DNA of 50,196 bases, from IMG/VR virus record IMGVR_UViG_3300006149_000020, one strand, 5' to 3'. Below the pieces are notes generated by a model, which worked only from the letters and a program-made list of their open reading frames with translations, had not been told where the DNA came from and did not search any database. Source of the stretch: a virus. Made by a program: the position numbers and the translations under genes. Shown piece after piece: positions 1 through 50,196 of this stretch; positions within the stretch are counted from its first letter, which is position 1, and every line of letters starts with the position of its first letter.

Positions 1-77
1 CGATGCGCGGAAGCGGCGGTTTCTGCACTTGGATGCTGGTTGATGCAGAATACGAGCTATGTCGAGAGGCCCATGGC
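1..77. repeat. Terminal overlap copy 1 (identical to 50120..50196)
   Basis: Read directly: cgatgcgcggaagcggcggtttctgcacttggatg... occurs at both ends of the window. Confidence 0.95.
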
Positions 78-149
78 AAAATGGCTGTGTTCGAGAACTG
101 CGGAAAGACTTGGCTGGCCTACCGCCGCAAGCCGGAAGGCAACGTATGA
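1..149 (+). CDS. C-terminal part of the junction-spanning hypothetical protein (starts at 49927)
   Basis: The frame continues from the window end (codons start at nt 3): ...MRGSGGFCTWMLVDAEYELCREAHGKMAVFENCGKTWLAYRRKPEGNV. Stop TGA at 147-149. Confidence 0.5.
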   Translation, partial: MRGSGGFCTWMLVDAEYELCREAHGKMAVFENCGKTWLAYRRKPEGNV

Positions 150-313
150 GCCGAAGGAGCGGAGCTGGCCGGGGCGGGATGCAGTCCGTCGGCGTGCATC
201 CGTCCATCTATTGCCAGGTCTGCGGGAAACCTGCGGCCAGATACGAACCGGGGCGCGGATGGATGCACTTCACGAAAAAGGGCTCGGTCTGGCATAAGGA
301 GAAACCGGGCTAA
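146..313 (+). CDS. Small hypothetical protein (55 aa)
   Basis: The ATG overlaps the previous stop (ATGA), with GGAAGG upstream. Sequence MSRRSGAGRGGMQSVGVHPSIYCQVCGKPAARYEPGRGWMHFTKKGSVWHKEKPG. No family recognised. Confidence 0.35.
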   Translation: MSRRSGAGRGGMQSVGVHPSIYCQVCGKPAARYEPGRGWMHFTKKGSVWHKEKPG

Positions 314-386
314 ATTCCCAAACGTCTAGGATTTTGAAAACTACGCGAAACAGAGGGGCTGGTGCACTTGCCGTGTAGTAGATCGA

Positions 387-506
387 ATGGATGCGGACAG
401 CATCTTTTTCACGGATGGTACAGTACGCCTCCTGAAAATGTGCGGCAATGGCTGGTCGGCTTACCGCCGCAGGCCAGAAGAAGGGGACGGTGATGATCGT
501 GCCTAG
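387..506 (+). CDS. Small hypothetical protein (39 aa)
   Basis: MDADSIFFTDGTVRLLKMCGNGWSAYRRRPEEGDGDDRA. Its tail resembles the C-terminus of the junction ORF (CGKTWLAYRRKPEG). Below the ORF-track cutoff. Confidence 0.3.
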   Translation: MDADSIFFTDGTVRLLKMCGNGWSAYRRRPEEGDGDDRA

Positions 507-690
507 GCCGGAAGACCCGTACCGCAAAGGCTCGTTGATCTGGTCGGTGATGGAGGGCGACTGGGAGGACTTGACGGCCCGGCAGATCGCCGAGGTCTTG
601 GACAGTACGCCGGGTTCTGTCAGGAACTGTATCCAAAGGATCAAGCGGGAAACGGGGTATGATGTCCCGCATGTCAGGGGAGGGATGTAG
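493..690 (+). CDS. Small HTH DNA-binding protein
   Basis: Helix-turn-helix-like segment LTARQIAEVLDSTPGSVRNCIQRIKRETG. An alternative start at 448 is in frame. Confidence 0.55.
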   Translation: MIVPRPEDPYRKGSLIWSVMEGDWEDLTARQIAEVLDSTPGSVRNCIQRIKRETGYDVPHVRGGM

Positions 691-691
691 G

Positions 692-898
692 TTGGATGAG
701 TTCCCGTATCGTTTGCAAAGATTGAGGGAAAAGGAACGGAAGAGCAGGATAGTCCTGTCTCAGCTTTGTGGGCTTCCAGATACTGCGATCCAAAAATATG
801 AGCGTGGAGAAACGAAACCAAATATGGATTCGCTGATTGCGATCGCCAACTATTTCCATGTGAGTATCGATTATCTTGTTGGGAGAACAAATTATTAG
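692..898 (+). CDS. XRE-family HTH transcriptional regulator
   Basis: FPYRLQRLREKERKSRIVLSQLCGLPDTAIQKYERGETKPNMDSLIAIANYFHVSIDYLVG. TTG start 6 nt after GGGGAGGGA. In-frame ATGs at 659, 662 and 671 are alternatives. Confidence 0.75.
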   Translation: MDEFPYRLQRLREKERKSRIVLSQLCGLPDTAIQKYERGETKPNMDSLIAIANYFHVSIDYLVGRTNY

Positions 899-899
899 A

Positions 900-929
900 C
901 CTGACCTTTTTTGGTCAGTGGAGGTCAGG
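900..929 (+). terminator. Hairpin after the XRE gene
   Basis: CCTGACC-N16-GGTCAGG (or CTGACC-TTTTTT-GGTCAG) directly downstream of the stop. Confidence 0.35.
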
Positions 930-1202
930 ATATGTGATAGGATAGCATAGGTGGGAGCCCTCCATCCTCCCACCCATGCTCCTCCTCCTCTTGACCACGA
1001 AGGGGCAGCGGGTCTCGGTCCGCTGCCCCGGATGTGGGAGATGTGCCGTTCTTTGAAGCTCATATCTCTGTGTAGCGGGAAGCGGCAGGGGCTATATGCA
1101 GCGGACCGGCGCATGGACCGGGAGCTGCACTGTGAGAGGGAACGCATGGCGGGGTATGTTCCCGCAGCCTCTTCTATCACATCTTGGAAGGAGACCTCTC
1201 GA

Positions 1203-1862
1203 ATGGAAAAACTTGAGATCAAAAAAGTCCCGTTCTTGGGAACAGGACTCATGGCGGCCCGTGACGCGGACGGGCAGATCTGGGTGGGCGTCAAATGGAT
1301 GTGCAATGGCATCGGTTTATCCAGAGGACAAGCAAATGGAGAGATCGTCAAAGTCCAGAGCGATGAAGTGCTACAAGAGGGTTGCACGAAATTTCATGCA
1401 GGGGTGTTTGACCCTGCTCATGAGACGATCGCTCTCAAGCTGGACTTTGTGCCTCTCTGGTTGGCAAAGATCAGCATCACGCCCACGATGAAAGAGGAAC
1501 ACCCGGAACTGGCAGAGACATTGAAGCAATATCAGCTCAAAGCCAAAGATGTGCTGGCGGAAGCGTTCCTCCCCAGTACAGTACATGGGAGCCGGAGCAT
1601 GACCGAATACCAGAAGATCATGGCCCAGACCCGCGCCGAAAATGTACGCATCCGCAAGGCTCAGATCCTGGAGCGATTGGCGGCTCAGTACGACGGTACA
1701 TACAGGCAGGTGCTACAGGCCTACGCCACGAGGGAGCTCACTGGGGAATTCCTCCTCCCGCTTCCGGAACTGGACCTCAATGCCACTGCCGCCGCTGACA
1801 TGGAACAGCTATCTGGATATGCGGCTAAAATCCCTGGAATGGTCTTGATAGCTCTTTTGTAA
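1203..1862 (+). CDS. Phage antirepressor, P22 AR N-terminal-like domain
   Basis: GGAAGGAGA then ATG at 1203. FLGTGLMAARDADGQIWVGVKWMCNGIGLSRGQ...LDFVPLWLAKISI...YQLKAKDVLAEAF fits the P22 antirepressor N-domain pattern as I recall it. Confidence 0.6.
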   Translation: MEKLEIKKVPFLGTGLMAARDADGQIWVGVKWMCNGIGLSRGQANGEIVKVQSDEVLQEGCTKFHAGVFDPAHETIALKLDFVPLWLAKISITPTMKEEHPELAETLKQYQLKAKDVLAEAFLPSTVHGSRSMTEYQKIMAQTRAENVRIRKAQILERLAAQYDGTYRQVLQAYATRELTGEFLLPLPELDLNATAAADMEQLSGYAAKIPGMVLIALL

Positions 1863-1937
1863 TGGTACTAGAGGTTTATGCCTTGTGACCGTTGATTTTG
1901 TATGAAGAATAATAAATTTTGATTGAGAGGTGGTGGT

Positions 1938-2360
1938 ATGGCAGCAAGGCTGACGGATAAGCAAAAAAAGAAAATCCTTGCGGACTATACCGAATTAGAG
2001 AGCTATAGCGCAACAGCGAAAGTAAACGGCGTTTCAAAGGACACAGTGCGTCGATTAGTTGCGAGTTGCGCCGATTTCGCCAAGAAAGCGCAGGATAAAA
2101 AAGAGAAGAACACCGCTGATATTATTGCTTACATGGAGAATAAGCGAAATATCGTGTGTGAAATACTGGGAAAAGGGCTGGACGCCCTGAACAGCCCGGA
2201 TAAACTTGCGGATGCCAGTCCGGCGCAGATCACCACGGCGCTGGGGACTCTGATTGACAAATGGGCCATGATAGGCGGCGGTCCGAAGGACGAAGCCGAA
2301 GAGGACGATCTGAGCCGCAGCCTGCGGGAATTGGGAGAGGGGTTGGAGGGCGATGCTTGA
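1938..2360 (+). CDS. Terminase small subunit (HTH)
   Basis: Lies directly upstream of TerL. N-terminal HTH (ATAKVNGVSKDTVRRLV) and an acidic C-terminus. GAGAGGTGGTGGT precedes the ATG. Confidence 0.6.
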   Translation: MAARLTDKQKKKILADYTELESYSATAKVNGVSKDTVRRLVASCADFAKKAQDKKEKNTADIIAYMENKRNIVCEILGKGLDALNSPDKLADASPAQITTALGTLIDKWAMIGGGPKDEAEEDDLSRSLRELGEGLEGDA

Positions 2361-2793
2361 AATTGTTCCCATGAAGCTGAAAGAGGCAAATGCCTTTGTG
2401 GAGCAAAACCACCGCCACCATGGGCCTGTTGTGGGACACAAGTTTTCCATCGGTTGCTCCGATGGAGAGAAAATAGTTGGCGTTGCCATTGTGGGGCGGC
2501 CTGTTTCCCGCCATTTAGACGATGGATGGACATTGGAGGTAAATCGGCTTTGCACAGACGGGACCCACAACGCCTGTTCCATGTTATACGCCGCCGCATG
2601 GAGGGTGGCCCGTGCCATGGGATACAAAAAACTGGTGACTTACATCCTGGAGAGCGAGAACGGGACGAGCCTCCGTGCTGCCGGATGGAAATGCGTGGGA
2701 CGGGCTGGGGGACTGCGGTGGACCGGGAAGCGCAGGCCAGAGGTAGACCTTTATCCGGCACAAATGAAAATAAGATTTGAAGTTACCACATGA
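2353..2793 (+). CDS. GNAT-fold-like protein of the family that recurs next to phage terminases (XF1762-type)
   Basis: Overlaps both the TerS stop and the TerL start. Motifs EQNHRHHGP, VGVAIVGRP, NACSMLYAAA, TYILESENGTSLRAAGW. Confidence 0.5.
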   Translation: MLEIVPMKLKEANAFVEQNHRHHGPVVGHKFSIGCSDGEKIVGVAIVGRPVSRHLDDGWTLEVNRLCTDGTHNACSMLYAAAWRVARAMGYKKLVTYILESENGTSLRAAGWKCVGRAGGLRWTGKRRPEVDLYPAQMKIRFEVTT

Positions 2794-4013
2794 TTTCAGC
2801 AAAGCAAAAGAAAATCCTCGCCTTCCCCTACAGCCCCTACGATGCCCTGATCTGCGACGGCGCGGTCCGGTCCGGCAAAACCTCCATTGAGGTGGTGGCA
2901 TTCATCGACTGGGCCATGCGGGAGTTTTCCGGCCAGCGGTTCGGCATCTGCGGCAAGACCGTGGGCAGCGCGACTGAGAACATGGTCATTCCCTACATAT
3001 CCCGCAGTTACGCCAAGAAACGTTATACGCTCCACTGGCGGCGTTCGCAGAAGATTCTGGAGGTTCGCCGGGGCCCCAGAGTGAATTACTTCGAGGTGTT
3101 CGGCGGACGGGACGAATCCAGCTTCGCTCTGATTCAGGGCCGGACGTTGGCGGGGGTACTGCTGGACGAAGTAGTCCTTATGCCGGAGAGCTTTGTCAAT
3201 CAGGCACTGGCCCGGTGTAGCGTGGACGGCGCGAGAATCTGGTTTTCCTGCAATCCCGGAAACCCGTCCCACTGGTTCAAAGAGGAGTGGATCGACAAGC
3301 GGGAGGAGCACAATGCTCTTTATCTCCACTTCGAGATGACCGACAACCCCAGCCTGAGCGATAAGACGCTTGCCCGTTATCAGTCCATGTATTCCGGTGT
3401 GTTTTATGACCGGTATATCCGGGGGCTGTGGGTAGCTGCCGAGGGCCTGGTGTATCCCATGTTCAGCGAAGAGGAACACGTGATGGACGAGATACCCTGG
3501 CAAGCCCTCCAGCGGGGGAGATGGTACATCTCGGTAGATTATGGTACAGTGAACCCGACCTCGGCGGGGCTTTGGTGCCTGTGGCGGGGGACGGCGTATC
3601 GCGCCGGCGAATATTACTATGACAGTAGGAAGCCTGGGAACCATCAGCGCACGGATGAAGAGCATTATACAGGTCTTGAGGAGCTGGCTGGAGACAAGAA
3701 GATAGATCGGATCGTCGTGGACCCATCCGCTGCCAGCTTCAAGGAGACGATCCGGAGGCACGGGAGGTTCGCCGTGTGGGACGCAGACAACAGCGTCGTG
3801 GATGGCATCCGGTTGACGGCTTCGCTGCTGCAGGCCGGACGGATCCTGATCCACAGGGACTGCAAGGGCCTGCTGTCGGAGATCGCCGCATACCGCTGGG
3901 ACACGGAAGCGTCGATGGATACGGTGATAAAAGAAGCGGATCACGCCTGTGACGACATGCGGTACTTCTGCTCCACTATCATGGCGCGGGAAGTGCGGTC
4001 TGCGGGCATATGA
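2790..4013 (+). CDS. terL: Terminase large subunit (PBSX-like)
   Basis: Walker A CDGAVRSGKTS and Walker B VLLDEV. The C-terminal nuclease region contains VVDPSAASF and DHACDDMRY. Confidence 0.9.
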   Translation: MISAKQKKILAFPYSPYDALICDGAVRSGKTSIEVVAFIDWAMREFSGQRFGICGKTVGSATENMVIPYISRSYAKKRYTLHWRRSQKILEVRRGPRVNYFEVFGGRDESSFALIQGRTLAGVLLDEVVLMPESFVNQALARCSVDGARIWFSCNPGNPSHWFKEEWIDKREEHNALYLHFEMTDNPSLSDKTLARYQSMYSGVFYDRYIRGLWVAAEGLVYPMFSEEEHVMDEIPWQALQRGRWYISVDYGTVNPTSAGLWCLWRGTAYRAGEYYYDSRKPGNHQRTDEEHYTGLEELAGDKKIDRIVVDPSAASFKETIRRHGRFAVWDADNSVVDGIRLTASLLQAGRILIHRDCKGLLSEIAAYRWDTEASMDTVIKEADHACDDMRYFCSTIMAREVRSAGI

Positions 4014-4029
4014 CAAAGATATTTCGATG

Positions 4030-4054
4030 GGCCATCAAAAAAGAGGAGGATATC
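4030..4054 (+). repeat. Leader repeat copy 1 (GGCCATCAAAAAAGAGGAGGATATC)
   Basis: Nearly identical to 4825..4848. Each copy supplies the RBS of a Bro-N gene. Confidence 0.8.
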
Positions 4055-4058
4055 TAGC

Positions 4059-4817
4059 ATGAACGAACTGAAGATCTTTGAAGACGAGCGATTTGGGACC
4101 ATCCGAGCCATCGTGGAAGATGGTAAGACACTGTTCTGTGGGTCCGACGCGACAAAAGCGTTGGGCTACAAGAATTCGAGTAAAGCTCTGACAGACCATT
4201 GTAAGGGTGTAACGAAACGTTATATCCATACTCCCGGCGGAAATCAGGAAATGAATTTTATCCCCGAGGGCGATATCTACCGCTTGGCTGCCAAGTCTGA
4301 GCTGCCGGGGGCGGAGGAGTTCGAGATCTGGATCTTTGATGAAGTCCTTCCCTCCATCCGCCGCAACGGCGGATACATCTATAGGCAGGAGAACATGACT
4401 CCAGAGGAGTTGATGGCAAAAGCGCTGATGGTGGCGCAAAAGACTCTGGCTGACCGTGAGGCCCGCATCTCGGCACTGGAGATCGCCAACTCCGCCCTGA
4501 CAGTGGAGACGCAGGTCATGAAGCCCAAAGCGGACTACTTCGATGAACTGGTTGATCGGAACCTGCTGACCAATTTCCGGGAGACGGCGAAGCAGTTGGA
4601 GGTCAGGGAGCGGGACTTCATCCAGTTCCTGCTCAACAAGAAGTACATCTACCGGGACAAGCGTGGCAAGCTGATGCCCTATGCCCAGCATGTGGATAGC
4701 GGCCTGTTCGAGGTCAAGGAGTGCTTCAACGAAAAGACCCAGTGGAGCGGCACCCAGACGATGGTGACGCCCAAGGGGCGGGAGACCTTCCGGCTGCTGT
4801 TCGTCGGGGCGGCGTGA
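4059..4817 (+). CDS. Antirepressor, Bro-N plus KilAC-like C-terminal domain
   Basis: Bro-N: MNELKIFEDERFGTIRAIVEDGKTLFCGSDATKALGY...IPEGDIYRLAAKSELPGAEEFEIWIFDEVLPSIRRNG. The C-terminal half resembles KilAC. Confidence 0.85.
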   Translation: MNELKIFEDERFGTIRAIVEDGKTLFCGSDATKALGYKNSSKALTDHCKGVTKRYIHTPGGNQEMNFIPEGDIYRLAAKSELPGAEEFEIWIFDEVLPSIRRNGGYIYRQENMTPEELMAKALMVAQKTLADREARISALEIANSALTVETQVMKPKADYFDELVDRNLLTNFRETAKQLEVRERDFIQFLLNKKYIYRDKRGKLMPYAQHVDSGLFEVKECFNEKTQWSGTQTMVTPKGRETFRLLFVGAA

Positions 4818-4824
4818 ATGGCTC

Positions 4825-4848
4825 GGCCATCAAAAAGAGGAGGATATC
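4825..4848 (+). repeat. Leader repeat copy 2
   Basis: GGCCATCAAAAAGAGGAGGATATC. It differs from copy 1 by one A. Confidence 0.8.
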
Positions 4849-4852
4849 CATC

Positions 4853-5476
4853 ATGAATGAACTGATGATTTTCAACGATCCCGAGTTTGGGACTGTCCGC
4901 GCTGTGGAGATCGACGGAGAACCGTGGATGGTCGGCAAGGATGTGGCTGCGGCGCTGGGGTACAGCAACTCCCGCGACGCGCTGGCAGTCCATATCGATG
5001 AAGAGGACAAAGCTACCGTCGCGATTCACGACGGTAGCCAAAACCGAAACATGACCGTCATCAACGAGAGCGGCCTGTATTCGCTGGTGCTGTCCAGCAA
5101 GCTCCCTGGCGCGAAGAAGTTCCGCCGGTGGGTGACGGGCACCGTCCTCCCGGCGATCCGTAAGACCGGCTCGTACAGCGCCAGCGTCCTGACGGACGGC
5201 ACGAAGGCCGCGCTTGCCGAAGCCAAGGCGAAGAACGCCCGGGCCCGTGTGGCTTCCATGTGGATGAAGCTGGCCAAGGAAAACCCCATCCCAGAGTACA
5301 AGGCGATCTGTGCCCATTATGCCAGCGCGGAGCTGACCGGCGGGCAAGCGGTGCTCCCTCTCCCCGAGGCGACGGAGCGTACATACAGTGCCGCCGAGGT
5401 CGGAGAGCTGCTGGATGGCATAAGCGCCGATATAGTGGGGCGCATGGCGAACCAGGCCCCCGCGATCTTGATATGA
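4853..5476 (+). CDS. Bro-N domain protein (antirepressor-like)
   Basis: MNELMIFNDPEFGTVRAVEIDGEPWMVGKDVAAALGY...INESGLYSLVLSSKLPGAKKFRRWVTGTVLPAIRKTG. Confidence 0.8.
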   Translation: MNELMIFNDPEFGTVRAVEIDGEPWMVGKDVAAALGYSNSRDALAVHIDEEDKATVAIHDGSQNRNMTVINESGLYSLVLSSKLPGAKKFRRWVTGTVLPAIRKTGSYSASVLTDGTKAALAEAKAKNARARVASMWMKLAKENPIPEYKAICAHYASAELTGGQAVLPLPEATERTYSAAEVGELLDGISADIVGRMANQAPAILI

Positions 5477-5512
5477 GGCGGGGGAGATATCGCATCCAAG
5501 AGAGGGAGATAC

Positions 5513-6925
5513 ATGGGCATCATCGAATGGGCGCTGAACAAGTTCGGCTACACGAAACAGGATAGAGTGACGATCCCTGCCGGGACCATCGAGAAGGAGT
5601 TCAGTGTGCTCCCTGCCGCCTCCCGGAAGATGGAGGACGCTATCGACCTCTGGTATTCCATGTATATCGACCACCCTCCCTGGGAGAGCTGCGATGTGCG
5701 GCCGCTGGGATTGCCGGGGGCCATCGGTCGGGAGCTGGCCCGTCATGCGTTGACGGAGTTCTCTGTGGCCGTGTCCGGCAGCGAAAGGGCGAAGTACATC
5801 GACCGGCAGATGCAACTGGCGGTGGCAAGGTTCGGGATCGATCTGGAGCTGGGCCTCTGCCTGGGCGGGGTGTGCCTCAAGCCGTACCCGGAAGATGGCC
5901 GCATCTTGGTGGACGCTTTCACCACGCGCTTCACGCCGACCCGCTTCGATGGGGCCGGCAAGGCGATAGGCGGCGTGTTTGAGAGCAAACCTGTGCGCCA
6001 GGGGAAAGACTGGTTCGTCAAGCTGGAGCACCACGACTTCCAGATACGCGAGGATGGCAGCAAGGTCTACGTGGTGGAAAACAAAGCATTCCGCAGCGGA
6101 CGGGACGGCGGCATCGGTGCTCAGGTCCCTCTCGATGCTATAAAGGAATGGGCAGGACTGGAGGAGCATAAGGAGATCGAAGGTCTGACCGGCCCGCTGT
6201 TCTCCTATTTCAAGCCGCCGATAGCCAATCGGGTGGAGCCCGATTCGCCTATGGGGGTCTCCGTGTATTCCGGAGCGGTGATGGACCTCATCCGGGAAGC
6301 GGACCTTCAGTGGGAGCGTATCTGGTGGGAGTTCAAGAGCGGGGAGCGGAAGATCTTCTCAGATGCCACGCAGATCGATGCAGGACAGATCGGAGACCGG
6401 CTTTTCCTGAAAGGCGCTTTTACCAGCGACGGGAATCTGTTCGAGCAGTTCAGCCCAGAGCTGCGGAACGCTGCACTATATGACGGGCTCCAATATATCC
6501 TGAAGATCGTCGAGTTCAATGTGGGGCTCGCTTTCGGAACGATCTCCGACCCGCAGTCCGTCAACAAGACGGCCACCGAGGAGATCATGACCAAACACCG
6601 GCAGTACGTGACGGAGGACTGCATCCAGGAAACGTTCCAGGCGGCATTGGACGATCTGATCTACGCTATGGACGCGTGGTGCGACCTGGCGCAGCTTGCT
6701 CCAGCGGGGGAGTACAGCGTGGGATACAACTGGGGCGACGGGGTCCTGGACGATCCTGAGACCAGGCGGCAGGACATGGCGATGGATATGCAGCGGGTGG
6801 CTGCTGGACTGATGAAGCCGGTCGCCTTCGTCATGAAGTGGGACGGCGTGGACGAAGAGACCGCCCGGAAGATGCTACCGGATATGGAAGATATGACGGA
6901 CGAGGAACAGGACGAGGTGGAGTAA
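5513..6925 (+). CDS. Portal protein
   Basis: 470 aa, positioned after the terminase and before the minor capsid gene. Acidic C-terminal tail. Confidence 0.8.
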   Translation: MGIIEWALNKFGYTKQDRVTIPAGTIEKEFSVLPAASRKMEDAIDLWYSMYIDHPPWESCDVRPLGLPGAIGRELARHALTEFSVAVSGSERAKYIDRQMQLAVARFGIDLELGLCLGGVCLKPYPEDGRILVDAFTTRFTPTRFDGAGKAIGGVFESKPVRQGKDWFVKLEHHDFQIREDGSKVYVVENKAFRSGRDGGIGAQVPLDAIKEWAGLEEHKEIEGLTGPLFSYFKPPIANRVEPDSPMGVSVYSGAVMDLIREADLQWERIWWEFKSGERKIFSDATQIDAGQIGDRLFLKGAFTSDGNLFEQFSPELRNAALYDGLQYILKIVEFNVGLAFGTISDPQSVNKTATEEIMTKHRQYVTEDCIQETFQAALDDLIYAMDAWCDLAQLAPAGEYSVGYNWGDGVLDDPETRRQDMAMDMQRVAAGLMKPVAFVMKWDGVDEETARKMLPDMEDMTDEEQDEVE

Positions 6926-7753
6926 ATGCCGCGCTATCCGTTCAGCCCGGAGATATTGGATGCCCTCCCCGAAGAGCTGGCGGAGCTGTTCCGGGGCCTG
7001 GAGCTGAAGCTGCTGGAGGAGATCTGCTCCAGGCTTCGTCTGGCCGGCGAGCTGAACGAGGTCACGGTCCAGGACGTCCGGGCCCTGCGCTCCCACGGCG
7101 TGGATCTGGAGGACATCAAGAGGGCCATCTCCAAGACGACCGGCGTCGGCATGGACAAGCTGGAGGCCCTGTTGGACGATGTAGTGGCGCGTAACCAAAG
7201 ATACTACACATCGATGATCGATATCGCGCAGGTGACCTTTCCGCAGAGGCTGGTGGACGAACGGGATATCGACGCCATCCGGCGACAGACTGTCGATGGA
7301 TTCACCAACCTCACCCGGTCCATGGGGTTCCTGGTACGGGACGGACGGCACAAGGTCATGCTTCCGCCAGCAAAGGCGTACCAGTGGGCCCTGGACAGCG
7401 CGGAGCTCCAGATCATGTCCGGCGCGATCAGCTACGACCAGGCCATCGGCGAGGCCGTGCGGCAGTTGGCGAAGAGCGGGCTGTGCGTGGCGTTCGATAA
7501 AAATGGAGCCCCGGTCAGGAACGCGGTCAAGTACGAGCGCGGAGGCATCCAACAGCTTGACGTTTGCATTCGCCGCGCGGTGATGACCGGCGTGAACCAG
7601 CTCAACCAGAAGTACCGGGAGCAGTCCATGGACTACCTGGAGACGGATCTGCTGGAAGTGACGGCCCACCTGGGGGCGCGGAACATAGACGGGCCAAACG
7701 GCTGGGAGAACCATGCAAAATGGCAAGGGAAGGTGTACCGATGGAAAAAATAA
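6926..7753 (+). CDS. Minor capsid protein (Phage_min_cap2 / SPP1 gp7-like), N-terminal fragment
   Basis: Ends ...AHLGARNIDGPNGWENHAKWQGKVYRWKK. Homologues as I recall them continue into a YPDF...GG.NCRH segment, which here is encoded at 8345. Confidence 0.7.
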   Translation: MPRYPFSPEILDALPEELAELFRGLELKLLEEICSRLRLAGELNEVTVQDVRALRSHGVDLEDIKRAISKTTGVGMDKLEALLDDVVARNQRYYTSMIDIAQVTFPQRLVDERDIDAIRRQTVDGFTNLTRSMGFLVRDGRHKVMLPPAKAYQWALDSAELQIMSGAISYDQAIGEAVRQLAKSGLCVAFDKNGAPVRNAVKYERGGIQQLDVCIRRAVMTGVNQLNQKYREQSMDYLETDLLEVTAHLGARNIDGPNGWENHAKWQGKVYRWKK

Positions 7754-7926
7754 AAATTAAGCTGAGAGAATGTTGCTTGACCTGTGAACACTTTGACCCA
7801 TCCGGCATTAAGGGATTGAGTATGTACTACGCTCCGCCTTGCGGTTGTGGGGAGATAGAACGTGTGATTGCTTGCGGACATATGGCTGTTTGCAAGATGT
7901 ATCTGGAAAGCACGGGGAAGGAGTAG
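7741..7926 (+). CDS. Cys-rich small protein (61 aa) inside the minor-capsid insert
   Basis: GGGAAGGTG then ATG. MEKIKIKLRECCLTCEHFDPSGIKGLSMYYAPPCGCGEIERVIACGHMAVCKMY. Local GC is low. Confidence 0.45.
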   Translation: MEKIKIKLRECCLTCEHFDPSGIKGLSMYYAPPCGCGEIERVIACGHMAVCKMYLESTGKE

Positions 7927-7928
7927 GG

Positions 7929-8330
7929 ATGGGACTTTGTGCAACAGCTAAAGGATTGACCGCAGAAACAGAATTTAACTGCGGGTATTTGACATACGGA
8001 CTGTTTCTCCGAAATTTGGCGCGTACTTACAATGAGGAAATCGGGGAAATGTTCGAGAGTATGTGCGCCGGGAATCGATTGACTGAAGAACAAGAGAACA
8101 GGTGGAATGAAATCTGCAATGACGATTTGGATTTGCTACTTTTTCACTCCGATTGTGATGGAAAATTTACCCCGCAAGAGTGCCGACGGATTTACAATGC
8201 AATAAAAGACCTTTACATGGATATGCAAGGCCACAATTACATTGTGATGAAACCGTACAATATGCTCGAACACTGGAAAAGTATCTTTTTGCACTGTGCA
8301 AAAAGGCGGGTAACATTATTCTATTACTGA
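7929..8330 (+). CDS. Hypothetical protein (133 aa) inside the minor-capsid insert
   Basis: GGAAGGAG then ATG. ...LLLFHSDCDGKFTPQECRRIYNAIKDLYMDMQG... No family recognised. Low GC. Confidence 0.5.
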   Translation: MGLCATAKGLTAETEFNCGYLTYGLFLRNLARTYNEEIGEMFESMCAGNRLTEEQENRWNEICNDDLDLLLFHSDCDGKFTPQECRRIYNAIKDLYMDMQGHNYIVMKPYNMLEHWKSIFLHCAKRRVTLFYY

Positions 8331-8344
8331 CAGGAGGTGATGCA

Positions 8345-8746
8345 ATGGCAGAATACCCCGATTTTGAAAAGACGTGCGGCTACGGCTCCGTGACTGGCAT
8401 AGGCGGAGCCAACTGCAGGCACTCCTACTGGCCCTTTATAGAGGGCGTTTCGGAGCGCACTTACACCGATTCCGAGCTGGAGGCCATGAAGCCGGAAAAC
8501 CGGCCTAAAATCCAGTTTGAGGGCCGGGAATACGACGATTATCAGGCTACCCAGAAGCAGCGCCAGATCGAGCGCACCGTTCGCAAGCTGAAACGCCGCA
8601 AGACCGCTTTCGAGGCGGCGGGTCTGAAGGAGGACGCTCAGGCAACAAACATCCGCTTGCGGCGGCTGAGTAAGGAATACATCGAGTTCAGCAAGGCGGC
8701 GGGACTGCCGGAGCAACGGGAGAGAATGAAGGTGATTTACAAGTGA
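8345..8746 (+). CDS. Minor capsid protein, C-terminal fragment with its own RBS and ATG
   Basis: AGGAGGTGA then ATG. MAEYPDFEKTCGYGSVTGIGGANCRHSYWPFIEGVSERTY..., followed by a basic coiled C-terminus. Confidence 0.65.
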   Translation: MAEYPDFEKTCGYGSVTGIGGANCRHSYWPFIEGVSERTYTDSELEAMKPENRPKIQFEGREYDDYQATQKQRQIERTVRKLKRRKTAFEAAGLKEDAQATNIRLRRLSKEYIEFSKAAGLPEQRERMKVIYK

Positions 8747-8994
8747 AATGCATTAAATATATGGTAGTAACTTTCGTGATTATGCTTTCTTTGCTTGGAT
8801 GTAGTTCGTCGGAAAGTAGTGGAATTGAAAGCAATAAGCAAGAAGAAAAACCAACCGGAACGTTTATTGAGGTCGACAGAGGGGTTTCCTGGAAAGTTGT
8901 TTTCCACAGAGATACAAAGGTTATGTATGTTGTATCAAATAATTTTACGTTACTCGTGAACGCAGATGGAACGCCGATGCTTTATGGCGGATAA
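8743..8994 (+). CDS. Putative lipoprotein (moron)
   Basis: Signal peptide with lipobox: MKCIKYMVVTFVIMLSLLGC-SSSE. GTG start overlaps the previous stop. Low GC. Confidence 0.55.
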   Translation: MKCIKYMVVTFVIMLSLLGCSSSESSGIESNKQEEKPTGTFIEVDRGVSWKVVFHRDTKVMYVVSNNFTLLVNADGTPMLYGG

Positions 8995-9136
8995 AAAAGG
9001 AACTATTCTGAGACCGTCGGACATCAAAGCTGCCGAAGCCGTCCTTGCCCGTGGTGAGCGCGTGGAGCTAATCCCCGTCAAGGACGGCGTGAAGGTTGTA
9101 CGGGTGCGGCGGGAGGAAGTGAAGAAGGATGTTTGA
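8984..9136 (+). CDS. Small hypothetical protein (50 aa)
   Basis: MADKKGTILRPSDIKAAEAVLARGERVELIPVKDGVKVVRVRREEVKKDV. Overlaps both neighbouring genes. Below the ORF-track cutoff. Confidence 0.4.
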   Translation: MADKKGTILRPSDIKAAEAVLARGERVELIPVKDGVKVVRVRREEVKKDV

Positions 9137-9335
9137 CGGGAATCTTTGTAATGCTGGGCTTTTTCCTGCGGAACTTGTCCCGCCGGAAATCATAGAGCAA
9201 TTTTTTCAATCGCCGATGTGCGGTTTCCCGTGCTATACCTGCAAGCACAAAGGGGAAGAAACCCCGCGCTGTGAAAACTATAACAAATGTGGGTTATGGC
9301 TCGACTGGGCAAATAAAAAGGGACTGAAAAAGTAA
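9129..9335 (+). CDS. Cys-rich small protein (68 aa)
   Basis: ...SPMCGFPCYTCKHKGEETPRCENYNKCGLW... Confidence 0.45.
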   Translation: MFDGNLCNAGLFPAELVPPEIIEQFFQSPMCGFPCYTCKHKGEETPRCENYNKCGLWLDWANKKGLKK

Positions 9336-9374
9336 ATACTTTTCCGCCGTCTAAGCGTTGACGGCGAAGAGCCG

Positions 9375-9423
9375 AGCGTGGTTATTCATCCAGAAATGGG
9401 TGAGTGACCACGCTTTTTCTTTT
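9375..9423 (+). terminator. Hairpin plus T-run in the pre-scaffold intergenic region
   Basis: AGCGTGGT-N24-ACCACGCT followed by TTTTCTTTT. Confidence 0.4.
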
Positions 9424-9539
9424 GGTAAAACCCGCACAAGCGGTTTTTATACAACTTTTGACCGTCCCGAAGTCGCAAAACTACGGGGCCGCAGTGGAAG
9501 CGACCCACGCGAAAAAAGCGAAGCGGTGAAGGAGAGACC

Positions 9540-10142
9540 ATGACGAGAGAATCTTTGAAGGGCCTGGGGCTTGAGGATGCCGCCATCGACAAGATCCTGG
9601 ACGAGAACATGGCGGACATCGGAAAGGAGAAGGCCAAGACCACCGCGGCGAAAGCCGACCTTGCGGACGCGCAGGGGAAGCTTTCTGCGGCCACAGCGGA
9701 GCTGGAGGCGCTGAAGAAGTCCAACGGCGACGTTGCGGCAGTGCAGAAACAGCTCGCGGACCTCCAGGCCAAGTACGAAAAAGACACGGGCGAGCTGACC
9801 GCCAAGCTGGCGGACCGGGACTACTCCGACGCGATCGCCCGGGCCATCACGGGGAAGTCCCTCAAGTTCAGCTCCAAGAGCGCGGAGCGGGCCTTCACCG
9901 CCGCGCTGAAGGAGCAGAAGCTGGAGCTGAAGGACGGGGAGCTGGCCGGCCTGGACGACTTCATCAAGGCCCAGCGCGAGGCGGACCCCGACGCGTTCGC
10001 CCCGGACAGGCCCGTGCCCCGATTCGCTACCGGGTCCGGCAGCGGCGGAGGGCATGGAGCGCCGCCCAAAGCCCCAAGCAGAGCGGCACGATTGGCCGCT
10101 GAGTACCACACGAGCCTTTATGGCGAAGAAAAAAAGGAGTGA
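9540..10142 (+). CDS. Scaffolding protein
   Basis: Ala/Lys/Glu-rich coiled coil located just before the capsid genes. GP20-like composition. Confidence 0.75.
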   Translation: MTRESLKGLGLEDAAIDKILDENMADIGKEKAKTTAAKADLADAQGKLSAATAELEALKKSNGDVAAVQKQLADLQAKYEKDTGELTAKLADRDYSDAIARAITGKSLKFSSKSAERAFTAALKEQKLELKDGELAGLDDFIKAQREADPDAFAPDRPVPRFATGSGSGGGHGAPPKAPSRAARLAAEYHTSLYGEEKKE

Positions 10143-10148
10143 CAAAAC

Positions 10149-10511
10149 ATGTCTTTTATCGGAGCAGCAGAGATGGGGCGGGTATTCGCCCCCGGTTGGT
10201 TCTTAGAGAGCGAGAGGGGCGTGGTCCGCAAGACCCGCCAGATCGAGCAGGCCGGAGCGACAGCCAGAGAAGACGGGAGCAAGTATGTTCCTATGGGGAC
10301 TGTCTGGCCCGCCAATGACGCCACAGCGGAAGGCATCCTCTATGAGGATATCGACGTGACCACCGGCGATATGCCTGGGAGCGTTGTCTTGGCTGGGCGT
10401 GTGTACGAAGACCGGTTGCCTGCGGCTATTGCCGAGGCGGCAAAAACAGCCCTGGCGGGGAAGGGATTCGTGTTCATCGCCGCAAGCCCTTCCGTGACCC
10501 GGCCCTACTGA
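10149..10511 (+). CDS. Head decoration / capsid accessory protein (positional call)
   Basis: 120 aa, between the scaffold and major capsid genes. Confidence 0.4.
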   Translation: MSFIGAAEMGRVFAPGWFLESERGVVRKTRQIEQAGATAREDGSKYVPMGTVWPANDATAEGILYEDIDVTTGDMPGSVVLAGRVYEDRLPAAIAEAAKTALAGKGFVFIAASPSVTRPY

Positions 10512-10526
10512 AAGGAGTGACAGCAT

Positions 10527-11636
10527 ATGGCTGAAGAGTTCAACGGCTTTATCCCCCAGGAGGAATGGCTGGATGTGGGCTTCAATGTGACCAGGTCCAC
10601 CGACCCCATCGACAGCTTGGTCGGCGATATCCGCACGGACAATATCATCGCCAAGTGGGAGTCCATTGCGGCGGAGTATCAGACCGCCATCATGGCCCAG
10701 TTCCATGCCTTTGATACGGAGGCAAATAAGACCATCCATATCCCGGTGGACAAGCACAGCATCAAGAAAGCACTGATCAAGGTCAAGATCGACCAGAGCG
10801 AGCTTTTGCAGGAGTACATGGACAACGGTGTGCAGGGACGTGACGCCCTGCGGGACTATGTGTTCAATGACGGTATCCGTTTGGCGGAGCAGGTCTTTAC
10901 CCGCTCCAAGGTGGCGAAATCGGAGATGCTGGCCACCGGGAAAATCACCATCAAAGAGAACGGTCTGGACATCCCTGTGGACTACGGTGTGCCCGCAGGC
11001 CACACCAGCTTTGAGCTGGATCTTTCCCAGGATGCGGACATTTCGGGACAGATCCAGAGCATCATCGATGAGGCTTCTGACGCAGGCGTGACCCTGAGCG
11101 GTTTTATCACCTCCCGGAAAAACATCACCAAAATGCGCCGGAATGTCGCACTTCAGAAGGAGATCGCCGGGAACCTCAGCGCGGGGGCTCTTTTGGGCAA
11201 GACGACGCTTTACGCCCACCTGGAGCAAGAATATGGCTTGGGCCGAATCGTCACCCATGATCTGACCTATGGTGCAGACGCCAAGCTGGGGAGCGATGGA
11301 CGGCCGGTCATCACCAAGAAGAGGTATTTCCCCGACAACAAGATCTCCTTCTTCTCCACGAATCCCGCAGGCCGCGTAGGCACGGGGCTTTGGGGAGACC
11401 CGCCTGAAACCCGGCTGGCCGGATTTTACCCCGTCAATTCCAGCGGCGAGGCTCCGTATGTCTACGTGACCCAAAAGATGGAATGGGACCCTGCTGTTCT
11501 GTGGACCAAAGCCAGCGGGCTGTTCATGCCCCTGCTGTACGACCCCAACAGCCTGTGGATCGCTACGGTCAAGCCGGATGCGGCCACCGCCGCCCTGAAC
11601 GACGAGCAGACCGCCCAGAGGGCCAAGATCAAGTAA
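10527..11636 (+). CDS. Major capsid protein
   Basis: 369 aa, strong RBS (AAAGGAG), positioned after the scaffold gene. Confidence 0.8.
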   Translation: MAEEFNGFIPQEEWLDVGFNVTRSTDPIDSLVGDIRTDNIIAKWESIAAEYQTAIMAQFHAFDTEANKTIHIPVDKHSIKKALIKVKIDQSELLQEYMDNGVQGRDALRDYVFNDGIRLAEQVFTRSKVAKSEMLATGKITIKENGLDIPVDYGVPAGHTSFELDLSQDADISGQIQSIIDEASDAGVTLSGFITSRKNITKMRRNVALQKEIAGNLSAGALLGKTTLYAHLEQEYGLGRIVTHDLTYGADAKLGSDGRPVITKKRYFPDNKISFFSTNPAGRVGTGLWGDPPETRLAGFYPVNSSGEAPYVYVTQKMEWDPAVLWTKASGLFMPLLYDPNSLWIATVKPDAATAALNDEQTAQRAKIK

Positions 11637-11652
11637 GAAATGAGGGGCAATT

Positions 11653-11898
11653 ATGGAACTGAAAAATACCGTCTCTATGATGGAGAGTACTGACTACAAG
11701 GAGCGCTTTAAGGCCGAATATGAGCAACTGCGTATCCGGTTTGAAAAGCTGAACGCAATGCTGGATAAGTGGGACGCGGGTACGCTCCCGTTCACCCCCA
11801 CCTGCCCGCGCAGCACGTACAACATCCAGACCCGTGCTATGGCCGATTATCTGGCGGCCCTTGAGGCGCGGGCGGTCATGGAAGGCGTAAGCCTGTAA
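11653..11898 (+). CDS. Small conserved phage protein (crAss001_48-related type, from memory)
   Basis: STDYKERFKAEYEQLRIRFEKLNAML...LPFTPTCP...QTRAMADYLAALEARA. Confidence 0.5.
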   Translation: MELKNTVSMMESTDYKERFKAEYEQLRIRFEKLNAMLDKWDAGTLPFTPTCPRSTYNIQTRAMADYLAALEARAVMEGVSL

Positions 11899-11916
11899 GG
11901 AAAGGAGGCCCATGGG

Positions 11917-12336
11917 ATGTATGCCGACTATGACTTCTACCTGAACGCCTATTTCGGGAACGCGATCTCGGAGGAGGATTTCCCCCGGCTGTCTGAACGG
12001 GCCTCCGACTACATCCGGGCGGTGACCGGCGGCGTCTCCGACCGGGTGGACGGCTGGCAGCAGGAGGCCGTCAAAAAGGCTTCCTGCGCCGTCGCCGACA
12101 TCCTCCTGGACGAAGAGATCATGACCGCCAGCGCGTATCAAGGGGGCGCACAGGTGTCCAGCGAAGCGGTAGGGGGCTGGTCGCGGAGCTACAAGTCCGC
12201 GACCGTCTCCGCCGCCGACATGCAGGTCATCGACAGCCGGAAGCGGGACGCGCTGCTGCTGTACCTGGGGAATCTCCCGGCGTTCGCGCCAATCTTCAAA
12301 GTGAGGTCTTATCCATGCCTGCACCGCACCGAATGA
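11917..12336 (+). CDS. Head-tail connector / adaptor (gp6-like)
   Basis: Position, and N-terminus MYADYDFYLNAYFGNAISEEDFPRLSERASDYIRAVTGG. Confidence 0.55.
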   Translation: MYADYDFYLNAYFGNAISEEDFPRLSERASDYIRAVTGGVSDRVDGWQQEAVKKASCAVADILLDEEIMTASAYQGGAQVSSEAVGGWSRSYKSATVSAADMQVIDSRKRDALLLYLGNLPAFAPIFKVRSYPCLHRTE

Positions 12337-12371
12337 ACTGCCCTCGCCGGGCAAACGCCCGCCGTCCTGCC

Positions 12372-12836
12372 ATGTTCCCCCATACGATCACGTTGTACAA
12401 CGTGGAGATCATCCATGGCCCAGACTATGATGATACGATCGTAAACCACATTACCATTTTACGAGGAGTCTTTCTCGAGGCTTGCAAAGCCATAAATGTG
12501 CAGAAGAGCGGTTTGGTAGGAGCAGATGCGGCGACTCTTTATATACCGTTCTCTGTAGAGGCAGTGAATGCTGTCACAGGGAAGCGAAAACGGTACATAC
12601 CTCCCATCGAATTTTGGCGTGTGGAGGACAAATCTGGCTTCTGGACGCTTGCAATCACCAGCAAAGAACCTGGCGTGAGTGGTAACACCTTTTTTGTAAA
12701 GGGAGAGGCCGTGGAGCCAGATAAAGCTATGGATTTCATCGAGATGAAGTACGACCATGTATACGACATCACAAAAATCGATGAAAAAGATTTTGGGAGT
12801 CCAGATATGCAGCATTTCGAAGTGGGGGCAAATTGA
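12372..12836 (+). CDS. Head-closure / head-tail joining protein (positional call)
   Basis: 154 aa in the connector block. Upstream in-frame starts at 12315 and 12333 are possible. Confidence 0.45.
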   Translation: MFPHTITLYNVEIIHGPDYDDTIVNHITILRGVFLEACKAINVQKSGLVGADAATLYIPFSVEAVNAVTGKRKRYIPPIEFWRVEDKSGFWTLAITSKEPGVSGNTFFVKGEAVEPDKAMDFIEMKYDHVYDITKIDEKDFGSPDMQHFEVGAN

Positions 12837-13273
12837 TGGCAGGGATCAAATTCACGTTAGATTCTCAAAAATTCAAAAAAGATATGGAACGCCTCAACAG
12901 AAAGATCTTTTGGGCTGGATCAGGAGCTGAGCACGCCGTATCGATCCAGATCGCGAAGGACACGGAGCCATATGTCCCAGCGCGATCGAAATCCCTCTCA
13001 AATCGAACAATAGTGCATAAAGGAACCATCATTTATCCAGGCCCTTATGCTCGCTTCCTCTACTACGGGAAACTTATGATCGACCCAGACACCGGCAGCA
13101 CGTGGGCGCCAAAGGGGGCGTCAAAAGTGATAGACCCAGGCGGAAGAGACCTTGATATCAAGAAAAAGGTCCACAGCAAGGCGCAATCCCATTGGTTCGA
13201 GGCGTCTAAAGCTCAGAATCTTCCAAAGTGGAGACGAGTAGTGGGGGAGGTGATGCAGCGTGAGTTCCGATGA
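12833..13273 (+). CDS. Tail-completion / minor capsid protein (HK97 gp10-like)
   Basis: Overlapping start. PYARFLYYGKLMIDPDTGS motif. Confidence 0.5.
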   Translation: MMAGIKFTLDSQKFKKDMERLNRKIFWAGSGAEHAVSIQIAKDTEPYVPARSKSLSNRTIVHKGTIIYPGPYARFLYYGKLMIDPDTGSTWAPKGASKVIDPGGRDLDIKKKVHSKAQSHWFEASKAQNLPKWRRVVGEVMQREFR

Positions 13274-13718
13274 TAAGCCTTTGGAATTCGTAATAGCCAA
13301 AGAGGAAGATCAGATATCCCGCAAGATATTGAAATGGTTGAACACGTTCCCGGAGATCCCGCTGTCTATCTTTCGCGTCGATTACGAGTTTATGAACGCA
13401 GAACTCGAATGTATGGCGTTGTCTCTTGTCCAAAGCACGTACATCATAGAGCGGTTCATAGACGATTCTTATATAGCGGAGTATCAGTTCAAGATCGTCT
13501 ATCGTGTAAACCCTTCCACCACAATTCTGCGGCTCGGGGCTGATGAATTGCTGAACGCATTGGGAGATTGGGCCAGCAGTCAAAAGCCGGACATAGGGGA
13601 TGGGCTAAAAGTTCGGGAGCTTGAACAGACCGCTCGATCGTCTTTGTTCGCCAGAATGGAGCGCGGTTGGGAGGACCATCAAATATTCATGCGGATGACC
13701 TATGAGGTCGGCACATAG
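13260..13718 (+). CDS. Tail terminator-like structural protein (positional call)
   Basis: GTG start overlapping the previous gene. Precedes the major tail protein. Confidence 0.4.
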   Translation: MSSDDKPLEFVIAKEEDQISRKILKWLNTFPEIPLSIFRVDYEFMNAELECMALSLVQSTYIIERFIDDSYIAEYQFKIVYRVNPSTTILRLGADELLNALGDWASSQKPDIGDGLKVRELEQTARSSLFARMERGWEDHQIFMRMTYEVGT

Positions 13719-13732
13719 AAAGTGAGGAAATC

Positions 13733-14248
13733 ATGGCAGAAAAACGAAGCGCATTCAAAATGTTTATGAATACCACGCCAAAAGAGGCAGATGCGACCTA
13801 TGGCATCATCGGCCCTGGCGTGACAGAGCTGTCCATCGCTTATAACCCCCAGACCAGCACCAATCAGTACATACATGAAGACGTCGCCAATACCGACATG
13901 ACCGGGTATCAGCCCAACGCTCCCGTGACGGCTCAGGCGGTGCCCGGAGACCCCGTTTTCGATTTTGTGAACGATATGCGGGAAACGCTTCCAATCGGCT
14001 CTGACGCTTACAGCGATGTGGTCCTGGTGGACGTGTTTGGCAAACAGACAAGTGGGTCTTATGCAGCCACCAGACAGCCTGTCTCTATACAGATCGACAG
14101 TTATGGCGGCTCGGCCTCCGACCCCCTGTCCATCGGTTATACCATTAACTGGAGAGGCAGCGGGATAAAGGGGACTTTCGAACCTGAGACCAAAACGTTT
14201 ACCGAAGGGGCGTCCTCCAGGGGCGTTTTCGAAGAGGAGGAGCGATAA
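13733..14248 (+). CDS. Major tail protein
   Basis: 171 aa, positioned before the chaperone pair and the tape measure. Confidence 0.65.
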   Translation: MAEKRSAFKMFMNTTPKEADATYGIIGPGVTELSIAYNPQTSTNQYIHEDVANTDMTGYQPNAPVTAQAVPGDPVFDFVNDMRETLPIGSDAYSDVVLVDVFGKQTSGSYAATRQPVSIQIDSYGGSASDPLSIGYTINWRGSGIKGTFEPETKTFTEGASSRGVFEEEER

Positions 14249-14677
14249 ATGGCCGGCATTCGCGTCAAGACAAGCGCAAAGCGCATCGAGGTCAATGACA
14301 ACGGGGAGTACATCGTCCTTGATTTCGGCGACAACAGTTTCCCGGATCGCTTTTTCGCCATGGTGGACCGAGTGCAAGAACAAGCGAACACGGCAACGTC
14401 AGAGGCGGAGAAGATCGACGATCGATATGAAAAGGGAAGCGAGGGGCACATGAGGGCGTCTGCCGCTCTGTGGCGCAAGGTGCATGAGAACATCATGGAT
14501 GAGATCGACAGCCTTTTTGGAGTTGGGACATGCAAAAAGGTATTTGGAGATATCGTCCCTGGAATTGAGCTGTACGATGATTTCTTTACTCAGCTCATTC
14601 CGTACTTCAACGAAGCCGGACAGGAGCGGGCGCGCCGCATGAGCAAATATAGCGCCAGCAGGGTGGGAAATGTATAA
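14249..14677 (+). CDS. Tail assembly chaperone
   Basis: Position. Acidic, 142 aa. Confidence 0.55.
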   Translation: MAGIRVKTSAKRIEVNDNGEYIVLDFGDNSFPDRFFAMVDRVQEQANTATSEAEKIDDRYEKGSEGHMRASAALWRKVHENIMDEIDSLFGVGTCKKVFGDIVPGIELYDDFFTQLIPYFNEAGQERARRMSKYSASRVGNV

Positions 14678-15218
14678 CGCCCTGCTGGATCGACTGCCCG
14701 AAGATTATGAGGGTTGGCTCATTCGAACGGACTACCGGATAGGGGTCCAGATACAACTTTGCGTCTCCGATCCAGAGCTGTCTGACAGTGAAAAGACCTG
14801 GACGGCGCTCGATCTGCTATACGGGAATGGCATCCCGCCCGACCTTCAAACCGCCCTCGACGGGTTGTCATGGTTCCTGTCATGCGGCGACCCATCTCCA
14901 GCAGATGAAGCAAGTAATGAGCCGCCCTTGTATTCTTTTGAGCAGGATGCAGGCCGGATCGCGTCTGGTTTCCGAAAGGTGTTCCACATCGATATCACGA
15001 AGGAGAAACTCCATTGGTTCGAGTTCATCTCTATGCTCGGCGAGCTCAAAGATACGGCTTTTTCCGGCGTCATTGAGATCCGCAGCGCAGACCTTTCCGA
15101 AATAGACAAGAAAAAAAGAGCTGAATTCCTTCGAATGAAAAAGAGATTCGCTTTGTCCAGCGGGTATACGCCAGAAGAGCAGGCTGAGATCGACGAATTT
15201 ATGGAAAGGCTGAAATAA
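14670..15218 (+). CDS. Phage Gp15-family protein (second tail assembly protein)
   Basis: LPEDYEGWLIRTDYRIGVQIQLCVSDPELSD...DLLYGNG fits the A118 Gp15 pattern as I recall it. Confidence 0.55.
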   Translation: MYNALLDRLPEDYEGWLIRTDYRIGVQIQLCVSDPELSDSEKTWTALDLLYGNGIPPDLQTALDGLSWFLSCGDPSPADEASNEPPLYSFEQDAGRIASGFRKVFHIDITKEKLHWFEFISMLGELKDTAFSGVIEIRSADLSEIDKKKRAEFLRMKKRFALSSGYTPEEQAEIDEFMERLK

Positions 15219-15229
15219 AGTATCCAGGC

Positions 15230-15490
15230 GTGCCTCGAAGATCTCATGATGATATGGCCGTTGTCAGCAGCAGAGTGATTGCGGAGCGGTTTGGGAAACA
15301 GCATCAGCACGTAACGCAAGCGATCGAAAAACTCATCAGCGAAAATTCGCTGGTGAAATCTATGTTTATCCGCAGTTATTATGATACGGAGCGCGGAAAG
15401 TCCTATAAGGAGTATCTCATGAACCGCGACGGCTTTTCTCTCTTGGTCATGGGCTTCACCGGGAAAGAAGCTATCTACTCTATCGAGTGA
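15230..15490 (+). CDS. Rha-family regulatory protein, N-terminal domain only (truncated)
   Basis: VVSSRVIAERFGKQHQHVTQAIEKLI...YLMNRDGFSLLVMGFTGKEA, then a stop. The start is uncertain (GTG at 15230 or ATG at 15254) and no good RBS is present. Confidence 0.5.
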   Translation: MPRRSHDDMAVVSSRVIAERFGKQHQHVTQAIEKLISENSLVKSMFIRSYYDTERGKSYKEYLMNRDGFSLLVMGFTGKEAIYSIE

Positions 15491-15599
15491 CGATCTTGTG
15501 ATCGTAACGGTAATGGTCGCAAGAAGTGTGGTTTTCTGGGGTATCAGCAACTCAGTATCCTACAAAAAAAGATAGGTTAAAAATCGCACTTATCTAAAA

Positions 15600-18296
15600 A
15601 TGAAAGGAGGCGAGATATTGGCATTCGGCTACGACGGTTCTGTTCGTATCAAAGCAGACTTGAACCACAGCCCATTTGACCGGGGCTTGACGCAGATGAC
15701 CAGCTTGGTCAACAAATTTGGGAACACCCTAAAAAAGCTTGGCGGCATGGTGGCGATGGCGTTCGGCACTGCCGCGATCATAAACTTTGCCAAAGAGAGC
15801 ATCAAACTGGCCTCCGACATCGAAGAAGTCCAGAACGTGATCGATGTGACTTTTGGGCAAGGAGCCGCACAGATACAGGAATTTGCCCAGTCTGCGGCAG
15901 AAGCCTTTGGTTTGTCAGAGCTGGCCGCGAAGCAATACACGGGAACGCTTGGGGCAATGCTCAAATCGTCCGGATTCACTACTCAGGCAGCACAGGAGAT
16001 GTCCATGGCGCTGACTGGGTTGGCGGGAGACATAGCATCCTTTTACAACCTGGACACAGATGTGGCATTTGAAAAGATCCGAGCTGGTATCAGCGGAGAG
16101 ATCGAGCCGTTAAGGCAACTGGGCATCAATCTGAGCGTAGCGAATCTGGAGACGTATGCTCTTTCTAAAGGTATGACGAAAGCCTATAGCGCCATGTCTC
16201 AGACAGAACAGTATCTATTGCGGTATAACTATCTGTTGGACGTTACAGCGGACGCCCAGGGGGATTTTGCCCGCACGTCCGGCAGCTTTGCCAACCAGAT
16301 CCGCATCCTCCAACTCAACTTTGACCAACTGCGCATCGCGGTGGGAAACGCCCTGATACCCGTCGCTCAGGCAGTCTTGCCCAGCATCAACGCCATCATC
16401 GCAGCATTGACAAAACTGGCCAGCGTATTTGCTCAGGTGACAGCGTTGTTGTTTGGGAGATCTCCAGAGGTCAAGACTACATCCGAAATCGCCACGTCCG
16501 CAGGAGCTGCCGCCGATGCGACAGACAAGCTGGCGGGATCCACTGCTGGCGCTGGTAGCGCAGCAAAACAAGCCGCAAAAGACATGAAAGGAGTCTTGGC
16601 CGGTTTTGACGAACTGAACATACTGGCTGATAACGCATCGAACAGTCTCAGTGGCGCTGCAAACGAGATGGGGATAGGCGGTGAAGGACTGACGCTTCCC
16701 GAAATAGAGGGAGGAGGAGAGCTATTTCCTGATGCGGAAATATCCCCAAAGCTACTATCTTCTATTGAAGCTTTGAAAAAAGAATTAGAGTGGTTGGAAA
16801 GCACAGCGAGAAAGATCTGGCAAGTGTTTGCTGCGTCGTGGGAAGAAAATGGTGGGAAGGTGATATCCGCAGTAAAAAACATGTTCCTGTCTGTTTGGGG
16901 CTTGATCAAATCCATTACAGACGCATTTGTCAGTGTTTGGTCAAACGGAACAGGGCTTGAGATTCTGAACACGATCTATAGCATCATCAGCAATGTCTTG
17001 AACGTCGTGTCCGAATTGTCAAATCGTTTTCGAGAAGCCTGGGAGGCAAATGAAAATGGAGAGGCCATCTGGCAATCGCTTTTGGATATTGCACAAGTAT
17101 ATCTTGGATATATCGAAAGGATTTCAGAGGCAACGCTGATGTGGGCGCAAGAACTTGATCTAGAGCCGCTCGTATCTGCGTTCCGTGGACTGCTAGAAGC
17201 TATCGTGCCCTTAGTAGAGGTCATGACAGACGGCTTAGCATATGCTTACGAAAATATCCTCCTTCCTCTTGGAGAATGGTTTTTGGAAGAGCTGGCACCT
17301 GTTGGAATCGAGCTCGTGACAGCCGCTGTCAAGGCGCTGACCGAAATCTTGACGGCTCTGGAACCCATGGCAAAATGGTTGTGGGAAAATTTTTTGCAGC
17401 CATTAGCAGAATGGACTGGCGAGATCGTGATATCAGCTTTGGAGAAGGTCACAGACTTGCTTTCGAAATTTAGTGTATGGGTATCTGAAAACCAGGAATT
17501 GGTCCAGGATATCACGATTGTGGTAGGTTCGTTTGCGGCAGCATGGGTCCTCGTAAATTCGGCGGTCACGGCATGGAACACGATATCTGCCATTGCCAAG
17601 ACTGCAACGACAGCTTTCGGTGTGGCTATAAATCTTTTGACATCCCCCATAGGTCTCGTCACTTTAGCAATCGGAGCGGTCATAGCGATCGTTTTGCTGC
17701 TCATAAAACATTGGGACGATGTAAAAGAAGCCGCTGGGGCTGCCTGGGACTGGATCGTAGAGAAGTGGGAAGCCGCCGGGAAATGGTTTGAGGAAAACGT
17801 AACGGAACCGCTAGGGAAAGCGTTTGAGGCTGTAGGTGATTCTGTAAAAGAGATCTTCAATGGGATCATTGGTACAGTCGAAGGGATGGTCAATGGAGTA
17901 ATAAAAGCAATAAACTGGCTTATTTCTCAGCTCAACAAAATCAAGTTCGATTTCCCGGATTGGGTCCCTATTATCGGCGGGAAATCTTTTGGCCTGAACA
18001 TCCCAAAGGTTTCTGAGGTCACTCTTCCCCGCCTCGCCAATGGCGCGGTCATCCCGCCAAACCAGCAATTTGCGGCAATCCTCGGTGATCAGCGCAGCGG
18101 AAAGAACCTAGAGGCGCCTGCCGCCCTTATCAAGCAGATGGTCATCGAGGGCATCCAAGCGGCGGGGGGCGCCGGTGGGAGCGGCCAGCCCATCCAGGTG
18201 AACGTCATGCTGGACCGAAAAGTCTTGGCTCGGGCCATAGTGCCAGAGATCAATGACATGACACGACAGGCCGGGAAGCCGGTACTTCTGATTTGA
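15600..18296 (+). CDS. Tail tape measure protein
   Basis: 898 aa, Ala/Leu-rich helical sequence with hydrophobic segments. TTG at 15618, after AAAGGAGG, is a plausible true start. Confidence 0.9.
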   Translation: MKGGEILAFGYDGSVRIKADLNHSPFDRGLTQMTSLVNKFGNTLKKLGGMVAMAFGTAAIINFAKESIKLASDIEEVQNVIDVTFGQGAAQIQEFAQSAAEAFGLSELAAKQYTGTLGAMLKSSGFTTQAAQEMSMALTGLAGDIASFYNLDTDVAFEKIRAGISGEIEPLRQLGINLSVANLETYALSKGMTKAYSAMSQTEQYLLRYNYLLDVTADAQGDFARTSGSFANQIRILQLNFDQLRIAVGNALIPVAQAVLPSINAIIAALTKLASVFAQVTALLFGRSPEVKTTSEIATSAGAAADATDKLAGSTAGAGSAAKQAAKDMKGVLAGFDELNILADNASNSLSGAANEMGIGGEGLTLPEIEGGGELFPDAEISPKLLSSIEALKKELEWLESTARKIWQVFAASWEENGGKVISAVKNMFLSVWGLIKSITDAFVSVWSNGTGLEILNTIYSIISNVLNVVSELSNRFREAWEANENGEAIWQSLLDIAQVYLGYIERISEATLMWAQELDLEPLVSAFRGLLEAIVPLVEVMTDGLAYAYENILLPLGEWFLEELAPVGIELVTAAVKALTEILTALEPMAKWLWENFLQPLAEWTGEIVISALEKVTDLLSKFSVWVSENQELVQDITIVVGSFAAAWVLVNSAVTAWNTISAIAKTATTAFGVAINLLTSPIGLVTLAIGAVIAIVLLLIKHWDDVKEAAGAAWDWIVEKWEAAGKWFEENVTEPLGKAFEAVGDSVKEIFNGIIGTVEGMVNGVIKAINWLISQLNKIKFDFPDWVPIIGGKSFGLNIPKVSEVTLPRLANGAVIPPNQQFAAILGDQRSGKNLEAPAALIKQMVIEGIQAAGGAGGSGQPIQVNVMLDRKVLARAIVPEINDMTRQAGKPVLLI

Positions 18297-18308
18297 GGTG
18301 ACAAGGAT

Positions 18309-18671
18309 ATGGACCTTTTGATCATCAACGAACACGACTACTCCAGGTTCATCAAAAATACAGGCTATGGATGGGGGAGGAGCGACCTAGACAGCGACAA
18401 AAGCACCAGAACAAAGGACGGCCGGTTGCGCAGAGACAAGATTGGGACGAAAAGAAAGATCACGTTTGAAGTGATGGGCCTGACTCGTCAAGAATTGGCG
18501 CAGTTGGACGACGACCTGAGCCAACCAACGTTTTCCGCGACCTATATGGACCTTCATGGAAAAATGACAAGGGAATTCTATTGTTCCTCGTTCAGCGCCT
18601 CCTTGACTACGACCAGACGTGATGACGGATCTACTTGGAGGTCGGAGCCGTTCACCATCACTGAGGTATAA
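18309..18671 (+). CDS. Distal tail protein (small)
   Basis: Position immediately after the tape measure. Confidence 0.5.
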   Translation: MDLLIINEHDYSRFIKNTGYGWGRSDLDSDKSTRTKDGRLRRDKIGTKRKITFEVMGLTRQELAQLDDDLSQPTFSATYMDLHGKMTREFYCSSFSASLTTTRRDDGSTWRSEPFTITEV

Positions 18672-18673
18672 CG

Positions 18674-19375
18674 ATGGCCCAAACGACCAGCGCATCATGG
18701 AAAGCGCTATGGCGCACGCCGGGGACGGAGCGGGAGTACCGGTTCGAGATCGCGGGGAAGGTGTACGGGCCGGACGTGGAGGTCACGCATTCGGTGGACA
18801 GCGGGCTGTATGAGCAGTTCGGCATCGGGAACGCGGCCACGGCGAAGCTGACGATATCGCTTTTCGCGGACAGCATCCCGCGCGCGGCCACCATCAAGCG
18901 GTATATCCGCCTGCGCAACGGGGAGCGCGTCAGCGAATGGCTGCCCAAAGGCGTGTTCTTCGCCAACCGGCGCAGCGAAGAGGACGGGTACTGGACCGTG
19001 GAAGCTTTCGACGCCATGCGGAAGGCCGAGCGGCCTTGGGAGCCGGACCAAAGCCTGAGCTTCCCGCTGTCCATGCCGGCCGCGGTGCGGGAGTTCGCCC
19101 GGCTGATGGGGGTGGAGGTGGATGAGCGTACACGGCTCGACCCGGCCTACACCATCGACTATCCGACCAGCGACCCTGACAGCGATACGGGCGACTACTA
19201 CAGCATCCGGCAGGTGCTGCAATGGATCGCTGCCGCCCATGCGGGGAACTGGATCGTGACTGGGGAGGGGAAGCTGCTCCTGGTCCCGCTTCTGTCCTTC
19301 CCGGAGGAAACGAGCTACCTCGTCACCGAATACGGCTCGGCGATCACATTGGGGGGAGTGAGACTGCTTGTCTGA
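18674..19375 (+). CDS. Tail-tip / baseplate protein
   Basis: Position in the tail-tip block. Confidence 0.5.
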   Translation: MAQTTSASWKALWRTPGTEREYRFEIAGKVYGPDVEVTHSVDSGLYEQFGIGNAATAKLTISLFADSIPRAATIKRYIRLRNGERVSEWLPKGVFFANRRSEEDGYWTVEAFDAMRKAERPWEPDQSLSFPLSMPAAVREFARLMGVEVDERTRLDPAYTIDYPTSDPDSDTGDYYSIRQVLQWIAAAHAGNWIVTGEGKLLLVPLLSFPEETSYLVTEYGSAITLGGVRLLV

Positions 19376-21056
19376 TAAATTCTTCGTGGGCCTGGACCTG
19401 ACCGGCATAGAGGACAACGGACTGCACGATCCGATCTCTCGGGTCACGCTGCTGCTGGACGACGAGAACAGCGTCACTGCCGGGGACGATACAGGCGGGG
19501 AGCTGCTGGCGGACTGCCCATACGCCACACCGGCGATCGCGAACGCCATATTGGCCCAGGTGAAAGGCTATCAGTACCATATGTTCAGCGCAGACGACGC
19601 CGGCCTGGACCCGAGCGCGGAGCTGGGGGACGGCGTGACGGCGGGCGGCATATATTCCGTGATATCCAGGCTCAGCGACGATGGGAGCGGATACCTGGGC
19701 GTGACAGCGCCTGGAAAGGCCGAGATGGAGGAGGAATATCCCACCAGCGGCCCGATGACGGTGGCCTTCGACCGTAAGATCGCCCAGACCCGCTCCAGCA
19801 TCACCAAGACGGCGGAGCAGATCACGCTCATGGTGGAGGACCAGGTGGAGGGGCTGGAAGGGAAGCTGGAGCTGACCGCCAGCAGCCTGAGATCGGAGAT
19901 CGTGGACAAAACAGAGGGGCTGAGCTCCAAGATCGAACAGACCGCCAGCAGTCTGACGTCGCGGATCGATGCGACGAACGGGCGCGTGTCCTCCATCGAG
20001 CAATACGTGGACGGCATCACGCTATCGGTGTCGAACGGGTCCACCTCCAGCACCATCGCCTTGAAGTCCGGCAGCGCCACCATCGCCAGCCAGACGATCC
20101 GGATGGACGGGCTCGTGACCTTCACCGGGCTCCAGAGCGGCACCACCACCATCGACGGGGCGTGCATCAAGACCGGGCTCATCTCGGCAGAGCGATTGGA
20201 GCTGACCGGAGCGATCACATGGGGGGACCTCGCCTATGATGCGCAGGGCCAGGTCATGGACGCGCAGGACGCGGCCAACTCCGCAAAGTCCACAGCGGAC
20301 GCCGCTCTGTCTACCGCTCATACTGCGACCGCGATGGCCAGCGCGGCAGACACGACGGTACGTGGCTGGACCTATCAAGGCACGACCTACATCGACGGGA
20401 ACCAACTGATGACCGGGACCGTCAAGGCGTCCACGCTCCAGGGGGGCAGGATCGACCTGCTCGACTACTTCGGGAGCACGGCCGGCTCGATGACATTGTC
20501 CGGCGCGACGTCATACGGATACGCCATGGACATCCACAGCTATGGCGCGATGCGGCTGGCGGCACAATATGGCGACGTGTACATCAAGTCCGAACAACAT
20601 GAGAATTACCTTTGGATCACCAAAGACATAACTTACGTCAATAAGACCTTCGCGTCCCACAATGTGTCCTCACTTGGGACCGATACGTTCCCATGGAACG
20701 ACGTGTACGCCCGCAACGCTACCATCCAGACTTCCGACCTTACGCTGAAAAAGGATGTGCGATACGGCCTGGAGGATTATGAGGCGCTGTTCGACGCGCT
20801 CAGGCCGATGAGCTTCGTTTTCATGGACGGGGAGAGCGGCCGGCGGCATCTCGGGATGGGGGCCCAGGACGTGGAGGAGGCGATGGACAGAGCGGGGCTA
20901 TCCAGCCTGGATTTTGCCGGGTTCATCAAAACCGAGCGCTCGGACGGGGCCGGGAGCGACTACGCCCTTCGATACGGGGAGTTCATCCCATTGTGCATCG
21001 AGCAGATACAACATCTGAAAGCCCGCGTGGCGGAGCTGGAAAGGAGGATGGCATGA
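19368..21056 (+). CDS. Tail fibre with C-terminal intramolecular chaperone (Peptidase_S74-like)
   Basis: Ser/Thr-rich coiled repeats. C-terminus [33 protein letters not shown]...HLGMGAQDVEEAM...YGEFIPLCIEQIQHLKARV. Confidence 0.75.
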   Translation: MSDKFFVGLDLTGIEDNGLHDPISRVTLLLDDENSVTAGDDTGGELLADCPYATPAIANAILAQVKGYQYHMFSADDAGLDPSAELGDGVTAGGIYSVISRLSDDGSGYLGVTAPGKAEMEEEYPTSGPMTVAFDRKIAQTRSSITKTAEQITLMVEDQVEGLEGKLELTASSLRSEIVDKTEGLSSKIEQTASSLTSRIDATNGRVSSIEQYVDGITLSVSNGSTSSTIALKSGSATIASQTIRMDGLVTFTGLQSGTTTIDGACIKTGLISAERLELTGAITWGDLAYDAQGQVMDAQDAANSAKSTADAALSTAHTATAMASAADTTVRGWTYQGTTYIDGNQLMTGTVKASTLQGGRIDLLDYFGSTAGSMTLSGATSYGYAMDIHSYGAMRLAAQYGDVYIKSEQHENYLWITKDITYVNKTFASHNVSSLGTDTFPWNDVYARNATIQTSDLTLKKDVRYGLEDYEALFDALRPMSFVFMDGESGRRHLGMGAQDVEEAMDRAGLSSLDFAGFIKTERSDGAGSDYALRYGEFIPLCIEQIQHLKARVAELERRMA

Positions 21057-21214
21057 AAGAGCTGCAAAAAGAGCTGGACCAGGCGTACAGCCTGATCTCG
21101 TCTATCCCAGTCAACGGGGACGGCGTGGATATCATGGCCGCAGCCAGGGAGCACCTGCGCAAAGCATACCGGATGGCCGGCGGACCCAAGGGCGAGGTGG
21201 CAAGCGATGGCTGA
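21053..21214 (+). CDS. Small hypothetical protein (53 aa)
   Basis: ATGA overlap with the fibre-gene stop. [28 protein letters not shown]... Confidence 0.4.
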
Positions 21215-21908
21215 CAGGACCACCGGCGGCTTGAAGGCCGTATCGGAGACGACGATAGGCGACCTGCCGGGGATACTGGACCTGTACGATGATACGCTGA
21301 TCCCTGTGGAGCAACAGGGGGAGGCGCGCCATATGAAAGGGTCTCAGTGGAAAAAATACGCCCAGGTAGGCGTGGAGGTCTACGTCTCCTCTGCCCGTGA
21401 CGCCGCCGCACAAGCTACCGCTGCGGCTGGGGAAGCCAAGGGCCAGGCGCAAGCGGCCAGTGCGGCCAAGGATGCCGCGCAGGACGCCAGGGACGAAGCA
21501 CGGGAAGCCGTGAAAGCGGTAGAGGACATGACCGTGTCCGCAGACCAACTGCCGCCTGAGAGCGATCCCGTGGCCGAAAAGACGGCGGTGGGGAAGTCGT
21601 TCCACATCCACTTCGGGATCCCGGCGGGGAAGCAGGGCCCGGCCGGTCCACAGGGAGCGCAGGGAGCCCAAGGCCCGGAAGGCACGCAGGGCCCGCAGGG
21701 AGAGGCGGGGCCCGTCGGACCTCAAGGCCCGCAGGGCGTGCAAGGGCCCGCAGGGCCTCCCGGGATAAACGGCGTGGCCGTCTCGGCGGCTGGGCACTAT
21801 GCGTTCAATGTGGACGAGGCAGGGCATCTGATCTTGAGCTACACGGACGACGACGCGCCCGACTTCTCCATAGACAGCAGCGGGCATCTGATCTTGAACA
21901 TCAAATAA
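21207..21908 (+). CDS. Collagen-like tail fibre protein
   Basis: 16 uninterrupted G-X-Y triplets ([48 protein letters not shown]). Confidence 0.7.
21627..21770 (+). repeat. Collagen G-X-Y repeat block 1 (in-frame)
   Basis: Read from the translation, aa 141-188 of the ORF. Confidence 0.85.
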
Positions 21909-21922
21909 AGGGGGAACACATC

Positions 21923-23668
21923 ATGCCACAGATCGATCTGGGGAACGTAGTAGGCCCGCAGGGGCCGCAGGGAGAGACCGGCCCGCAGGGGCCTGCCGGA
22001 CCTGGCGGACCGCAGGGCGAACAGGGACCGAGGGGGCCGGAAGGGCCTGCCGGACCACAGGGCCCGCAGGGCATCCAGGGGCCTCCGGGCGCTCCGGCGG
22101 TCGTGAACGGGTCGAACACGCTGACCATCGCCGCCGGGGAGAAGATAGAGCTGGCGCAGAGCGGGGACACGCTGACCATCGACTGTACCGCCAGCTCCCG
22201 GAACATCCTGATCAACTGGGACTTCCGCAGGCCGGTGAACCGGAACGGAGGGACGCGATACACGGAGTCCGGGTACACCATAGACCGCTGGAAGATCGTG
22301 AACGGAGGATTGTCCCTCGGTGACGACGGGGCCGTCTCGCTGCTGAAGAACACGGATGCGGAGGCGCCGCGGAACTGCTTCCTCCAACTGATAGACGCGC
22401 CGGCGATGTACGCGGGGAAAACGCTCACGTTCTCTGTCCTGTGCAAAGACCTCCAAGGGTATCTCAAAGCTACGGTGTATGCCAATAAGGAGGGCGTCAC
22501 TGCGAACGGGCCATCCATATCGTCGGACGGGCTTGCCAGCGTCACGTTCACCATGGCGGAGGGCGTGGCCCCGACCGAGTTCCGGGTACATTGGCTATTG
22601 TCTCCTGGCGGGTCCTGCGTCCCCATCGCCGCCAAGCTGGAGCTGGGGGAGCGGCAGACCCTGGCCCGGCAGGTGGAAGGGGGATGGGAACTCATCGACC
22701 CGCCCGATTACGCGCTGCAATACGCCCTGTGCAGCCAGTACAGCCCGATCACCGGGGAGTGGGTGGGGAGCCGGCACAGCAACCAGAACTTGCTGGACAA
22801 CTGGTACCTTCTGGGCCCCATCGACCAAAGGGGAAAGACGGAGTATCAGAGTCCCGGATACACGATCGACAGGTGGCTCTACTGGGCAGAGAGCGGTACT
22901 GGTACATATACCATCAGACCTGTAGACAGTGGGCTGGAGATCCTGCCAGGAGAACCGATGAAATCGAACATCTGGGGACAGAGAGTCGATGGATTGAGTA
23001 AATTGAGGGGGAGAACGCTCACCTTTTCTATGCTGACCAGCACGAACGATCTGGCCTCCATCACCTATACGATACCGATGGCGGGAACGTTCGATTCTCC
23101 GAACGTCTTTTTTCAAGGTAAGAGAGGTTATCTGGACCTGCGGGCAAACGAAACCCATGTGGATGCTGATATCATGGAGGCCAGGTACATAACGAACAGC
23201 CTGAAGGAAAGCATCATCTTCGTCGCCGCCAAGCTGGAGCTGGGCACGGTCCAGACCCTGGCCCATAAGGAAGGGGACGCCTGGGTCCTGAACGACCCGC
23301 CCCCCAACAAGGCGCTGGAGTTGGCCAAGTGCCAGAGGTATCAGACGGTCTACAGCTACCCGTCCGGAAGCTTCTCGAACGCCACGTATATAGCGGTGGG
23401 GATCGCGACCAACTCGACCACAGCCAGGTTCTTCATCGAAACGCCTGTCCCGCTGCGCGCTCGTCCGGCTGTGGTCATAGATGGGTTCTATGTCGCACGC
23501 GGATCGTCAGACCGGGTGAAGGTGAGGGGAGCCACCGTCCTGTGGCCGCCCATCCAGGACAAGGTCGGAGTGCAGGTCACATGCGATGGGGCGAATTTCA
23601 CGGTGGGGGACGTCGTGTTCCTGGAATCGTTCAGCGGGGCAGCGCTCAGGCTGGACGCGAACTTATAA
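21923..23668 (+). CDS. Collagen-like tail fibre / receptor-binding protein with an internally duplicated domain
   Basis: N-terminal G-X-Y x16, then two ~190-aa copies: N(I/L)L(I/D)NW...GYTIDRW...AAKLELG..QTLA...DPP...C(S/Q)(Q/R)Y. Confidence 0.75.
21953..22096 (+). repeat. Collagen G-X-Y repeat block 2 (in-frame)
   Basis: aa 11-58: [48 protein letters not shown]. Confidence 0.85.
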
Positions 23669-23681
23669 AGGAGGGATCGTC

Positions 23682-24098
23682 ATGGATGAGATAGGGATGG
23701 ATCTCGATATGGAGTCGATCGGCATCGAGAGACCTGAGCCCGAGATCGAGATCGAGCAGTTCTACAACAAGCACTACATCGTGACCGACGCCCGGGGGCG
23801 CATCACGGACGGCTGGAGCGACGGACCGTTCCCGGACCGGGACGCCACGGACGCCATCTGCATCGAGGAGCAGGGCGGCTACCAGTTCCGGCTGGCTTCG
23901 GACGGGGAGGAGAACCCGGCCTTGTACACGGAGGGCGGCGTCCCGCTGTACCGCTGGGACGGGGAGGCGGCGGTCCTCCGGACGGCGGAGGAGATCCAGG
24001 CGGACCTGGCGGCGATACCTGAGCCCCCTCCCAGCGAGCAGGAGCGGCTGCGGGCGGACGTCGATTTTCTGGCGGCTTTGCAGGGGGTGAGCCTGTGA
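23682..24098 (+). CDS. Hypothetical protein (XkdW-position)
   Basis: AAGGAGGGA then ATG. Acidic. Ends ...RLRADVDFLAALQGVSL. Confidence 0.5.
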   Translation: MDEIGMDLDMESIGIERPEPEIEIEQFYNKHYIVTDARGRITDGWSDGPFPDRDATDAICIEEQGGYQFRLASDGEENPALYTEGGVPLYRWDGEAAVLRTAEEIQADLAAIPEPPPSEQERLRADVDFLAALQGVSL

Positions 24099-24226
24099 GC
24101 GTATATGAGCTGGCCCAAAAGTACTACCCCAGGCTGTGGGACAAGTCCCGCCTGGGGGCGTTGGTAGAGGCCGGGAGGCTGACGGCGGAGGAAATGGAGG
24201 AAATCATCTATCCAAAGGAGATATGA
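24095..24226 (+). CDS. XkdX-like small protein (43 aa)
   Basis: GTG overlaps the previous stop. SVYELAQKYYPRLWDKSRLGALVEAGRLTAEEMEEIIYPKEI fits the XkdX pattern. Below the ORF-track cutoff. Confidence 0.5.
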   Translation: MSVYELAQKYYPRLWDKSRLGALVEAGRLTAEEMEEIIYPKEI

Positions 24227-24229
24227 TCT

Positions 24230-24553
24230 ATGTCTGAGAACTGCAACCCGAACGACTGCCCCGTGTCTGCCCGTGTGGACGCATTGGAGAAGGAGTTCGA
24301 CCGCTATCGTGGCAACTCCTCCGAGACCCATCGCCTGATGTTCGACCGAATCGGGGCGTTGGAGCGGAGCGGGGCCGCGCTGGGGGAGAAACTGGACAGC
24401 ATCGACGAGAAACTGGACGGCCTGGCGGAGACCGCCAAGGCCCTGACGGAGAAGCCCGCGAAACGGTGGGACGGGTTGGTGGACAAGCTGATCTATGCCG
24501 CCGCGCTGGCGGTCGTGGCTTGGATCGCCGCCGGTATGCCTGGGTTGGGCTGA
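24230..24553 (+). CDS. XhlA-like lysis-associated membrane protein
   Basis: Coiled coil followed by a single C-terminal TM helix (LIYAAALAVVAWIAAGMPG). Immediately upstream of the holin. Confidence 0.6.
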   Translation: MSENCNPNDCPVSARVDALEKEFDRYRGNSSETHRLMFDRIGALERSGAALGEKLDSIDEKLDGLAETAKALTEKPAKRWDGLVDKLIYAAALAVVAWIAAGMPGLG

Positions 24554-24567
24554 GAAAGGAGATACCT

Positions 24568-24771
24568 ATGATGAGTGAAAAGACGAAGAAGTGGCTGAGA
24601 GCGGCGGCTGTCCGGGCCGTCAAGACCATGGCGCAGACGGCGGTGGCCACCATCGGGGCGTCGGCGGTGCTCACCGCCGTGGACTGGCCCATGGTGGCGT
24701 CGGCGTCGGTGCTGGCCGGGGTGCTGTCCCTGCTCACCTCCCTGGCGGGTCTGCCGGAGGTGGAGGCATGA
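24568..24771 (+). CDS. Holin
   Basis: 67 aa with two hydrophobic helices (AVRAVKTMAQTAVATIGASAVL / VASASVLAGVLSLLTSLAG). Overlaps the endolysin start (ATGA). Confidence 0.65.
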   Translation: MMSEKTKKWLRAAAVRAVKTMAQTAVATIGASAVLTAVDWPMVASASVLAGVLSLLTSLAGLPEVEA

Positions 24772-25550
24772 ACCTGCTGGAATGTCTGCTCACAGAAAAC
24801 CGGTGCTACAAGACCGGGGCGAAGATCAGGCCCAAAGGCGTGATGGTGCACTCCACCGGGGCCAACAACCCGATGCTCCGGCGGTATGTCCAGCCGGTGG
24901 CCACCACGCCGGAGAAGGATGAGCTGCTGTGGCAGCTCGGGGTGAACCGCAACGGTAACCACTGGAACCGACCTGGCCTGGACGTGTGCGTCCACGCGTT
25001 CATCGGGAAGCTGGATGACGGCAGCGTAGCGGCGGTGCAGACGCTGCCGTGGGACCATCGGGGCTGGCACGCGGGCACCGGCACCAGCGGCAGGAGCGCC
25101 AACGACACCCACATCTCTTTCGAGATCTGCGAGGACGATCTGACCGACCCGGCCTATTTTGGTCAGGCGTACCGGACCGCCGTGGAGCTGACAGCTATGC
25201 TGTGCGCTCAGTATGGGCTGGACCCCATGGCGGACGGCGTGGTGATCTGCCACCAGGACGGCTACCGCCGGGGGGTGGCCTCCAACCACGGGGACGTGTA
25301 CAACTGGTTCCCCAAGCATGGAAAAACGATGGACGACTTCCGGGCCGAGGTGGTCCGGGCGATGAAAGGAGACAGAGCGGACATGGTGTACTTCAAGACG
25401 CTGGACGATGTGCCCAGCTATTACAAGGCAGCGGTGTCCAAAGCGGTGGACAGGGGAGCGCTCAACGGCACCGGAGGCGGAGAGCTGAACGTCTCCGAGG
25501 ACCTGTGCAGGACCCTCACCGTGCTGGACCGGCTGGGGAAGCTGGATTGA
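24768..25550 (+). CDS. Endolysin, N-acetylmuramoyl-L-alanine amidase (Amidase_2/PGRP type)
   Basis: VMVHSTGANNP...WHAGTG...NDTHISFEICED...CHQDG...SNHGD, plus a C-terminal wall-binding-like tail. Confidence 0.85.
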   Translation: MNLLECLLTENRCYKTGAKIRPKGVMVHSTGANNPMLRRYVQPVATTPEKDELLWQLGVNRNGNHWNRPGLDVCVHAFIGKLDDGSVAAVQTLPWDHRGWHAGTGTSGRSANDTHISFEICEDDLTDPAYFGQAYRTAVELTAMLCAQYGLDPMADGVVICHQDGYRRGVASNHGDVYNWFPKHGKTMDDFRAEVVRAMKGDRADMVYFKTLDDVPSYYKAAVSKAVDRGALNGTGGGELNVSEDLCRTLTVLDRLGKLD

Positions 25551-25597
25551 CGCACGGGCCACGATGTGGTAATATTTGAAAGAAAGGAGCGCAGGAT

Positions 25598-25933
25598 ATG
25601 GATAACAAGAAAGAGAATCTTCCCATCAAGTTGGAATACAGCGACGTGCAGACCGTCCCGCTGGCGCTGCATGAGATGCACATGGCAAGGCTGAACCGGC
25701 TGCTTCGGTGGCTGTGCGTGGCCTGGGCGCTGTCTACGGCTTTCGTTGTCTTGGCCTTCGTATGGCTCTGGAACCAGTACGACTACGGAAGCAGCACGGA
25801 GCTGTCAGGGGTCTATAACCTGGTCGATTACCAGGGCAACGTGATCAGCTCCGACCTTTCCCCAGATGATGTCATCCGTATCCTGGAAGAGCTGAACGAT
25901 GGCAAGGATCAGGCGGTCCAAGACCAGAACTAA
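25598..25933 (+). CDS. Single-pass membrane protein after the endolysin
   Basis: TM helix LLRWLCVAWALSTAFVVLAFVWLW. AAAGGAG RBS. Confidence 0.5.
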   Translation: MDNKKENLPIKLEYSDVQTVPLALHEMHMARLNRLLRWLCVAWALSTAFVVLAFVWLWNQYDYGSSTELSGVYNLVDYQGNVISSDLSPDDVIRILEELNDGKDQAVQDQN

Positions 25934-25938
25934 GAAAA

Positions 25939-26187
25939 ATGGCAAAAGCAAGGGTACGCGCGTGCATAAGTGACACCGGCCTCACCCGTTCAGAATGGGA
26001 GGCGGCGATCCAGGAGGCGGCCCTTGGGATAGAGGACACCCGCATCGCGGAGCTGTATCTTTTGGATGCGGTCCCGCAGGTCGATATCGGCGAAGAGCTT
26101 GGCTTGAGCCGCAGCGCCATATCCAAGCGGCTGTTGAAGATCGTCGATAGGATAGAGCGCACGGCCAAAAGGCTGAATATGATCTGA
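25939..26187 (+). CDS. Sigma-70 region-4-like HTH protein
   Basis: RIAELYLLDAVPQVDIGEELGLSRSAISKRLLKIVDRI. Confidence 0.55.
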   Translation: MAKARVRACISDTGLTRSEWEAAIQEAALGIEDTRIAELYLLDAVPQVDIGEELGLSRSAISKRLLKIVDRIERTAKRLNMI

Positions 26188-26192
26188 CTGGC

Positions 26193-26228
26193 GGAACGCC
26201 CCCTCCGATCATTTGGAGGGGGCGTTCT
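26193..26228. terminator. GC-rich hairpin bounding the late operon and the AT-rich island
   Basis: GGAACGCCCCCTCC-gatcattt-GGAGGGGGCGTTCT. No clear U-tract on either strand. Confidence 0.5.
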
Positions 26229-26237
26229 ATTGCGTAT

Positions 26238-26297
26238 CTACTTGCTGGAGGTTTCCTCCTGTTCAGACGGACGATGCTGGGCATATTCGATTTTCAT
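26238..26297 (-). CDS. Micro-ORF (19 aa) with a strong RBS
   Basis: GGAGG-6nt-ATG on the - strand. MKIEYAQHRPSEQEETSSK. Its stop lies 10 nt from the hairpin. Confidence 0.2.
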   Translation of the reverse strand: MKIEYAQHRPSEQEETSSK

Positions 26298-26508
26298 GGT
26301 AAACCTCCAGGAGCATAAATCTGGGTGCGCCTATATTGCTATAAACTGTGATATTTGTCAACTAAAAAGGTAGAAATAAAAAAATATGCGCCAACGAGCA
26401 GCAAGCGGGCCTAAGACTGCCCCGCCTTGCTCTGCACTAGACCAGGGGAGGAGTTTTCAGTGAATCGAGTAATGTCCAGAAATTCTCCAGACTTGCTATG
26501 GATCCTTA

Positions 26509-27477
26509 TTAGGTCACCCGTGCCCCTTTGCTTCGGTTGCACCGCCAGCAGAGCGTTTGCAAGTTATCTTCGGTTGTAAGACCGCCTCTTGATACTGGGA
26601 TGATATGATCGATTTCTAGCAATAGATTTGGCTCCTGAGCTACTGATGCTCCGCACTGTTTACAAGCAAATCCATCGCGCGCTTTGATTTTTTGACGCAA
26701 TTTACTAGTCATGAGTGCGCGTTGTCCAGCAACACTTTTCCTAAACTTGATTTTTTCAGATAAATAAGAGACGAATTTATTTAGATTTGTAATGTCCATT
26801 ACGATATCACATTGTATGGAAGTGTTTCCGCCAGGACTGATGTATTGGAACACATACTTTGGGAAATGTTCAGTGCTGAAATCTATGATATCAAATCCAA
26901 GTTCTCGTTCGATTTTCTTTTTGCAAAATGTTCGAATCAATGCCGGAATATCCTTTTCTATGCTCAAAAGGATGCTCTCCCGTTCTTTTTGCAATGCTAC
27001 TTTTCCATCTTCTGCCGCCTCGAGATTGTTTAGAAGTGATTCAAACTTTTCCAATGTCTCTTCATCTGCGCTGATATGGAAGTATTTGCAAACGTATTTG
27101 AATGGCTCTTTTCTTGCGCTGTCACATACTGTTCGAGAACAATTGTGGATATTGGGAGCATATTTTTGTTTTTTCAATTCGGGCCTTTTGACATTCCATC
27201 TGCTTTTATCATGGTAATAAGACACACCAGAATCTAGTTTGTTCGCTTCAAGTGGTGTATCTTTCAGCTCTTCGATATGCCTATTCAATTCGTTGCAATC
27301 ATCGATATAAGACTGTATCCTACTTTTTATAGAAAGAAACCGTTTACTTTTGAAATAAATCGAAATGTATATCTTCCAAACGAGAAAAAGGGCGGCAATC
27401 AAAATCAGCACAGGCCAGATAGTGGATAGCATACTGACAATAAGTAAAATCAAAAAAAATATAAGCAGCCATTGCAT
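26509..27477 (-). CDS. Membrane-anchored HNH endonuclease-domain protein
   Basis: N-terminal hydrophobic segment LLIFFLILLIVSMLSTIWPVLILIAALFLVW. C-terminal HNH CKQCG...LEIDHIIPVSRGG...NLQTLCWRCNRSKG. GAAGGAGAG RBS. AT-rich island. Confidence 0.8.
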   Translation of the reverse strand: MQWLLIFFLILLIVSMLSTIWPVLILIAALFLVWKIYISIYFKSKRFLSIKSRIQSYIDDCNELNRHIEELKDTPLEANKLDSGVSYYHDKSRWNVKRPELKKQKYAPNIHNCSRTVCDSARKEPFKYVCKYFHISADEETLEKFESLLNNLEAAEDGKVALQKERESILLSIEKDIPALIRTFCKKKIERELGFDIIDFSTEHFPKYVFQYISPGGNTSIQCDIVMDITNLNKFVSYLSEKIKFRKSVAGQRALMTSKLRQKIKARDGFACKQCGASVAQEPNLLLEIDHIIPVSRGGLTTEDNLQTLCWRCNRSKGARVT

Positions 27478-27592
27478 GTTCTCTCTCTCCTTCTATTTCA
27501 AAATGGAAGCACCCAAAAGTCTCTTGATTCATAAAATATCATATTGTTTACAAGTTGTCCACAATGTACGTAAATTATTTTTTGATGTCCAC

Positions 27593-27621
27593 TTGACATT
27601 TGTACGGAAATATATTATATT
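27593..27621 (+). promoter_or_regulatory. Sigma-70-type promoter for the RHH gene with an overlapping inverted repeat
   Basis: TTGACA-17nt-TATATT. TGTACGG (27601-07) and CCGTACA (27626-32) bracket the -10. TGTCCAC occurs at 27556 and 27586. Confidence 0.55.
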
Positions 27622-27653
27622 ATTACCGTACAAAAATAAAAGGAGGTGGCAAG

Positions 27654-27827
27654 GTGTCGCCCAGAACGGGCCGTCCTACAGATGATCCTAAAAATACTCG
27701 GGTGGAACTTCGATTGTCCGAAAGTGATGCAGCTAAACTCGATTTTTGTTGCAAAGTGTTTGAGCTTACAAAGGCAGAAGTCATCAGACGAGGAATAGAT
27801 AGGGTCTATCAAGAGGCGCAAAAATAG
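27654..27827 (+). CDS. Ribbon-helix-helix (CopG-like) regulator
   Basis: AAAGGAGGTGGCAAG then GTG. SPRTGRPTDDPKNTRVELRLSESDAAKLDFCCKVFELTKAEVIRRGIDRV. Confidence 0.6.
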   Translation: MSPRTGRPTDDPKNTRVELRLSESDAAKLDFCCKVFELTKAEVIRRGIDRVYQEAQK

Positions 27828-27948
27828 AGCGTTGGTGGCCCTCGACAAGCACCCAACGCCCTACGACACCAGGAGGTCACCCAACTGGATACCTCAGTAT
27901 ACCACGAAGGGGGCCTCCGTGCAAGAACAAAAGGAGGTTCTTAGAAAA

Positions 27949-28152
27949 ATGACCGAGATCGAGAAGATGAAGAAGTACATCGAGCGGACGAAGCTCCCCA
28001 GCGCCGGGTTTTACATGAACCTGGACGAAGCGTTCGAACTCGCAGGGCAAGCGTTTGGCTGCGGCGATCTTCCTATTGAAGCCATCTCTCTGGCCTTCAA
28101 CTACGGCAAGGCCAAAGGCTACCGCGCAGCGAAAGCGGAGGTGCGGGCATGA
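27949..28152 (+). CDS. Small hypothetical protein (67 aa)
   Basis: AAAAGGAGG upstream. MTEIEKMKKYIERTKLPSAGFYMNLDEAFELAG...NYGKAKGYRAAKAE. Confidence 0.45.
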   Translation: MTEIEKMKKYIERTKLPSAGFYMNLDEAFELAGQAFGCGDLPIEAISLAFNYGKAKGYRAAKAEVRA

Positions 28153-28700
28153 ACGAGCTGAGAGTCCAGGACTTCCACGGCAAGCAGGTCATCGACAGCC
28201 GGGACGTGGCGGAGATGGTGGAGCGGAGCCACAACGAACTCCTGAAGAGCATTCGGCTCTATATCGGATATCTTACCGAGGGCGAAATCCCCCACGGTGA
28301 ATTCTTCATCGAAGATACCTATATTGATGCGAAAGGCAACACCCGTCCGAACTTTCTCATCACAAAAAAAGGTTGCGACATGATCGCCAACAAGACCACG
28401 GGCAAGAAAGGCGTCCTCTTCACCGCGGCCTACGTCTCCGCCTTCGAGGAGATGCGCCAGACGCTGAGCGCCGTACCGGCCCGCGTGAGTTTGCCGGACG
28501 GGGTCTCGCTGAACGGCTTGGCAAAGCTCATCTCCATCACGCGCCGGGTCATGCTGGACGCCGGGGGCACGCCGCAGGACGTATGCGGCATGGTCCGGGA
28601 GACGTTCTGGGCCGTAGGGTTCCCGGTGCCGTCCACGCTCCCCAAACAGTTGCCGGGCCAGATGAGCCTGTTCGAGCATGGAGAGGGGGCGTCGGCATGA
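28149..28700 (+). CDS. Rha-family phage regulatory protein (paralogue 1)
   Basis: MNELRVQDFHGKQVIDSRDVAEMVERSHNELLKSIR...FLITKKGCDMIANKTTGKKGVLFTAAYVSAFEEM. Confidence 0.8.
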   Translation: MNELRVQDFHGKQVIDSRDVAEMVERSHNELLKSIRLYIGYLTEGEIPHGEFFIEDTYIDAKGNTRPNFLITKKGCDMIANKTTGKKGVLFTAAYVSAFEEMRQTLSAVPARVSLPDGVSLNGLAKLISITRRVMLDAGGTPQDVCGMVRETFWAVGFPVPSTLPKQLPGQMSLFEHGEGASA

Positions 28701-28822
28701 ACGAGAGGACTATGACGATCGCCCAGATCGCAGACCTATGCCAACAGGCGGACGCCCGGGAATTGGACCTGGTATGGCGCATCCTCCATGCCATGCTCGA
28801 TAGGAAGGGGGTCCAGGCATGA
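28697..28822 (+). CDS. Small hypothetical protein (41 aa)
   Basis: ATGA-coupled on both sides. MNERTMTIAQIADLCQQADARELDLVWRILHAMLDRKGVQA. Confidence 0.35.
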   Translation: MNERTMTIAQIADLCQQADARELDLVWRILHAMLDRKGVQA

Positions 28823-29589
28823 ACGAGTTGCAGATCGTCACTTTTGATGGCGTGGACGTGGTGGACAGCCGGGATATCGCAGTTATGGTGGAGCGGGAGC
28901 ACTGTGAACTGCTGAAGAGCATCCGAGTTTACACCCAATACTTAGCCGAAGGGGAAGTTCCCGTGGGCGATTTCTTCCTTGAAAGCACCTATTTTGATGG
29001 GAATAGACAAGAAAGACCGAACTATTTGATTACGAAAAAGGGCTGTGACCTTATCGCGAACAAGATGATGGGGAAGAAAGGTATCTTGTTCACTGCCGCT
29101 TATGTGAATGCCTTTGAGCGCATGAGGAAGCAGGCCCAGCCCCTTACCCCCGCCCAGCTCATCGCGGCCCAGGCCCAGGTTCTGGTGGACATGGAGCGGC
29201 GCATGGACGAGATGCAGGGCCAGACCCGCGCCCTGGAGGTGAAGGTGGACACGGCCATGAAAGCATTCTCCCGGCCGGCGCAGGATCACTGGAAGGCCGA
29301 CATGGACAAGGCGGTGAAGGAGCTGAACGCCCGCATGGGCTGGAGCCTGCCGAAGCTGCAAGGGAAGCTCTATCAAACGCTGGAGGACACGGCGAACTGC
29401 AACCTCAATATGAGGCTGACCGCCCTGCGTAAGCGGATGAAAAAGACCGGCATGAGGTACAGGGACGCGAGGATGCTGAACAAGCTGGACGCCGTCGCGG
29501 CGGACAAGCAGCTCCGGGCCATCTTCGAGGGTATCGTGAGGAGCTATCAGGCCCAGGCGGTCCCCAGCAGAGAGGAGGCCCAGGGATGA
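28819..29589 (+). CDS. Rha-family phage regulatory protein with a coiled C-terminal extension (paralogue 2)
   Basis: MNELQIVTFDGVDVVDSRDIAVMVEREHCELLKSIR...YLITKKGCDLIANKMMGKKGILFTAAYVNAFERM. Confidence 0.8.
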   Translation: MNELQIVTFDGVDVVDSRDIAVMVEREHCELLKSIRVYTQYLAEGEVPVGDFFLESTYFDGNRQERPNYLITKKGCDLIANKMMGKKGILFTAAYVNAFERMRKQAQPLTPAQLIAAQAQVLVDMERRMDEMQGQTRALEVKVDTAMKAFSRPAQDHWKADMDKAVKELNARMGWSLPKLQGKLYQTLEDTANCNLNMRLTALRKRMKKTGMRYRDARMLNKLDAVAADKQLRAIFEGIVRSYQAQAVPSREEAQG

Positions 29590-29837
29590 GCGACGGCGAC
29601 AAGAAGCTCTACGAGCTGACGTTGAACGCAGACGGCCTGCGCTTCCGGCGCGCCGACCCGCACCCGCTGACGGCGGAACAGAAGTACGACATCGCCAGGA
29701 AGCTGCTCCTGCTGGCCGCAGCCGCCCTGTGCGCGGGTTTCGTGTGGGCGATCGCCGCACTGTGTGACGTCCCTGGGCTGCTCATAACGCTGGTGGTCAT
29801 ATCAGTGTTGGCGTTGATAGGTAGGGGGCTGAATTGA
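29586..29837 (+). CDS. Small membrane protein
   Basis: Two hydrophobic helices (LLLLAAAALCAGFVWAIAAL / LLITLVVISVLALIG). Confidence 0.5.
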   Translation: MSDGDKKLYELTLNADGLRFRRADPHPLTAEQKYDIARKLLLLAAAALCAGFVWAIAALCDVPGLLITLVVISVLALIGRGLN

Positions 29838-29867
29838 GGGCAGGCTTTCCGCGATCTAAACACAAAG

Positions 29868-29893
29868 GAGGCTGGGGAGACCCAGCCTCTTTT
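29868..29893 (+). terminator. Rho-independent terminator
   Basis: GAGGCTGGG-gaga-CCCAGCCTC followed by TTTT. Confidence 0.7.
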
Positions 29894-30028
29894 CATCTTT
29901 CCCATAACTTCACATATCTTCACCGAAACGCCGCACAAGGATCGTTCAGATATGATATGCTCGGACCATAGGAGGACATAGAGATCAGGCAGCAAGGCTG
30001 CCATGCCGATAGGCGTCTCTGTGTCCTC

Positions 30029-30502
30029 CTATTCATAGATGCTCGTATATGCCCCCATCCCGGAAAAGTCCATCTCCCCAGAGAACGTGCCTTTATATGG
30101 CGCGTCTACCGGGCCGGAAAGCTTTTCGAACATGATGAGCGCATACTTATCGCCTTCACGTAGCTCGATCTCGTCATTCGATACGTTCGTCAGGCGGAAA
30201 AAGATCTTCGTGTGGTGTCCCGGCTGATATATCGGAGCATCTAGGGACAAACCCTGACGGATCCTGCTGTTTTTCAGCGACAAGCGAGCTATCATATCGT
30301 TCGGTAGCTTGATGTTCTCCTTAGTGCCTACGAAAACCGATTCTCCGCTTTTCAAAGTGACGTGAGAAGTCAGGGCCTCTCGGGAGACGAAATGATCCGC
30401 ACGCAGATCGTACCCGATGCTAGTGAGACAATCCGGCTCGTGGTTCTCAATCAGATCGTGCTTCGATATCCAGTTGTGTATCTCGCGGTCTGTCAGCACC
30501 AT
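30029..30502 (-). CDS. dCTP deaminase / dUTPase-fold protein (divergent)
   Basis: By-eye alignment to E. coli Dcd: MVLTDREIHNWI.., LKSGESVFVGTKENIKLPNDMIARL, YQPGHHTKIFFRLTN, ALIMFEKLSGP. Confidence 0.7.
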   Translation of the reverse strand: MVLTDREIHNWISKHDLIENHEPDCLTSIGYDLRADHFVSREALTSHVTLKSGESVFVGTKENIKLPNDMIARLSLKNSRIRQGLSLDAPIYQPGHHTKIFFRLTNVSNDEIELREGDKYALIMFEKLSGPVDAPYKGTFSGEMDFSGMGAYTSIYE

Positions 30503-30594
30503 ATATACCCCTCCTCGCTGATGGTACGCTTATTATACACCGAACGATGAAGATCGTAAAGCAAGAAAAATACGCTTCGATTTGGAGGTGCCCG

Positions 30595-30981
30595 ATGGGC
30601 TACGCCTATTACGACCCGAACCCCGCCGGGCGGTCCGTCGGGGACTGCACCGTCCGGGCCATCTCGAAAGCTCTGGGGCAGACGTGGGAAGAGACCTATG
30701 TGGGGCTGGCCTTGGAAGGCTTCCGGTGTGGCGACCTGCCCAATGCCGACGATGTGTGGGGGAACTACCTGAAAGCGCATGGCTTCACCCGGCACTGGCT
30801 CCCGGACGAGTGCCCGGAGTGCTACACTGTGGCGGCGTTCGCGCAGGACGAGCCCCAGGGCATCTACGTCTTGTCCATGCCGGGCCGCCATGTGGTGACT
30901 GTGGTGGATGGGAGATATTTCGACTCATGGGACAGCGGGGGAGAGGTCCCCACGTACTACTGGATGAAGGAGCGTCGATGA
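30595..30981 (+). CDS. Hypothetical protein, possible papain-like Cys/His fold
   Basis: TGGAGGTG then ATG. GDCTVRAISKALG...GRHVVTVVDGRYFDSWDSG. An upstream in-frame ATG at 30547 is possible. Confidence 0.5.
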   Translation: MGYAYYDPNPAGRSVGDCTVRAISKALGQTWEETYVGLALEGFRCGDLPNADDVWGNYLKAHGFTRHWLPDECPECYTVAAFAQDEPQGIYVLSMPGRHVVTVVDGRYFDSWDSGGEVPTYYWMKERR

Positions 30982-31475
30982 TGGCATACCCTACCTATCA
31001 ATATCCGGGCTACCAGCCCACTCCGGTCTACTATCCGAGCCCTGTGCCCGACCAGCTCGCCAAGCTCCGGCAGAACCAGATGCAGCAGCCGATGATGCAG
31101 GGGCCGCAGATGCCGCAGCAGCCGGTCCAAGCTGTGCCCCAGCCTCAGCAGGCCGACCCCGGCGGGATCATCTGGGTGCAGGGAGATGCCGGAGCAAAAG
31201 CGTACATGGTGGCCCCTGGGAATACGGTCCCGCTGTGGGACAGCGAGGACCAGGTGATCTATCTGAAATCGGTGGACATGTCCGGTATGCCGTCCATGCG
31301 GGTACTGGATTACACGGAGCGCAGCATCGCACAGCCACAGCGCCAGGAGCAAGCTGCGCCCAAGATAGACCTGACCCCATACATCACCCGGGACGAGCTG
31401 GAGGACATCCTGGCCGAGCGCCTGAAACGGCCTGGGAGGACCGCCAAACCAAAGGAGGAAGCGAACGATGAGTAA
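30978..31475 (+). CDS. Gln/Pro-rich hypothetical protein
   Basis: ATGA-coupled. MMAYPTYQYPGYQPTPVYYPSPVP...QQPMMQGPQMPQQPVQ...IIWVQGDAGAKAYMVAPGNTVPLWDSEDQVIYLKSVD. Confidence 0.55.
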   Translation: MMAYPTYQYPGYQPTPVYYPSPVPDQLAKLRQNQMQQPMMQGPQMPQQPVQAVPQPQQADPGGIIWVQGDAGAKAYMVAPGNTVPLWDSEDQVIYLKSVDMSGMPSMRVLDYTERSIAQPQRQEQAAPKIDLTPYITRDELEDILAERLKRPGRTAKPKEEANDE

Positions 31476-31710
31476 TCCCATTTTCCAGGCCCTGGGCGGG
31501 CCGCGCGGACAGCAGGGAGGCCCTATGGGCATGATGCAGGCTTTCCAGCAGTTCATGCAGCAGAATCAGGGCAAGGACCCAAATGAGATGATCCGGCAGA
31601 TGCTTTCCTCCGGCAAGCTCAACCAGCAGCAGCTCGACCAGGCCCAACAGATGGCGAAGCAGATGGAGGGGCCGTTGAGCGGGATGAAAGCGATGTTTGG
31701 TTTCAAATAA
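31468..31710 (+). CDS. Gln/Met-rich small protein (80 aa)
   Basis: AAAGGAGGAA RBS; 8-nt overlap. ...GGPMGMMQAFQQFMQQNQGKDPNEMIRQMLSSGKLNQQQLDQAQQMAKQ. Confidence 0.5.
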   Translation: MSNPIFQALGGPRGQQGGPMGMMQAFQQFMQQNQGKDPNEMIRQMLSSGKLNQQQLDQAQQMAKQMEGPLSGMKAMFGFK

Positions 31711-31763
31711 GTCTAAAAATGCGGCCGCATTTTAGAAAATACATCAACAAAGGAGAGTAAACT

Positions 31764-32645
31764 ATGTCTCTTGGTAGTGAAAGCGGCGTTCCTGCCGTCA
31801 TGAATGTGGCTCCCACCGGCTCCGGCTACAATGGGAACGGCGGCGGCTGGGGCGGTGACTGGGGAGCTTGGATCATCCTGTTCCTCATCTTCGGCATGTT
31901 CGGCTGGGGCGGCATGGGCGGTTTCGGCGGGTTCGGCGGCGGCGCCGGCCTCCATGGCGCTCTGACCCGCGCCGACCTGTGCAGCGAGTTCAACTTCAAC
32001 GGACTGGAGAACGCCGTGCGCGGGGTGCAGCAGGGAATCTGCGACAGCGCCTATGCCCTCAACAACTCGATCAACGGCCTGGGCGTGAACGTCATGCAGG
32101 GATTCCACGGTGTGGACAATGCTATCTGTAACCTGGGCTTCACCACCCAGCAGGGCTTCAACGCCACCCAGGTGGCCATGATGCAGGGCAACAATGCTCT
32201 TCAAGCGCAGCTCGCCCAGTGCTGCTGCGACAACCGGGTGGGCCAGATGCAGCTCGCCAACCAGATGCAGGCGGACACCTGTGCCCTGACCAACACCATG
32301 AACAACAACACCCGGGACACTTTGGCGAACCAGGACGCCAACGCTCGCGCCATCTTGGACGCCCTGACTGCCCAGCGGCTGGAGGCCAAGGACGAGCGCA
32401 TCGCCGCTCAGGCCGCCCAGATCCAGGCGCTCCAGCTCAGCGCCTCCCAGGCGCAGCAGAACGCCGCGATCGGCGCGATGATCTCCGCCAGCGAGGCCAC
32501 CATCCTGCGCCGCACCGGCGCGGAGTGCCCCACTCCTGCCTACGTGGTGCAGCCGCCCACTCCGGTGAACTTCCCCACCAACTGCTGCGGCACGTTCAAC
32601 GGCTGGGGCAACAACGGCGGCTGTAACGGCGGCTGCGGGTGCTGA
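31764..32645 (+). CDS. Gly/Trp-rich membrane protein with an Asn/Gln/Cys-rich body and a Cys/Gly tail
   Basis: GGGWGGDWGAWIILFLIFGMFGWGGMGGFGGFGGGAG...QCCCDN...NCCGTFNGWGNNGGCNGGCGC. AAAGGAGAG RBS. Confidence 0.55.
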   Translation: MSLGSESGVPAVMNVAPTGSGYNGNGGGWGGDWGAWIILFLIFGMFGWGGMGGFGGFGGGAGLHGALTRADLCSEFNFNGLENAVRGVQQGICDSAYALNNSINGLGVNVMQGFHGVDNAICNLGFTTQQGFNATQVAMMQGNNALQAQLAQCCCDNRVGQMQLANQMQADTCALTNTMNNNTRDTLANQDANARAILDALTAQRLEAKDERIAAQAAQIQALQLSASQAQQNAAIGAMISASEATILRRTGAECPTPAYVVQPPTPVNFPTNCCGTFNGWGNNGGCNGGCGC

Positions 32646-32763
32646 CACGATCCAACGCATTTTTTGACGCAGTCTGATGCGTTGGCTCCCCGGAACGACG
32701 GGTGATCATTTCGGGGCGGCGGACCATGTGTCTGCTGCCCCTGACATTTAGGAGGTATGATCT

Positions 32764-33162
32764 ATGGCCTGTAGACCTGTCTGCAAGCTCTGTGACCGGC
32801 TGGTGATCAGCCAGGCCGTAACCTTTACCGGCGGCAATCTGGCGATCGACCTGCCCGCCGGGAACTATAACAACAAAGAAAAGTACTGCATCGTGGTGGC
32901 CCAGGCGATCCCTGCTGCCACGACTATCAACGCGCCTGTGGTGGTCACCATCGGCGGCGGAACGGAGCTCTATCCTTTGACCGACCGTTGCTGCGCACAG
33001 CTCACCGCCTGCGCCATCCGGACCAGGACGCGGTATGCCACAGTGGTGTCCACCAGCGGGACCGGAGGCACGTTCAAGCTTCTGGGCAACGCCTGCCCGT
33101 GCCCCACCAACAACTTGGCCAGCATCAACGGGACGGCCCCCGCCGCCGCGCCTACGGCCTGA
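32764..33162 (+). CDS. Cys-rich hypothetical protein (132 aa)
   Basis: MACRPVCKLCDRLV...DRCCAQLTACAI...GNACPCPTNN. AGGAGG RBS. Confidence 0.5.
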   Translation: MACRPVCKLCDRLVISQAVTFTGGNLAIDLPAGNYNNKEKYCIVVAQAIPAATTINAPVVVTIGGGTELYPLTDRCCAQLTACAIRTRTRYATVVSTSGTGGTFKLLGNACPCPTNNLASINGTAPAAAPTA

Positions 33163-33178
33163 AAGGAGAGACGACATC

Positions 33179-33610
33179 ATGGAAAAACTTTACGACCTGA
33201 AGGACAAGCTGTGCGAGGAGCTGGAGGAACTCGCCCGCAAGCAGGAGATGGGAGCGGGGGATCTGGAAGTCATCCACAAGCTCACCGACACCATCAAGAA
33301 CATCGATAAGATCTGTATGCTGGAGGACGAAGGCGGCTACAGCGAAGCTGTGGATGGCGGCGACTACGGCCAGGGCTCCAGCTATGCCGGCCGGGGCAGA
33401 CGCAGCCCTAGAGGCCGGTACAGCCGAGACGACGGGCGGGACGGCAGCATGGGCGGCTACAGCTCCCGCCGCCGGGACAGCCGTGGCCGCTACAGCCGCG
33501 ACGATGGCCGCAGCGAGATGATGGAGCACCTGGAGATGGCGATGGACACCGCCACCGAAAAGGACCGGGAGACCATCAAGCGCTTCATGCGCCAGTTGGA
33601 GAACGCCTAA
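33179..33610 (+). CDS. Hypothetical protein with an Arg/Ser/Asp/Gly-rich repeat core
   Basis: Helical N- and C-termini. Core GRGRRSPRGRYSRDDGRDGSMGGYSSRRRDSRGRYSRDDGR, with RGRYSRDDGR appearing twice. Confidence 0.55.
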   Translation: MEKLYDLKDKLCEELEELARKQEMGAGDLEVIHKLTDTIKNIDKICMLEDEGGYSEAVDGGDYGQGSSYAGRGRRSPRGRYSRDDGRDGSMGGYSSRRRDSRGRYSRDDGRSEMMEHLEMAMDTATEKDRETIKRFMRQLENA

Positions 33611-33622
33611 GGGGGTGCGGCG

Positions 33623-33961
33623 ATGTCCGCGCCGAACCTCAAAGAGATAGAATGGGCCATCTCTGAGTTGGAGCAGGAGGAGAGCTCCGAAGACCGGTAC
33701 ACGCTGCTGGCTGCGCTCTACACCTGCCGGAACGAGATGCTTGGCCTGTCCGCTCCCCAACCGCAGATCGCGGCCTACTCGGAAGCGCCGGCTCCGGCCC
33801 AAGAACGGCTGGGCCATTATGGCGACAGCGACTTCCTAAGAGCGGTAGCGGGGAAGGACCCGTCGGACGCATGGGCGGTCATGGATGAGCTCATGGAGAC
33901 GCTCCAGGTGGTGAACCAGAGGGCCTATGACAGCGTGATGCGGAAGCTGGGGAGATTGTGA
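33623..33961 (+). CDS. Hypothetical protein (112 aa), partner of the previous gene
   Basis: MSAPNLKEIEWAISELEQEESSEDRYTLLAALYTCRNEM...DSDFLRAVAGKDP...MDELMETLQVVNQRAYDSVMRKL. Confidence 0.5.
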   Translation: MSAPNLKEIEWAISELEQEESSEDRYTLLAALYTCRNEMLGLSAPQPQIAAYSEAPAPAQERLGHYGDSDFLRAVAGKDPSDAWAVMDELMETLQVVNQRAYDSVMRKLGRL

Positions 33962-33962
33962 C

Positions 33963-33988
33963 GAGGAGGGGCTGAGAGGCCCCTCCTC
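33963..33988. terminator. Bidirectional hairpin between convergent genes
   Basis: GAGGAGGGGC-tgagag-GCCCCTCCTC. Confidence 0.55.
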
Positions 33989-33993
33989 CTACT

Positions 33994-34039
33994 ATTACAT
34001 AAAATATCTTCTTCGGTAGATGAACATACTTTATGTAAT
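33994..34039. other. Candidate attP core (inverted repeat next to the integrase 3' end)
   Basis: ATTACATAAA-N26-TTTATGTAAT in the AT-rich gap 15 nt from the integrase stop. Confidence 0.35.
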
Positions 34040-34053
34040 AACTGAAAGCAAAA

Positions 34054-35394
34054 TCAAAAAGCCAAATCAAACTCTATGTGTCGATCTGGATAAACCCGTA
34101 TCTCCTTTATGATCGCCCTCCAAATGTTCCGCTTTTGCTCTTGGCTCAACTCCTGATAGTCTTTTGCCCAACCATCCGTTGTTACGATTTCTAACCCAGA
34201 AAGATCGGGTTCATGTGCGGGCCTGTCCATTTTGGATAGCTCATCGAGCCGAGTCGAAAGCGAAGCATGGTCAAGCTTGTATTCGTCCAATGAGATGAGG
34301 TCGTTTACATAAAGCTCTTTCAAACGGCGTAACTTCCCGCGCACTGTAGCTATCTCTACCTTATAGTCTTTCCTTTTGGCGGCTTCCATTTCTGTGCTGC
34401 GCTCAAATCTGCGTCGCTCGACCTTTTCCGTCAATGTTCCCATGATGTACTGCTCGACCTTTTTTTCTGCTATGCAAACTTTATTTTGACATTTCCCGCC
34501 CATGATATAACGAGTGGGGCAGGTATAGTATTGATACGAGCACGTGGAGGCCCGACGGGTCCCCATCCTGCGTCCACATTCAGGGCACTTGATGAGTCCG
34601 GAAAACAAAAAGATGTTGTTCTTTGGGGATTTTCTCACTACCTTTCGTCTCATCCCCTGTATTCTTTCAAATTCTTCTTTGGTCAAATACGGAGGCGTCA
34701 TGCCATCTGCGCCAAAGTACCTCCCATAGTAAGCGGTGCAGCCCATCATTTTATGCACTCTTTGATAGGTGAGGTTTATCCCAAATCGCTCTGCCACATC
34801 TCGTTGTGCCGATGCGATCGACCCAGATGAAAGGAACGATCCAAAAAACGTACTGACGGCCTTTTCGGTCTTTGGATCCTTGACGATCTTCTTTTCCTCG
34901 ATGATGTATCCATAAGGCATTTGACCGGTAAGTGGCTCCAGTTTGTTCCGCTTACTTTCGAATACAGCCTTGATGCGCTCTGAGGTCCTGTCCGCCTCGT
35001 CCTGAGCCACGCTGAGCATGATGTTTATCTTCAGCCGCCCAGACGCGGTGGAGGTGTCGTAATCCTCCTGGATGGTACGCCAGTCCACATGGCACTTCTC
35101 CAAGATCTCCTGGACCTTGTAGTACTCTGCGATATTGCGGAACCATCGGTCCAGCTTGGTGAACACGATGAGCTCGCCCCTTCCGGCCTGGGCGTCTAGG
35201 AGGAGCCGTTGCAGCTCCGGACGCTTCTTGGCAGGCTTCCGGGCGGAAATGCCCGCGTCTATGTAGACGCCCACCACCTTGTGTCCGTTTGTCTTGGCCC
35301 ATTCCTCCAGGGCTGTGACCTGCGCCTCGATAGACAGTCCGTGGACCGCCTGCTCCTCGGTGGATACGCGGGCGTATAGGAAAACTTGCTTCAT
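34054..35394 (-). CDS. Large serine recombinase (integrase)
   Basis: Resolvase N-domain LYARVSTEEQ...GLSIEAQ, a recombinase domain, a Cys cluster (CPECGRRMG...CPTRY...C) and a coiled C-terminus. An in-frame ATG at 35412 is an alternative. Confidence 0.9.
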   Translation of the reverse strand: MKQVFLYARVSTEEQAVHGLSIEAQVTALEEWAKTNGHKVVGVYIDAGISARKPAKKRPELQRLLLDAQAGRGELIVFTKLDRWFRNIAEYYKVQEILEKCHVDWRTIQEDYDTSTASGRLKINIMLSVAQDEADRTSERIKAVFESKRNKLEPLTGQMPYGYIIEEKKIVKDPKTEKAVSTFFGSFLSSGSIASAQRDVAERFGINLTYQRVHKMMGCTAYYGRYFGADGMTPPYLTKEEFERIQGMRRKVVRKSPKNNIFLFSGLIKCPECGRRMGTRRASTCSYQYYTCPTRYIMGGKCQNKVCIAEKKVEQYIMGTLTEKVERRRFERSTEMEAAKRKDYKVEIATVRGKLRRLKELYVNDLISLDEYKLDHASLSTRLDELSKMDRPAHEPDLSGLEIVTTDGWAKDYQELSQEQKRNIWRAIIKEIRVYPDRHIEFDLAF

Positions 35395-35457
35395 AGCTTT
35401 AGATCCTTCCATCCACTAATCACCTCCCTTCATAATACCTGATTCTGCTTCCGCGCT

Positions 35458-36243
35458 TTACTTCACCCAATCCGGCTTTAAGACCTCGATAAATTTCCCG
35501 TAGCACTCCGCACATTGTAGATCTCCGATGTAGATATCTTCTATAGCGGGGTTCAGCGAAACGAGCTTGTCAGCTTGGTATTCTTTCAAATATCCTTGAC
35601 CATCGATAATGAATACGCCGATCTCTCCGATCTTGACGCTTGGCTGCATCCTTATCAAAACACGGTCTCCGTCCGCTATGACCGGTTCCATGCTGCGCCC
35701 GACTACTTTCAAGATCACGTCCGCCTGTTTGGTATACTTGTTCATCTCAACCGTGACTTCATCGCATCCATCATCCAACAGGAATGCGCCCGCGCCCTCT
35801 GCGGCAGCAACCTGGGCGTATGGCTGATGCAAAATGACAACGGGCGCGATCTCCTCCGCGATCTCCACCTGCTCCCGCTTGTCGCGCAGGACCGCGGCTT
35901 GCTTCTGCCGCACTTCCTCGCACCGCCGGGATTCCACATCTAGAACGCCGTCTACCGCTTCCTTCCCGTAGGGGTCGAGGAGGCGATATTTTTTTACAAG
36001 ATTCTCCATCTCTTGTGGGGTTGCACGAACGTCTCGCATAGCCTTGGCTTCATCCTGAAACAAATAATTGGCATCAACACTTAGAACATCCATAATCTTA
36101 GATAATATGATCATGTTTGGCTCACTGTATCCCTTTTCGTACCCCGTATACGTTGACTTTGCAACGCCAATTTTGGTTGCCACTTGTTCCTGGGTGAATC
36201 CCTGCTTTTTTCGAGCTTCCTTCATTCTATCTGTCAAAGCCAT
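35458..36243 (-). CDS. CI/LexA-like repressor (XRE HTH plus S24 peptidase domain)
   Basis: HTH QEQVATKIGVAKSTYTGYEKG. C-terminus VVGRSMEPVIADGDRVLI...GEIGVFIIDGQGYLKEY. GGAGG RBS before the ATG at 36243. Confidence 0.85.
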   Translation of the reverse strand: MALTDRMKEARKKQGFTQEQVATKIGVAKSTYTGYEKGYSEPNMIILSKIMDVLSVDANYLFQDEAKAMRDVRATPQEMENLVKKYRLLDPYGKEAVDGVLDVESRRCEEVRQKQAAVLRDKREQVEIAEEIAPVVILHQPYAQVAAAEGAGAFLLDDGCDEVTVEMNKYTKQADVILKVVGRSMEPVIADGDRVLIRMQPSVKIGEIGVFIIDGQGYLKEYQADKLVSLNPAIEDIYIGDLQCAECYGKFIEVLKPDWVK

Positions 36244-36258
36244 GTTCCCGCCTCCTTG

Positions 36259-36296
36259 TATTGACAAGATAACACCAAAGTTAATGTTAGTCAATA
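36259..36296. promoter_or_regulatory. Operator-like inverted repeat and repressor-side promoter
   Basis: TATTGAC-N24-GTCAATA. TTGACT/TATCTT elements on the - strand. The TATTGAC(A/T)A motif also occurs near 36903. Confidence 0.45.
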
Positions 36297-36335
36297 TGGA
36301 GGTTTGATTTTCCCAAACTTTTTGCATTTGCCCAC

Positions 36336-36364
36336 TTGACAATGTTGTATTTCGCGACTATACT
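36336..36364 (+). promoter_or_regulatory. Rightward (Cro-side) promoter
   Basis: TTGACA-17nt-TATACT. Confidence 0.6.
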
Positions 36365-36413
36365 GAGTGCGAGGTTGGGAAACTCGACCAAACAGAAAGG
36401 AGGATGTAGCAAC

Positions 36414-36647
36414 ATGTCTATATCTGAATGTAACGCAACCGTTCCGCAGAATTTGGCTCGCATTATCAAGGAGCGCGGCCTCAAACAAAGTGCAGTTGCA
36501 CAGTGGGCCGGATATTCCGGCCAGCAGCTCACTGATATGTTGAACGGTCGCAAGATTATCAAGCCCTGCGACATTCTGATGATCTCCAATGCCATCGGCA
36601 TCAACGTTGGGGACCTTTTCACAGACACCGGCCAGCCCAGCACATAA
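36414..36647 (+). CDS. Cro-like XRE HTH regulator
   Basis: GAAAGGAGG RBS. LARIIKERGLKQSAVAQWAGYSGQQLTDMLNGRK. Divergent from the repressor. Confidence 0.7.
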   Translation: MSISECNATVPQNLARIIKERGLKQSAVAQWAGYSGQQLTDMLNGRKIIKPCDILMISNAIGINVGDLFTDTGQPST

Positions 36648-36650
36648 GAA

Positions 36651-36679
36651 GCCAGCTAGGGGTGGTGTCCCTAGCTGGC
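36651..36679. terminator. Bidirectional hairpin (11-bp perfect stem)
   Basis: GCCAGCTAGGG-gtggtgt-CCCTAGCTGGC, between the convergent cro-like and small basic ORFs. Confidence 0.6.
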
Positions 36680-36690
36680 CAGATACCGAC

Positions 36691-36822
36691 TCATTTAGGC
36701 CGCCGGTTGGAAAGCACAGAAGCAGCAAGCGACTTTGTTGTTTTGCTAGTACGCTTGCTCTGGAGCGCTCTCGAAGCCTTGGAGGCTACCCCACGGGAAG
36801 TCCTCACGGAATTGCGTGCCAT
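36691..36822 (-). CDS. Small basic Ser/Lys/Arg-rich protein (43 aa)
   Basis: AAAGGAGGTGATTGA then ATG on the - strand. MARNSVRTSRGVASKASRALQSKRTSKTTKSLAASVLSNRRPK. Below the ORF-track cutoff. Confidence 0.4.
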   Translation of the reverse strand: MARNSVRTSRGVASKASRALQSKRTSKTTKSLAASVLSNRRPK

Positions 36823-36878
36823 TCAATCACCTCCTTTCTTACCCGTATCGATTGGAGGAGTAGAACAACACTATTTTA

Positions 36879-36908
36879 ATTTTAATTGAAAAACTATTAA
36901 ATTGTCAA
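36879..36908 (-). promoter_or_regulatory. Leftward promoter in the AT-rich block
   Basis: On the - strand, TTGACA-18nt-TAAAAT. Confidence 0.5.
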
Positions 36909-36945
36909 TATTTTGTGTGTAAACAATTTGTGAATACACAAAATA
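36909..36945. promoter_or_regulatory. Perfect 10-bp inverted repeat (operator-like)
   Basis: TATTTTGTGT-N17-ACACAAAATA. Overlaps a possible rightward promoter, TTGAAA(36886)-17-TATTTT. Confidence 0.5.
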
Positions 36946-37018
36946 AAGTGGTGGTTTGCCTTGACGCCAGCCGGCCCAGCGCGTGAGGCGGAAGGTCGGC
37001 GGGGGAGGGGGTGAATCA

Positions 37019-37237
37019 TTGAAAAAGACTTTTGAAGAAATCAACAATTCTAGACTATTCTTGTACAGCGAGAACGATGAGACCCGCAACAGTAGAACCG
37101 ATGATTGCAACCGCAATGTCGTGCCTGAACTTCTCTCACTCATTTATGGGACCCTTCGCATTCTGCTCTTTTTTATCAGCATTTTCTCTGGTGCGATCAT
37201 TGCGCTCCTTTTCAGAATGATCTCCACACTTACCTGA
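37019..37237 (+). CDS. Small protein with a C-terminal TM helix (72 aa)
   Basis: GGAGGGGGTG then TTG. ...VVPELLSLIYGTLRILLFFISIFSGAIIALLF. The start codon is uncertain. Confidence 0.35.
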   Translation: MKKTFEEINNSRLFLYSENDETRNSRTDDCNRNVVPELLSLIYGTLRILLFFISIFSGAIIALLFRMISTLT

Positions 37238-37251
37238 GAGGAGGTGTGCAT

Positions 37252-37413
37252 GTGGACCATCCCCATTCTTTTGAGGACTACAAGGCCGCGCTCCAGGACA
37301 CGCCCAGCAAACGTATCCGAGAGGAGCTGCTGGCTGAGGCAGACAGGGGCGGAAGGTTCTCCCCCTGGCAGATGGCGGAGCTGTCTATGGCTCGAGAAGA
37401 GTTATGGGCGTGA
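37252..37413 (+). CDS. Small hypothetical protein (53 aa)
   Basis: GAGAGGAGG then GTG. VDHPHSFEDYKAALQDTPSKRIREELLAEADRGGRFSPWQMAELSMAREELWA. The overlapping 119-aa track ORF is Arg/Trp-rich and looks off-frame. Confidence 0.35.
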   Translation: MDHPHSFEDYKAALQDTPSKRIREELLAEADRGGRFSPWQMAELSMAREELWA

Positions 37414-37521
37414 GCGGAGCGCCTGGGCCGTCAGCATCATGCCGTCGGATAGTCTAAGCAAACTCTATACGACAAAGGAGAAAGTCAAACGAAAGCAAAA
37501 GATTTCTATGGCAGGAGCGTC

Positions 37522-38025
37522 GTGGACAGTCGCGAGGTCGCGGCGATGGTGGAGAAGAAGCATAAGAATCTTCTTGCCGACATTCGTGGGTACATCGAAA
37601 TAATGGAGAGATCTGGAGAGCTGAAATTTCAGCCGTCCGAATTCTTTATCCTCAGCACCTATGTAAGTGAGCAGAACAAAGAGCTCCCCTGCTATTTCAT
37701 CACCAAGAAGGGTTGTGACATGATCGCCAACAAGCTCACTGGCGAGAAGGGCGTGCTGTTCACTGCGGCATATGTCAGCGCCTTTGAGGAGATGCAGCAA
37801 ACCATCGCGGCTCCCAGGCACATCCCCGAGGTCTCGCCGGGAGGGCTGGCCAAGCTCATCCTTGCCACCCGCAAGGTGATGCTGGAGGCCGGGAGCTCTG
37901 CCCTCGACGTGCGGGAGGCCACCAAGAGCATCTATGAGACTTGGCGCGTCCCCGTCCCGCCCGTGCTCACGAAGCATCTCCCTGGCCAGATCAGCTTGTT
38001 CGAACGCCCTGCCTTGGAACAGTAA
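37522..38025 (+). CDS. Rha-family regulatory protein (paralogue 3; N-terminus lacks an ATG)
   Basis: VDSREVAAMVEKKHKNLLADIR...YFITKKGCDMIANKLTGEKGVLFTAAYVSAFEEM. The C-terminus matches paralogue 1. Upstream in-frame codons (KDFYGRSV) still resemble a Rha N-terminus. Confidence 0.75.
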   Translation: MDSREVAAMVEKKHKNLLADIRGYIEIMERSGELKFQPSEFFILSTYVSEQNKELPCYFITKKGCDMIANKLTGEKGVLFTAAYVSAFEEMQQTIAAPRHIPEVSPGGLAKLILATRKVMLEAGSSALDVREATKSIYETWRVPVPPVLTKHLPGQISLFERPALEQ

Positions 38026-38095
38026 AAAGTCCCGCCCAGAGGGGAAAGCCGGACAAGCGCAGCGGCATATCATTACAGGAAAGGGAGGTGCTTCC

Positions 38096-38227
38096 ATGAA
38101 AACCGAGGACGAAGTCTTGGCCCTGCTTTTACAGATGACCAAAAATATGAGGCTTGAGAATATGGGGCTACCGTATCGTGTCACCTATACTCCCGTGCCG
38201 ATCGACAAGGAAGAAGCCAACGAATGA
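38096..38227 (+). CDS. Small hypothetical protein (43 aa)
   Basis: AAGGGAGGTG RBS. MKTEDEVLALLLQMTKNMRLENMGLPYRVTYTPVPIDKEEANE. Confidence 0.35.
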   Translation: MKTEDEVLALLLQMTKNMRLENMGLPYRVTYTPVPIDKEEANE

Positions 38228-38379
38228 GGATATCTGCTGGATGTTCACCCATCCAGCGGTGATGGACAAGCCCTATCGGACCATGCCAAAACGATGAGCT
38301 TTTGACGTGAAGGGTCGTCTGTGGTCTTGATATAGTTGTGGGTATGAAAATACATTTTGTAACTTTGAGGAGGATAAAA

Positions 38380-38559
38380 ATGATCGAACTGACAAGAAAC
38401 TTTCCCCTGGACATCATCGAGCAGTGGTTGAAGGACGAGGACTGGCGTGTACGGGCCGCAGCAATGAATGTATGGCCAGAGGGTGATCACCACCGAACTG
38501 CTGGCCCAGGTCTACGAGACCGACACCAACAACATCACACAGAATTTCAAGCGCAATAA
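38380..38559 (+). pseudogene. Possible HEAT-repeat-like gene remnant
   Basis: GAGGAGG RBS. Only the first ~31 aa look protein-like (MIELTRNFPLDIIEQWLKDEDWRVRAAAMNV); the rest overlaps the next gene out of frame. Confidence 0.25.
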
Positions 38560-39078
38560 AAGCAATTTTAGGGAAGGGGTCCATTACTTCCTGCTGCAAG
38601 GAAAGGACTTGGACTCCTTCAGATTGCAAGTGACTGATAGTCATCTGCAAATTTCTCCAATGACTCGCTCACTTTACCTTTGGACCGAGCTGGGGTCAAG
38701 CCGGAGTATCAGGCACTGGCGGTCAGCGATTTCTACCAGACCGACGGGGTCCACCTCCCGCGCATCGCCTTACAGGGCACGAAAGTCACCTATGACAAGG
38801 GGACGGTCGCGGAAAAGCTGGGCGTCTATTCCAAAGCATCGGGCGGCAAGGCGCCCCACGCGCAGGCCATGGGAGCGATCATCTCCGAACTGACGCTCTC
38901 ACCGGAGGAGCGAGAGGCGGTACCTTACATCCGCAACGGCCATGATGGGACGGACTTCCAGTACACGCAGAGCGTCATCGACAAGGTCCACAGTTGGTTG
39001 GAGGAGCGGGCCTGGCCGGATACGATCTCTGCCGGAGGCAAGAACTATCCCATCGTGTATCGAAAAGCGAAGGGATGA
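38468..39078 (+). pseudogene. ORF6N/KilA-N-type antirepressor-like gene interrupted by a 1-nt frameshift at a G4 run
   Basis: Frame A: MYGQRVITTELLAQVYETDTNNITQNFKRNKSNFREGVHYFLL...SLYLWTE. After GGGG (38692-38695) sensible sequence continues in the next frame to 39078, while frame A becomes Arg/Ser-rich. Confidence 0.55.
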
Positions 39079-39160
39079 GGGCATCTATCCCACATATGTG
39101 GATAGGGCCGAAAGATCGTGTCGGCAGCGTTCTTTTGTACATTCGAATGAGGAGGAAGCT

Positions 39161-39946
39161 ATGAACGGGACATTCAAGATCACCCTGGCTTACTTGAAAG
39201 AGCTGGGAGCCTGCCGAGAGGGGCAGCGGGAATTCCAGAGGGCGTTCCCAGATGGCGGGGAGTATCAAGAAGTGCTCGACCGCTGTGCTGAGGAGGACCG
39301 AGTCGACCTTGGCCGATGGCTGCTCGAACATGTTGGCCCAACAGAAGATGTGCGAGTCTACGAGGAAGCGATTGATGACGCTGATAAAAATATCATTTTT
39401 GCTGGTGGACTCGATTTTAGGGCCGAAGTGAAAATAAGATCTTTGCTTTCAGGCTGTGGCATCAAGGCAGGTGATGGCATCAAGGCAGGCTGTGGCATCC
39501 AGGCTGGCTGGGGCATCGAGGCAGGCTGGGGCATCGAGGCAGGCTGGGGCATCGAGGCAGGCCGTGGCATCAAGGCAGGCTGGGGCATCGAGGCAGGCTG
39601 TGGCATCCAGGCAGGCTGGGGCATCGAGGCAGGCTGGGGCATCGAGGCAGGCCGTGGCATCAAGGCAGGCTGGGGCATCAAGGCAGGCTGTGGCATCCAG
39701 GCAGGCTGGGGCATCGAGGCAGGCTGGGGCATCGAGGCAGGCCGTGGCATCCAGGCAGGCTGGGGCATCAAGGCAGGCTGTGGCATCCAGGCAGGCTGGG
39801 GCATCGAGGCAGGTGATGATTTCTGCATATTTGCGGGGCTGAATGTTCGCAAGTCGGACCAGGAGCATCATGCGATCGTGACGGCAAATGCAAAGCCTGA
39901 GAATTTGATGTCCGGATGCTGGAGACCAAAAGAGAACATGACATAA
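39161..39946 (+). CDS. Hexapeptide-repeat (GxGIxA) protein, predicted beta-solenoid
   Basis: GAGGAGGAAGCT then ATG. ~99-aa N-domain (LKELGACREGQREFQRAFPDGGEY), 20 hexapeptides, ~43-aa tail. Confidence 0.7.
   Translation: MNGTFKITLAYLKELGACREGQREFQRAFPDGGEYQEVLDRCAEEDRVDLGRWLLEHVGPTEDVRVYEEAIDDADKNIIFAGGLDFRAEVKIRSLLSGCGIKAGDGIKAGCGIQAGWGIEAGWGIEAGWGIEAGRGIKAGWGIEAGCGIQAGWGIEAGWGIEAGRGIKAGWGIKAGCGIQAGWGIEAGWGIEAGRGIQAGWGIKAGCGIQAGWGIEAGDDFCIFAGLNVRKSDQEHHAIVTANAKPENLMSGCWRPKENMT
39458..39817 (+). repeat. Tandem repeat, 20 x 18 bp (consensus GGCATCGAGGCAGGCTGG), in-frame
   Basis: Counted directly. Variants occur at codons 3 (GAG/AAG/CAG) and 6 (TGG/TGT/CGT/GAT), with a loose 5-unit (90-bp) super-period. 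Confidence 0.95.
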
Positions 39947-39966
39947 ACGTCTGATAGGAGGAAACT

Positions 39967-40083
39967 ATGGAAACGAAGATCGAAGCAGGTCCGGAAGTGT
40001 GGGCCGTGTTCCCGGCCGAGGACTGCTGGCCCACGAGAGAGGCCGCGCTCACGGCGCTTGAAGAGGAGGGAGGAGCGCGATGA
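39967..40083 (+). CDS. Small hypothetical protein (38 aa)
   Basis: TAGGAGGAAACT then ATG. METKIEAGPEVWAVFPAEDCWPTREAALTALEEEGGAR. ATGA-coupled to the next gene. Confidence 0.35.
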   Translation: METKIEAGPEVWAVFPAEDCWPTREAALTALEEEGGAR

Positions 40084-40667
40084 GGAAGCGTCTGGACGAC
40101 CTGTTCGCCCTGCTGATGCTGGCCTTCGGAGTGGCGGCGGTGCTGGCCGGCGGCTGGTGCCTGGCCCATTCCATCGATCGGGCCAGAGCGGAGGCAGAGC
40201 CTATCCCTGTGGCCAGCGTACATATCGAGCTGCCCCAGCCGTCCCTTGAGCCTGCGCCCGCGCAGGAGCCGCTGCCCACGCCGACTCCAGCGCCTTATGA
40301 CCCGGACGTCCCGCTGTCCCTGGAGCTCCAGCTCGTGCTCGACGAGGTCTGCGCTGAGACCGGGGTCCCCGTTGCCCTGGCCCTGGGCTTGATCGAGGTG
40401 GAGAGCGGCTTCCAGGTGGACGCGGTGAGCCCGTCGGGCTGCGTGGGGCTTTGCCAACTGAACCCCCGCTATTTCCCGGACGAGCTCTCCCCGGCGGACA
40501 ACCTTCGGGCAGGCATTAGATATCTGGGGGAGCTGCTGGAACGGCACAGGGACACGGCTGCGGCCCTGACTTCATACAATGCTGGCCATGATACCGGCGC
40601 GAGAGGCTACGCGGATGCCGTCCTCGCGGCGGCGGAAAGGTGGGAGGAGCATGGAGCACTTAGGTGA
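40080..40667 (+). CDS. Membrane-anchored lytic transglycosylase (SLT domain)
   Basis: N-terminal TM LFALLMLAFGVAAVLAGGW, a Pro-rich linker, and SLT motifs IEVESGF...GLCQL...YNAG. Confidence 0.8.
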   Translation: MRKRLDDLFALLMLAFGVAAVLAGGWCLAHSIDRARAEAEPIPVASVHIELPQPSLEPAPAQEPLPTPTPAPYDPDVPLSLELQLVLDEVCAETGVPVALALGLIEVESGFQVDAVSPSGCVGLCQLNPRYFPDELSPADNLRAGIRYLGELLERHRDTAAALTSYNAGHDTGARGYADAVLAAAERWEEHGALR

Positions 40668-41874
40668 CATCACGAAGCTGAACGGATACGAGGTCCCAGT
40701 GGTGGACGTAGTGATCGGCGGGAGCCCATGCCAGGATCTGAGCATCGCGGGGAAGCGGGCGGGGCTGGCGGGGGCGCGGAGCGGGCTTTTCATGGAGCAG
40801 GTCAGGATCGTGAAGGAGATGAGGGAGGCAGATGCAGGTCGAGGCCATGCAGGAGAGCTTGTTCGACCCCGATACATGGTGTGGGAGAACGTCGTCGGAG
40901 CCTTTAGTTCCAACAAGGGAGACGACTTCCGGGCGGTCCTCGAAGAGACGATCCGGATCGCAGCCCCGGACGCTCCCGACGTTCCATTACCTGCAAAGGG
41001 ACGCTGGCCTTTGGCAGACTGCTGGATGGGGGACGGCTGGTCCGTCGCCTACCGAGTTCTCGACGCACAGTTTTGGGGAGTGCCCCAGCGCCGCCGTAGG
41101 ATCGCGCTTGTCGCAGATCTTGGAGGACACGCCGCACCGGAGATACTCTTTGTCCGCAAAGGCGTGTCGGGGGATCCTGACGAGGGCGGAGCGGCGGGGC
41201 AAGCCGCTGCCGCCGGAGCTGAAGGAGGCGCTGGAGCGGCAGTCGCGCTCCGGATGAGGTCCGGACGCGAGGGCGGCGGCAAGGGAGCACTGGTCCAGGT
41301 GGAGAAGAGCGGGACGCTGGGGTGTAACAACGATCAGACGATCTTCCGTCTTTGTGCCGGGTTCAAACCGCACACCGGGGCGAGCGCGGGGAGCATCGGT
41401 TATCAGGAGGAGATGGCGCCCACCATCGACACGGGGAAGCCGATGGCCGTATACGATCCCGGGAGGCCCGCCTGTGCGGAGGTATGCCGCCTGACGCCGC
41501 TGGAATGCGAACGCCTCCAGGGCTTCCCGGACGGATGGACGGACATAGGGCCGTGGAGGGACAGCGCGGGGAAGCTCCACAAGCAGAGCAGCGACAGCGC
41601 ACGCTACAAGGCCCTGGGGAACTCCATCGCCCTGCCGCCCTGGGCCTGGGTGTTGAAGCGTCTGTGCGCCTGCTATGAGCGGCCCGCGACCATGGCCAGC
41701 CTGTTCGACGGGATCGGCGGCTTCCCGCTGATCTGGGAGCGGCTGAACGGCCCGGGCTCCTGCCTGTGGGCCAGCGAGATCGAAGAGTTCCCCATGGCGG
41801 TCACCGCATATCATTTTGGAGAGCCGCAGGAACGATGGAGAGGAGGGACGGCATATGGGCCGCTACTATTATGA
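40651..41874 (+). CDS. DNA (cytosine-5) methyltransferase with permuted motif order (III-X then I-II)
   Basis: HLGDIT (III), GGSPCQDLS (IV), WENV (VI), GVPQRRRRIALV (VIII), RLTPLECERLQGFP (IX), ALGNSIALP (X), then MASLFDGIGGF (I) and WASEIEEF (II) at the C-terminus. Confidence 0.8.
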   Translation: MEHLGDITKLNGYEVPVVDVVIGGSPCQDLSIAGKRAGLAGARSGLFMEQVRIVKEMREADAGRGHAGELVRPRYMVWENVVGAFSSNKGDDFRAVLEETIRIAAPDAPDVPLPAKGRWPLADCWMGDGWSVAYRVLDAQFWGVPQRRRRIALVADLGGHAAPEILFVRKGVSGDPDEGGAAGQAAAAGAEGGAGAAVALRMRSGREGGGKGALVQVEKSGTLGCNNDQTIFRLCAGFKPHTGASAGSIGYQEEMAPTIDTGKPMAVYDPGRPACAEVCRLTPLECERLQGFPDGWTDIGPWRDSAGKLHKQSSDSARYKALGNSIALPPWAWVLKRLCACYERPATMASLFDGIGGFPLIWERLNGPGSCLWASEIEEFPMAVTAYHFGEPQERWRGGTAYGPLLL

Positions 41875-42004
41875 CATGGCAGGGATACGGGGCCGCGAGC
41901 TTCCGGAGCGTTCGCTGGAGCCGCCGGATTGTTGGCGGGAGGGGCCGGAGGAAGAGGAGGACGAGGAGGTAGATCGAGATGTCAGTCAAGATCGTGAGAT
42001 TTGA
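41855..42004 (+). CDS. Small acidic hypothetical protein (49 aa)
   Basis: GGAGAGGAGGGA RBS. MGRYYYDMAGIRGRELPERSLEPPDCWREGPEEEEDEE... Confidence 0.4.
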   Translation: MGRYYYDMAGIRGRELPERSLEPPDCWREGPEEEEDEEVDRDVSQDREI

Positions 42005-43241
42005 AGCCGAGAACGTCAAAAGGATAAGAGCGATACAGATCGTTCCGTTCGAAAATGGCCTTACAGTGATTGGAGGCCGCAACAACCAGGGCAAGACCTC
42101 GGGCTTGGACGCTATCATGTGGGCGCTGGGCGGGGACCGCTACCGACCCTCACAAGTCCAGAGGGAAGGTTCTGTCCTCTCGCCCCGACTCCGCCTAGAG
42201 CTCAGCAACGGCATCATCGTGGAGCGGTCGGGCAAGAACAGCGCTTTGAAAGTGACGGACGCCTCGGGCCGTAAGGCGGGCCAGCAGTTGCTCGATTCCT
42301 TTGTAGAGCAATTGGCCCTTGACATGCCCCGGTTCATGCGGTCGTCTGGCAGGGAAAAGGCCGCTGCCCTGCTGCACATCATCGGCCTAGAGGAGCAGGT
42401 AGAAAAGTTAGAGTGGCAGGAAAAGGAATTGTATGATCGACGCCGCGCTATCGGCCAGATCGCCGACCAGAAAGCGAAGCATGCCAAGGAGCTACCCAAC
42501 TTCCCAGAGGCCCCCGCTGAGCCGATCTCCGCCTATGACCTGATCCGACGCCAGCAGGACATCCTTGCCCGGAACGGTGAGAACCAGCGCAAGCGGGAAC
42601 GGATCGCCCGGCTGGAGCAGGAGAAGAAAGCCTTATATCACCAGTTAGAGGAATTGAGCGCGAAGTATACCACTGTGTGCCAAGACTGGGAGATCGCTCA
42701 GAAGTCAGCGCTCGATCTGGTAGACGAGTCTACGGAGCAGCTAGAGGCCGATATCCGAAACGTAGAGACCATCAATGCCAAGGTCCGTACCAATCAGGAC
42801 AAGGCCCGGGCAGAAGCTGAGGCCAAGGAGTGCAACGACCAATACGCCAGCCTGACAGTACAGTTGGAAGCTATACGCCGGCAAAAAACGGATCTCCTGC
42901 AAAATGCGAGCTTGCCTCTTGACGGACTTTCTGTAGAGAACGGTGAGCTGACTTATCATGGGAAGTCATGGGACTGTATGAGCGGGAGCGACCAATTGAA
43001 GGTATCCACTGCGATCGTTCGAGCGCTGAAGCCAGAGTGTGGGTTCGTGCTCCTGGACAAACTGGAACAGATGGACTTGGAGGCGCTGCGGGAGTTCTCA
43101 GCCTGGATGGAGACCGAAGGGCTGCAGGGGATCGCCACCCGTGTGTCTACTGGCGAGGAATGCTCCATCATCATCGAGGACGGCTGCGTCAAGGGCCAGG
43201 ATACCTCGATCGCCCCATCATGGAAGGACGGTGAGTTTTGA
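41979..43241 (+). CDS. SMC/SbcC-like AAA ATPase (recombination module)
   Basis: Walker A GGRNNQGKTS, central coiled coil, C-terminal FVLLDKLEQMD. Confidence 0.75.
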   Translation: MSVKIVRFEAENVKRIRAIQIVPFENGLTVIGGRNNQGKTSGLDAIMWALGGDRYRPSQVQREGSVLSPRLRLELSNGIIVERSGKNSALKVTDASGRKAGQQLLDSFVEQLALDMPRFMRSSGREKAAALLHIIGLEEQVEKLEWQEKELYDRRRAIGQIADQKAKHAKELPNFPEAPAEPISAYDLIRRQQDILARNGENQRKRERIARLEQEKKALYHQLEELSAKYTTVCQDWEIAQKSALDLVDESTEQLEADIRNVETINAKVRTNQDKARAEAEAKECNDQYASLTVQLEAIRRQKTDLLQNASLPLDGLSVENGELTYHGKSWDCMSGSDQLKVSTAIVRALKPECGFVLLDKLEQMDLEALREFSAWMETEGLQGIATRVSTGEECSIIIEDGCVKGQDTSIAPSWKDGEF

Positions 43242-44320
43242 TGAACATAACGAGAGGAAAGATCCCATCTGCCAAAAAGATCGTCGTGTATGGCACTGAG
43301 GGCATCGGGAAGAGCACCTTTGCCTCAAAGTTTCCCGATCCAATATTCATCGATACTGAGGAGGGCACCAAGGAGTTGGACGTGGCCCGGTTCGACAAGC
43401 CCTCATCGTGGACGATGCTGCTGGAGCAAGTGAAGTATGTGATCGCTCATCCCGATCGCTGTAAAACGCTGGTGATCGATACGGCAGACTGGGCAGAACA
43501 GCTTGAGATTGTAGAGCTTTGCGCAGCCAGGGGGTGGAAAGGACTGGAAGATGCAGGGTACGGGAAAGGCTATCAGTATAGCGCGGAAGAGTTTGGGAAA
43601 CTTTTGGATCTGCTTTCAGAAGTCACACGAAAAGCGATCAACGTGGTGGTGACCGCCCATGCATGGCTGCGCAGGGTAGAACTGCCTGATGAGATAGGGG
43701 CATACGATCATTGGGAGATGAAGACGTCCAAAAAAGTGGCCCCTCTCATTCGGGAATGGGCCGACGCGGTGCTTTTCGCCAACTACAAGACCATCGTGGT
43801 CAATGTAGACGGGCAGGGAGCACAAAAGGGCAAGAACAAGGCGCAAGGAGGCAAGCGGGTGGTGTACACCACTCACACCCCCTTCTGGGACGCCAAGAAC
43901 CGGATGGGCCTGCCGGATGAGATGCCTTTGGATCTCGATGCCTTCAGGCCGTATCTGTTCCCAAAGGGCGTCGAGGGCACGGCCTCTGGACCTGCCCCGA
44001 GCGAGATGCCTGCGCCATCATCCCTCACGTCGAAAGAAGATGCATCCGCGCCGGCTGCCCCTCCGGCGGAGCCCGCCAAAGCGTCTGCGCAAGAGGACGG
44101 CGTATATGTCCCCGATGTGCTCCGGCCCTTACTGGAAAGTGCGTCTGTGACAGAGCAAGAGGTCCGCCAGGTGATAGACAAGCGGCAGAAGCGCTATTTC
44201 CCTATGGGGACCACCTGGGAGGCCATGGAAAAAGCGGGGTTCGTGGGCGGCTGGGTCCTTCCCAACTGGGAGAAGATCGTGCAGATGATCCAAGACGACC
44301 CAGACAGACTGCCTTTTTGA
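43241..44320 (+). CDS. AAA_24 / Sak4-like RecA-fold ATPase
   Basis: Walker A VYGTEGIGKST, Walker B TLVIDTADW. TGATG coupling. Confidence 0.75.
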   Translation: MNITRGKIPSAKKIVVYGTEGIGKSTFASKFPDPIFIDTEEGTKELDVARFDKPSSWTMLLEQVKYVIAHPDRCKTLVIDTADWAEQLEIVELCAARGWKGLEDAGYGKGYQYSAEEFGKLLDLLSEVTRKAINVVVTAHAWLRRVELPDEIGAYDHWEMKTSKKVAPLIREWADAVLFANYKTIVVNVDGQGAQKGKNKAQGGKRVVYTTHTPFWDAKNRMGLPDEMPLDLDAFRPYLFPKGVEGTASGPAPSEMPAPSSLTSKEDASAPAAPPAEPAKASAQEDGVYVPDVLRPLLESASVTEQEVRQVIDKRQKRYFPMGTTWEAMEKAGFVGGWVLPNWEKIVQMIQDDPDRLPF

Positions 44321-44376
44321 GTGCGAACGACCGGGGGATGTCCCCCATCTACATCAAGATCTGAGGAGGTCTACAT

Positions 44377-44877
44377 ATGAACGACTACATGAACGTCCCC
44401 CACGAATTGGGCTGGGAAGATGAGATCAGGAGCGACTCTGGGAACTATGTGCTGCTGGAAGAAGGAGACTATGAGTTCACCGTCACTGCGTTCGAGCGAG
44501 GCAGGTTCCCCGGTTCGGCCAAGATCCCGCCCTGCAACAAGGCGATGCTCTCCCTGTCGGTGGACACGCCGGCAGGTACGGCCACAGTGAAGTATGACCT
44601 GATCCTTTACTCCAGTATGGAGTGGAAGCTGTCCGAATTCTTCCGAGCCATCGGTCAAAAGAAGCATGGAGAGCCCCTGCGCCCGCGGTGGAACGAGTTG
44701 ATAGGATCTCGCGGCCGGGGCCGTTTCAAGACGCGTACTTATACGAAAAAAGACGGCAGCGAGGGGAAGGCCAACGATGTGGAACGACTCTACGACTATG
44801 AGCCCGCAGCGATGGGCGCAGGCGGTTGGACCGATGCAGGGAGCATGACCACGCCCTGGGACCAGGGGGCGTTCTGA
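44377..44877 (+). CDS. DUF669-type protein (ssDNA-binding-like companion of Sak4 modules)
   Basis: Position between the AAA_24 ATPase and the helicase. GDYEFTVTAFERG...KYDLILYSSMEWKLSEFFRAIG. Confidence 0.6.
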   Translation: MNDYMNVPHELGWEDEIRSDSGNYVLLEEGDYEFTVTAFERGRFPGSAKIPPCNKAMLSLSVDTPAGTATVKYDLILYSSMEWKLSEFFRAIGQKKHGEPLRPRWNELIGSRGRGRFKTRTYTKKDGSEGKANDVERLYDYEPAAMGAGGWTDAGSMTTPWDQGAF

Positions 44878-46466
44878 TGGAACTGCGGCCTTATCAGAAG
44901 GAGGCGCTGGATGCTGTCGAGAACGACTGGGCATCAGGTTTTCCCCGGACGCTGCTGGTGCTCCCCACAGGGTGCGGCAAGACCATCGTGTTCTGCAAGA
45001 TCGTGGAGGACATGGTGCGGCAGGGGAACAGGTGCCTCATATTGGCCCATCGTGGCGAGCTGCTCGATCAGGCGGCGGACAAGCTCCTCCAAGCCACAGG
45101 TCTGGGCTGTGCAGTAGAAAAAGCGGAGAAGACCTGTATCGGGAGTTGGTATCGGGTCGTGGTCGGTTCGGTACAGAGCTTGATGAGAGGAGCCCGGCTG
45201 GACCGGTTCCCGTCGGACTATTTCGATGTCATCGTTGTGGACGAAGCCCATCATGTGCTGTCTGACGGCTACCAGCGTGTGCTCACCCATTTCGAAGAGG
45301 CTAGGGTGCTGGGCGTCACGGCGACCCCCGACCGGGGAGACATGCGATCCCTCGGCCAATACTTTGAACACCTGGCCTATGAGTATACCATGCCCAGAGC
45401 AATCAAGGACGGATTCCTGTGCCCCATCAAAGCGGTCACTATCCCCCTTGCGCTCGACCTCTCCCATGTGGGAGTGCAGGCGGGCGACTTCAAGAATTCC
45501 GACATCGATACGGCCCTTGGCCCCTACCTGCACCAGATAGCCCAGGAGATGCGCACGTATTGCGAGGGCCGTAAGACGGTGGTGTTCCTGCCACTGGTAC
45601 GGACTTCCCAAAAGTTCCGGGATATCCTCAACGCTCAAGGGTTCCGGGCTGCAGAAGTCAACGGCAACAGCCAAGATCGGACCGTTGTCCTCCAGGACTT
45701 CGAGGATGGGAGATACGATGTCCTGTGCAACTCCATGCTGCTGACCGAGGGCTGGGACTGCCCCAGTGTGGACTGCGTGGTGGTGCTGCGGCCTACCAAA
45801 GTGCGGAGCCTGTATAGTCAGATGGTGGGAAGGGGGACCCGGCTGTCTCCTGGGAAAGAGGACCTGTTGCTCTTGGATTTCCTATGGCACACCGAACGCC
45901 ATGAACTATGCCACCCGGCGGACCTGATCTGCGGATCGGACGAGGTCGCCCGGAAGATGACCGAGAACATCGAGGCGGCAGGCTGCCCAGTGGACATCGA
46001 AGAAGCAGAGAAAAAGGCCAGCGAGGATGTCGTGGCCCAACGGGAGGAGTCACTGGCAAAGCAGTTGTCGAAAATGCGAAGCCGAAAACTCAAGCTGGTG
46101 GATCCGCTGCAATTCGAGATGTCTATCCAGGCGGAGGACCTGTCCAGTTATGTGCCCTCCTTTGGCTGGGAGCTGGGCCCGCCCAGCGACGCTCAGCGGG
46201 GGGCATTGGAAAAGTTCGGGATCATGCCGGACGAGATCGAAAGTGCCGGGAAGGCGTCCCTGCTGCTGGACCGGTTGAAAAAACGTCAGAACGAGGGACT
46301 GTCCAGGCCGAAGCAGATCCGGGTCCTGGAGCGGTACGGGTTCCAGCACGTCGGGCGGTGGTCTTTCGATGCGGCGAGCCACATGATCGACCGGATCGCC
46401 GCGATGGGATGGAGAGGCGTGCCTAGAGGTGTGGAGCCCTCCACTTATCGCCCTGAGGAGGGATGA
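44877..46466 (+). CDS. Superfamily-2 DEAD/DEAH-box helicase
   Basis: RPYQ, LPTGCGKT (I), VVDEAHH (II), GVTATP (III), and C-terminal helicase motifs (TEGWDCP, QMVGRGTR). Confidence 0.85.
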   Translation: MELRPYQKEALDAVENDWASGFPRTLLVLPTGCGKTIVFCKIVEDMVRQGNRCLILAHRGELLDQAADKLLQATGLGCAVEKAEKTCIGSWYRVVVGSVQSLMRGARLDRFPSDYFDVIVVDEAHHVLSDGYQRVLTHFEEARVLGVTATPDRGDMRSLGQYFEHLAYEYTMPRAIKDGFLCPIKAVTIPLALDLSHVGVQAGDFKNSDIDTALGPYLHQIAQEMRTYCEGRKTVVFLPLVRTSQKFRDILNAQGFRAAEVNGNSQDRTVVLQDFEDGRYDVLCNSMLLTEGWDCPSVDCVVVLRPTKVRSLYSQMVGRGTRLSPGKEDLLLLDFLWHTERHELCHPADLICGSDEVARKMTENIEAAGCPVDIEEAEKKASEDVVAQREESLAKQLSKMRSRKLKLVDPLQFEMSIQAEDLSSYVPSFGWELGPPSDAQRGALEKFGIMPDEIESAGKASLLLDRLKKRQNEGLSRPKQIRVLERYGFQHVGRWSFDAASHMIDRIAAMGWRGVPRGVEPSTYRPEEG

Positions 46467-46469
46467 TCG

Positions 46470-48731
46470 GTGGAGGACGGCCTGGACCTGCTGGATGCGC
46501 TGGTACATATCGATCCAAAGTCCCTGTCCTACCAAGAATGGCTCAGTGTGGGCATGGGGCTGAAGGAGGCGGGCTGTCCCGTCGCCGCCTGGGAGGAGTG
46601 GAGCCAACGGGACAGCGGGCGGTACCATCCCGGCGAATGTCAGAAGAAATGGAGCGGTTTTCGCGGCAATGCCAACCCCATCACGGCGGGCACCATCGTA
46701 CGGATGGCCCGAGACAACGGCTGGAGACCGGCCCGGGCGGGCCACACGCTGGATTGGGACGACATGATCGAGGCGGACAGGGATATGGTAGTGGTAGATC
46801 AGGACTGGATAGAGACCCGTGAGGTGGACGAGCCTCAGGTCTGGGATCCAGCCCAGGAGTTAGTCTCCTACCTCAAGGCCCTGTTCGATGACGGCGATCA
46901 TGTCGGTTATGTGAACCACAGCTTTGTGGACGAGGATGGACGGTATAAGCCAAGATCCAAGGGTTGCTTTGACCGCACAGCCGGAAAACTGATCCAAGAG
47001 TTGAGCAAATGTAAGGGGGACCTGGGCGCAGTGCTGGGGGACTACGACCCGGAGGCGGGGGCCTGGATCCGGTTCAATCCTCTGGATGGCCGGGGCGTGA
47101 AGAACGAGAACGTCACAGATTTCCGTTATGCCCTGGTGGAGTCGGATACGCTCCCCATAGAAAAACAGGATGCGATCATCCGAGAGCTGGAACTGCCGGT
47201 GGCGGCGTTGGTGCACTCTGGAGGGAAGAGCCTACACGCTATCGTACGTATCGACGCGTCCAGCTATGAAGAGTATCGCAAACGGGTGGACTACCTGTAC
47301 AGCGTGTGCCAGAAAAACGGCCTGGAGATCGACCGGCAAAATCGGAACCCTTCCAGGCTCAGCCGTATGCCTGGAGTCATCAGGAATGGTCACAAACAGT
47401 TTTTGGCCGGCACCAACATCGGGAAAGGCTCTTGGAACGAGTGGAGGGATTGGATCGAGAGTGTCAGCGACGATCTGCCGGACCCGGAAAATATGGCCGT
47501 CACTTGGGACGATCTGCCCCAGTTGGCTCCGCCTCTGATCGAAGGGGTCTTGCGTCGAGGGCACAAACTGCTCCTGGCCGGGCCGAGCAAGGCCGGCAAA
47601 TCCTATGCCCTCATCGAACTTTGCTGTTCTATCGCCGAGGGGCGGCCGTGGCTGGGCTTCCCCTGCGCCCAGGGGCGTGTGCTGTATGTCAACCTGGAGC
47701 TGGATAGGGCCTCCTGCCTGCACCGTTTCCGAGATGTGTATGAGGCCCTGGGATATCCCCCTCGACACCTGGGGAACATCGATGTCTGGAACCTCCGTGG
47801 CCGCTCTATCCCCATGGACAAGCTGGCCCCCAAGCTGATACGTCGGGCCGCGAAAAAGAACTATATCGCGATCGTCATCGACCCGATCTACAAAGTGATC
47901 ACCGGCGACGAGAACAGCGCCGACCAGATGGCCCGATTCTGCAATCAGTTCGACAAGGTGTGCACCGAGCTGGGCTGCGCGGTGATCTACTGCCACCACC
48001 ACTCCAAGGGCAGCCAGGGGGGCAAGCGGGCCATGGACCGGGCCAGCGGTTCCGGGGTGTTCGCCCGGGACCCCGATGCCCTGCTGGACCTCATCGAACT
48101 GCCCATATCGGAGGACCTGCGCAAGCAGGAGATCAATAATGCTGTTGGCCGGACCTGCGCCGCGTACCTTGAAGGTATAGGAAGAACAGACGAGGTCGAC
48201 CCGGACCTCCTGTACAGCGAGAAGACCGCTCTGGCTGCCTGTGAGGAGGTGCTGGCCCCTGGGGGATACCAGGCCCTGCTGGAGTGTGTCAAGGCCGCGA
48301 AACAGGGCGCAGCGGCTCGCACGGCATGGCGCATCGAGGGCACCCTGCGGGAATTCCCGCGGTTTGCTCCGATAGACCTGTGGTTCGACTATCCCATCCA
48401 CCTTGTAGACCGAAGCGGCGTGTTGGGGGATGTGGACCCGGAGAAGGAGCAGCCTGTTTGGCGGAAAAAAGGAACGCCGACCGAGCCGAAAAAAGACCGG
48501 CGGAGGGAGCGTATGGATGCGCTGGACAAGGCGTTCGCCGCATGTGACATGGCTGGGACAGGGTGTGTACCGCTGGCTGATCTCATCAACTATATGGGAA
48601 GATCGAAGAATACGGTCCGAGATCATGTGGATGAGCATCCAGGTTTTGAACGGACCAAGGATGGGGTCAGAAGGGTCAAAAAGGATGATCCTGGGAATCG
48701 ACCCCAGGGGTCGATCATGGGGTCAGAATGA
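46470..48731 (+). CDS. Primase-polymerase fused to an AAA_25/RepA-like helicase domain
   Basis: PriCT-2-like N-terminus (SYQEWLSVGMGLKEAGC...WSGF), primase core (VHSGGKSLHAIVRID), Walker A GPSKAGKS, Walker B AIVIDP. GTG start after GAGGAGGG. Confidence 0.8.
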   Translation: MEDGLDLLDALVHIDPKSLSYQEWLSVGMGLKEAGCPVAAWEEWSQRDSGRYHPGECQKKWSGFRGNANPITAGTIVRMARDNGWRPARAGHTLDWDDMIEADRDMVVVDQDWIETREVDEPQVWDPAQELVSYLKALFDDGDHVGYVNHSFVDEDGRYKPRSKGCFDRTAGKLIQELSKCKGDLGAVLGDYDPEAGAWIRFNPLDGRGVKNENVTDFRYALVESDTLPIEKQDAIIRELELPVAALVHSGGKSLHAIVRIDASSYEEYRKRVDYLYSVCQKNGLEIDRQNRNPSRLSRMPGVIRNGHKQFLAGTNIGKGSWNEWRDWIESVSDDLPDPENMAVTWDDLPQLAPPLIEGVLRRGHKLLLAGPSKAGKSYALIELCCSIAEGRPWLGFPCAQGRVLYVNLELDRASCLHRFRDVYEALGYPPRHLGNIDVWNLRGRSIPMDKLAPKLIRRAAKKNYIAIVIDPIYKVITGDENSADQMARFCNQFDKVCTELGCAVIYCHHHSKGSQGGKRAMDRASGSGVFARDPDALLDLIELPISEDLRKQEINNAVGRTCAAYLEGIGRTDEVDPDLLYSEKTALAACEEVLAPGGYQALLECVKAAKQGAAARTAWRIEGTLREFPRFAPIDLWFDYPIHLVDRSGVLGDVDPEKEQPVWRKKGTPTEPKKDRRRERMDALDKAFAACDMAGTGCVPLADLINYMGRSKNTVRDHVDEHPGFERTKDGVRRVKKDDPGNRPQGSIMGSE

Positions 48732-48930
48732 TCTCTATAAAATTGACCCTGGGATAATAAACAAAAATGTAATTGATAGAGCGTATATATTTGTGCATGA
48801 TTGCGGGTCGATCTAGGGGTCAGAAATCAGATCGACCCCTGTAAAAACTGACCGGGTGGGGTCAAAAAACAGGGGTCAAAAAGCCCCTCTTATAGAGGGG
48901 CTTTTTGACCCCCCCTGTTTTTGACCGTAC
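48663..48930. repeat. Iteron-like cluster of GGGGTCA(A/G)AA / TTTGACCCC motifs with nested palindromes (candidate origin)
   Basis: At least 12 copies in both orientations. Includes CGACCCC-A-GGGGTCG (48699-48713), GGGTCGATCT...AGATCGACCC (48805-48838) and a ~70-bp imperfect palindrome (48858-48926). Confidence 0.6.
48878..48906. terminator. Bidirectional rho-independent terminator at the palindrome centre
   Basis: AAAAA-GCCCCTCT-tat-AGAGGGGC-TTTTT. Confidence 0.6.
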
Positions 48931-48979
48931 CACCACTTAGCGCGTGAAAACAAGTGACACTTTAGTGAGGTAAAGATAC

Positions 48980-49420
48980 ATGAGGGTCGAATTTTTTATG
49001 CCGATGCGTCCGCCTACCGCCACCCACCAGGAGAAGCAGATCAAAGTGGTCAAGGGGAAGCCTGTGTTCTACGATCCGCCGGAGGTGATGGCTGCTCGGT
49101 CCAAACTCACCGCCCATCTAGCTGGACACCGCCCGGAGCGGCCACTGGTGGGAGCAGTGAGGCTGATGGCGAAATGGTGTTTCCCCCTGTGTGGCGATCA
49201 CTATGATGGCGAGTACCGCATCTCTCCACCAGATACCGACAACTTGAACAAGCTGCTGAAGGACTGCATGACCGCAGTGGGGTTCTGGAAGGATGACGCG
49301 CAGGTGGCTTCGGAGCTCTGCGAAAAGTTTTGGGCCAAGGTGCCGGGGATCTATATCCTTTTGGAAAGACTGGGGGGAAGTCGAAATGATGATACTGACG
49401 TTTCAGATGGATCGTGCTAG
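48980..49420 (+). CDS. rusA: RusA-family Holliday junction resolvase
   Basis: PPDTDNLNKLLKDCMTAVGFWKDDAQV motif. ~146 aa. Confidence 0.75.
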   Translation: MRVEFFMPMRPPTATHQEKQIKVVKGKPVFYDPPEVMAARSKLTAHLAGHRPERPLVGAVRLMAKWCFPLCGDHYDGEYRISPPDTDNLNKLLKDCMTAVGFWKDDAQVASELCEKFWAKVPGIYILLERLGGSRNDDTDVSDGSC

Positions 49421-49553
49421 TGAGTATGTCCCAGGCATGAAAGAGTCCATCGCAATGTTCTTGGAGCGGTGGGGCGACGTTCGGCTGGTCGATGTCCGGG
49501 AGGTCCGGCGGACCGCGCCGGAACAAATGAAGATCGAGGAGGTGACGATATGA
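49386..49553 (+). CDS. Small hypothetical protein (55 aa)
   Basis: Overlaps the rusA 3' end. MMILTFQMDRASEYVPGMKESIAMFLERWGDVRLVDVREV... Confidence 0.4.
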   Translation: MMILTFQMDRASEYVPGMKESIAMFLERWGDVRLVDVREVRRTAPEQMKIEEVTI

Positions 49554-49930
49554 CAGGCCTTTCGATCGCGGTCGAGCTGAACGACCCATATGGGATCAGC
49601 CATGCCGTCAGGCCGTGGGTCAGCCCGCCGGACCCGCCGGAGCAGGTACATACCTGCGACCCGCAGGCGGCGATCGACCGCTGCCTCGACTGCAAACGGG
49701 AACGCAGCTATGGGAACTGTGCGCCGCACGAGGGAGAGCAGACGAGGACATGGGGATGCTATGACGAGCTCGACGACCAGATAGATGCCCTGCTGCGCGC
49801 CGGTTTGAGGAGCGGCCCCATTTGCCAGGAGCTCGGGATCGCGATGAAGGAGCTCAAGAACGCGAAGGCGAGGCTGCGCTACAAGGCCGGACGCGACGCA
49901 GCGGAGGGGAAGAGGGGGGAAGACGGATGA
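49550..49930 (+). CDS. Hypothetical protein (126 aa)
   Basis: ATGA-coupled. ...CDPQAAIDRCLDCKRERSYGNCAPH...ICQELGIAMKELKNAKARLRYKAG (possible C-terminal HTH). Confidence 0.45.
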   Translation: MTGLSIAVELNDPYGISHAVRPWVSPPDPPEQVHTCDPQAAIDRCLDCKRERSYGNCAPHEGEQTRTWGCYDELDDQIDALLRAGLRSGPICQELGIAMKELKNAKARLRYKAGRDAAEGKRGEDG

Positions 49931-50196
49931 GACCGATCGATGCAGATGGACTTGAGATCGACATGGCGGAAGAAGTGTTCGACGGAGATGGGGGCTATAA
50001 GATCTTCGGGTACAGCAAACGGCAGATCGACGCCGCGCCCACCATCGCCCCGCAGCCTAACGACCCGCTCACCCTGGAGGAGCTGAGGGGGATGGACGGG
50101 GAGCCGGTGTGGATCGTTCCGATGCGCGGAAGCGGCGGTTTCTGCACTTGGATGCTGGTTGATGCAGAATACGAGCTATGTCGAGAGGCCCATGGC
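49927..50196 (+). CDS. Hypothetical protein, N-terminal part (continues across the circular junction to nt 149)
   Basis: ATGA-coupled. MRPIDADGLEIDMAEEVFDGDGGYKIFGYSKRQIDAAPTIAPQPNDPLTLEELRGMDGEPVWIVPM... Confidence 0.5.
   Translation, partial: MRPIDADGLEIDMAEEVFDGDGGYKIFGYSKRQIDAAPTIAPQPNDPLTLEELRGMDGEPVWIVPMRGSGGFCTWMLVDAEYELCREAHG
50120..50196. repeat. Terminal overlap copy 2 (identical to 1..77)
   Basis: Exact 77-nt match to the window start. An ORF reads through the junction. Confidence 0.95.

What the first reader, a model, noticed from the sequence alone, without database searches (positions are those of the whole stretch)
30547..33961. Seven-gene co-directional cassette of compositionally extreme proteins in the lysogenic-conversion slot
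Seen in the sequence: seven + strand ORFs are tightly coupled. There is an ATGA overlap at 30978, an 8-nt overlap at 31468, and gaps of 12-16 nt at 33162/33179 and 33610/33623. A 9-bp-stem hairpin (CCAACGCAT-N16-ATGCGTTGG, 32652-32685) lies between genes 4 and 5. The cassette has its own ~90-bp divergent control region shared with the - strand Dcd-like gene and ends at a hairpin in front of the integrase. The products are unusual. Gene 1 has a Cys...His...Asp arrangement (GDCTVRA / GRHVVTVVDG / DSWDS) reminiscent of papain or C39-like peptidases. Gene 2 has a Tyr/Pro/Gln-rich head. Gene 3 is an 80-aa Gln/Met-rich protein. Gene 4 has a GGWGG/GFGG glycine-zipper TM segment, an Asn/Gln-rich body with CCC, and the tail NCCGTFNGWGNNGGCNGGCGC. 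Gene 5 is a 132-aa protein with CxxxCxxC, CC and CPCP motifs. Gene 6 has an Arg/Ser/Asp/Gly core with RGRYSRDDGR twice. Gene 7 is an acidic helical partner. GC content matches the phage core, so the cassette is not a recent foreign insert. Inference: this is a dedicated multi-protein function unrelated to virion assembly or replication. One possibility is a peptidase plus Cys/Gly-rich secreted or membrane substrates, bacteriocin- or RiPP-like but without a transporter. Another is envelope or spore-coat-like material, since Cys-, Gly-, Tyr- and Arg/Ser-repeat proteins are typical of Firmicutes spore coats. I recall seeing gene-6/gene-7-like pairs in other Firmicutes prophages but know of no assigned function.
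Basis: partly seen in the sequence, partly recalled or inferred. Interest (0 to 1): 0.7.

Follow-up and report, generated by a model that had tools for sequence, protein, structure and literature searches.

The report
Conserved unknown-function phage operon after lysis
The seven genes are real and form a tightly conserved operon of unknown function, with its own structured RNA leader, shared by many otherwise unrelated phages of gut and rumen Clostridia; only the first gene, a papain-like cysteine peptidase, can be assigned a fold.

Summary
Seven coupled + strand genes (g1-g7, 30595/30547-33961) lie between a dCTP-deaminase-like gene and the serine integrase. They are not a one-off insert. The same order, g1-g2-g3-g4-g5-g6-g7, recurs in 111 of 113 related loci (Oscillospiraceae and other Clostridia genomes, IMG/VR contigs, Dulem virus 33, Butyrivibrio virus Ceridwen).

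Ceridwen has no annotated integrase. It shares only TerL, part of an antirepressor-like ORF and five cassette genes with this phage. The cassette is therefore a self-contained module, not virion or replication machinery.

No member matches Pfam, NCBIfam, PADLOC or PDB sequences, and all PHROGs hits are 'unknown function'. g1 models as a papain-like fold with invariant Cys/His/Asp. The g5 slot holds one of two unrelated beta-rich proteins.

The operon has a structured leader RNA (29967-30034) that is absent from Rfam. The dcd-like gene is inserted into that leader.

The RiPP/bacteriocin and spore-coat readings are not supported. Function is unknown. My best guess, at low confidence, is a membrane-anchored complex acting on the host envelope late in infection.

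The parts
25598..25933 (+). Small membrane protein (111 aa) after the endolysin; in related loci it is a recurrent upstream partner of the cassette
   Evidence: ORF and translation. Homologues ('tm111'/'tm83') lie just upstream of the htx gene in many loci.
25939..26187 (+). htx: an 82-aa HTH protein resembling sigma-70 region 4 / KorA. In related phages it lies directly upstream of the cassette; here inserted genes separate them
   Evidence: Pfam KorA 1.1e-4 and Sigma70_r4 4.6e-4, both below cutoff. The Bajarodcaudo virus 5 homologue passes the Sigma70_r4 cutoff (26.7 bits). htx was detected upstream of g1 in 40 loci.
29868..29889 (.). GC-rich hairpin with T-rich sequence on both sides. It ends the upstream + strand unit (antirepressor, 83-aa TM ORF) and probably also the - strand dcd transcript
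   Evidence: Sequence. Terminator scan hit on the - strand.
29967..30034 (+). Structured leader RNA of the cassette: a three-way junction (P1 about 14-18 bp enclosing hairpins P2 and P3). In relatives P1 is followed by a U-tract, an RBS and the first gene
   Evidence: Covariance model R1 hit at 29967-30054, 69.9 bits, E 3e-15. Folding energy -44.4 kcal/mol, z -6.0. Across 15 distinct sequences 94.8% of cells pair and 12 of 22 pairs show compensatory changes; 0 of 500 shuffles reach this. No Rfam family matches.
30029..30502 (-). dCTP-deaminase-like gene, inserted between the leader P1 stem and the RBS of g1. Not part of the conserved module
   Evidence: Pfam DCD 1.2e-13. Present only in the closest relatives L002, L003 and L031, absent in all other loci. 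Its stop codon abuts the 3' end of P1.
30532..30560 (-). Sigma-70-like promoter for dcd (TTTACG-17-TATAAT)
   Evidence: Promoter scan, 10 of 12 matches.
30595..30981 (+). g1: cytoplasmic papain-like cysteine peptidase (128 aa; the alternative upstream ATG 30547 is unlikely)
   Evidence: The start codon is discussed in the observation check. C34, H115 and D126 are invariant and D129 nearly so. AF2 pLDDT 82.6. Best PDB match is Josephin-2, prob 0.93, E 5.6e-3, TM only 0.39; FMDV leader protease also appears. Matches phrog_3754.
30978..31475 (+). g2: 165 aa with a Tyr/Pro/Gln-rich head, a conserved strand-rich core (IIWVQG...LDYTER), then a helical, Lys-rich tail
   Evidence: 4-nt overlap with g1. 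phrog_21718, unknown function. Found in 95 loci.
31468..31710 (+). g3: 80-aa Gln/Met/Gly-rich basic protein
   Evidence: 8-nt overlap with g2. phrog_22984. Composition Q 21%, M 14%, pI 9.8.
31716..31733 (.). Perfect 18-nt palindrome AAAATGCGGCCGCATTTT in the g3-g4 spacer
   Evidence: The g3|g4 junction is where homing-endonuclease genes are inserted in other loci.
31764..32645 (+). g4: the only membrane protein. Conserved N-tail, a Gly/Trp/Phe-rich hydrophobic segment (about residues 33-58), a long Asn/Gln-rich helical body with an invariant CCC, and a Pro-rich then Cys/Gly-rich tail
   Evidence: Best 19-residue hydropathy window 1.71 at residue 37. CCC invariant in the alignment. phrog_16490, 1.6e-65.
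32652..32685 (+). 9-bp-stem hairpin with a 16-nt loop in the g4-g5 spacer, with no U-tract; role unknown
32764..33162 (+). g5 (type A): 132-aa strand-rich protein. It is the most conserved product, and its slot is dimorphic
   Evidence: 5673 clusters at 90% identity but only 351 at 50% identity. Median pairwise identity 75%, against 40-58% for the other genes. 29 type A versus 75 unrelated type B in the same slot.
33179..33610 (+). g6: helix, then an Arg/Ser/Gly/Asp/Tyr-rich disordered core (RGRYSRDDGR twice), then helix
   Evidence: phrog_28802. Alignment. Found in 106 loci.
33623..33961 (+). g7: acidic helical protein (pI 4.5) with a conserved C-terminal motif, WAVMDELMETLQVVN in this window
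   Evidence: Alignment. Always directly downstream of g6.
33963..33988 (+). Perfect 10-bp GC-rich hairpin closing the operon
33993..34040 (.). 22-nt imperfect inverted repeat (86% complementary) with a 4-nt centre: candidate attP of the serine integrase (34054-35412, - strand)
   Evidence: In an Acutalibacter isolate genome g7 is followed directly by host genes. attP identity is inferred, not tested.

Best explanation
**What it is (shown).** The seven genes are the core of a conserved, self-contained accessory operon. It is carried by a large group of phages and prophages of gut and rumen Clostridia, downstream of the lysis genes.

- *Transcription unit.* In relatives a hairpin with a T-run ends the lysis/htx unit. 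An extended -10-like box follows directly. In one sub-lineage, which includes this window, a three-way-junction leader RNA comes next, and its outer stem plus a U-tract forms a terminator.
- *Gene layout.* The genes are closely spaced or overlapping. The operon ends at a hairpin next to a candidate attP.
- *This window.* A dcd-like gene has been inserted into the leader, replacing the U-tract.

**What the products are.**
- g1 is a small papain-like Cys-His-Asp peptidase with no TM segment (fold and triad shown; activity inferred).
- g4 is the only membrane protein.
- The other five lack TM-grade hydrophobic segments and obvious signal peptides.
- g5 is one of two unrelated, interchangeable beta-rich proteins.
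- g2-g5 form the minimal core. g1 and g6/g7 are missing in Bajarodcaudo virus 5.

**How it most likely works (inferred, low confidence).** g4 inserts with its short N-tail outside and its coiled coil and Cys-rich tail in the cytoplasm, where it recruits g5. The Gln/Met/Pro-rich g2 and g3, and the g6/g7 helical pair, act as assembly partners or chaperones. g1 processes a component or a host target. The resulting membrane-anchored complex acts on the host membrane or envelope during the lytic cycle, as an adjunct to the neighbouring lysis genes. It is not classical lysogenic-conversion cargo.
For: **Conserved synteny.** 111 of 113 loci are colinear and 60 carry all seven genes in order. Hosts are mainly Oscillospiraceae and other Clostridia, e.g. 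Acutalibacter and Ruminococcus, plus Butyrivibrio.

**Independence from the phage backbone.** Against Ceridwen only TerL (34%), part of an antirepressor-like ORF and five cassette genes match at E<1e-5; g3 is seen only in a locus-level search. Lysins differ between the phages: amidase, CHAP, glucosaminidase, C39_2.

**A lytic-cycle role.**
- The cassette is complete in Ceridwen, which has no annotated integrase, has every annotated gene on one strand, and was seen only in the lytic cycle (PMC7372960).
- It keeps a constant position after holin, lysin, a TM protein and htx, on the late-gene strand.

**Own transcription unit.** The hairpin, T-run and -10-like box recur in about 20 of 25 distinct htx-g1 spacers. 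The leader RNA is supported by covariation.

**g1.**

**Only g4 is a credible membrane protein**.

**The g5 slot is swapped** between cassettes whose g6 is 80-87% identical and whose g4 is up to 85% identical.

**Minimal core g2-g5**.
Against: - No product has a homologue of known function, so the mechanism rests on composition and context alone.
- The g5 model failed (pLDDT 42) and no complex could be modelled. No interaction between the products has been shown.
- g4 topology is inferred only from charge distribution and from its partners lacking TM segments.
- An autonomous promoter after a terminator, the attR-end position, neighbouring inserted genes (dcd, HNH) and a g6-g7 pair retained in an apparent prophage remnant fit expression in the lysogen at least as well.
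- g1 homologues occur alone beside early or anti-restriction genes in Bacillus Tsamsa-like phages and Geobacillus GBK2. That points towards host take-over rather than lysis.
- No + strand sigma-70 promoter was detected next to g1 in the window.
Confidence: 0.3

Rival explanations
1. A module expressed from the prophage, acting in lysogenic conversion or superinfection exclusion. The operon is transcribed by host RNA polymerase from its own promoter in the lysogen. g4 and its partners sit at the membrane and block DNA entry of other phages, or otherwise change the host surface or physiology. The dimorphic g5 reflects an arms race.
For: - It lies at the extreme attR end of an integrated prophage, next to host feoA/mscL/trkAH, and next to the candidate attP and the integrase here.
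- A terminator, a -10-like box and a closing hairpin give it moron-like architecture.
- Surrounding genes are typical inserted accessory genes: a low-GC HNH/TM gene, antirepressors and dcd.
- g6-g7 survive in an apparent prophage remnant beside host feoAB.
- g5 allele swapping is seen.
Against: - The whole cassette is conserved in Ceridwen, which has no annotated integrase and was seen only in the lytic cycle.
- Bajarodcaudo virus 5 has no integrase within the 14-kb stretch examined.
- The module is near-universal with fixed order, unlike sporadic accessory insertions.
- There are no PADLOC matches.
Confidence: 0.25
2. An early host-take-over or anti-defence operon. Host RNA polymerase transcribes the cassette immediately after infection. 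g1 cleaves or deconjugates a host defence or regulatory protein, and the small acidic and disordered proteins neutralise host factors.
For: - g1-family genes stand alone among early genes next to an Ocr-like anti-restriction gene and a Ser/Thr kinase in Bacillus phage Izhevsk, and just before recE/recT in Geobacillus GBK2.
- The g1 fold is widespread in phages of many hosts.
- The best PDB match is a deubiquitinase.
- g7 is small and acidic.
- An HTH gene sits next to the operon.
Against: - Anti-defence loci are usually variable in gene content. This one has rigid order and close spacing or overlaps across more than 100 loci.
- The minimal core g2-g5 lacks g1.
- A 293-aa membrane coiled-coil protein and Gln/Asn-rich proteins are atypical for anti-defence genes.
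Confidence: 0.15
3. A virion-associated accessory: fibres or decoration built from g4 and g5 and cross-linked through cysteines. The closest analogy is Bacillus endospore appendage subunits or BclA-type heads.
For: - g5A and g5B are 130-150-aa strand-rich proteins.
- g5A has an N-terminal Cys motif, and g4 has a Cys-rich tail and an invariant CCC.
- The cassette lies on the late-gene strand after the tail-fibre and lysis genes.
Against: - The module is shared by phages whose virion genes other than TerL show no detectable similarity, which is unusual for structural parts.
- There is no sequence match to any solved structure or Pfam family, including DUF3992.
- The g5A cysteines are not conserved in the wider family.
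- The hosts are strict anaerobes, so disulfide cross-linking is doubtful (my inference).
- g4 carries a membrane segment.
Confidence: 0.08
4. Either a peptidase plus Cys/Gly-rich secreted substrates (bacteriocin- or RiPP-like), or spore-coat/exosporium-like material.
For: - g1 has a papain-like triad.
- g4 has a Gly/Cys/Asn-rich tail.
- In some related loci a 25-40-aa Cys-knuckle mini-ORF (g0) precedes g1.
- A sigma-r4-like gene and a small TM protein lie upstream. From memory, this arrangement recalls the uviA/uviB-bcn locus of Clostridium perfringens.
- Many hosts are spore formers.
Against: - There is no C39 or other peptidase-family match for g1.
- The searches found no maturase, transporter or immunity gene, and no product has a signal peptide.
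- g4 is far longer than any RiPP precursor.
- No coat or exosporium Pfam family matched any of 146 diverse members.
- The cassette is present in a phage of Butyrivibrio fibrisolvens, which to my knowledge does not sporulate.
Confidence: 0.06

Closest known systems
Phage morons / lysogenic-conversion cassettes (promoter-gene-terminator units at prophage ends)
   Same: It has its own -10-like promoter after a terminator and a closing hairpin. It lies next to the candidate attP and the integrase, and at the attR end in a lysogen.
   Different: It is a fixed 7-10-gene operon conserved in more than 100 loci and across unrelated backbones. These include a phage with no annotated integrase. Morons are typically sporadic single genes.
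   Same: g1 has the Cys(N-terminal helix)...His(strand)...Asp order, all invariant, and its best structural match is Josephin-2.
   Different: It is only about 127 aa. The TM-score is just 0.39. There is no sequence-level match to any peptidase family, including C39 and C39_2. There is no fused transporter, and the substrate is unknown.
Single-pass membrane coiled-coil phage proteins (XhlA of PBSX, i-spanins, phi29 p16.7) - resemblance recalled from memory
   Same: g4 combines one hydrophobic segment with a long helical region and sits near the lysis genes.
   Different: There is no sequence similarity. The window already has an XhlA-like ORF, a holin and an amidase elsewhere (24230-25550). 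g4 also has a Gly/aromatic-rich anchor, an invariant CCC and a Cys-rich tail.
Bacillus endospore appendage subunits (Ena, DUF3992) and BclA C-terminal domains
   Same: Size (120-150 aa), strand-rich composition and an N-terminal Cys motif in g5A. This is a resemblance from memory and from preprint abstracts.
   Different: No Pfam or PDB sequence match. The cysteines are not conserved across the g5A family. The fold could not be tested.
Terminator-type leader attenuators and riboswitch-like three-way junctions
   Same: The leader has an outer stem followed by a U-tract directly before the RBS. It has two inner hairpins with conserved loops and compensatory changes in the stems.
   Different: It matches no Rfam family. 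No ligand or protein partner is known. In this window the U-tract has been replaced by the dcd insertion.

Membership tests
Papain-like (clan CA) cysteine peptidase (g1) | Alpha+beta fold with the nucleophile Cys at the start of an N-terminal helix and His on a beta-strand | tested here: met
   In the AF2 model (pLDDT 82.6) C34 starts helix 33-43 and H115 starts strand 115-120. Foldseek top PDB hit is Josephin-2 (prob 0.93, E 5.6e-3), though the TM-score is only 0.39.
Papain-like (clan CA) cysteine peptidase (g1) | Conserved catalytic Cys/His plus Asp/Asn | tested here: met
   C34, H115 and D126 are invariant and D129 at least 90% conserved in 45 sequences. They are also present in the Ceridwen and Dulem virus 33 homologues.
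Papain-like (clan CA) cysteine peptidase (g1) | Peptidase or isopeptidase activity | not testable with these tools
   Needs an enzyme assay.
C39 bacteriocin-processing peptidase / RiPP or bacteriocin cluster | Match to Peptidase_C39 or C39_2; fused or adjacent ABC transporter | tested here: not met
   No Pfam or NCBIfam hit for g1 even at E<=1. No transporter gene in the cassette or its flanks.
C39 bacteriocin-processing peptidase / RiPP or bacteriocin cluster | Short precursor peptide plus a modification enzyme (YcaO, LanM, radical SAM etc.) | tested here: not met
   None of the seven products or 146 diverse relatives matches such families. g4 is 293 aa. A Cys-knuckle mini-ORF (g0) exists only in some related loci.
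Spore coat / exosporium proteins | Homology to coat or exosporium families (CotJ, CotH substrates, BclA_C, DUF3992) | tested here: not met
   No Pfam hit in the window proteins or in 146+61 relatives. No PDB sequence hit.
Spore coat / exosporium proteins | Restricted to spore-forming hosts and expressed in sporulation | tested here: inconclusive
   The cassette is present in a phage of Butyrivibrio fibrisolvens, regarded as non-sporulating (my knowledge). Expression was not testable.
Moron / lysogenic-conversion cassette | Autonomous promoter and terminator, located at a prophage end | tested here: met
   Hairpin, T-run and -10-like box upstream in relatives. Closing hairpin at 33963-33988. 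attR-end position in Acutalibacter sp. 1XD8-36.
Moron / lysogenic-conversion cassette | Sporadic presence among related phages, and confined to temperate phages | tested here: not met
   Present with fixed order in 111 of 113 loci and in Ceridwen, which has no annotated integrase.
Moron / lysogenic-conversion cassette | Expressed in the lysogen | not testable with these tools
   Needs RNA-seq of a lysogen.
Known anti-phage defence systems | Match to PADLOC models | tested here: not met
   No hit for g1-g7 except a chance-level ZorA coiled-coil match (E 0.09) for g4.
Known RNA families (cassette leader) | Match to an Rfam covariance model | tested here: not met
   No hit at gathering score in the window or in 10 loci. 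Only chance-level hits at E<=1.

The most novel reading that the evidence does not exclude
The cassette encodes a previously unrecognised phage machine specific to Clostridia. It would be a membrane-anchored assembly (g4 stalk, interchangeable g5 head, g2/g3 and g6/g7 assembly factors, g1 protease). It would complete host-envelope disruption or otherwise remodel the membrane after endolysin action, and it would be controlled by a new class of structured leader RNA.
Probability: 0.15. Interest if true: 0.85.

Novelty: categorically new. Interest (0 to 1): 0.62.

Why it matters
- **A large block of viral dark matter.** One gene alone (g5) has 5673 sequence clusters at 90% identity. The cassette is found in species across the Oscillospiraceae and in Butyrivibrio.
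- **Strong selection for an unknown function.** The module keeps its order across phages that share almost nothing else, so it probably meets a need specific to these hosts.
- **A culturable test system exists.** Butyrivibrio virus Ceridwen on B. fibrisolvens DSM 3071, and isolate lysogens of Acutalibacter, make the question directly testable.
- **A new RNA motif.** The leader is a covariation-supported structure absent from Rfam. It offers a handle on how the operon is regulated.

Tried and rejected
1. **Family searches.** Pfam, NCBIfam, PADLOC and PHROGs on the seven proteins, and Pfam and PHROGs on 146 diverse relatives. These gave either no hit or only 'unknown function' PHROGs; singleton Pfam hits are at chance level.
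2. **PDB sequence and profile searches** for g1, g5A (two profiles), g5B, g6 and g7. Nothing better than E 0.1.
3. **AF2 model of g5.** It failed (pLDDT 42), so neither an Ena/BclA-like nor any other fold could be tested.
4. **Profile-profile comparison of g5A and g5B.** No relationship.
5. **Domain-fusion search with the g5A profile against 1.84 billion representatives.** The family is stand-alone. The few longer hits (Big_2/YARHG, CHAP, ROK kinase, small terminase) join a partial g5A domain to unrelated sequence and look like chimeric assemblies, so I rejected them as evidence.
6. **Fe-S cluster idea from the CxxxCxxC motif of g5A.** Rejected, because these cysteines are not conserved in the wider family.
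7. **Sigma-70 promoter between dcd and g1 on the + strand.** None found. The control region turned out to lie upstream of dcd.
9. **Literature searches** (Ceridwen; Josephin/phage; endospore appendages). No description of this cassette was found.
10. **Plasmid search with g4.** Only one hit, on a large Vescimonas replicon.

Full report
**1. Observation**

The seven + strand ORFs are present as described: g1 30547-30981, g2 30978-31475, g3 31468-31710, g4 31764-32645, g5 32764-33162, g6 33179-33610, g7 33623-33961. The coordinates give a 4-nt g1/g2 overlap, an 8-nt g2/g3 overlap, and 16-nt and 12-nt gaps at g5/g6 and g6/g7. The 9-bp hairpin with a 16-nt loop is at 32652-32685, and a perfect 10-bp GC hairpin (33963-33988) closes the set. 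The quoted peptide motifs are all there. Cassette GC (0.61-0.64) matches most of the structural region and differs from the low-GC inserts at 26-28 kb and from the integrase.

One correction concerns g1. It almost certainly starts at ATG 30595. A GGAGG lies 7 nt upstream of that codon, and most homologues are 127 aa and start at the equivalent Met.

**2. Context in the window**

The window is a siphophage-like genome, read from ORFs and translations. It carries a tape-measure-sized 898-aa ORF, a collagen-repeat tail fibre, an XhlA-like ORF, a holin and an amidase at 24230-25550, then a small TM protein and an 82-aa HTH protein resembling sigma-70 region 4 / KorA, here called htx. Next comes a stretch of inserted genes:
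- a low-GC TM-HNH nuclease gene on the - strand;
- an RHH-like protein (my reading of the sequence) and two antirepressor-like genes;
- an 83-aa TM ORF;
- a - strand dCTP-deaminase-like gene.

The cassette follows, then a 48-bp imperfect inverted repeat that I take as a candidate attP (33993-34040). After that come a large serine integrase and an S24 repressor-like gene, both on the - strand (Peptidase_S24 on the homologue).

**3. Co-occurrence**

Searching IMG/VR with g4 and GTDB genomes with a g6 profile returned 30 and 80 loci. Annotated phage records added Dulem virus 33, Butyrivibrio virus Ceridwen and Bajarodcaudo virus 5.
- tblastn with four divergent query sets shows the order g1-g2-g3-g4-g5-g6-g7 in 111 of 113 loci that carry at least two cassette genes. 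The two exceptions are ORF-calling artefacts.
- All seven genes occur in order in 60 loci; many of the rest are cut by contig ends.
- Record titles name mostly Oscillospiraceae and other Clostridia, including Acutalibacter, Oscillibacter, Pseudoflavonifractor, Lawsonibacter, Butyricicoccus, Ruminococcus and Subdoligranulum. A few Bacteroidota- or Collinsella-labelled bins are probably mis-binned.

The usual upstream neighbours are lysin, a small TM protein, htx and an optional small g0 ORF.

The cassette is not simply travelling with one phage lineage. Against Ceridwen only TerL (34%), part of an antirepressor-like ORF and five cassette genes match at E<1e-5; g3 matches only in a locus-level search. 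The endolysins of the various phages belong to different families. Ceridwen has no annotated integrase, has every annotated gene on one strand, and its authors saw only lytic growth (PMC7372960). Bajarodcaudo virus 5 has htx-g2-g3-g4-g5A-like but lacks g1, g6 and g7, so g2-g5 look like the minimal core.

**4. The proteins**

None of the seven matches Pfam, NCBIfam or PADLOC. The PHROGs they hit are all of unknown function: 3754, 21718, 22984, 16490, 28802, and 20016 for g5B. The same holds for 146 diverse relatives. PDB sequence and profile searches found nothing.

| Gene | What can be said |
|---|---|
| g1 | AF2 pLDDT 82.6. C34 at the start of a helix, H115 at the start of a strand, D126/D129 following, all conserved. 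Best PDB match Josephin-2 (prob 0.93, E 5.6e-3, TM 0.39), with FMDV leader protease further down. Many uncharacterised phage proteins share the fold in BFVD. Homologues stand alone in Bacillus Tsamsa-like phages, Geobacillus GBK2 and Lak phages. |
| g4 | The only product with a TM-grade hydrophobic segment set in a Gly/Trp/Phe-rich region. An invariant CCC sits in a long Asn/Gln-rich helical body, followed by a Cys/Gly-rich tail. |
| g5 | The slot is dimorphic: 29 loci carry type A, as here, and 75 carry an unrelated type B of about 140 aa. |

The two g5 types are exchanged between cassettes whose g6 is 80-87% identical and whose g4 is up to 85% identical. Type A is the most conserved product, with a median pairwise identity of 75% against 40-58% for the others. 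It forms a compact stand-alone family: 5673 clusters at 90% identity but only 351 at 50%. Its cysteines are not conserved family-wide. The AF2 model of g5 failed (pLDDT 42), so its fold is unknown.

**5. Regulation**

In about 20 of 25 distinct htx-g1 spacers, a GC hairpin with a T-run is followed directly by an extended -10-like box such as TGTTATAAT or TATGCGAAAAT. There is no obvious -35.

In one sub-lineage a leader of about 90 nt follows. A 14-bp outer stem (5' AGGAGG... / ...CCUCCU 3') encloses two short hairpins, and a U-tract, the RBS and the start codon come next. RNAalifold and a pair count on 15 distinct sequences give 94.8% paired cells and 12 of 22 pairs with compensatory changes. 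None of 500 shuffles reaches this, and slid controls pair at about 50%. One caveat applies: the alignment was fitted to the model.

The covariance model also hits the window itself at 29967-30054 (69.9 bits, E 3e-15). The sequence folds at -44.4 kcal/mol, z -6.0. No Rfam family matches.

In the window the sequence after the outer stem diverges. The stop codon of the - strand dcd gene abuts the stem. dcd has its own promoter (30560-30532). The ancestral sequence appears to resume with '...TTTGGAGGTGCCCG ATG' of g1. The dcd gene is present only in the three closest relatives. I therefore read dcd as an insertion into the leader's U-tract. It is not the partner of a shared divergent control region.

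**6. Position in lysogens**

In Acutalibacter sp. 1XD8-36, g7 is followed directly by host feoA, mscL and trkA/trkH genes. This places the cassette at the attR end of the integrated prophage. A g6-g7 pair also survives in an apparent prophage remnant next to host feoAB.

**7. Interpretation**

*Shown:* this is a real, conserved, separately organised operon. It is independent of virion, replication and lysogeny modules. It begins with a papain-like peptidase gene, contains a single membrane protein and has a dimorphic slot.

*Inferred:* the products form a complex anchored by g4. The other products lack TM-grade hydrophobic segments, so I place the bulk of the complex on the cytoplasmic side.

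I favour a lytic-cycle role at the membrane or envelope, linked to the lysis genes. The reasons are the constant linkage and strand, the retention of the complete cassette in a phage with no annotated integrase, and its near-universality in this group. My confidence is only about 0.3. Expression from the prophage for conversion or exclusion (about 0.25) and an early host-take-over or anti-defence role (about 0.15) fit other parts of the evidence. The RiPP/bacteriocin and spore-coat ideas lack all their defining components.

**8. Novelty**

No component other than the g1 fold can be tied to a known family, and the leader RNA is not in Rfam. The literature library yielded no description of the module. 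I rate it categorically new, in the sense that it matches no known kind of system. This rests on negative searches without HHpred-grade sensitivity and without a usable g5 model.

Noticed in passing
window 29967-30054 (+); also L045 5009-5103, L015 459-552, L016 5434-5525 and 13 more loci: A structured leader RNA upstream of the cassette that is absent from Rfam: a three-way junction whose outer stem acts as a terminator. It shows strong covariation.
   Followed up: yes
window 30029-30560: The - strand dCTP-deaminase-like gene, with its own sigma-70-like promoter, sits exactly between the leader's outer stem and the g1 RBS. It occurs only in the closest relatives (L002, L003, L031). It looks like a recent insertion, and dcd transcription would converge with cassette transcription.
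   Followed up: partly
window 33993-34040: A 22-nt imperfect inverted repeat (86% complementary) with a 4-nt centre, between the cassette's closing hairpin and the 3' end of the serine integrase gene. Candidate attP.
   Followed up: partly
window 26509-27477 (-): A low-GC (0.40-0.47) 322-aa protein with an N-terminal TM segment and a C-terminal HNH nuclease domain. PADLOC gives REase_II, PtuB and ZorE-type HNH hits. Probably an inserted accessory or defence-like gene in the same zone.
   Followed up: no
L001 9038-9589 (-), L032 7433-8227, L045 6716-7393 (-), L064 5515-6369 (-) and 7796-8407, L084 6901-7479 (-), L099 7861-8523, L110 3060-3899 (-): Free-standing ORFs that look like HNH/AP2-type homing endonucleases (L001's is annotated 'endonuclease') are inserted between cassette genes at g3|g4, g4|g5 and g5|g6. 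In the window these junctions are the ones with long spacers and palindromes.
   Followed up: partly
L016 5502-5591, L044, L012, L050, L049, L007, L018, L042, L021 (just upstream of g1); L038 5434-5610: An optional g0 ORF precedes g1. It is either a 25-40-aa Cys-knuckle peptide (CxCGGxGxCxxCP), a ~50-aa helical 'RLIAAG...' protein, or a fusion of both. It is absent from the window.
   Followed up: partly
L011 5623-5708 (-): A Twister-sister ribozyme (RF02681, 67.7 bits) in a related viral contig, downstream of the cassette.
   Followed up: no
L035/L037/L038 3394-3774: A related phage carries an Acb2/Tad1-hairpin family gene (anti-CBASS/anti-Thoeris sponge family) just before its holin and CHAP lysin.
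   Followed up: no
window 21923-23668: A tail-fibre-like protein with an N-terminal collagen Gly-X-Y repeat. Collagen-repeat proteins also precede the lysis genes in related loci (L035, L038).
   Followed up: no
L094 2645-10600: A g6-g7 pair without g1-g5 sits in what looks like a degraded prophage (tyrosine-integrase-like ORF, holin-like ORF, unrelated genes), directly next to host feoAB-like genes.
   Followed up: partly

What the first reader, a model, noticed from the sequence alone, without database searches (positions are those of the whole stretch)
40651..41874. C5 DNA methyltransferase with motifs I-II relocated to the C-terminus (apparent circular permutation)
Seen in the sequence: the ORF begins, after a GGAGG RBS, at MEHLGDITKLNGYEVPVVDVVIGGSPCQDLS, which is motif III followed by motif IV. 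It proceeds through WENV (VI), QRRRR (VIII), a Gly/Ala-rich target-recognition region, RLTPLECERLQGFPDGW (IX) and ALGNSIALP (X). It then continues in frame into ...ERPATMASLFDGIGGFPLIWERLNGPGSCLWASEIEEFPMAVTAYHFGE. This is a normal N-terminus, including a Met, the FxGxG motif I and the acidic motif II. It stops where a canonical enzyme would continue with HLGDI. The upstream in-frame extension (40579..40650) overlaps the SLT gene and has no FxGxG. Established knowledge: canonical m5C methyltransferases run I to X, motif X packs next to motif I in the fold, and permuted methyltransferases are thought to arise by tandem duplication followed by loss of the outer ends. Inference: either this is a functional III-X-I-II permutant or it is a frozen intermediate (remnant) of two tandem methyltransferase genes. 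The exact complementarity of the two breakpoints favours a working permuted domain.
Basis: partly seen in the sequence, partly recalled or inferred. Interest (0 to 1): 0.65.

Follow-up and report, generated by a model that had tools for sequence, protein, structure and literature searches.

The report
Naturally permuted phage cytosine methyltransferase
This phage gene encodes a DNA cytosine methyltransferase whose first two sequence motifs have moved to the end of the protein, an order that engineers showed works well but a 2018 survey did not find in nature, and a second, unnamed gene is hidden inside it in another reading frame.

Summary
ORF 40651..41874 (407 aa) is a C5 DNA methyltransferase with motif order III-IV-VI-VIII-IX-X-I-II. 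The two breakpoints are complementary at M.HhaI residues 58/59.

It is not a one-off, a remnant or a mis-assembly. All of the best 120 database homologues, all 82 viral loci and 61 of the 80 best bacterial genome loci have the same order. The relocated motifs I-II are under purifying selection.

The topology is the "Type/Class B" permutation, with the new N-terminus between motifs II and III. Slaska-Kiss et al. 2018 engineered it, found it the most active arrangement, and reported it absent from natural enzymes. Close relatives include the canonical order and a third order, TRD-IX-X-I-VIII, that shares the same X-to-I fusion junction.

It is the methyltransferase-frame reading of an embedded +1-frame ORF (40832..41257, 141 aa). 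That frame is almost free of stop codons in every relative. Its C-terminal ~55 aa are better conserved than the methyltransferase frame. The same ORF sits in the +1 frame of canonical phage methyltransferases, including P1 dmt and mycobacteriophage Omega. It matches no known family.

Neither methylation activity nor expression of the embedded ORF has been tested.

The parts
40651..41874 (+). Permuted C5 DNA methyltransferase gene (407 aa plus stop), motif order III-IV-VI-VIII-variable-IX-X-I-II
   Evidence: homologues with the same ends
40642..40649 (+). Shine-Dalgarno-like GGGAGGAG upstream of the methyltransferase ATG
   Evidence: SD-like sequences also precede the start in most relatives
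40657..40674 (+). Motif III (HLGDIT). This is the new N-terminus, corresponding to M.HhaI G59-D60
   Evidence: alignment; D6 is invariant
40717..40743 (+). Motif IV (GGSPCQDLS). The catalytic Cys27 codon is at 40729-40731
   Evidence: P26, C27 and Q28 invariant
40879..40893 (+). Motif VI (VWENV)
41086..41100 (+). Motif VIII (QRRRR)
41101..41256 (+). Methyltransferase residues 151-202. 'IALVAD..PEILF' is conserved in both frames. The Gly/Ala-rich linker that follows has its sequence dictated by the +1 ORF
   Evidence: In methyltransferase codons 171-190, position-3 entropy is 0.42-0.49 and position-1 entropy is 1.14-1.46
41257..41481 (+). Variable / target-recognition region proper (GGGKGALVQ..DQTIF..), length-variable among relatives
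41488..41538 (+). Motif IX (RLTPLECERLQGFPDGW)
41605..41637 (+). Motif X (YKALGNSIALP)
41671..41700 (+). X-to-I fusion junction (CYERPATMAS). The canonical C-terminus joins a retained Met348 that aligns with the canonical start codon
   Evidence: A346, T347 and M348 invariant
41701..41727 (+). Motif I (LFDGIGGFP), relocated near the C-terminus
41764..41790 (+). Motif II (LWASEIEEF; acidic Glu376), relocated. Homology ends at HFGE (41812-41823), followed by a non-conserved 16-aa tail
40832..41257 (+). Embedded +1-frame ORF (141 aa plus stop) overlapping methyltransferase codons 61-202. The N-terminal ~90 aa are predicted disordered. The C-terminal ~50 aa form a helical domain (SRLSQILE..YSLSAKACRGILTRAERRGKPLPPELKEAL)
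40813..40828 (+). Translation signals of the embedded ORF, all inside the methyltransferase's conserved 'KEMRE': AAGGAG (40813-40818), +1-frame stop TGA (40820-40822) and GGGAGG (40823-40828)
   Evidence: AAGGAG lies 7-13 nt before the alt ATG in most relatives
41069..41239 (+). Conserved C-terminal domain of the embedded ORF (its residues 80-136)

Best explanation
The gene encodes a complete, folded, orphan phage m5C DNA methyltransferase in which the polypeptide is circularly permuted between motifs II and III.

The chain starts at motif III and runs through the catalytic motifs IV, VI and VIII, the variable region, and motifs IX and X. The C-terminal helix of motif X is fused directly to what used to be the N-terminus. 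As a result, the first strand-loop-helix of the cofactor-binding fold (motif I, FxGxG, and motif II, the acidic residue) comes last. The termini of C5 methyltransferases lie close together, so the three-dimensional enzyme should be unchanged.

The arrangement most likely arose by tandem duplication of a canonical gene, in-frame fusion, and loss of motifs I-II from the first copy and III-X from the second. The conserved internal Met just before HLGD was used as the new start.

In the phage it presumably methylates phage DNA to protect it from host restriction.

What is shown: the motif order, the complementary breakpoints, family-wide conservation, and purifying selection on every part. What is inferred: catalytic activity, the fold, the evolutionary route and the biological role.
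For: - Swapped-order alignment to M.HhaI with complementary breakpoints.
- Colinear alignment of the de-permuted sequence to a canonical relative.
- PF00145 and TIGR00675 both above their cut-offs.
- Every catalytic and cofactor residue is invariant in 32 relatives: D6, P26-C27-Q28, E79-N80-V81, Q146/R148-R150, motif IX, G323-N324-S325, F352-G357 and E376.
- The same order is found in 120/120 best homologues, 82/82 viral loci, 61/80 genome loci and 124/150 cluster representatives.
- In motifs IX-X-I-II, codon position-3 entropy is 1.2-1.5 against 0.15-0.55 at positions 1 and 2.
- The gene sits in different flanking contexts in different loci.
- The window is a temperate tailed phage. The gene lies in its replication/recombination module and no nuclease partner was seen among the neighbouring genes examined.
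- Engineered permutants with this topology (cp62M.MpeI, cp58M.SssI) are the most active of all tested. cp62M.MpeI was comparable to wild type, and direct fusion of the termini needed no linker (PMC5944983).
Against: - No methylation data exist for this phage or any relative.
- The AlphaFold2 model was poor (mean pLDDT 43), so the fold could not be superposed on M.HhaI.
- The two cultured phages that carry the gene (FP_Toutatis, Lelie) have it interrupted by a poly-G length change.
- A sub-lineage has a 4-nt insertion at the catalytic Cys.
- These last two points show that not every copy is obviously active.
Confidence: 0.8

Rival explanations
1. It is a frozen remnant: the junction of two tandem methyltransferase genes that lost their outer ends and no longer make an active enzyme.
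For: The X-to-I junction does look like a gene-to-gene fusion with a retained start Met. Some relatives carry frameshifts.
Against: The order is conserved across relatives as low as 40% identical, with invariant catalytic residues. The relocated I-II segment is under purifying selection. No locus retains motifs I-II upstream or III-IV downstream.
Confidence: 0.04
2. It is a mis-assembled tandem duplication in this contig.
For: None specific. One related locus (L010) has a suspicious second copy of the 3' part next to an N.
Against: The identical architecture is seen in at least 599 IMG/VR stretches and in 61 of the 80 best GTDB genome loci, out of 488 related stretches found. It is also seen in isolate genomes (Acutalibacter sp. 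1XD8-33/-36, Gemmiger sp. An87, Intestinibacillus massiliensis) and in two cultured Faecalibacterium phages. The flanking genes abut the ORF ends directly.
Confidence: 0.01
3. The protein is active only as a domain-swapped oligomer. The C-terminal I-II segment of one chain completes the cofactor-binding fold of another chain rather than its own.
For: Fragments split between motifs II and III complement efficiently in trans in M.MpeI (PMC5944983). This shows that the I-II unit can dock as a separate piece.
Against: The X-to-I linker is as short as the sum of the canonical termini. This fits an intramolecular fold, and the monomeric engineered permutants are active. There is no direct evidence either way.
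Confidence: 0.1
4. The protein keeps the fold but has a role other than DNA cytosine-5 methylation, for example binding DNA without catalysis or acting on another substrate.
For: A sub-lineage has lost the in-frame catalytic Cys yet keeps the downstream ORF intact.
Against: In the window and in most relatives all residues needed for catalysis and AdoMet binding are invariant.
Confidence: 0.05

Closest known systems
[quoted passage not shown] 2018, PMC5944983), and the first group of M.HaeIII permutants obtained by directed evolution (cited there)
   Same: The new N-terminus lies between motifs II and III. The native termini are fused directly. The motif order is III-X-I-II. These were the most active of all permutation topologies tested.
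   Different: Those proteins are laboratory constructs of CG-specific enzymes. The window's enzyme is natural, belongs to a phage orphan methyltransferase clade, and is widespread. [quoted passage not shown]
Natural permuted C5 methyltransferases of the M.BssHII type (M.BssHII, M.Alw26I, M2.Eco31I, M.Esp3I, M2.BsaI; 'Type H')
   Same: They are natural circular permutation of the same fold, with motif X fused to motif I.
   Different: Their N-terminus lies in the variable region, giving the order IX-X-I-VIII, so both structural domains stay intact. Here the break lies inside the large catalytic domain, between motifs II and III. Type-H-like relatives do exist in this same clade (P0301, P0311, P0337, P0353).
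Plant DRM methyltransferases (domains rearranged; PDB 7l4h and others)
   Same: They are C5 methyltransferases with rearranged motif order. They appear among the PDB sequence hits.
   Different: From my own knowledge, the DRM order is VI-X followed by I-V. They are eukaryotic and the breakpoint is different.
Canonical phage orphan C5 methyltransferases of the same clade (Streptococcus phage Javan261, gut phages NatCom_42228/21982, P1 Dmt C5 domain, mycobacteriophage Omega gp127/128)
   Same: They share the sequence family: 42-60% identity over motifs III-VIII, the same 'ILFE..G.SG' linker, and the same embedded +1 ORF.
   Different: They have the canonical order I-X.
Embedded same-strand overlapping genes of phages (lambda Rz/Rz1; phiX174 B in A and E in D) and the dcm-vsr overlap of E. 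coli (own knowledge)
   Same: A second protein is encoded in the +1 frame within or overlapping another gene, so the two are co-inherited.
   Different: The embedded ORF here has no detectable similarity to Rz1, Vsr or any family in Pfam, NCBIfam, PHROGs or PDB sequences. Its function is unknown.

Membership tests
C5 DNA methyltransferase (Pfam PF00145 / TIGR00675 dcm) | Profile match above the curated cut-off | tested here: met
   PF00145 117.6 bits against 22. TIGR00675 118.6 bits against 100.65.
C5 DNA methyltransferase (Pfam PF00145 / TIGR00675 dcm) | Catalytic motif IV Pro-Cys, motif VI ENV and motif VIII QxRxR | tested here: met
   P26-C27-Q28, E79-N80-V81 and Q146-R150 are present and invariant in 32 relatives.
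C5 DNA methyltransferase (Pfam PF00145 / TIGR00675 dcm) | AdoMet-binding motif I (FxGxG), motif II (acidic residue) and motif III (Asp) | tested here: met
   F352-G357 and E376 lie at the C-terminus and D6 at the N-terminus. They align to M.HhaI 15-58 and 59-60.
C5 DNA methyltransferase (Pfam PF00145 / TIGR00675 dcm) | Motifs IX and X | tested here: met
   RLTPLECERLQGFPDGW and ALGNSIALP are present.
C5 DNA methyltransferase (Pfam PF00145 / TIGR00675 dcm) | Formation of 5-methylcytosine in DNA | not testable with these tools
   This requires expression and bisulfite, EM-seq or nanopore analysis.
Canonical-topology C5 methyltransferases | Motifs in the order I to X | tested here: not met
   The order is III-X-I-II.
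Natural 'Type H' permuted C5 methyltransferases (M.BssHII group) | N-terminus in the variable region, with IX-X preceding I-VIII | tested here: not met
   The break lies between motifs II and III. The variable region is internal. Definition taken from PMC5944983.
'Class/Type B' permutation topology (so far defined only by engineered enzymes) | New N-terminus between motifs II and III, with native termini fused | tested here: met
   The N-terminus lies 4 residues before the motif III Gly-Asp. The junction ..CYER-PAT-MASLFDG corresponds to the canonical C-terminus plus the canonical start. Definition taken.
Functional overlapping (embedded) gene, for ORF 40832..41257 | The alternative frame is kept open across diverged homologues beyond chance | tested here: met
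   +1-frame stops number 2 in 5805 codons inside the overlap against 4.78 per 100 outside. The replicate gives 0 in 5070 against 4.81 per 100. The frame stays open for 133-139 codons even in genomes of 38-39% GC.
Functional overlapping (embedded) gene, for ORF 40832..41257 | Purifying selection acting in the alternative frame | tested here: met
   The most variable codon position flips to methyltransferase position 1 in codons 171-190. In 12 diverse phage enzymes, the 55 codons after QRRRR are 50% identical in the +1 frame against 28% in the methyltransferase frame.
Functional overlapping (embedded) gene, for ORF 40832..41257 | Own start codon with a ribosome-binding site | tested here: met
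   An ATG lies at methyltransferase codon 59-64 with AAGGAG 7-13 nt upstream in most relatives. Canonical phages have GGAG or GAGG 7-10 nt upstream.
Functional overlapping (embedded) gene, for ORF 40832..41257 | Evidence that the protein is made | not testable with these tools
   This requires ribosome profiling or mass spectrometry.

The most novel reading that the evidence does not exclude
Two linked claims. First, the window's enzyme represents a large natural family of 'Type B' circularly permuted C5 methyltransferases. It coexists with canonical and Type-H-like relatives that share one fusion junction, which would be a natural record of permutation by duplication, fusion and truncation. 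Second, this whole clade of phage cytosine methyltransferases carries an unnamed protein-coding gene embedded in the +1 frame across motifs VI-VIII. The clade extends from gut Clostridia phages to coliphage P1, mycobacteriophage Omega and Caulobacter, Vibrio and Burkholderia phages. The embedded gene's product would be translated and work together with the methyltransferase, as a subunit, a regulator, or a countermeasure against the costs of carrying 5mC.
Probability: 0.6. Interest if true: 0.85.

Novelty: new variant of a known kind. Interest (0 to 1): 0.7.

Why it matters
Circular permutation is a textbook route to new protein topologies, and C5 methyltransferases are one of its model systems. 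The II/III-break topology was shown in the laboratory to be the best tolerated. The 2018 survey reported it absent from nature and offered a possible explanation for that absence. This family shows that it is abundant in the gut phage population. It also supplies natural canonical, Type B and Type H forms of one clade for comparing kinetics and tracing the evolutionary route.

Motif-order-aware annotation would also stop these genes being read as truncated or fused.

Separately, the embedded +1 ORF, if expressed, would add an unrecognised gene to phage P1 and to thousands of phage and prophage methyltransferase loci. It would also explain the odd low-complexity linker that follows motif VIII in this clade.

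Tried and rejected
- AlphaFold2 of the methyltransferase with 32 relatives gave a mean pLDDT of 43. It was too poor to superpose on M.HhaI or to use for a fold search, so it was not used.
- AlphaFold2 of the embedded ORF gave a confident ~50-aa helical C-terminal domain. Foldseek against the PDB found nothing (best E 3.9).
- Pfam, NCBIfam, PHROGs and PDB-sequence searches with the embedded ORF or its profile found nothing meaningful.
- A profile search returned only standalone ~140-aa ORFs, named 'Uncharacterised protein' or 'hypothetical protein' (one 166-aa hit named 'DNA-cytosine methyltransferase'), plus frameshift hybrids with PF00145.
- I looked for duplication intermediates with motifs I-II at both ends. 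None were found in 162 loci or among the 150 cluster representatives.
- A neighbour-joining tree of the III-VIII core did not separate the permuted, canonical and Type-H-like forms. Single versus multiple origin is therefore unresolved.
- I considered that the +1 peptide is part of the methyltransferase polypeptide through programmed frameshifting. I rejected this because its conserved part overlaps motif VIII and the strand after it, which are themselves conserved in frame 0.
- I considered that the +1 conservation is a by-product of methyltransferase-frame conservation or of high GC content. I rejected this because of the flip in the variable codon position and because the frame is also open in low-GC phages.
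- Literature searches for a natural II/III permutant or for an ORF embedded in a phage methyltransferase gene found nothing.
Full report
**1. The observation**

The window carries an ORF from 40651 to 41874 on the + strand. A longer in-frame ATG at 40579 overlaps the upstream SLT transglycosylase gene (40080..40667, PF01464). Homologues do not use it.

The 407-aa product matches PF00145 (117.6 bits, cut-off 22, four separate stretches) and TIGR00675 (118.6 bits, cut-off 100.65). Against PDB sequences the pieces align to M.HhaI in swapped order:
- query 349-394 aligns to HhaI 15-58 (motifs I-II);
- query 5-58 aligns to HhaI 59-112 (III-IV);
- query 131-154 aligns to HhaI 146-169 (VIII);
- query 278-301 aligns to HhaI 271-293 (IX).

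The breakpoints are therefore exactly complementary. I moved residues 345-392 in front of residue 1. The result aligns without a break to the canonical enzyme of Streptococcus phage Javan261: 42% identity over 315 aa, with ...AVTAYHFGE|MEHLGDITKL against ...ILITRKNIPS|MKHLGDITKL. The canonical C-terminus (..ILKFIEK*) aligns to window ..LKRLCACYER344. The canonical start (M1SRLTLGSLFDG) aligns to PATM348ASLFDG. The X-to-I junction thus looks like the end of one gene copy fused to the start codon of the next.

**2. It is a family, not an accident**

In the best 120 listed, motif IV (where intact) lies near the N-terminus and motifs I-II lie within about 40-85 residues of the C-terminus; nearly all begin M-x-HLGDIT (a few carry short N-terminal extensions or the frameshifted start described in section 7).
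- IMG/VR gave at least 599 related stretches.
- GTDB species genomes gave 488 related stretches.
- Classifying loci by the order of the matching pieces gave 82 of 82 viral loci permuted. Of the 80 best genome loci, 61 were permuted, 11 canonical and 8 cut by contig ends.
- Permuted copies occur in isolates (Acutalibacter sp. 1XD8-33/-36, Gemmiger sp. An87, Intestinibacillus massiliensis) and in the cultured Faecalibacterium phages FP_Toutatis and Lelie.
- An exhaustive phmmer search of 1.84 billion cluster representatives found 3214 proteins at E<=1e-30. Among the best 150, 124 have the permuted order.

All catalytic and cofactor residues are invariant in 32 relatives. In the relocated IX-X-I-II part, nucleotide entropy at codon position 3 is 1.2-1.5 against 0.15-0.55 at positions 1 and 2. 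That is the pattern of a protein under purifying selection. The sequences flanking the gene differ between loci. These results exclude both mis-assembly and a decaying remnant.

**3. What it is and how it works**

The window is a temperate tailed phage. It has a terminase, portal, major head protein, tape measure protein, serine integrase, Sak4-like protein, helicase and primase. The methyltransferase lies in the replication/recombination module, between an SLT-domain gene and an SbcC-like ATPase, and none of the neighbouring genes examined is an obvious nuclease partner.

The best explanation is an orphan m5C methyltransferase with an unchanged three-dimensional fold. Its chain begins at motif III and ends with the first strand-loop-helix of the AdoMet-binding fold. 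Activity and the protective role against host restriction are inferred, not shown. The AlphaFold2 model was too poor to use (pLDDT 43).

**4. Comparison with what is known**

Slaska-Kiss et al. 2018 (PMC5944983) built fourteen M.MpeI and seven M.SssI permutants.
- Direct fusion of the native termini needed no linker.
- Their REBASE search found 27 natural permuted C5 enzymes. All were permuted in the variable region (Type H: M.BssHII, M.Alw26I, M2.Eco31I, M.Esp3I, M2.BsaI and others).

The window's family is that missing natural Type B. I found no later paper reporting it. It is not a member of the M.BssHII type, nor of the plant DRM type, which has a different breakpoint by my own knowledge.

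**5. Relatives with other topologies**

Canonical I-X relatives reach 55-60% identity. They include P0370, P0377 and the gut phages NatCom_42228/21982.

Six representatives have a third order, TRD-IX-X-I-II-III-IV-VI-VIII: P0301, P0311, P0337, P0353, P0351 and P0356. They share the same X-to-I fusion junction, but their II-to-III junction is uninterrupted. P0311 is a complete gene inside a 7.3-kb contig.

This is what the duplication-fusion-truncation model predicts if one fused tandem is trimmed at different places. No protein with motifs I-II at both ends was found. A neighbour-joining tree of the III-VIII core interleaves the three forms. The number of origins therefore remains open.

**6. 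The 'Gly/Ala-rich TRD' is the shadow of an embedded gene**

The +1 frame holds a 141-aa ORF at 40832..41257. Several lines of evidence indicate that it is a real coding sequence.
- *Presence.* tblastn finds it in all 82 related loci, always in the +1 frame. The ATG lies 175-190 nt after the methyltransferase start in most loci.
- *Open frame.* In 43 non-redundant genes the +1 frame has 2 stops in 5805 codons inside methyltransferase codons 61-195, against 4.78 per 100 codons outside. The +2 frame has about 4 per 100 in both regions. An independent set of 39 genes from bacterial genomes gave 0 in 5070 against 4.81 per 100.
- *Selection.* Entropy at methyltransferase codon position 3 is 1.3-1.7 in codons 1-60. 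It falls to 0.42-0.49 in codons 171-190, where position 1 becomes the most variable (1.14-1.46). In codons 151-160 all three positions are constrained.
- *Translation signals.* AAGGAG, encoded by the methyltransferase's conserved 'KEM', lies 7-13 nt upstream of the alt ATG in most relatives.
- *Breadth.* The same peptide lies in the +1 frame of canonical phage methyltransferases in 9 of 9 annotated cases checked. These are P1 dmt, Javan261, Omega gp127, Caulobacter DMCA, Bcep22, Vibrio VpaJT_1, Pasteurella Pm86, Roseobacter CRP-822 and Pseudomonas zjk6. There the frame is open for 133-221 codons, even at 38-39% GC. An ATG with GGAG or GAGG 7-10 nt upstream is present in most of them.
- *Relative conservation.* Across 12 diverse enzymes, the 55 codons after QRRRR are 28% identical in the methyltransferase frame and 50% identical in the +1 frame. 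The 60 codons before QRRRR show the reverse, 48% against 26%.
- *Predicted product.* It has a disordered N-terminal ~90 aa and a confident three-helix C-terminal domain (pLDDT 81-90). The consensus is LS(Q/D)(I/V)LE..P.(R/K)Y(F/Y)LS.KAC.GILRRA.KRGK.LP..L..AL.
- *Known families.* It matches nothing in Pfam, NCBIfam, PHROGs, PDB sequences or Foldseek-PDB. Some pipelines have called it 'Uncharacterised protein [Escherichia coli]' and similar.

I found no publication on it. Its function is unknown. The fact that it is locked inside the methyltransferase gene suggests a role tied to methylation. That suggestion is inference only.

**7. Other variation seen in the family**

- FP_Toutatis has nine G and Lelie fourteen G at one site between motifs VI and VIII. 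This throws both overlapping frames out of register.
- A sub-lineage has a 4-nt insertion right after the catalytic Cys codon.
- Inteins sit at the catalytic Cys and in motif VI in some relatives.
- In some sequences the +1 ORF runs on in frame into the methyltransferase's C-terminal part.

**8. Verdict**

The enzyme is a new natural variant (Type B) of a known kind of protein rearrangement. The more surprising result is the conserved embedded ORF. Both results need experiments, which are listed under next steps.

Noticed in passing
window 40832-41257 (+); also L083 2177-2647 (P1 dmt), L085 1773-2243 (Omega gp127), L084 1905-2291 (Javan261): A conserved ORF of about 140 aa is embedded in the +1 frame of the methyltransferase gene, across motifs VI-VIII and the linker after them. 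It is present in permuted and canonical phage C5 methyltransferases from Firmicutes, Actinobacteria and Proteobacteria phages. It matches no known family.
   Followed up: yes
L081 about 3323-3331 (FP_Toutatis, NC_047915) and L082 about 3323-3336 (Lelie): A poly-G tract of 9 G in Toutatis and 14 G in Lelie lies between motifs VI and VIII. In both cultured phages neither length keeps the methyltransferase or the embedded ORF in frame. It may be a hypermutable on/off switch, or it may reflect homopolymer sequencing error.
   Followed up: partly
L032/L033 about 4080-4090, L045 about 3755-3765; protein clusters P0023, P0046, P0050, P0056, P0074, P0079, P0083, P0091, P0098, P0110: A sub-lineage has a 4-nt insertion (TTGC or TAGC) immediately after the catalytic Cys codon of motif IV. 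Everything downstream shifts into another frame, yet the downstream ORF stays intact and conserved.
   Followed up: partly
P0281, P0351 (motif IV); P0295, P0318, P0356 (motif VI); P0012: Intein-like insertions (C...HN followed by C) lie exactly before the catalytic Cys (GGSP-[CFPAGTL..VVHN]-CQDLS) and in motif VI (WENV-[CFAG..AHN]-CGAFSS). P0012 has an HNH_3 domain in its variable region. The motif IV site coincides with the 4-nt insertion site.
   Followed up: no
P0301, P0311 (L174 1637-3259), P0337, P0353, P0351, P0356: Relatives have a third motif order, TRD-IX-X-I-II-III-IV-VI-VIII (M.BssHII-like). They share the same X-to-I fusion junction as the window's family. P0311 is a complete gene in its contig and also carries the +1 ORF.
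   Followed up: partly
L058/L059 4043-5332 and 4176-5465; P0169, P0185, P0196: In some sequences the embedded +1 ORF continues in frame into the methyltransferase's variable region and motifs IX-X-I-II. This gives a hybrid protein. It could be a frameshift variant or an alternative split arrangement.
   Followed up: no
window 39450-39813 (within ORF 38942-39946, +): An array of about 20 copies of an 18-nt unit (higher-order period 90 nt, 95% matches) encodes (GI[KEQ]AG[WCR])n repeats in the ORF just upstream of the SLT gene.
   Followed up: no
L010 5340-5909: A second copy of the 3' part of the permuted gene (variable region-IX-X-I-II) lies directly downstream of the complete gene, next to an N in the sequence. 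It could be a real partial tandem duplication or an assembly artefact.
   Followed up: no
L085 1598-2902 (mycobacteriophage Omega gp127/gp128): The canonical relative in Omega is split into two polypeptides, I-VIII and TRD-IX-X, by an in-frame stop. The embedded +1 ORF lies in the first of them.
   Followed up: no
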